Virus record (IMG/VR): IMGVR_UViG_3300044268_002704 | Location: 1-25,988 of that record | Reading direction: 5' to 3' (one strand) | DNA: 25,988 nucleotides | DNA from: a virus | Taxonomy: Duplodnaviria; Caudoviricetes | Part shown: positions 1-25,988 of the stretch, in pieces | How the letters are laid out: the number at the start of each line of letters is the position of its first letter | Position numbering within the stretch: position 1 is the first letter of the stretch | Program-made: the position numbers and the translations under genes | Notes under the pieces: model-generated | What the model saw: the letters and a program-made list of their open reading frames with translations, nothing else | Databases searched by the model: none | Told to the model about the DNA's origin: nothing

Positions 1-362
1 GGAAAGTCTATCCCCGCAGCTCCTTCTCTGGAAGGGAGTTTGATGTGGTGTGTAATGGGTGGCGAATGATGAACAGGGCCATAGATATGTTCTGGAAATA
101 ACTCGAGCCACGTTTTCAGCGTAGTGGTTTTTAACATCGGATAGGAGTTTCTTACAATAACAAACCGAGAATATTTTATGCCATCTCTAGGACTTGGTTT
201 TTGTTGTATCGCTCTTTTAAAAATTTCAGCACAACACGCATAGGATTTACCTGAACCGACAGGACCGATCAATCCTCTAACAAAACTTTTATCCTGTAGA
301 AACTTCCAGATCGTAGGCGATTTGCTAAAGTCAAGTTTGAGTCCTGGTATGTTATTCTGCAT
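1..362 (-). CDS. terL: Terminase large subunit, N-terminal part (runs off the window)
   Basis: Manual translation from ATG at 362: MQNNIPGLKLDFSKSPTIWKFLQDKSFVRGLIGPVGSGKSYACCAEIF...RFVIVRNSYPMLKTTT. Walker A GPVGSGKS; lies downstream of terS. Not in the ORF track. Confidence 0.92.
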   Translation of the reverse strand, partial: MQNNIPGLKLDFSKSPTIWKFLQDKSFVRGLIGPVGSGKSYACCAEIFKRAIQQKPSPRDGIKYSRFVIVRNSYPMLKTTTLKTWLELFPEHIYGPVHHSPPITHHIKLPSREGAAGIDF

Positions 363-1473
363 CTATGATACTCCTGAAGATTTGTTCTGCGATTTGTGGC
401 ACGATTGAGTTTCCGAGTGCTTTAATTCTGTTGGTTCTATCTGAGTGTAATTCATAGGATACCCCATTAGGAACTCCACGAAGTTTGGATTCAGTTTGCC
501 ACCAGGTTGCGGTGGGTTTTTCTCCTGCATTAAGTTTCCCACTATTGAGCTTCTGTTCTTCTTGCGAAGGATAAAACCCCCAGATTTTGTTCTCTCCACT
601 CTCTTTGATTGTTCCCCTCCTACTTCGCAACCTACTGTCGGTGTTGGATACATTGTTTCGTAACGGACTCTTGATGCTAAATTTGACATCTTCTTTTGAA
701 AATTTTTCTGGTCCATTTCCCTTGTTGTCTGCGGTGGTGTGCGATCCTCGTATTGAGCTGGTGTTGGATACATTGCCATTGTCTGTGGGTCTATTTGTTC
801 TCTCAGATTGGAGGGACGAGTTCTCCCTTTTCTGTGACCCTGTTGCAGTTTGAGTGTTCCCTCTTTGCTCCTTGGTGGTAGATGATCCATTGTGTTGGGA
901 GTCGCATACATGTGATTCCCCCAACTCCCTTGATCTCTCTTGTACATACTGGGAGCACCTTGATTCGCAGTTGCTGTTGGAGTGTGCAACAATCCAGACT
1001 CGGTTTCGTTGATGCCACGCACCGATGCCACTAGCTGGAATAACAAAACATTGGACTTTGAAACCTTCACTTTCCAAGTCATTGTGCACCTGTCGGAGGA
1101 CCATGCCGTCTTCGATGTTAATAATGCCTTGCACATTTTCCCCAATAACCCACCTTGGTTTAACCTCGGAAATGACTCGTAACATTTCTGGCCAGAGATA
1201 GCGGTCATCGTCTGTTCCCTCTCTCTTTCCCGCAACGGAGAAAGGTTGACAGGGGAATCCTCCTGAAATAATGGTAGCTGCACCAAAGTCTTTTCCATTA
1301 ACTTTCCTTATATCGTCTATGATCGGAACATCGCTCCAATGCTTTTTTAAAACTTTTTGACAAAATTCATCCTTTTCTATAAACCCTATTGTTTCAATTC
1401 CATTTCGTTCAGCACCTAAACTAAAACCTCCTATACCTGAAAACAGATCTAATAATTTATGATTTGTCCTCAC
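352..1473 (-). CDS. DNA (cytosine-5) methyltransferase, catalytic (alpha-type) polypeptide
   Basis: Motif I LDLFSGIGG, IV GGFPCQPFS, VI ENV, VIII HQRNRVW and X RIKALGNSIVPQ. No recognisable motif IX; the segment between VIII and X is low-complexity. Confidence 0.93.
   Translation of the reverse strand: MRTNHKLLDLFSGIGGFSLGAERNGIETIGFIEKDEFCQKVLKKHWSDVPIIDDIRKVNGKDFGAATIISGGFPCQPFSVAGKREGTDDDRYLWPEMLRVISEVKPRWVIGENVQGIINIEDGMVLRQVHNDLESEGFKVQCFVIPASGIGAWHQRNRVWIVAHSNSNCESRCSQYVQERSRELGESHVCDSQHNGSSTTKEQRGNTQTATGSQKRENSSLQSERTNRPTDNGNVSNTSSIRGSHTTADNKGNGPEKFSKEDVKFSIKSPLRNNVSNTDSRLRSRRGTIKESGENKIWGFYPSQEEQKLNSGKLNAGEKPTATWWQTESKLRGVPNGVSYELHSDRTNRIKALGNSIVPQIAEQIFRSIIDAE
363..1298 (-). CDS. 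Nested alternative-frame methyltransferase partner (beta-type) with motif IX and TRD-like repeats
   Basis: 311 codons open inside the MTase gene in another frame. RBS AAGGA 6 nt before the ATG. Motif IX-like LNPNFVEFLMGYPMNYT (444-494). Four units LLHTP/MYATP/MYPTP/MYPTP. Its stop TAG directly abuts the terL ATG. Confidence 0.8.
   Translation of the reverse strand: MEKTLVQLPLFQEDSPVNLSPLREREREQTMTAISGQKCYESFPRLNQGGLLGKMCKALLTSKTAWSSDRCTMTWKVKVSKSNVLLFQLVASVRGINETESGLLHTPTATANQGAPSMYKRDQGSWGNHMYATPNTMDHLPPRSKEGTLKLQQGHRKGRTRPSNLREQIDPQTMAMYPTPAQYEDRTPPQTTREMDQKNFQKKMSNLASRVRYETMYPTPTVGCEVGGEQSKRVERTKSGGFILRKKNRSSIVGNLMQEKNPPQPGGKLNPNFVEFLMGYPMNYTQIEPTELKHSETQSCHKSQNKSSGVS
640..775. repeat. 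16-bp exact direct repeat GGTGTTGGATACATTG (640-655, 760-775)
   Basis: Read directly; 120-bp period; encodes MYPTP in the nested frame. Confidence 0.9.
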
Positions 1474-1864
1474 TCGGACCTACCATCTTTATATCAATCA
1501 CCGCTGGTTTATCCGCATCCTGTTCTGCATCCAGCAACCCAGCCGACTTTGCTAACATCTGCAACACTCTCACCTTATCAATCATCTCAATATCCAACGT
1601 GCCATCTTGTAAAATACGAATCCTCTTAATCGCACCCAACGCTGATTTAGGAATATCCTTTATATCCCTGACCTCCGTTATCGTCTTGCCTTTCTCATCC
1701 GTACTCCAAGACACAATGTCCGTAATGTTCGCAGTCCCTAAATTAATCAGCTCTTGAGCCAACGATTCTCGATTCTGATAAATCACCTCACTCCCCTTGA
1801 TCCTTCGTTTGATCTGACGAACAGAAGCAAAATTTTTCAAATTAGGTAAGACTCGTTTCACCAT
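1457..1864 (-). CDS. terS: Terminase small subunit
   Basis: Size, position upstream of terL, and pattern ANITDIVSW...IKRI...IEMIDKVRVLQMLAKSAGLL typical of TerS. Confidence 0.75.
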   Translation of the reverse strand: MVKRVLPNLKNFASVRQIKRRIKGSEVIYQNRESLAQELINLGTANITDIVSWSTDEKGKTITEVRDIKDIPKSALGAIKRIRILQDGTLDIEMIDKVRVLQMLAKSAGLLDAEQDADKPAVIDIKMVGPSEDKS

Positions 1865-2116
1865 CTAGTAATCCATCCCATCCGAGAACCTCTGAGGATT
1901 TGACGAAGGTTGTTGATTATTGTTTTCTCTTGGTTTGAGTAACATCGCTCTCGTTACCAACTGTCCTCGATCGTTCATCTCTGGTAATGGCAAAGAGTTA
2001 AATAGCAAATCCCAGCCACCCGTTTTTTCATTTTTAAAAGCAGTACCTATCGTATGCCAAATAGTTTTCCCGTCCTTACCATTGCGAGGACAAGTGATAT
2101 TCATTTTTTCTTTCAT
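1865..2116 (-). CDS. Small putative ssDNA-binding protein
   Basis: W-x2-IG-x-AF...LxxLP beta-rich core with an N/Q-rich linker and acidic/aromatic tail (SDGMDY); RBS AGGAG. Confidence 0.5.
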   Translation of the reverse strand: MKEKMNITCPRNGKDGKTIWHTIGTAFKNEKTGGWDLLFNSLPLPEMNDRGQLVTRAMLLKPRENNNQQPSSNPQRFSDGMDY

Positions 2117-2153
2117 AAAAGCTCCTGGTTAAAAGTTGAAAAATATTTTTGTG

Positions 2154-2222
2154 GTATCCCCCTACTACTATACGCAGGGGGGAGGGGGTGTATACGCCTT
2201 GCAGACCGGCACTTTTTTTTTT
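2154..2222. other. G/C-tract element upstream of the packaging operon (possible packaging or regulatory site)
   Basis: C5 (2158-2162), G6 (2177-2182), G5 (2184-2188) and T10 (2213-2222) in an AT-rich intergenic region. Confidence 0.3.
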
Positions 2223-2300
2223 GCGTAACGTAAGCTTTTGTCATACGAATATAAAATAAATAATTCCTAGAGGGTCGTCTATCGTTTATACAATTATTAT

Positions 2301-3215
2301 TCATCGATGTATATTCCTGAGTTTTTTAGCTAAGTCTTTAATTAGTTCAGCTGGCGTTCCCTCTTTCTCATCTAAGGAACTCAGTACTAATCCAAGAGGA
2401 TAGCTTGGTAGTTTCTGTTGGTTGCGTTCAAACCTTAATAATATTCTTTTGATTGTCTGCATTAAAACTTTACTTGGAATCTTATACTTCATGATCTTAG
2501 TCATTTGACTCCAGTCCTTTTGATTAGGAATAAATTGAGATTTGTAGACTTCAAAATGTATTACTTTGAACATCCTCATCAATACCATCTCATTAACTTC
2601 TTCTTCTCTAATAGAGTTATTTTTATTATTATTAATTGAGTCTAGTTCTATGAGTCTAGTTTTAGTTGTCCTTTCAACAACTTTTGAGTTGTCCTTTAGA
2701 CAACTTGTTTGGTCTTTTTTTACATGTTTCATCAAGTGTTTTATTGTATCATTTTCTTCTGCAATTTGGAGCTTTGGATCGTTGTTTAAAGCGATAGATT
2801 TGATCTCTTTATCCGATGCAATTGGATCATATAAGATACGATAGATTGATGATTTATGTGTTACATTTTGATAAAGTGGTGATCCTTTTCTGAGTCTTTT
2901 GATGTATCCCCAATCGATAAGTTTAGCAATGACTCTTGAGATATTACCTTTGTTACTTTGTGTTTGTCTGGCGATGTAATCGTAAGTGGGAAAACAGACT
3001 CCTGTGTAGTTATCAGCAAGAGAACACAATACGGATAAGACCAGGTATGTTTGAGGTTTTCGACAGATTCTTTTATCATTCAACGCTCGTCTGGGAACAA
3101 CTGTAAATGGACCGCCCTGATAGATAGAAACCACATCATGCTTTCCGTTGCTGAGTATTTTTCGCTTTCTTTTATCTTCGTAATCAGTAGGTTTATTCAT
3201 AGCAAGGTTAGACAT
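2301..3215 (-). CDS. Phage replication initiator with N-terminal winged helix
   Basis: FTVVP...YLVLSVLCSLAD...GVCFPTYDYIARQT...ISRVIAKLIDWGYI is typical of lambda O/DnaD-like initiator N-termini; iteron-like repeats lie in the linker. Confidence 0.75.
   Translation of the reverse strand: MSNLAMNKPTDYEDKRKRKILSNGKHDVVSIYQGGPFTVVPRRALNDKRICRKPQTYLVLSVLCSLADNYTGVCFPTYDYIARQTQSNKGNISRVIAKLIDWGYIKRLRKGSPLYQNVTHKSSIYRILYDPIASDKEIKSIALNNDPKLQIAEENDTIKHLMKHVKKDQTSCLKDNSKVVERTTKTRLIELDSINNNKNNSIREEEVNEMVLMRMFKVIHFEVYKSQFIPNQKDWSQMTKIMKYKIPSKVLMQTIKRILLRFERNQQKLPSYPLGLVLSSLDEKEGTPAELIKDLAKKLRNIHR
2611..2706. other. Putative replication origin: two palindromic iterons, a 10-bp repeat and an AT-rich tract
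   Basis: AGTTGTCCTTTCAACAACTT (2664-2683) and AGTTGTCCTTTAGACAACTT (2687-2706); GAGTCTAGTT at 2638 and 2652; AT-rich 2611-2637. Confidence 0.6.
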
Positions 3216-3444
3216 AATCGGATTCTTTAAGTTCTTTGATTGCTATTGCTTCATAGCTTTTGACATGATCGTTTATGAGTTGTTGTAATAATGCACCATA
3301 GCTCAGACAGTTAAGTTCCTTGGACAGATACTTAGTTTGTATTTGTTGAACATTGAGCTTTTCTTCTTGTAAACACCACAGCAAAAACTCTACTGTTTCT
3401 GTAACAATGAGTCGGTAGGTTTCACTATTTTTATTGATCTTCAT
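3208..3444 (-). CDS. Hypothetical protein
   Basis: 78 aa; RBS GAGGT; overlaps both neighbours. Confidence 0.65.
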   Translation of the reverse strand: MKINKNSETYRLIVTETVEFLLWCLQEEKLNVQQIQTKYLSKELNCLSYGALLQQLINDHVKSYEAIAIKELKESDYV

Positions 3445-3775
3445 TTTTTACCTCTGTATCGCTTGGCAAGTCATTTAAATCATATTGTATTGGACGGACA
3501 TTGTTTGCTTCCTGGTGGCTCTTAATTTCGTTTTGAAGACACATTTGATAACGAGAAAGATACCATTGGGATTTTTTAAGATCCTCGAGTTCTTTTTCTT
3601 TTCTTTGAATGGTTGGTAAGTGTTTGTGTTTATGTTTAAATCGGTAAGTATACTTGTAATGTGAACCGAGCAAGAACGCTTTGAATCCAGAAGTGCCTAA
3701 ACGATCCTCGATAAATTCGATATTGCTGATGCGACCTTGTTGATAGTGTTTTGGATTGATGTTATTTTTTGTCAT
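3431..3775 (-). CDS. DUF3310 family protein (T7 gp1.7-like nucleotide kinase domain)
   Basis: NINPKHY...IEFIE...FLLG..YKYTYRFKHK...EDLKKSQWYL. Confidence 0.8.
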   Translation of the reverse strand: MTKNNINPKHYQQGRISNIEFIEDRLGTSGFKAFLLGSHYKYTYRFKHKHKHLPTIQRKEKELEDLKKSQWYLSRYQMCLQNEIKSHQEANNVRPIQYDLNDLPSDTEVKNEDQ

Positions 3776-3965
3776 GTTCTCTTTTTTGTAATTGTTTTAT
3801 AAAATACATTTTATCGTTCATAATTTTATTTCTACAATCAGGACAAATGTTGGCCAAATTGTGTTGATGAGTGAGTGTGCCATAGTGCTGTTCATAAGTA
3901 TTTCTCTTAGTAAAAATCTCTTTTGCATCACACAATTCGCATTGAATTTCGTCTGTAAGGTTCAT
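3762..3965 (-). CDS. Small zinc-binding protein
   Basis: CELC...CPDC. Start moved from 3998 to ATG 3965, which forms an ATGA overlap with the upstream ORF. Confidence 0.65.
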   Translation of the reverse strand: MNLTDEIQCELCDAKEIFTKRNTYEQHYGTLTHQHNLANICPDCRNKIMNDKMYFIKQLQKREHDKK

Positions 3966-4105
3966 GAATTCATCCCTTTGTTTAGGCACTCCATACATAT
4001 AACATTGTGTTTACCTGCTTTGACCATTCTTAGATCTGTAAAGAGTTGTTTAGAGTTTTCATAATATTCTTTCTTTCCACATAAAGAGCATTTAATATAG
4101 ATCAT
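3962..4105 (-). CDS. 47-aa zinc-ribbon protein (not in the ORF track)
   Basis: MIYIKCSLCGKKEYYENSKQLFTDLRMVKAGKHNVICMECLNKGMNS; ATGA overlaps at both ends. Confidence 0.75.
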   Translation of the reverse strand: MIYIKCSLCGKKEYYENSKQLFTDLRMVKAGKHNVICMECLNKGMNS

Positions 4106-4422
4106 ATTTCATGAATGATTACGTTGTATTGTGCTTCGGTAAGTTTCTTTTTTAATTTATAGACTTGAGTTCTATACCCCTTTACATCTTCATAAATGAT
4201 CGTGCCGAGTTTATGATCATAATAAGCAAAATCAGCGGTGTAGGTACAAATAAACTTTTCATTGAGTATTATTTTAAATTTGGGTTGTAAAATTAAATCA
4301 GAAATAAATTTACTGTTTCTTAACATGGTAAGTTCTCGGTAACGATTAGCTTCTTTTTTTGAGTGAAAGCGAATGTCATCAACAACAGTAATGGTGTTAC
4401 GATATTTATTAAATGCGTTCAT
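4102..4422 (-). CDS. DUF1064 family PD-(D/E)xK endonuclease-like protein
   Basis: NKYRN...DDIRFHSKKEANRY...LQPKF...YTADFAY...EDVKG...YKLKKKL. Confidence 0.85.
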   Translation of the reverse strand: MNAFNKYRNTITVVDDIRFHSKKEANRYRELTMLRNSKFISDLILQPKFKIILNEKFICTYTADFAYYDHKLGTIIYEDVKGYRTQVYKLKKKLTEAQYNVIIHEI

Positions 4423-4706
4423 TTTTTTTGGAGCAAAAAAGGTTTTGCGAAGGCAGGGGGAATCAAATGTTCTTGCACTCGTTTGATAGATAATTTGTCT
4501 TGTGGGGTAGGGCGATGCTGAAATTTTTTACGGGCATCTTTTTTATCATAACAGACATAGCCTTCGACATTGGGTAAGCGTTTTTTCAACGTGTCTAATA
4601 TGTAAATTACATCGCTACATTGATTAAGCTTTCCAATATATTGCTCTTCGAGGTTGGTCGGATCGTTGCCAATCAATATAAATAAAAAGACTGCTTCTTT
4701 AATCAT
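4419..4706 (-). CDS. Hypothetical protein
   Basis: 95 aa; overlaps both neighbours. Confidence 0.65.
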   Translation of the reverse strand: MIKEAVFLFILIGNDPTNLEEQYIGKLNQCSDVIYILDTLKKRLPNVEGYVCYDKKDARKKFQHRPTPQDKLSIKRVQEHLIPPAFAKPFLLQKK

Positions 4707-4863
4707 GGGATAAAACTTGTTTTATTAGGGGTTTCTGATCCATTTTAACGCCCTCAGAGACGAAGTGATCGATCAATCGATTCATAGAAATACGATTACT
4801 TTTTGATTGCTCTTTCAGCTTTAAATAGGTTGCATCGCTTATACGAATATTCATTTGTCGCAT
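4699..4863 (-). CDS. 54-aa Arc-like ribbon-helix-helix DNA-binding protein (not in the ORF track)
   Basis: MRQMNIRISDATYLKLKEQSKSNRISMNRLIDHFVSEGVKMDQKPLIKQVLSHD; alternating beta-strand MNIRI, helix, then S-M-N turn as in Arc/Mnt; TAATG overlap upstream. Confidence 0.8.
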   Translation of the reverse strand: MRQMNIRISDATYLKLKEQSKSNRISMNRLIDHFVSEGVKMDQKPLIKQVLSHD

Positions 4864-5054
4864 TACTGACATACCTGATGAAAGGCTGTGAATCCATAAA
4901 CAGTAATAGCGGGTCTATTTTGTGCCGGACTTATTCCTTTATATTTAAAAGCACAATCATAGGTTGCATTATTGTGCAGCGTTTGCTTCATAAATTGTAT
5001 ATTTTCTGGGTTCACTAAATTAAACACAAATAAAATTGTAAAAAAAATTGTCAT
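4863..5054 (-). CDS. Hypothetical protein with hydrophobic N-terminus
   Basis: 63 aa; RBS AGGAG; first gene of the leftward operon. Confidence 0.7.
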   Translation of the reverse strand: MTIFFTILFVFNLVNPENIQFMKQTLHNNATYDCAFKYKGISPAQNRPAITVYGFTAFHQVCQ

Positions 5055-5069
5055 TCACTTCTCCTATTG

Positions 5070-5124
5070 AACTAGAGAGAGCCAATATTATAGGGGGTAA
5101 GGACTAAAACATCTCTCTCTAGTT
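5070..5124. repeat. 12-bp perfect inverted repeat with a 31-nt loop
   Basis: AACTAGAGAGAG (5070-5081) and CTCTCTCTAGTT (5113-5124). Confidence 0.85.
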
Positions 5125-5136
5125 TTATTTATAATC

Positions 5137-5176
5137 GCTAGATTTAACTGGAAACAAAAAAAAAGTTACATCTAGC
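5137..5176. promoter_or_regulatory. Candidate operator between divergent promoters
   Basis: GCTAGATTTAAC-N16-GTTACATCTAGC, an 11/12 inverted repeat. Confidence 0.5.
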
Positions 5177-5178
5177 TC

Positions 5179-5211
5179 TTGTATAACATAGCATAATACT
5201 ATATATATAAT
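5179..5211 (+). promoter_or_regulatory. Candidate sigma70 promoter for the rightward operon
   Basis: TTGTAT-N17-TATATA, with TATAAT at 5206-5211. Confidence 0.45.
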
Positions 5212-5241
5212 AGTAGGCATTTTTGCCTAGTGGCAATTAAG

Positions 5242-5504
5242 CCAAAAGAAAGGAAACATAAATGAAAACAATGAGTAAAGAAGAATCAATGTTATCAGAC
5301 TTAGAAATGAGTGCTAGTTCATTAGAAAGATATTTTAATTTTTTCTATGAAAATGGAGATAAAGAAATAGCTGACAAAGTTTATGATGTTGTTGATTTTA
5401 TTTATGAGCAAATAGAACAAAATCCAAATTACAAATCTATTTATAAATAATAAAACATGGTCAAGGGGCTACACCATAAGTTAGCTCCAAAAGAAAGGAA
5501 ACAT
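5242..5504 (+). repeat. 18-bp exact direct repeat CCAAAAGAAAGGAAACAT containing the RBS (5242-5259, 5487-5504)
   Basis: Read directly; precedes two consecutive genes. Confidence 0.9.
5262..5450 (+). CDS. Small acidic hypothetical protein
   Basis: 62 aa; strong RBS; very AT-rich. Confidence 0.75.
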   Translation: MKTMSKEESMLSDLEMSASSLERYFNFFYENGDKEIADKVYDVVDFIYEQIEQNPNYKSIYK

Positions 5505-5505
5505 T

Positions 5506-6321
5506 ATGAGTATATTTAAAACAACAGAAGGGAAGGAACATAAGGGCAAATTTGTAGGCTACCTTCGAGTGTCCACCGAGGATCAGGATTGTATGCGACA
5601 GACCCATAGTATAAAAAAATATTTAAATGGCGGAGATTATACCCTTTCTTTTTATAAAGAAGAACCCATGTCTGGTGCAACCGATCCTTATACTCGTCCG
5701 CAACTCATGAAAGCAGTTGAGCATTGTCGAAAGCAGAAAGCAACACTTGTGTTTGCGGACTTAGAAAGGTTATGCCGAACCATGTGGATGACGTTACGAT
5801 TTTTAGATGAAACTATCAAACAAAATAGGATTAACTTTATTGTCTGTAACGACCCAAGTATTTCAGAAGATCCCATGCGGTTACACATGAAAGCGTTATT
5901 TTCTGAATGGGAACGTCAAAGAATATCAGAACGAACCAAAGCTACCCTCGATGCGTATCAAGAGCAAATTAAAACGCAAGGGTACTTTCGATCAAAAGAT
6001 AAAGTGATAAATAAAAAAGTAATCAAAGGTCGCAAGATAACAAAGTTAGGAACGCATAGTAAAATGGATAAAGCTAGACAAAAAGCAGGGGAGGTAACGA
6101 TGCAAAAAGCAGACACGTTTGCTCAAGAAATTGCTTTTCATTTAAATGATGCTTACACAAATTGCGTGTCTTTACATGAGATGAGTCACTATCTTAATGA
6201 ACGCAACGTCCCAACGCCGGGACAGCGTTGGAAAAAAAAAAGAGAAAACGCAAAGTGGTATCCATCGAGCGTACGAAATATGTTAAAGCGATTAAAAATA
6301 GGAGAGTATAATGAGAACTAA
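5506..6321 (+). CDS. Serine recombinase (resolvase catalytic domain plus short recombinase DNA-binding domain)
   Basis: GYLRVSTEDQ (catalytic Ser), SGA..RPQL, DLERL, ERQRISERTK and C-terminal LNERNVPTPG...WYPSSV. Confidence 0.92.
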   Translation: MSIFKTTEGKEHKGKFVGYLRVSTEDQDCMRQTHSIKKYLNGGDYTLSFYKEEPMSGATDPYTRPQLMKAVEHCRKQKATLVFADLERLCRTMWMTLRFLDETIKQNRINFIVCNDPSISEDPMRLHMKALFSEWERQRISERTKATLDAYQEQIKTQGYFRSKDKVINKKVIKGRKITKLGTHSKMDKARQKAGEVTMQKADTFAQEIAFHLNDAYTNCVSLHEMSHYLNERNVPTPGQRWKKKRENAKWYPSSVRNMLKRLKIGEYNEN

Positions 6322-6397
6322 TTATGCACCCCCCCCCGAAAATCGTTGGTATCTGCGGGTCTCAGCACCAATGTTCTCAGCCTACGGGAGAATATAA
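6311..6397 (+). CDS. Candidate 28-aa peptide MRTNYAPPPENRWYLRVSAPMFSAYGRI
   Basis: RBS AGGAG upstream; spans a C9 tract; TAATG-coupled to the next gene. Confidence 0.4.
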   Translation: MRTNYAPPPENRWYLRVSAPMFSAYGRI

Positions 6398-6864
6398 TGA
6401 TCACTAACTTTCCTCATGGTAAAATCTGGGCAGAATATCTCTCCGATAAATATGCCAATGTTGGTTCTGAATCGGATGTATTATGTTCGGATAAATTTAA
6501 TACGGATGAAAAAAAAATACTAAAATATTTTACGCAACCGACAAAATTTACCACTTGGTTATTCATAATGAATAGTCATTATCAAAATATTCCTATTACT
6601 CGAAGAGCAATTGAAAAGCATACAGGCAATTCTCAATCGACAGTTTTACGATGTTGTAATGAATGTGCGGAAGCAGGATACATCATTAATACCCGTGAGC
6701 TTTCTGAGAATATTACGACCTACATTGTGTCGGAACACATGGTTGCGTTATGGGAAAAATATATTGATTATCGACTCGATCACATTTTAAAATTTGAAAT
6801 GGATTTATCGATTCGCTTACGCAGAACGGAACAAACAGTATTCAAAAAGAAGATAGTAAAATGA
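6397..6864 (+). CDS. Putative winged-helix DNA-binding protein
   Basis: ITRRAIEKHTGNSQSTVLRCCNECAEAGYI is HTH-like. Start set at ATG 6397 (RBS GGGAG) rather than TTG 6346. Confidence 0.65.
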   Translation: MITNFPHGKIWAEYLSDKYANVGSESDVLCSDKFNTDEKKILKYFTQPTKFTTWLFIMNSHYQNIPITRRAIEKHTGNSQSTVLRCCNECAEAGYIINTRELSENITTYIVSEHMVALWEKYIDYRLDHILKFEMDLSIRLRRTEQTVFKKKIVK

Positions 6865-6901
6865 TATTTATTTACTACAATAAAACTTAGGGAGATTATT
6901 T

Positions 6902-7231
6902 ATGACACTATCAGATAAATATATTCAAGCTTTAATTCAAGCAGAAAAAAAATCAAAGAGTCAACAAAATGACGAGGACTATTTGAAGTATAAAAAATTT
7001 ATGCGTTCGAGTTCTCGGATTACGATTCCGTTAACCAACTTAAAAAATCTAAAAACCGCTCATGAAATGATAGGATTACTGCATGAAGAATTAGGCAGTA
7101 TCCTTCAGTCAAAGCACTCTGTGTTTGAGAAGATATTCATGGCGGGATATTCGGTAACTGTTTGCGGTCAACACTTAAAACAAGCGGCAGATCCGAAAAA
7201 TTTAGGGGTACATTTTAAGGGGACACGTTAG
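6902..7231 (+). CDS. Hypothetical protein
   Basis: 109 aa; RBS AGGGAG. Confidence 0.75.
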   Translation: MTLSDKYIQALIQAEKKSKSQQNDEDYLKYKKFMRSSSRITIPLTNLKNLKTAHEMIGLLHEELGSILQSKHSVFEKIFMAGYSVTVCGQHLKQAADPKNLGVHFKGTR

Positions 7232-7250
7232 TTTTATGAGACAACGACAA

Positions 7251-7297
7251 CCACAACATATAGTGTATCGTAACATTTTTCCCTCTAGGTTTTGTAT
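7251..7297. promoter_or_regulatory. Tandem NrdR-box-like motifs
   Basis: CCACAACATATAGTGT (7251-7266, good match to acaCwAtATaTwGtgt) and a weaker CCTCTAGGTTTTGTAT starting 31 bp later. Confidence 0.5.
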
Positions 7298-7326
7298 AGT
7301 ACCATTTAACCAGAAAGGAGCAGTCT

Positions 7327-7614
7327 ATGCCTAACAAACCAAACATATCTATTTTTTCTAACCAAAAAGTAACGCATAATATATATTACGAATCGTCAGT
7401 AAAAAACACTAGATATAGTATTTTAGTTGAATGGTTGATGAAACTTTTTAAACACCTAAAATCCTATTACACTCTAGCACAGAATACAAGAATTTTTAAT
7501 TATCTATTTGAGTGTTTCACTCTTTTGGGATTGTTTGTATTTTTTTATTTTCTTACATTTTTTGTCTGTGCTTTTGACGATGCGTGTAGTCGTTTTTATT
7601 TGGGAGGTCTATAA
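7327..7614 (+). CDS. Small membrane protein
   Basis: RBS AGAAAGGAG; C-terminal hydrophobic helix; TAATG overlap with the exonuclease gene. Confidence 0.65.
   Translation: MPNKPNISIFSNQKVTHNIYYESSVKNTRYSILVEWLMKLFKHLKSYYTLAQNTRIFNYLFECFTLLGLFVFFYFLTFFVCAFDDACSRFYLGGL
7369..7396. other. dif-like XerC/XerD recombination site
   Basis: GTAACGCATAA-TATATA-TTACGAATCGT versus E. coli dif GGTGCGCATAA-TGTATA-TTATGTTAAAT; 11-6-11 layout with a degenerate XerD arm. Confidence 0.6.
7406..7421. promoter_or_regulatory. NrdR-box-like motif
   Basis: ACACTAGATATAGTAT matches all core positions of the consensus (CwAnATnTwG). Confidence 0.55.
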
Positions 7615-8564
7615 TGGTTGCTCCTAAAAATAAATATAGTCGAGATGGTTTTGAAGTAGGTGCTTCTAAAATTTCAACGATTGTTCTAGGTCAAAATGAT
7701 TTTGGTTTGACACGGGAAGATATAAGAAAGACTTTTGTTGAAATCAAAAATAATCCTGATGTGATTCAGCTTGAAAGTAAACAAAACCAAAATGCCAAAG
7801 ATCGAGGTAACTATCTGGAGGATGGTATCGCTCATTGGGTATCTGATACTTTAGATATTTTATGTAAAGGTGAAATAAGTGTTTCATTTATTAAACCTAA
7901 AGATGCATTTCGTTTACCTAAATATAAAATGGCAGCATCGCTTGATGGTATATTAGAAGTGCATGGCGGTTCAATACACTATGACGATCCGCAAACGGGC
8001 AAAACTTTTACATTATCTGGCAAAGGTGTTTGTGAAATAAAAACTCAAGGCTACAACGATCATGTTACTTATGAACATATTTTACAGCTCCAAGCTCAGA
8101 TGTTAGTCTCTGGATTCAAATGGGGTGTCATCGGCCATCTTGGTCCTCGACTTAAAATGCAGATGTTTGTGTTTGAATCAAGTAAAGAAATACAGAAAAA
8201 AATTATGGAGCGAGTCAAAGATTTTTGGCGGAGGGTAGATTCAGATAGACCTTATCCAATCATTGCTGAGTCAGAACAGAAAGTTTTTTCAGATTGGTCA
8301 AACGATGATAAAGGATTAACTCAACTCTGTAACGATTATGATCTTGCAAAAGATGAAATAGAAAAGTGGACAGCTACTAAAGATCAAGTAGGCAATGCCA
8401 TTAAATCTATACTCAAACAAGAAAACTGTAACTATGTCAAACTTAGAGAAAAGCAAATAGCGTGTGAATTGATTACTCGGAAAGCAACAGTTGAAAAAAT
8501 TGTACCCGCTAAACCCGCAAGTCAATATGAAAAATTAACAGTAAAAGGAATCAGCCATGAGTGA
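7614..8564 (+). CDS. YqaJ-like (lambda exonuclease family) recombination nuclease
   Basis: VGASKI...RGNYLE...ASLDG...EIKT...QLQAQM. Confidence 0.88.
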   Translation: MVAPKNKYSRDGFEVGASKISTIVLGQNDFGLTREDIRKTFVEIKNNPDVIQLESKQNQNAKDRGNYLEDGIAHWVSDTLDILCKGEISVSFIKPKDAFRLPKYKMAASLDGILEVHGGSIHYDDPQTGKTFTLSGKGVCEIKTQGYNDHVTYEHILQLQAQMLVSGFKWGVIGHLGPRLKMQMFVFESSKEIQKKIMERVKDFWRRVDSDRPYPIIAESEQKVFSDWSNDDKGLTQLCNDYDLAKDEIEKWTATKDQVGNAIKSILKQENCNYVKLREKQIACELITRKATVEKIVPAKPASQYEKLTVKGISHE

Positions 8565-9348
8565 ATTAGCAAATCAATTACAACAAGTAATCTTAAAAGG
8601 AGATTTGAGAACCTTATCAGATCAGGAAAAATTAATCTATTATAAAAATGTATGTGATAGTTTGGGTATCAATCCTTTAACTAAACCTTTTGATTACATT
8701 GTTTTAAATAATAAACAAACTTTGTATGCTACTAAAAATTGTACGGATCAATTACGATCACTTCATAAAATAAGTATCGCAGTTAAAGACAGAAAAATAG
8801 ATAATGGTTTATTAACTATTGTTGTTGAAGCAGAAGATGCAAAAGGAAGAAAAGATTCTGACATGGGATTTGCAAATGTGCAAGGACTTCGAGGAGATCC
8901 TCTTGGAAATGCCATGCTCAAAGCAGTAACGAAAGCAAAAAGAAGAGTAACTCTGTCAATTTGTGGACTCGGTGGATTTTTAGATGAAACCGAAGTAGAA
9001 GATCTCCCTCAGAGAGCCGTCAGTAAGCAAAAGCAAGGCAAGATGACTCCTACTACTCGGGATGTATTAAAGCGAATAGACGAATCGGATACTCTTTTTT
9101 GTACACTATTATTATTAGACAATAAAAAAATTGCGATAGAAACTTCAGTAATAGCTTGTCAGACCATCAATGAGATAGTTTTGCAAATCATGACAGACTC
9201 TGATTCTGAATTGACCAAAGAAAACAAGATTGAAAAAATAAATAAATTTTTTGAAATTAACAAGGACGTTGTGGAAAAGTTGAAAATAAAAGAACCAGAT
9301 TCAATAAAAGAAATAAGAGAAAAAGTTAGAGGGTTTTGTCATGGCTAA
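8557..9348 (+). CDS. Single-strand annealing protein (RecT/Beta-like)
   Basis: LGINPLTKPF...LYATK...MLKAVTKAKRRVTLSICGLG..DETE; adjacent to the exonuclease. Confidence 0.75.
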   Translation: MSELANQLQQVILKGDLRTLSDQEKLIYYKNVCDSLGINPLTKPFDYIVLNNKQTLYATKNCTDQLRSLHKISIAVKDRKIDNGLLTIVVEAEDAKGRKDSDMGFANVQGLRGDPLGNAMLKAVTKAKRRVTLSICGLGGFLDETEVEDLPQRAVSKQKQGKMTPTTRDVLKRIDESDTLFCTLLLLDNKKIAIETSVIACQTINEIVLQIMTDSDSELTKENKIEKINKFFEINKDVVEKLKIKEPDSIKEIREKVRGFCHG

Positions 9349-9562
9349 AGAACTTACTCCGCAAAGTAAACGGGTCTTAACTTTTATAAAAGAGTATATT
9401 GATCGAGAAAAATTTTCTCCATCTCAGTTGGAAATTGCAGAACATTTTAATCATAACTCTCATAGTGCAATTCAAAAAACTTTGCATCGTCTTGAACAAT
9501 TAGGATTAATTGAAAGAATCAGGGGGAAGTCCCGGTCTATTCGTTTGAAAAAACTAGACTAA
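9341..9562 (+). CDS. Stand-alone LexA-type DNA-binding domain
   Basis: LTPQSKRVLTFI...SPSQLEIAEHF...HRLEQLGLIER..GKSRSIRL; no peptidase domain. Confidence 0.85.
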   Translation: MAKELTPQSKRVLTFIKEYIDREKFSPSQLEIAEHFNHNSHSAIQKTLHRLEQLGLIERIRGKSRSIRLKKLD

Positions 9563-9982
9563 AGTTTCAACAATAGTGGCCAAAGACTTTGCTCGATTGG
9601 GGGTTTGTTGATGCCACTTTGAATCAAGCATTTCTTTAGCAGCACATTTAAAATCTCTTCGATCAAAAGCTTTCCACATTTTTTTAAATTTACGGACACC
9701 ATTTTTTCCTAACTGAAAGACCATTTCAATAATAACTTCTTTTCCTTTTAAAGGTATTGCTCTTTCACCAATCAATTCTTCTGCCCCCGCAACCGCTTGT
9801 TGAAAATCTTTTTCAAAATATTGTTCTAATACATCAATTTCATAAGACTCATCTTCATCCCAATTCTCATGTTCTAAACACAAATGACCCCAACCCACAG
9901 TAAGTTTTCCAAGACTATCTTTATAGCAATAGTTTCTAAATCCCTCATGCGTTTTTATTCTTTCTTTAAGTTTATCAAGCAT
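9554..9982 (-). CDS. Endolysin, T4-lysozyme-like (GH24)
   Basis: HEG...YKDSLGKLTVGWGHL...MVFQLG...AAKEMLDSKWHQQTPNRA. Confidence 0.93.
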   Translation of the reverse strand: MLDKLKERIKTHEGFRNYCYKDSLGKLTVGWGHLCLEHENWDEDESYEIDVLEQYFEKDFQQAVAGAEELIGERAIPLKGKEVIIEMVFQLGKNGVRKFKKMWKAFDRRDFKCAAKEMLDSKWHQQTPNRAKSLATIVETLV

Positions 9983-10164
9983 TATTTATCCTTGAGTTTA
10001 TGATAAAGCGTTTGCACTAAATCTGTTTTACGATATCTTCTATCTAATTCTATGCCATGCTTTCTACCTAATTTTTCTAACTCATTTTTTGTCATGATTT
10101 GTAAGTGAGTTATCTTTAATTTCTTTTTAGGTTTTACAAAAAGATTTTTTAAAAAACTAAACAT
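9982..10164 (-). CDS. Small basic hypothetical protein (possible HeH/Rho-N-like fold)
   Basis: MTKNELEKLGRKHGIELDRR..KTDLV. Confidence 0.65.
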   Translation of the reverse strand: MFSFLKNLFVKPKKKLKITHLQIMTKNELEKLGRKHGIELDRRYRKTDLVQTLYHKLKDK

Positions 10165-10172
10165 ACATCCTC

Positions 10173-10547
10173 CTATTTGGTATCTGTTTTTTTATACTTA
10201 TCAAAACTTCGCAATCCTGAAATTCCAAGAAGTCCAAATAACAATGGCATCATTACAGACATATCAGCTTGAGGAATATTTACACCAAACCCCGCACAAA
10301 TCGGAGAGATCATATAATTCATCATTAAAGATAAACCGCAGATCCACCCAATCAGAGGTCGCCAAGATGATTGAAACCAATTGCCTTTTGCTTCTTCTTT
10401 ATTAACTTGTATTTGTTGCTTTGCCAATTCCTGTGCATGGCGTTCTGACATGGTTGCTATATCATGTGCCAGTTTATTTTTCTGATCTTTGTCCTCTATG
10501 AATTTATCTAATAATCCAGCAACAGGACCTATAAGTGCTTGTAACAT
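10173..10547 (-). CDS. Holin, GTA 3TM family
   Basis: LLDKFIEDKD...WRPLIGWICG...LLGISGLRSFDK. Confidence 0.85.
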   Translation of the reverse strand: MLQALIGPVAGLLDKFIEDKDQKNKLAHDIATMSERHAQELAKQQIQVNKEEAKGNWFQSSWRPLIGWICGLSLMMNYMISPICAGFGVNIPQADMSVMMPLLFGLLGISGLRSFDKYKKTDTK

Positions 10548-10560
10548 TTTACCTCCTTAG

Positions 10561-11034
10561 TTAAAACCATTTAAAAATTCTTCCATAAATAACAATGCAA
10601 ATAATCGATAAAATAAAAATTAACCCTATACCAATAATCTTTTGTAATTTTTTTCGTTCAGCAATCTCTTGTTTAAGTTGTTCTTTTTTCTTAGCTCTTA
10701 ATCTTGCAATCTCTGCTTGAAGTAGCTCCCATTCTTTCAACCCGTTATCGGCATACAGTAAGAATAATTCTCTTAATTGTTTTCTTTTATCAGCCAATTC
10801 TTTACGTCTTAAATATGCAGCCATCGCATCTTCTTCAATAGATGATAATCCTAACTTTGCTAATATCCCACCCTTGCCCTTATTACTCGCATGAAGATCT
10901 AATGAACTTTCAGCATTCGCCCATTTATAAACTTCTCCTGCCATATCATGAATTTGTTTTCCCGTTTTAATGCCTTGTTCAATTAATCCTATTGCTGACT
11001 TACAAGCTGCCCAGGCACTCAATGGATCAAGCAT
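10561..11034 (-). CDS. Coiled-coil protein with C-terminal transmembrane helix
   Basis: MLDPLSA N-terminus and a hydrophobic C-terminus; lies in the lysis region. Confidence 0.75.
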   Translation of the reverse strand: MLDPLSAWAACKSAIGLIEQGIKTGKQIHDMAGEVYKWANAESSLDLHASNKGKGGILAKLGLSSIEEDAMAAYLRRKELADKRKQLRELFLLYADNGLKEWELLQAEIARLRAKKKEQLKQEIAERKKLQKIIGIGLIFILSIICIVIYGRIFKWF

Positions 11035-11035
11035 T

Positions 11036-11224
11036 TTATCCCTTTATAAAGATTGATATTAAAGCTACAATGACCGCAATGGTATTACCCATAATAACTG
11101 TTTCTAATCTTTTGATTCTGGATTTTAGATCTGAAATATTTTCATGAATATTGTTATATCTTTCCAGACACACTTCCTCATGCTTGGATATCCTTGCTTC
11201 ATTCTTATCTGCTTTAGTTACCAT
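11036..11224 (-). CDS. Small coiled-coil and transmembrane protein
   Basis: HEEVCLERY...IKRLE followed by a TM helix; RBS GAGGA/AGGA. Confidence 0.75.
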   Translation of the reverse strand: MVTKADKNEARISKHEEVCLERYNNIHENISDLKSRIKRLETVIMGNTIAVIVALISIFIKG

Positions 11225-11247
11225 AGTCCTATCCTCTATCGTTTATA

Positions 11248-11480
11248 CTATTTTTTTCCTAACAAATCTTTGTCCGCTTTTCTCGCTCCACCTTTACCTG
11301 ATACAAAAGATTTTACTCTTCCCATTGCCCAGCTGTGTGCTGAAGTTTTCGGTCTTGATCCTGATGAATAGTAAGCTCCAAGTGTATCCCCCAAAGGGGT
11401 CACAGTCCTCTCCTGTATACTTTATTTAAAGTGCTTTCACTAAATCTTGAAGCTCCTGGTATTTTTGAATATTTACTCAT
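11248..11480 (-). other. 69-aa basic protein gene interrupted by a 23-nt hairpin insert (recoded gene or pseudogene)
   Basis: Removing 23 nt joins MSKYSKIPGASRFSESTLNKVYRRGL to GAYYSSGSRPKTSAHSWAMGRVKSFVSGKGGARKADKDLLGKK in exactly 70 codons. RBS AAGGAG; ATGA overlap upstream. Confidence 0.8.
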
Positions 11481-11587
11481 TTCTTTTTACTCCTTAATTT
11501 TTTAAGATCTGCTCCTGTTATTTTGTTTCTGGGTTTAGCAACCGCAGCTAACTTTTTTTGTTTTGGACTGTATTTACTAAATGGCAT
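11477..11587 (-). CDS. 36-aa Lys-rich microprotein
   Basis: MPFSKYSPKQKKLAAVAKPRNKITGADLKKLRSKKK; RBS AAGGA. Confidence 0.75.
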   Translation of the reverse strand: MPFSKYSPKQKKLAAVAKPRNKITGADLKKLRSKKK

Positions 11588-11591
11588 TTTA

Positions 11592-11792
11592 TTATCCTTT
11601 ACTTCGTTGTTTACTAATTTTATCCATCATTGCTTTTGTAAGTTTCCCTTGCCTATAAAGTCTAGCAGTTCTCTTAATCTCTGCTTCTCTAGCTTTAGGA
11701 TTCTTTGCACCAGATACATATTTCTTTGGTACACCACCCTTAGTTTTAGGCACAGGATCAAACTTACGCATCAATGTTCTTTTGTGTCGCAT
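11592..11792 (-). CDS. 66-aa highly basic protein
   Basis: Lys/Arg-rich, VPKKYVSG; TAATG overlap upstream. Confidence 0.75.
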   Translation of the reverse strand: MRHKRTLMRKFDPVPKTKGGVPKKYVSGAKNPKAREAEIKRTARLYRQGKLTKAMMDKISKQRSKG

Positions 11793-11851
11793 TATTTTTT
11801 CTTCTTTTTTTTATCAGTCATTTTCTTTTTTTTTCCATAATGTCCTGGCAT
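11792..11851 (-). CDS. 19-aa poly-Lys microprotein
   Basis: MPGHYGKKKKMTDKKKKKK; RBS AAAGGAG; stop overlaps the next start. Confidence 0.65.
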   Translation of the reverse strand: MPGHYGKKKKMTDKKKKKK

Positions 11852-11863
11852 AAGAACTCCTTT

Positions 11864-12169
11864 CTAAGTTGTTGGTTTTGTTGGGAAAGTAATTGCGTTT
11901 GCTTCATCGATCGTTGTTACATCTTTTGTTATATCTCGTAATTTTGTGCGATACGTTTGCCACTCTGTTTTTTTTGCATCTGTCAAAGGACAATTAGGCA
12001 AGTCTGTCCAATCTGATTTATCAAGCAACCCATCTCTTTTAGCTCTGATGATTATCATTTTTCTATCATAGGCTGAATCAGTCCATGCCTGTGCTTTTGC
12101 TGTTTCTATAGCTATCTCATCTGATGTTAAAGCAACTTCTTTATTATCTACATATTTAATTGCACTCAT
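11864..12169 (-). CDS. Tail fibre assembly chaperone
   Basis: IRAKRDGLLDKSDWT.LP..PL....KTEWQTYRTKLRDIT; follows the tail fibre gene. Confidence 0.85.
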   Translation of the reverse strand: MSAIKYVDNKEVALTSDEIAIETAKAQAWTDSAYDRKMIIIRAKRDGLLDKSDWTDLPNCPLTDAKKTEWQTYRTKLRDITKDVTTIDEANAITFPTKPTT

Positions 12170-12170
12170 T

Positions 12171-14111
12171 TTAGCTTACTCCATAAATTTTAAATTTTCC
12201 CTTTGCAATACTTCCTGAAGAAAAATCAAACTGAATTTTAGTAGTGGTATTTGCTTCAAAGATATTACAGGCAGATGACATGACAACCACATAATCCGAA
12301 CCTACGGAAACTCCATGTGTATGAAATTGGGTAAAAACCGCACTATCCGCAACACCATAAACCCACATACGAAAAGACAATCCTTCATCAGCTTCACTAC
12401 CTGTATTCACACTTTCACCATACACCTGATATTCAGTAGAAGAGCTACTTCCTTCTGTAGCACTACTAGCATTTCTACCTGAGTCCAAATCGCTATCAGT
12501 AGAAGTTAATCCTTTTGTCGCTTGGTTGTAAATTGCGGCTGTGTCAATATTCCCATCTGCACCTGCCACTCGTAAACGGAGTTTTACATCATTAGTTTGA
12601 GGTTGCACCATAATGCCCTCAATCATATAAACATCAAATCCCGTAAAGGTAGAGCTAGTAAAAGTAACAGATGCTGTTGCTGAAGAAACTGTTGTCGTAC
12701 CTAACAACTCATGTGCGCCACCCCCTTTGATTAAACTATAGTCTACTCTTTTTAAAACTCCTGCATCACTTACCAAAAATTGGTCTGTATCCGCAGGAGT
12801 GCTTGACAATTCTGTTTGAGCTGAAATCGTATCTGCATTTAATTTTGCCCCCGTAACTCCTCCATCTTTAAAACTAACTGCTCCACTACTTACATCAAAA
12901 TCCCCAGAGTCAAAACTAGCAATTCCTTTATTGCTTGAAGTTGCATCTTCTCCAGCTATCGTAATGGTATCCGTGGCTCCACCCGTGGTGGTAATTCCTT
13001 CTCCTGCTGCGATTGTTACTGTGTTGCCATTTGTGATGGTCTGATTCGATCCACTACTTCCAGCAAGAGTAAAGTTTTCCATACTTCCAGAACCATCTGC
13101 ACCATCTGCACCTGAATAAGAAAAATGAACACTTACGCCATCATTATTTGAAAAAGAACCTGAACTTGTCAAATGCGTCACAGCTACTTTGGTGTATCCA
13201 CTAGCATCGGTTATAGCTCCCGTTACCTTAAAAGTGGCATAGGTTGCTGGGGTTGATTCTTTTGTAATTGTAATAATGCCTCTAGCTACTGCATTTGTAA
13301 CATCATCAAAAGATTGTACAAAAGAAGTTATATTTGCTCCTGCATCATCTGCATCGTCTATAAATAAAACCGATACACTTGAAAGCGTTCCATTATTAAA
13401 AGCAATTTTACCCGCACCAGGATCAGCATCACTTGTTGAATTATTAAAGGTCATCGAAAGCTGAGGATTAGCACCTAAAGCACCTGTTGCCCCCGTAGCT
13501 CCAGTAGGTATTCCTAACGCTAAGGTTAAATCATCTCCTGATAAGGTAGCTGATCCCGTGGCAGAACCACCCGCAGAAACAGTTGATGTATTAACTGTAA
13601 TCGAATCAATTCCTCTTTTTAGCAAGGTTAACGCTGTACCATTACTATCATAGCCAATCACCTTATTTGCATTATTAGATGTTGTATCGTTATACGGAAC
13701 TATCAAACTCGGTGGTGTTGATCCTGTTACAAATTCTGGTAGCTGTAAAGTACGATCTATTTTTTCTTCAAACTGTTGTAACACCATGATCGTATTGTCA
13801 AAATCTGTTTCTAACGATGCAGCCGTAAAAGATGCTCCTGTTGAATATGCCGATTCTCTCGATAAAGGTTTGTTAGCAAGGATGGTAAGTTTCTGTCCTG
13901 TGGTCGGAGCTGAAGCATAATTAACTGTACCCGTGCCATCAGTTGATATTGAAACAGTATAATGAGTGCTTAAAGATTGAGTTGTTTCCCCCAGAATTAC
14001 TTTGAGTTCTGTATCAGCATTGATCTGAAACGAAAAGGCAAAAGCTGTCTGTGATCCATTGGTTGTGTACTGAACCCGCCTATTGGTATCGTTAATATCA
14101 AATGTTGCCAT
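12171..14111 (-). CDS. Tail fibre protein
   Basis: T7 gp17-like N-terminal anchor ([11 protein letters not shown]), Ser/Thr/Gly-rich shaft and a short GxT triplet repeat. Confidence 0.88.
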
Positions 14112-14128
14112 AAACCCTACCTCTACCT

Positions 14129-14157
14129 TTTATACAATATATATCGATTGATTTCAA
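14129..14157 (-). promoter_or_regulatory. sigma70-type promoter for the tail fibre and lysis genes
   Basis: TTGAAA-N17-TATAAA filling a 49-bp intergenic gap. Confidence 0.6.
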
Positions 14158-14160
14158 ACA

Positions 14161-16977
14161 TTAGTTTTTCATAGCCTCAATTCGAACTCGTAATCCTGGA
14201 TACTTTTGTAACAACAATTCTTTTCCACTTTCTCTAGCATCAGTCAATATGCTATTTAGTCTTATATAGCGATCTTCTAAATCACTTATTTGATAATCAT
14301 TTTTTTTTATTTCAGCATTTAATTTTGCTAATAAACTTTCGTTAGGATTGTAACCTCTATCATTCTCATCTAAATGAACATTTTTATTTAATTTGTTTGA
14401 GTTGTTAATAAAACGAATGTGATCATTAATTTGCTCAGATGATAATTGAATGCCACCTATTTTTTCTTTGTGACTTGTAAAAGTTCCAACTCTTCTCTCG
14501 GATAAAAATGTTAATTCTTCATTAAGTTTAGTAAATTGTGGATTTGATATTCTGATTGGTGAAACTAAATTATAATTTAGACCGTCACTTTGTTGTTTTA
14601 CTTCTCCCCACATATTTAAACCATCTGGTAAGGTTTCAGAAAAACGAGGATTTCTACTTAAAGCCTGATTATAAGATTCATAAAAACCTTTCATAACAGT
14701 AGGTAAATAAGCATATTCCGCTTTAATTAATTGTTCTTCAGAAAGTTTTGTACTTGAAGCATCTGGATTTTTTATTCGGTCTATTAAACCTGAATAGGCT
14801 GTAGCACCAACAATATCAATACCAGGTGTATATAAATCCACCATGCCTGTAGCTGTAAAAACGACATCAGATGCTTTTTTAACAAGAAATTTTCCCATAC
14901 GTTCACCAAAACCTTCTGGCACTCCGTATGGATTACCAGCTGCTTTAGCTAATTCTGAAACACCCTGAAGAAATGGCATATTAGTTGCGTACTGAGCTGC
15001 TGCCAATGTTCCTGATTTAAATATATTTTCTAAATCAATTAAGTTTTGACTATCAGAGTTTTGAGCATAGTAAGCATAATCAGCTGCCATAGATAGAACT
15101 GCTGACATAGGATCAAGTCTAGAAAAAGTATATCCAACATAAGTTCCGTCATCTTGTTTAAAATTAATTGAATATCTATCTATACCCATACCTGTTAAAT
15201 ATTTTTGTGCTTTAGGGTCACTTGGTCCACTACCAACTATTTTAATATTATCACCAAATTGACCCATAGCTATAGCTACCATAATACCAAATGTGGCGTT
15301 TCCTAATAAAAGTTTTGACATAGCTCGATCAAACTCTTTTCCACTTTGTTTTGCTGCTCCTGGTAATTTTAATGCCCTATAAACAGGTGACCAATTAAGA
15401 GTTCTATCAAATGCTTCTTTCATAATGTTTGTAGGTGTTTTACTAAATGGAACAATCATTTTACCACCAGGCACTGTGTTAGCTAATTGTACAAAACTTG
15501 ACCAATATCCTTCTGGATTACCTTGAAATGTTCGAATTTTAGCTTCTTGAGCCATCATATCTTTTATAGATTGATTAGGTTCAAGTAATGTATTTGCATA
15601 AGCATTTTGTCCTAAATCTTTAGCTTTTGCTTTACTCAATCCACTTCTTCTTGCATTGTCATAAGCCATAGCACTTTCTCTATAAGCCTCTCTATACAAC
15701 ACTGCTCGTTCAGATATAACTTTAAAAAACTCATCCTCCGAACCTAGAAATCGTCCTGGCAATCTAGCAAATATTCCAAGTATGTCTACAACAGCCATTG
15801 GATCACCTTCCGAAATACTTTTTGTTATATGAGCAATATTATCTGTTCTACCTATGGCTCTTCTGTTTTTAAGGTCAATTTTACTTGCAAAATCTCCTGC
15901 CTCACCTGTAACCATTGATGAACCAAAAGCTTTAAAAGCATCTTTCAAAGACATCATCATTCCATGAGATTCAGCTGCAAACTCTCCTTTGTATACTCTA
16001 TCTCCAACAACTCCTCTTCTACCTCCAAGTGTTCTGACTTCACCAATTATTCCAGCTACACCAGCTTCAGCTGCTTGTTGAATTTGAAATATAGCATTAC
16101 CAGCTGTATTAACAATATGTGTAACAGGGCTTGAGAGTATACCATTTATAAATAATTCCATCAAAGTATCATAAGTTCTTAATGCAAAACTATTTCTTGC
16201 GTATTCTGCTCTACCAGGACTTGGTAAAGATAAAAATGTTTGAGCATGAAAATCTATCATATTATCATCAAGATTGTTAACAAACTCATCTATTCTATTT
16301 GTATAATCACTTAAATTAATATTTTCTAATTTTTGTGTCGCTGATATAGCTCCTAAACCTCTACCATATTCAGATACAGCTCCAGATACCTGACCGAGTA
16401 AATTTGTTTGTAGTGATACAAGTAATTTAAATTCTTTAAATAGTTCTTTTTTCTTTTCAGGGTTAGTTGTTTTAAGTATGACTTTTGATTTTTCCTCTAA
16501 GTCTTGACCAAGTTTTAGGGTTGCTATTAAACCACCTAAAGTATCTTCTACCCTAGGAACTTCTCCAGGTTTTCTTGATAGTAATTTATAAGTTATTTTA
16601 TCAAATCCATTAGCTTCTGCTGCCGCAACCATTGTTTCTATTGTTTGTTTTGGTCTGCGTAAAAACTCAAATAATTCTTTGTTATCATTTTTAATTTTTG
16701 TCAAAAGTTCTGCTAGATTAACTTGGTCTAAACCTTTTGCTTTTATAACAACTTTAGCAATATTTAGACCTGGTCCTTTATACCCATTAAGTTTTAATGA
16801 TTCATTAAGAGCTTTTACAGCATCGGCACTTGCACCCTTAACAAGTATTTCACCACCTTTACCTTTTGATATTTCGTCATCAGGTGCAGAATATTTTCTT
16901 ATTTCTTTTTGTACATCTTCGGCTTTGCCTAGTTGTTGAGATAGATACTCAAGACCTTTTTTAATTTTTTTAACCAT
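14161..16977 (-). CDS. Large internal virion (ejection) protein
   Basis: 938 aa, predicted helical; in the T7 gp16-equivalent position before the tail fibre. Confidence 0.7.
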   Translation of the reverse strand: MVKKIKKGLEYLSQQLGKAEDVQKEIRKYSAPDDEISKGKGGEILVKGASADAVKALNESLKLNGYKGPGLNIAKVVIKAKGLDQVNLAELLTKIKNDNKELFEFLRRPKQTIETMVAAAEANGFDKITYKLLSRKPGEVPRVEDTLGGLIATLKLGQDLEEKSKVILKTTNPEKKKELFKEFKLLVSLQTNLLGQVSGAVSEYGRGLGAISATQKLENINLSDYTNRIDEFVNNLDDNMIDFHAQTFLSLPSPGRAEYARNSFALRTYDTLMELFINGILSSPVTHIVNTAGNAIFQIQQAAEAGVAGIIGEVRTLGGRRGVVGDRVYKGEFAAESHGMMMSLKDAFKAFGSSMVTGEAGDFASKIDLKNRRAIGRTDNIAHITKSISEGDPMAVVDILGIFARLPGRFLGSEDEFFKVISERAVLYREAYRESAMAYDNARRSGLSKAKAKDLGQNAYANTLLEPNQSIKDMMAQEAKIRTFQGNPEGYWSSFVQLANTVPGGKMIVPFSKTPTNIMKEAFDRTLNWSPVYRALKLPGAAKQSGKEFDRAMSKLLLGNATFGIMVAIAMGQFGDNIKIVGSGPSDPKAQKYLTGMGIDRYSINFKQDDGTYVGYTFSRLDPMSAVLSMAADYAYYAQNSDSQNLIDLENIFKSGTLAAAQYATNMPFLQGVSELAKAAGNPYGVPEGFGERMGKFLVKKASDVVFTATGMVDLYTPGIDIVGATAYSGLIDRIKNPDASSTKLSEEQLIKAEYAYLPTVMKGFYESYNQALSRNPRFSETLPDGLNMWGEVKQQSDGLNYNLVSPIRISNPQFTKLNEELTFLSERRVGTFTSHKEKIGGIQLSSEQINDHIRFINNSNKLNKNVHLDENDRGYNPNESLLAKLNAEIKKNDYQISDLEDRYIRLNSILTDARESGKELLLQKYPGLRVRIEAMKN

Positions 16978-18884
16978 TACTCATTCTCCTGACCAACAAC
17001 AAGTGGTGTTGCACTAAACATCGCCATTCCTTTTTTAACTTTTTCTTTTAGCTGTGGTGTTAGTTCTATGGTAAATCTTTTTTCATAACCTTTTGTTTTA
17101 TAAATATATACACTTTTATCTTTTTGTACTGCATTTTTATCTAACTTCTTAACAATCTTCTCTGCATTCTTTGGAACAATCTCATCATAGAATTTAGCCA
17201 CCCCTTCATCATTCCATCGATCCATTTGTGCTTTGCCAGGCGTTATAGATACAAAATCATATCCTTCATCAACTGCTTTAGATAATATTCTTTTTAGAGT
17301 TAGCTGTGTCCATTTATCGGTGTCTGTTATGAATGGTGCTGGAGGAGCAGTATTATCTAATACTCTTCTTTCATATTCCTCTAAAGAAGTATCTTGTATA
17401 TTTGGCATATAGCTTTGCTCTTTTCTATATGTTTGACCCCAATCCGATTGAATCTCCTCTATATAAAATACTTTCTTACCATCGCTTGTTGTTCTATCTT
17501 TTGTTCTAAAATGAGCAATGACATTCTCTTCATCAAAATGACTTTCGTCAAATTGCACTTTAGGATTATTATATTTAATTAAAAACTCTCGGTAATTATC
17601 TCCGCCTGGTTCTGTGTATTCTCCAAACCTTGTCATTTGTTTTGGTGGGTCAATAAGACCTTCATCTACCATATTTTGTTCAGCTTGTATTACAGCTTCG
17701 TCAAATGATTTTATATTTTGCCGTCCTCTTCCTATAAACTTATTTGATTCTGTTTCTCTCATTTCTGCTTCTGATTTATATACCTCATATCCTTGGTCAT
17801 TACCTCCTTTAATTACATATCCTGTTTCAGGATCAACAAATGTGTAAGTAACTTGATAATTATTTTCTTCTAAACTGCCTTTAGCTTCGTAATCATCTTT
17901 TTCACCTCCTAAAAACCTTTGTCTTAGATTTCCAAAATTGTTCATTTCCTCTCTTCCATAAAATCTTGGATCATCAACATCACCTTTTAATTCAACCTCA
18001 TCTAACTCTATTCTATTTGCATTGATCTGATCTTGTATTTCTTGTTTCGTAATCTTGCCTTTATTAAGAACATCATCAAGTCCTAGCCATTCTATCTCAT
18101 CTGGTTTTACTCCAGCTTTAAGTAATTGTTGGCGATACTGTTGTCCTGTGCCTTTGTTTTGTTTTAACTGATTAGTTACTTCTTCTGCTTTAGAGTAAAA
18201 GTTAAGGCGGTCTGTTTTTGGTTTAAGATTTACAACCTCGCCTTTGTTAGGAGCTAGTTTAGATAATCCTTTATCAACCATCTTACCCATTTCACCTACA
18301 CCCATACTAGATACAGTTGCTGAACCACGATTTTCATCTACTCTTTTTTGTGCAGCTTCTCCAACTTCTCCTAATTTATTTGTAAGGCTTTTTGCTATTT
18401 GCGGAGCTTTTTTAATACCCACAGCGGCTGGACCTAATAAATCAAAAAACTCTCCAAGGTTAAAACCAGACTTTGCATCTTGCTTTAGCTCTTCACTTAA
18501 ATCTAAGCTATCCATTGCATTGTTAAATAGACCTCTATAAAATTCAGATCCAAAATTTTCTTTAGATAGTCGTTCAAATGTTTCGCCAAATGCTTTAAGT
18601 TTTTTACCATCTTCCGCAGTTAATGCATCTTTTACCGCCACAGGTAAAGCAACAGTAAGATCTGGTATAAAACCAGCGGTAGCAGCTCCAACTCCGCCAC
18701 CTATTCCTGTTACCGCTGACCCTACTTTTTGTAAACCAATACTTATGCTTTCGAGTGTTGCCATTTCTGAATATGGTTTCATAACTAGCATATCGTTTTC
18801 ATCATAATCAAATTCTAGCTCCATACCTGTAGCTCGTAGATTACGACTATCTTCAATATAATCTAAAATATCATCATCATTCAT
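16977..18884 (-). CDS. Virion protein with a C-terminal module of the kind seen in large polyvalent proteins
   Basis: FYSK...GVKPDEIEW...GGDNYRE...HF...EEIQSDW...APF...W...KR. Start set at 18884 from RBS spacing. Confidence 0.65.
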   Translation of the reverse strand: MNDDDILDYIEDSRNLRATGMELEFDYDENDMLVMKPYSEMATLESISIGLQKVGSAVTGIGGGVGAATAGFIPDLTVALPVAVKDALTAEDGKKLKAFGETFERLSKENFGSEFYRGLFNNAMDSLDLSEELKQDAKSGFNLGEFFDLLGPAAVGIKKAPQIAKSLTNKLGEVGEAAQKRVDENRGSATVSSMGVGEMGKMVDKGLSKLAPNKGEVVNLKPKTDRLNFYSKAEEVTNQLKQNKGTGQQYRQQLLKAGVKPDEIEWLGLDDVLNKGKITKQEIQDQINANRIELDEVELKGDVDDPRFYGREEMNNFGNLRQRFLGGEKDDYEAKGSLEENNYQVTYTFVDPETGYVIKGGNDQGYEVYKSEAEMRETESNKFIGRGRQNIKSFDEAVIQAEQNMVDEGLIDPPKQMTRFGEYTEPGGDNYREFLIKYNNPKVQFDESHFDEENVIAHFRTKDRTTSDGKKVFYIEEIQSDWGQTYRKEQSYMPNIQDTSLEEYERRVLDNTAPPAPFITDTDKWTQLTLKRILSKAVDEGYDFVSITPGKAQMDRWNDEGVAKFYDEIVPKNAEKIVKKLDKNAVQKDKSVYIYKTKGYEKRFTIELTPQLKEKVKKGMAMFSATPLVVGQENE

Positions 18885-20664
18885 TACCATAGTCCTTTTG
18901 ATAATCATTAATCTGTTTAAGTAAAGATGAAATAGAAGGTACCGACTTGTTATTATATCTTTTTATTTTACTGTTTTTATTTGACATTATCGCAATTAAA
19001 AGTTGTTCATAATTTTCTATTGAAAATTCATCAGAAATTTGTATGGGTAATTCTAATTTTTGAATATCACTTTTTATTCGTGAAAAATTTGTTGACATAC
19101 CTGTTTTTAATTTTACGGAAATAGCTTTGTTAATCTCATCTTCTTGTGTTTTTAAATTATCATCTAACCATTTATTTACATCAAATGCCTTTAAGTCTTC
19201 TTGTGCTTCGGCAGCGGCAGCTTTTAATCCACCACTTAATTTTGCATATAATCTACTTTCTTTAGTTTCAGCTGCAAGAAGTTGCTTTGGGTTATATGTT
19301 TGCAATCCCTTAACTCTACTTAAAGCAATACCTATTTGATTTTTTTTATCAGTTTGTACTTCTTTAAATAAGTTATCATAATCTGCTTTACTGAGTTCAC
19401 CTCTAAACTTATTTAGTTCGTCAAAATCTAAAATGTTTTTTTCAGCTAACCTTCCTAATCTGTCTTTTTCTAAAGGATTACTTGTTAATCTTTTGCCGCC
19501 AAGTTCTACTCGTTCTCGTTCTATATCAAATATGTCTTTGTTGTCTGGATCAATAGTTTTCATAACAATTAGTTGTTTGTTATATTCATCTATATTATTT
19601 GTGTCTAACGCTTCATAGGCTTTAAGTTTAGATTCTGCAAATTTAGTTTTGCTGTTCTCGTCATCTGAATCGTCTATAGCTTTTTCAAACCTAATTTCAT
19701 CTTCTCTTGCTTGTCGCATTTCTTTAATTAATTTTAATCGATCCTCTGTGTTGAGTTGTCTTAACATGGCATCGATCTGTGAGTTGCCTGTTTTTTTATT
19801 GGCTGTCATGTTTGCAGTATTATTTGATGTTGTTCCTGTCTGTAAACTTATTGCAATAATTTTTGCTTTATATGAATTTAAATGTTCTTTATCTAAAGTT
19901 TCTCTAAGCTTTTGAATTTGAGAGATATTATATTTTCCTTTGGTAAGAGCTTCATTTAATAAAACATTATTTGTCAATGTTCTTCTTTTTACTAATTCAT
20001 CTGAATATTCTTGTTCGGTTTTACCTGGTGTTAGTAAAATATTATCAATGTGTGTAGTAATTCTAGTTAAAGTAGATTCGATTTCAGCAGCAGTAGTTGC
20101 TTTATCTCTTGTAATTTGTATATCTGCTAAATCATTTATGTACCCTTTAAAATGTCCGCCTGTTATTTGTGATAACTCACCTTTTAATTTAATATGATCT
20201 GTTGGACTTACATCTTTTAAAATATTAGAATATCCTAGTGATATAGCATCTAAACCATCAGCCACCTCTTGCGGATCTAACTCTTGTGTTTTTGCTTGAG
20301 TAATGTATTCTGAAAAATCTCTTGACGCTTGTAATTCTATTTCTGAGATTACATTTAAAAAGGCTGTGCTTCGAGCAGCTTTACCTTTTGTTCCAAACCC
20401 AAGTCTTTTTGTAGGATCTTCTCCTGTCTGCGATGCTTGTTCTAACTCCTCCATAGTAATTGGATTAGCAGCTCCATACTGCTCACCTTCTTCTACAACC
20501 TTTTCCGCCATTTGATCATAAAAAAAACTAGACATAGTATTGAGCAACCTGGTCATTTGATCTTGTCCTGAAAGTTGTTGTTCTAAAATACCTACCTCGG
20601 TTGCAGCACTTGGTCTGTATCCTGAACTTAATATTGATCTATTTTGTCGTACTCTTTCAGCCAC
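18877..20664 (-). CDS. Internal virion protein (gp15-like position)
   Basis: 595 aa, helical; assigned by synteny. Confidence 0.65.
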   Translation of the reverse strand: MAERVRQNRSILSSGYRPSAATEVGILEQQLSGQDQMTRLLNTMSSFFYDQMAEKVVEEGEQYGAANPITMEELEQASQTGEDPTKRLGFGTKGKAARSTAFLNVISEIELQASRDFSEYITQAKTQELDPQEVADGLDAISLGYSNILKDVSPTDHIKLKGELSQITGGHFKGYINDLADIQITRDKATTAAEIESTLTRITTHIDNILLTPGKTEQEYSDELVKRRTLTNNVLLNEALTKGKYNISQIQKLRETLDKEHLNSYKAKIIAISLQTGTTSNNTANMTANKKTGNSQIDAMLRQLNTEDRLKLIKEMRQAREDEIRFEKAIDDSDDENSKTKFAESKLKAYEALDTNNIDEYNKQLIVMKTIDPDNKDIFDIERERVELGGKRLTSNPLEKDRLGRLAEKNILDFDELNKFRGELSKADYDNLFKEVQTDKKNQIGIALSRVKGLQTYNPKQLLAAETKESRLYAKLSGGLKAAAAEAQEDLKAFDVNKWLDDNLKTQEDEINKAISVKLKTGMSTNFSRIKSDIQKLELPIQISDEFSIENYEQLLIAIMSNKNSKIKRYNNKSVPSISSLLKQINDYQKDYGNE

Positions 20665-20667
20665 TAT

Positions 20668-21255
20668 CTATCCTCCAAACGCTGGTCCTACTCTACCACC
20701 TGGTGGTAAAGGAACATTTCTTGTACCAGCCTTGCTCTTTCCTTGTAATGATTTAGCTGAGTATCCAGAACCTCCACCAAGGTTCATCCCACTAAAAGCA
20801 CCCGACGAACCAACTTGAGCAACATTCATAACTAATCCTGTAATCGCTTGAGTTCGAGCTTGTCTAGCTGCCATAGCTCCTCGGTACTCTAAATTTCTAG
20901 CTTCTCTTTCTGATTGTTCAATAGCTAAGAAAGCGTCTTGTTCTAATATTCCAACATCTAAAGCTGCGGGTCGTAAGACTTGTTGTTCCGAGAATACTGC
21001 TGCTGATCCTACCTCTGGCAATACACCACTTGAATATCCTCTGGCAATATTACTAGCTAACGCTCTTTTTGTTCGTCTTAGTATTTCATTAGCTGACTCT
21101 TTAGCTTTAACTGCTTCAACTCTACCCTCAAGTCTTTTGTTTCGAGCTTGAGCTTCCATTATGGTTTTTTGTACTTTGCCACTTGCAACAGTTGAACGAT
21201 ACTGTAAAACAGATCCTGCTAAATTAATTGCGGCAAATATTGCTCCTGCACTCAT
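20668..21255 (-). CDS. Internal virion protein (gp14-like position)
   Basis: Ala/Gly/Gln-rich, 195 aa; follows the nozzle gene. Confidence 0.65.
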   Translation of the reverse strand: MSAGAIFAAINLAGSVLQYRSTVASGKVQKTIMEAQARNKRLEGRVEAVKAKESANEILRRTKRALASNIARGYSSGVLPEVGSAAVFSEQQVLRPAALDVGILEQDAFLAIEQSEREARNLEYRGAMAARQARTQAITGLVMNVAQVGSSGAFSGMNLGGGSGYSAKSLQGKSKAGTRNVPLPPGGRVGPAFGG

Positions 21256-23510
21256 TGGCTACCACTTACGCTATACTCTAAACTTAACAAAGTAAAAAAC
21301 AATGGTTTCGTTTGAGTGATTGATATTTGAGCTTCCGTGCTGTACCCTAGTATAGGAGTAATTCGTTTTCTTCCAGTAAATAAAGTTTCAGAAGAATCAA
21401 GGGTATACGGGAACTGTTTAAGACTTACTTCATTTCCATTAATGGCAATATTTTGTGTTTGATGTAGTATAGGAGAAACAGAAACAATTCTTTTTTTTCT
21501 ACCCGTCATTGTTCCAGATGCAAGTTTAGGTTCGGCGGGAAGAGTCTTAGCTAATACATCGTAATGTAATCCTATCTCTACATAAGTGGTGGGAACTTGG
21601 TCAATGGTTATAGCTCCTGACGATACAGTTTTTTCTCCTAAAAATATATCATCTCGAACAACTTCTACAGTTTTACCCTCTAGATGAGTTAACCCTGAAA
21701 CTGTGGTTGACGATGGTTTACTGCCATCCGCAGATCCATTAAATAACTGAAACGATGCATCTGTTGTTCTATCATCATCTAATCGTTCTATGTAATGTTT
21801 TGTGCTACTATTGATCGTTCTTTTTACGACTACATAAATATCATCAATATCCACCGCACAATCTTCATAAGTACCATCCGTTATAAACTCACTTGGAGCA
21901 ACCACCTTTTGTGATCGATGCACGGAATACGCTGCCATAGTCCCGTCCGTACCATTGACTATCATAAGTAAGTCGCCATCATCCGTAGAAGTCGCTCTTC
22001 GAAAAGCAAGTTTGACAGGGTTTTTTAACAAATGACTTGATAATAAAGAAATATTATTTGCTTGATAAGATAATTCTGCATCACTAAATAAAAACTCTCG
22101 CAATGCTTTACCTGATCGTTGTAAAAAAATCGTACCCCCTTCAACAGATACAGGCATAATATTAGGTTTTGATCCAGAAGAAGTTGCAGCTTTGATAGTT
22201 AGGTTGCCAGGAGTTATGGGTTGTCCTTCTGCTTGTTGTACAAAAAATTCATTACCAGTACTAAAGATCTGTAGATCTCGACCAGAACGAATACCCGTAA
22301 TCGCATTGACAGAATCTGAAGATAACAATGCAAAGATAGCATCATCGTCTAAACCTTCTGCTTCAAGAAAATTAAAAAAGTCAGAGACCTTTGATCCAAA
22401 TAAAGCACTCGGTAAAGCCTTAGAACCGCCAAAATATAAACGCCCTTCATGAAACACACCGGAACGAGGAAACCCTCTAGCAGTTGAAAAAACATCTTCA
22501 TAGCCAAGTTCAAATTCATATGCATTTGTTGTAACTGCACTTGTATTAAAAAAGGGAAGTTCTACATGAGCTTTTGCAACTGTAGCAGAATCAATTTCAA
22601 TAATTCTTGCTCGACCAAATCCATTGACTACATTCACAAATTGATTGACCAAACTATCTATCACAAAAGTAGATGTGTTGTCAGGTTGTGTTGTCCAATT
22701 TACAGAAACAGTTGCTACTTTTGAAGATCCTACATAATCAGAAATAATTCGAGTTTGTCCTGATCCTGTTCCTCCAGTAATATTTATTGTCGATCCAATA
22801 AAAATATCATTGGTACTAGAAGCAGAAGTATCTAGCGTTATGGTATTAGACCCCCCTGATTGTGCGGTATTACTTCTGCCAGAATGAAAAATATTACTAG
22901 AAGCGGTCAGGGTAACTGTGCCATCAATCGAGGAGGGGGTAATTGTTCCAGCAGGATTTGTTGTTGTTTTCGTAAACGCAAACTTCGGAGATATTAAACC
23001 AATCGTAGCTGCGGTCCAAGTTGTATTATTAGCACCCCTTACAATCGATAACGGAGCGAGATCTTCATGTAATAAAATTAATGTGTCCGCAGATTGTGTA
23101 AAAGTTATTGCATCAAACGATATATCTCCTAGCGATACAGTTAAATAATTATTACCACTTGCGTTAATATTAGTTTGTAAAACACCCTGCCGAAAAACAA
23201 ACATTCTTGCATTATCGGAAGTAGCAGTAGAAACTTTAACAAACACAAGCATAAAAGAATCTGTGCTTGAAAACTCAAACGGAATCAAACGAATACCCTG
23301 TTGAGCAGTAAACGATCCACCTAAATCAGAAGAAACATCTAGCAAAAATTGTTGTCCTGGTCTTCTTTCAATCGCACCTTGCGGAATACATACGATATTA
23401 GTTGCCTTTTCTAATCCCGCTTGATACTGACTAATATCAACTCGACCTTTTACAAGCGGATCAAACTCTCCCATAGTAAATGATGATTGATACTGAACAA
23501 TTCGACTCAT
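21252..23510 (-). CDS. Tail tubular protein B / nozzle
   Basis: QSSFTMGEFDP...GAIERRPG...RLIPFEFS...FHEGRLYFGG; beta-propeller type. Confidence 0.88.
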   Translation of the reverse strand: MSRIVQYQSSFTMGEFDPLVKGRVDISQYQAGLEKATNIVCIPQGAIERRPGQQFLLDVSSDLGGSFTAQQGIRLIPFEFSSTDSFMLVFVKVSTATSDNARMFVFRQGVLQTNINASGNNYLTVSLGDISFDAITFTQSADTLILLHEDLAPLSIVRGANNTTWTAATIGLISPKFAFTKTTTNPAGTITPSSIDGTVTLTASSNIFHSGRSNTAQSGGSNTITLDTSASSTNDIFIGSTINITGGTGSGQTRIISDYVGSSKVATVSVNWTTQPDNTSTFVIDSLVNQFVNVVNGFGRARIIEIDSATVAKAHVELPFFNTSAVTTNAYEFELGYEDVFSTARGFPRSGVFHEGRLYFGGSKALPSALFGSKVSDFFNFLEAEGLDDDAIFALLSSDSVNAITGIRSGRDLQIFSTGNEFFVQQAEGQPITPGNLTIKAATSSGSKPNIMPVSVEGGTIFLQRSGKALREFLFSDAELSYQANNISLLSSHLLKNPVKLAFRRATSTDDGDLLMIVNGTDGTMAAYSVHRSQKVVAPSEFITDGTYEDCAVDIDDIYVVVKRTINSSTKHYIERLDDDRTTDASFQLFNGSADGSKPSSTTVSGLTHLEGKTVEVVRDDIFLGEKTVSSGAITIDQVPTTYVEIGLHYDVLAKTLPAEPKLASGTMTGRKKRIVSVSPILHQTQNIAINGNEVSLKQFPYTLDSSETLFTGRKRITPILGYSTEAQISITQTKPLFFTLLSLEYSVSGSQ

Positions 23511-24127
23511 GCTCCTCTCACTTCGGTTAAGAGATACTGAGCAATAACGGGTGGAGTTTCTCCCGCACCATCTAAATTAATGGCGGTTCTAAAATAACCT
23601 CCTCGGTTATTATCGGCAGCTCCACCGAGTGCGATGTTTTTATAGTATGCTCCTTTTTCTGTTTGGTCTGTAATGGTTTCCGCTAAGTTCCACGCCAACA
23701 TATAAACAAGTAACTGCGTAAAATAAACAGGAAGCTTACCTTCTACAATATCTTGTTGATAATCTACAAAGATTGAAGTGTTATCCGTTAATAATGTTTC
23801 CCCTTGAATTTGCCAATCTGTGATCGTTGATGCTCCTCGATCCTTTGAGTTATAGACCGATCGTGGCACACTATTTATCATGTCTGGTGGTAGTGAATAT
23901 TGATATAAAAAATGGGCGGTAGGTGCTGTTGATAATCTAGCTAACTCCGCTTTTTTTAATGTAAATGTCCAAGGATACATTCCAAGGGTTGTGGTTTTGA
24001 CTTTGGGATAAATAATATCTAAAGCATTACCAACCGCTGTTCCGTTAGAAAAACTCGCAATCGTATCAGCACCGAGAAGAAGTAATGCTTGATTTGCAAT
24101 GCTTACTTGAGTATCTCCCGTTGCCAT
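23507..24127 (-). CDS. Tail tubular protein A / adaptor
   Basis: IANQALLLLGA...YPWTF...YQYSLPPD. Confidence 0.85.
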   Translation of the reverse strand: MATGDTQVSIANQALLLLGADTIASFSNGTAVGNALDIIYPKVKTTTLGMYPWTFTLKKAELARLSTAPTAHFLYQYSLPPDMINSVPRSVYNSKDRGASTITDWQIQGETLLTDNTSIFVDYQQDIVEGKLPVYFTQLLVYMLAWNLAETITDQTEKGAYYKNIALGGAADNNRGGYFRTAINLDGAGETPPVIAQYLLTEVRGA

Positions 24128-24142
24128 AAAAAATCCTTTATT

Positions 24143-24168
24143 AAAAGTGGAGAGCCGAAGCTCCCCAC
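24143..24168 (-). terminator. Rho-independent terminator after the capsid genes
   Basis: GUGGGGAGC-UUCG-GCUCUCCAC followed by UUUU. Confidence 0.85.
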
Positions 24169-24178
24169 AGTTCGTCTG

Positions 24179-24454
24179 TTAATCTGCGTCCGCTACACTA
24201 AGTGCTGTTCCGTCACTCACATCAACTACTGAAGAAGCGTTGGATAATACAACGACTAAAGAAGCAGTAGGTGTGTTTGAATCATGAACATAAATTAGAT
24301 CACCGACTTTTACTTCATCAGATACTGCATTAAAGTATCCAGAAGTGTTCATTGTTGCTAGACTATCCGTAGTGGTATAAGACCACATCTGGGGTGCAGA
24401 ACCTCGTTTGCTCATGCCCCCAATAGGATTCCAACCTGCTCTTGCAAATGCCAT
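24179..24454 (-). CDS. Small capsid-associated (decoration-like) protein
   Basis: 91 aa, directly after the capsid gene and before the terminator; RBS GGAGGT. Confidence 0.65.
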   Translation of the reverse strand: MAFARAGWNPIGGMSKRGSAPQMWSYTTTDSLATMNTSGYFNAVSDEVKVGDLIYVHDSNTPTASLVVVLSNASSVVDVSDGTALSVADAD

Positions 24455-24464
24455 AATTTACCTC

Positions 24465-25319
24465 CTATGATTCTCTACAAGTTACTTTAATTAAACCAGC
24501 GGTATCGATTACAACTGCTCCAGCAGAATACATCGCACTTACTAAAAACGAAGTTTTTTCTGGAACATAATTAACCTCCACTTTTGGTGCGACACTTACG
24601 CCACATCCAATCGCTGATCTGTGATAAAAGAAAGTGTTTCTATCCGAACTGCCATCAATGGCAAGTCCGCCCTCTGAACGATCACCAACAACATGAAACT
24701 GAAATCCCATCATGGTATCAATCTCACCTTGCACTAATGCTCGAATGTTTTGGAAATCACCAGAGATTGCTCTTTCATCGCCTAATAGTCCAGCAATGCT
24801 GTTCGCATGAACAACCGCATGACGATCTGTTGGTGGAACATTAGCAGCATCCATAGCTTTTTTTGCTGCAATAATTTTTCCGATATTCAGATCTGATGCT
24901 GCTGCTGATCCTGAAGTTACTACTGTATTTGCAATAGTTGCTCCTGGTGAAGCTGCTTCCATAACATCGATAATAATTTGATCTTCTCTTCTGGCAATGG
25001 CTTTGCCGACTACATTTGCCAATTCAGATCTTTCGTCAAAATTTACCTTACTTTGATCGAAGATATCACTATATTCAGCCGCAATAAAATCTGAAAGCTG
25101 AGCTGTCGCTGAGCTGAACTCGGTGTTTAAAGGAATAATATCGGATTGTGGGGTTCTAACTTGAGCCACGCCTTTTCCAATTTTAGGAAACTTGACTTGA
25201 GATCCCTGAACATTTGTTCTCATTCTAACACTATTATTCAAAACAGATTCACCTTGATATGCTTGTTTTACCTCCGCTTCAAACAGGGTAATAAAAGCTG
25301 TTGATAATCCTGTACTCAT
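24465..25319 (-). CDS. Major capsid protein
   Basis: FITLFEAEVKQAYQ...KFPKIGKG...AAEYSDIFDQ...AIARREDQIII; position after the scaffold gene. Confidence 0.92.
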   Translation of the reverse strand: MSTGLSTAFITLFEAEVKQAYQGESVLNNSVRMRTNVQGSQVKFPKIGKGVAQVRTPQSDIIPLNTEFSSATAQLSDFIAAEYSDIFDQSKVNFDERSELANVVGKAIARREDQIIIDVMEAASPGATIANTVVTSGSAAASDLNIGKIIAAKKAMDAANVPPTDRHAVVHANSIAGLLGDERAISGDFQNIRALVQGEIDTMMGFQFHVVGDRSEGGLAIDGSSDRNTFFYHRSAIGCGVSVAPKVEVNYVPEKTSFLVSAMYSAGAVVIDTAGLIKVTCRES

Positions 25320-25357
25320 AATTGTACTCCTGTTAAATAATTAAAATTTTTATTAAT

Positions 25358-25456
25358 CGCTTCGGTTATTGGAATAAGATCCAGCCAAACATATAAGGAA
25401 TTGCCTTACACAATCTCATTTCTGAGAAGCCAAACCAGCCGAAAAGGTTATTGGTT
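25358..25456 (-). ncRNA. Candidate structured 5' leader of the capsid mRNA
   Basis: Four predicted hairpins; two share the internal loop CC-AAUAA-CC / GG-CU-GG. Confidence 0.5.
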
Positions 25457-25462
25457 ATTTAA

Positions 25463-25491
25463 TTTATAAACCATGTAAAATCATTTTACAA
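25463..25491 (-). promoter_or_regulatory. Capsid promoter overlapped by a palindrome
   Basis: TTGTAA-N17-TATAAA; perfect palindrome TGTAAAAT-C-ATTTTACA at 25474-25490. Confidence 0.65.
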
Positions 25492-25506
25492 GAAAAAAAG
25501 TACCTT

Positions 25507-25734
25507 CTAGCGTTTATCGTAAATGCGGTGATACGTTTTTTTAAGAAACTTTTTTATAAATGCCTTAATCCATGACTTTAAATAGAACTTTGCTATGCGA
25601 ATAGGGATGAGTAGGGGAGTCGTTAAAATATCAAAAATCAATAAAAACAGATCAACACTAAAATCAATAATATTATCTGCATCTTTAAATTTTTGTTTGA
25701 TTGTCTTTAGGATAGTTTGCCTAACCTTTCTAAC
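25507..25734 (-). CDS. Small membrane-protein-like reading frame with no canonical start at its 5' end
   Basis: 75 sense codons ...ILKTIKQKFKDADNIIDFSVDLFLLIFDILTTPLLIPIRIAKFYLKSWIKAFIKKFLKKTYHRIYDKR; fills the gap between scaffold and capsid promoter. Confidence 0.5.
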   Translation of the reverse strand, partial: VRKVRQTILKTIKQKFKDADNIIDFSVDLFLLIFDILTTPLLIPIRIAKFYLKSWIKAFIKKFLKKTYHRIYDKR

Positions 25735-25988
25735 TCAATCATGTCTTTTTCCACTTTCTTTCTAAAGGCGTCATCCGTTGCGTATTTAGGATCAGCAACC
25801 CTCGATAATACTTCATCTTTGTCTAAACCATCAACTTGCATATTCATAGTGGGTATTTCTTTTTCGCCTGTCATACCTCTAAAAATATTTAAGATTCGTA
25901 TACCTTGAGCAGTACCCCCCATGATTTTAAATTCTTCAAAGTCCTCTTTGTTTAAGATTCCCTGACTGACTAACTTTCTACCCCAATT
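25707..25988 (-). CDS. Capsid scaffolding protein, C-terminal part
   Basis: Frame open to the window edge (NWGRKLVSQGILNKEDFEEFKIMGGTAQG...DPKYATDDAFRKKVE); upstream of the capsid gene. Confidence 0.8.
   Translation of the reverse strand, partial: NWGRKLVSQGILNKEDFEEFKIMGGTAQGIRILNIFRGMTGEKEIPTMNMQVDGLDKDEVLSRVADPKYATDDAFRKKVEKDMIELERLGKLS

What the first reader, a model, noticed from the sequence alone, without database searches (positions are those of the whole stretch)
11380..11406. Candidate programmed ribosomal bypass: 23-nt stop-containing hairpin inside a small basic gene
Seen: the mRNA reads AGG AGA GGA CUG UGA CCCC UUUG GGGG AUACA CUU GGA GCU UAC. Codon 26 (CUG, Leu) is followed at once by a UGA stop. 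The last two bases of that codon and the stop form the 5' arm of a hairpin, UGUG-A-CCCC(UUUG)GGGG-A-UACA. A second Leu codon (CUU) lies 23 nt downstream, just after a G-rich SD-like stretch. Moving from CUG to CUU restores an otherwise undamaged 69-aa frame (...VYRRGL/GAYYSSGSRP...). At DNA level this is a 20-bp GC-rich insert between ACT direct repeats. Established: T4 gene 60 bypassing uses a take-off codon, an adjacent stop, a UUCG-capped hairpin, a mini-SD and a matching landing codon; yeast mitochondrial byps are similar short hairpin inserts. Inference: this is a minimal phage bypass element, or a tiny mobile hairpin with a 3-bp target duplication that inactivated the gene. Caveats: the two codons are synonymous, not identical; only one copy was found; an assembly artefact cannot be excluded.
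Basis: partly seen in the sequence, partly recalled or inferred. Interest (0 to 1): 0.85.

Follow-up and report, generated by a model that had tools for sequence, protein, structure and literature searches.

The report
Ribosome-hop site in marine phage gene
A small conserved gene of marine bacterial viruses is broken at one codon by a stop and a 23-letter hairpin insert, related viruses are broken at the same codon by 24, 2 or 1 extra letters while keeping the rest of the gene intact, and the ribosome likely hops over each break, which would make this a natural series running from frameshifting to long-range bypassing.

Summary
The gene is a DUF5824 protein of a marine podovirus-like phage; most relatives run unbroken through RRGL|GAYY. 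The insert is no singleton: 23- or 24-nt stop+hairpin inserts occur in 13 IMG/VR contigs and 6 metagenome contigs, and the same codon carries +2-nt (5 contigs, 4 alleles) and +1-nt (1 contig) breaks. Of 14 distinct broken alleles, 13 have a Shine-Dalgarno-like GGAGG/AGGAG just before Leu26, against 0 of 91 unbroken ones; downstream halves stay under purifying selection (median pN/pS 0.14). The +24, +2 and +1 alleles have no start codon for the second half. Best reading (0.75): peptidyl-tRNA-Leu leaves CUN at a slow A-site codon and re-pairs 23-24 (or 2, 1) nt downstream, combining T4 gene 60 signals with RF2-type geometry. No product, ribosome or read-level evidence. No homing nuclease found in incomplete genomes. 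Not found in the searched literature; the scan noted a different micro-gap case on other DNA. New variant of programmed bypassing.

The parts
11403..11480 (-). First half of a DUF5824 gene, codons 1-26; its ATG overlaps the stop of the upstream small basic ORF and follows an AAGGAG at 11495-11490
   Evidence: sequence; 72% match to residues 1-29 of unbroken homologue P0002
11406..11414 (-). Internal Shine-Dalgarno-like sequence in the Arg-Arg-Gly codons (AGG AGA GGA) just 5' of the take-off codon
   Evidence: GGAGG/AGGAG in these 9 nt in 13 of 14 broken alleles and 0 of 91 unbroken alleles; function inferred
11403..11405 (-). Predicted take-off codon CUG (Leu26)
   Evidence: CUN in 14 of 14 broken alleles, 51 of 91 unbroken
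11400..11402 (-). A-site stop UGA, followed by C
   Evidence: TGA or TAA in every 23/24-nt allele, TAG in every +2 allele
11388..11399 (-). CCCC(UUUG)GGGG top stem-loop; UUCG loop in related alleles, 5-6 pairs in others; its G arm doubles as a candidate mini-SD 4-7 nt before the landing codon
11380..11382 (-). Predicted landing codon CUU
   Evidence: CTT or CTA directly before Gly27 in all 23/24-nt alleles
11248..11379 (-). Second half of the DUF5824 gene, 43 codons and stop
   Evidence: PF19141 E 5e-5 (23.9 bits, under the 25-bit cut-off for this piece), phrog_28338 E 2.9e-10, 221 homologues

Best explanation
The DUF5824 gene is broken after Leu26 by a stop and a 20-nt gap, and ribosomes likely restore it by programmed bypassing. 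Predicted steps: the anti-SD of the translating ribosome pairs with the SD-like Arg-Arg-Gly codons while CUG sits in the P site and UGA in the A site; the C:G hairpin forms in the empty A site and holds off release factor; peptidyl-tRNA-Leu lets go, the ribosome slides, and the tRNA re-pairs at CUU 23 nt on, helped by the G run, giving the normal 69-aa protein; ribosomes that terminate give a 26-aa piece. The same SD-CUN-slow-codon core would drive the +24 hop, the +2 slip (CUU to UUA at UAG) and the +1 slip (CUU to UUU) seen in relatives. Shown: anatomy, recurrence, conservation, SD association, lateral transfer. Inferred: every ribosomal step, and the purpose (most likely lowering or conditioning output of the full protein, about 0.55; shielding the conserved site from a nuclease, about 0.25; tolerated passenger, about 0.2).
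For: Unbroken homologues are continuous at this codon: 150 of 172 parsed loci. With no hairpin assumed, 12 of 12 IMG/VR hits with 3-33 extra nt carry the 23/24-nt hairpin. The 24-nt allele is in frame with two stops and has no start codon for the second half, so neither one frameshift nor re-initiation can express it. Five contigs (4 alleles, 7-29 nt but 1-5 aa apart over 168 nt) have +2 nt, all CTT TA GGT, and none has a downstream-frame start; 1-2 nt cannot be spliced out (established knowledge). SD-like motif 13 of 14 vs 0 of 91, Arg24 = AGG 12 of 14 vs 1 of 91; 12 of 14 have GAGG ending 3 nt before CUN, the spacing given for +1 shifts in PMC5009743. Second-half pN/pS median 0.14 over 64 pairs of +2/+23 alleles vs 0.19 over 1792 unbroken pairs. 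CTG TGA to CTA TAA keeps Leu and stop but turns the overlapping GTG into ATA. The predicted fold has one helix over residues 15-31, through the junction. Gene 60 homologues show the same tip (CC-UUCG-GG, UUUG variants, extra C:G pair, UGA stops, gaps as short as 20 nt).
Against: No protein, ribosome-profiling or raw-read evidence. Take-off/landing pairs (CUG/CUU, CUA/CUU, CUG/CUA, CUU/CUA) mostly cross the purine/pyrimidine wobble boundary, whereas gene 60 homologues keep G/A or U/C pairs; this needs a four-way-wobble tRNA-Leu or two-of-three pairing, and the host is unknown. A cognate CUU lies inside the hairpin at +9/+10 in all five long types and could cause wrong landing. The window's own SD is the weakest (AGGAG, 4-nt spacer; -7.4 kcal/mol, within the range of unbroken alleles). 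The base before both Leu codons covaries (ACT/ACT vs TCT/TCT), which bypassing does not require. The alleles are related, so 13 of 14 is not 14 independent events, and the 91 unbroken alleles are the top hits of two searches, not a random sample. The 24-nt and +1 types are each one allele, so selection after acquisition is untested for them.
Confidence: 0.75

Rival explanations
1. Split gene: translation ends at UGA and restarts at the overlapping GUG (GUGA), using the SD-like codons as a ribosome-binding site, giving a 26-aa and a 51-aa chain that assemble.
For: SD and GTG are 5-6 nt apart in the window, L007 and L008 types; the second frame is open through the insert in all 23-nt alleles; gene callers call it (P0003, P0004, P0010, P0061).
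Against: Four alleles have ATA there; the +24, +2 and +1 alleles have no start codon in that frame; +2 and +23 alleles interleave in one clade; the cut would fall inside a predicted helix; a G:C hairpin right after a start codon would hinder initiation (established knowledge).
Confidence: 0.1
2. A -1 frameshift (or a +2 slip in every allele) reads through the 23-nt insert and adds about 8 residues; in +2 alleles it adds one.
For: +23 and +2 are the same frame class; the insert frame has no stop in 23-nt alleles; G runs precede Leu26 in +2 alleles.
Against: In the window neither the -1 codon (ACU) nor the +2 codon (GUG) can take tRNA-Leu; SD spacing for -1 shifts is 9-14 nt, not 3 (PMC5009743); fails for the 24-nt and +1 alleles; a Pro/Gly insert would break helix 15-31.
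Confidence: 0.05
3. The 23 nt are removed from the RNA or DNA (mini-intron, slippage between 3-nt repeats at the hairpin base, or an att site of the phage's serine recombinase).
For: 3-nt direct repeats covary (ACT/ACT, TCT/TCT); a serine recombinase lies at 5506-6321.
Against: Cannot explain +2 and +1 alleles; no unbroken allele keeps the SD-type flank that precise loss would leave (0 of 91); the recombinase is also in 4 of 8 records with unbroken genes; no Rfam match in the window; bulge-helix-bulge geometry does not fit (my inspection).
Confidence: 0.05
4. Dead gene: a small mobile hairpin or indels knocked out a dispensable gene.
For: Only about 3% of the family's IMG/VR contigs are broken (19 found, against 503 confirmed relatives in the scanned part); the protein's role is unknown.
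Against: Purifying selection on the second half equal to unbroken genes; four different breaks at one codon; codon changes that build an SD; the 14-base hairpin motif hit this gene in 10 of 14 IMG/VR matches and no second interrupted gene.
Confidence: 0.05

Closest known systems
Phage T4 gene 60 bypass and its MobA-element homologues (Manning and Atkins, bioRxiv 10.1101/2022.08.31.505936)
   Same: Take-off codon, adjacent stop, CC-UUCG/UUUG-GG tip, G-rich triplet 5-7 nt before a synonymous landing codon, a hidden cognate codon in the 5' gap, lateral spread at one fixed site.
   Different: Not a topoisomerase gene; no linked nuclease found; Leu instead of Gly/Asp; 23-24 nt instead of mostly 50; only 25 residues of nascent chain; a strong SD 5' of take-off; interchangeable with +2 and +1 alleles.
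Release factor 2 (prfB) +1 frameshift
   Same: SD 3 nt before a CUN codon followed by a stop; the 24-nt allele reads CUU UGA C and the +1 allele CUU U.
   Different: Productive landing is at +23, +24 or +2 in 13 of 14 alleles; the stop varies (UGA, UAA, UAG), so it is not an RF2-specific sensor; the gene is not a release factor.
Streptomyces phage Hau3 terminase 10-nt bypass (PMC10732093)
   Same: Short phage coding gap in a conserved protein junction, with an internal SD 5' of the gap.
   Different: Triggered there by the rare UUA codon; here by a stop plus a hairpin inside the gap.
Magnusiomyces mitochondrial byps
   Same: Short GC-rich hairpin inserts with relaxed take-off/landing matching.
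   Different: byps are 27-55 nt, use an unassigned sense codon, no SD, and occur 81 times in 12 genes; this occurs at one codon of one phage gene family.

Membership tests
T4 gene 60-type bypass | Stop or hungry codon right after the take-off codon | tested here: met
   TGA/TAA in all five long types
T4 gene 60-type bypass | Take-off stem-loop with CC-UUCG-GG-like tip | tested here: met
   4-6 pair top stem in 5 of 5 types; lower stem only in 2 of 5 as first described
T4 gene 60-type bypass | Take-off and landing codons read by one tRNA (identical or G/A, U/C wobble) | tested here: inconclusive
   Both CUN, but 4 of 5 types cross the wobble boundary; host tRNA set unknown; a SAR116 single-cell genome showed Leu GAG, TAA, CAA among 7 long tRNAs of 28
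T4 gene 60-type bypass | Mini-SD 5-7 nt before landing | tested here: met
   GGG at 5-7 nt in 5 of 5 types, but it is the hairpin's own 3' arm, so not independent
T4 gene 60-type bypass | No premature landing triplet in the scanned gap | tested here: inconclusive
   None 3' of the hairpin; one CUU inside it; T4 also hides one in the 5' gap (abstract)
T4 gene 60-type bypass | Nascent-peptide signal and full-length product shown | not testable with these tools
   needs reporter and MS
MobA element | Topoisomerase host gene with linked homing endonuclease | tested here: not met
   DUF5824 gene; 0 of 5 records each for PF01844, PF13392, PF01541 (34-88% complete); no gene exclusive to broken-allele genomes
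RF2-type +1 frameshift | SD 3 nt before the shift codon | tested here: met
   12 of 14 alleles; window and L007 have AGGAG at 4 nt
RF2-type +1 frameshift | CUU_U site with productive +1 frame | tested here: not met
   Window has CUG_U and needs +23; only L362 is +1, with UGG rather than a stop
Mitochondrial byps | Unassigned codon in the A site; many copies in many genes | tested here: not met
   stop codon; the only frame-changing split found in six records was this gene
Miniature mobile hairpin with target duplication | Copies at many unrelated sites | tested here: not met
   exact 20-mer 4 of 4 in this gene; relaxed motif 10 of 14 in this gene, 4 in unrelated contexts with no interrupted gene evident

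The most novel reading that the evidence does not exclude
One codon of a widespread marine phage gene is an evolving recoding dial: a fixed SD-CUN-slow-codon core is kept while the jump switches between +1, +2, +23 and +24, and the cassette moves between phages with its flanks. Selection would then be for recoding itself (dosage or sensing of host termination capacity), and this would be a natural case where frameshifting and bypassing interconvert, including natural programmed +2 slips.
Probability: 0.4. Interest if true: 0.93.

Novelty: new variant of a known kind. Interest (0 to 1): 0.84.

Why it matters
Natural programmed bypassing is known from very few systems, and reviews note that shorter or regulatory cases have long been expected (PMC5009743). 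A 23-nt cassette in a 69-codon gene is a minimal test object, and the natural +1, +2, +23, +24 series in one context allows direct tests of what decides slip versus hop, of SD push versus A-site hairpin, and of how bypass elements arise. It also shows a class of phage genes that annotation splits or miscalls.

Tried and rejected
Rfam and tRNA scans of the window: nothing; no tRNA in five related records. Terminator reading: no terminator-like call at the hairpin, which lacks a U run. General search for SD-codon-stop-hairpin in other genes: 97 loci, 77 distinct contexts, 4 of them this gene; a loose open-frame filter flagged 23 others, which I did not test against homologues, so a wider family is neither shown nor excluded. 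Homing nuclease: none found, records incomplete. RNA contigs: 4 of 6 RNA runs laid; one contig (depth 2.1) covers 11363-11620 with the gap present but has only 20 letters on one side, so it does not count as bridging; no joints seen; no read-level test of excision was obtained. Fourteen DNA runs hold 98-100% of sampled words but are marked as possible sources. Function of DUF5824: no solved-structure relative, no Foldseek match at E 0.001 or better, Atlas returns only DUF5824 clusters; the wide structural search was not run. GTDB scan: 3 hits, all unbroken. Inserts longer than 33 nt were not scanned for by pattern. Hairpin z-scores against same-composition shuffles are not significant.

Full report
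Observation. On the minus strand a gene starts at 11480, reaches CTG (codon 26, 11405-11403) and stops at TGA; 23 nt after CTG a CTT precedes 43 more codons. The gap folds as described (-9.8 kcal/mol). The fold is not significant against shuffles of the same letters (17 of 200), but CCCC-N4-GGGG is unique in this A+T-rich window and absent from 100 shuffles.

Setting. The window is a whole 26-kb virus record, 83% complete: capsid, tail, internal virion proteins, holin, lysozyme, replication initiator, serine recombinase. The capsid's best named relative is Methylophilales phage MEP301 at 54%; the stretch is held by seawater runs. The host is unknown. The gene lies among small basic ORFs between tail and lysis genes. 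Its second half matches DUF5824 and phrog_28338, with 221 homologues, also in Pelagibacter and Prochlorococcus phages and three alphaproteobacterial single-cell genomes.

Recurrence. 150 of 172 parsed loci are continuous at RRGL|GAYY. The exact insert is in 4 other contigs. A gene-anchored hairpin pattern gave 13 family hits of 24 in IMG/VR and 6 of 43 in metagenomes. A pattern assuming no hairpin found 12 contigs with 3-33 extra nt, and all 12 carry the 23- or 24-nt hairpin. Five long types exist: CTG TGA/UUUG/CTT (window), CTG TGA/UUCG/CTT, CTA TAA/UUCG/CTT, CTG TGA/longer stem/CTA, and a 24-nt type CTT TGA/5-pair stem/TAA CTA. Only the top C:G stem is constant.

Short alleles at the same codon. 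A scan for 1-2 extra nt gave 6 contigs: five with CTT TA GGT (+2; four distinct alleles, 7-29 nt but 1-5 aa apart over 168 nt) and one with CTT T GGC (+1). The +1 contig is single and could be an error, though it too has AGG AGG.

Upstream signal. GGAGG or AGGAG lies in the 9 nt before Leu26 in 13 of 14 distinct broken alleles and 0 of 91 unbroken; Arg24 is AGG in 12 of 14 against 1 of 91. Twelve have GAGG ending 3 nt before the Leu codon; the window and L007 have AGGAG at 4 nt. PMC5009743 gives 3 nt for +1 and 9-14 nt for -1 SD-stimulated shifts, CUU_U as the RF2 site, and CUU-to-UUA re-pairing by an unmodified-U34 tRNA-Leu in yeast Ty1. The alleles share ancestry, so the Fisher value overstates the case, and the unbroken set is the top of two searches.

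Selection and history. Second-half pN/pS has median 0.14 among +2/+23 pairs (64 pairs) and 0.19 among unbroken pairs (1792). On a tree of the 120 nt outside the junction flanks, four +2 and six +23 alleles form one clade (support 0.97) with no unbroken member and interleave; L008/L009, L087 and L362 each group with unbroken alleles (a short alignment, to be read with care). L087 differs from L005 at 2 of 33 flank positions but 52 of 135 outside, and from its five unbroken sisters at 7-11 of 33 and 18-23 of 135: the cassette moved with its flanks. A carrier with a 65%-identical capsid has the insert while a 93%-identical relative does not. Roughly 3% of family contigs are broken (19 against 503 confirmed in the scanned part).

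Mechanism. Re-initiation at the overlapping GTG fits three long types but not the ATA type, and the +24, +2 and +1 alleles have no start codon in the second frame. One frameshift cannot express the in-frame, two-stop 24-nt allele. Splicing or DNA excision cannot explain 1-2 nt. Forward re-pairing of peptidyl-tRNA-Leu explains all: CUN to CUN at +23/+24, CUU to UUA at +2, CUU to UUU at +1. The AlphaFold2 model of an unbroken homologue (pLDDT 86.7) has one helix across residues 15-31, so an exact join is plausible as a requirement.

Purpose. Not shown. A clade that changes jump length but was not seen to revert suggests selection for recoding, such as lower or conditional output; varying stops argue against an RF2-specific sensor. 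Protection from a nuclease, as for T4, fits the co-converted flanks, but no HNH or GIY-YIG gene was found in the incomplete records searched and no gene is exclusive to carriers. DUF5824 has no structural match.

Comparison and novelty. It works like gene 60 bypassing and shares its stop, hairpin tip and mini-SD but is not a MobA element. It shares RF2's upstream geometry and Hau3's SD-before-gap layout. Papers seen: bioRxiv 10.1101/2022.08.31.505936, abstract, introduction, section 10 and discussion (supplements not seen; the abstract places all its cases in topoisomerase genes); PMC5009743 and PMC10732093, passages; bioRxiv 10.1101/2024.12.09.627546, abstract. Seven searches showed no report of this case and no paper naming DUF5824; most subscription journals are not in the library. 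Verdict: real, most likely programmed, a new variant of bypassing; interest 0.84.

Noticed in passing
window 11248-11863, minus strand: A run of very small Lys/Arg-rich ORFs (about 19, 66, 36 and 69 aa) with overlapping stop/start codons between tail and lysis genes; the set is shuffled in order among relatives. Function unknown; possibly nucleic-acid-binding.
   Followed up: partly
window 5506-6321, plus strand: Small serine recombinase (resolvase plus partial recombinase domain) present in 6 of 10 related records, broken and unbroken alike; may mark a temperate life style.
   Followed up: partly
window 352-1473, minus strand: C-5 cytosine methylase next to the terminase genes; found in G002 but not in the other eight records compared, G001 having an unrelated ORF at that place.
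   Followed up: no
window 6346-7614, plus strand: Three ORFs with no Pfam/PHROG match of note between the recombinase and the RecE-like gene, shared only with G002.
   Followed up: no
window 11036-11224, minus strand: 62-aa ORF with a weak, sub-threshold XhlA-family match (E 0.0017) ahead of the holin; likely a lysis membrane protein.
   Followed up: no
L362 (IMG/VR 3300030380_005139): +1 allele with AGG AGG GGA CTT TGG: RF2-like slip site with a Trp codon instead of a stop; one contig, no close sister among fetched loci.
   Followed up: partly
L183-L279: 23 non-DUF5824 contexts with SD-codon-stop-C/G hairpin and open frames on both sides, mostly in G+C-rich phages and probably chance; not tested against homologues.
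   Followed up: no
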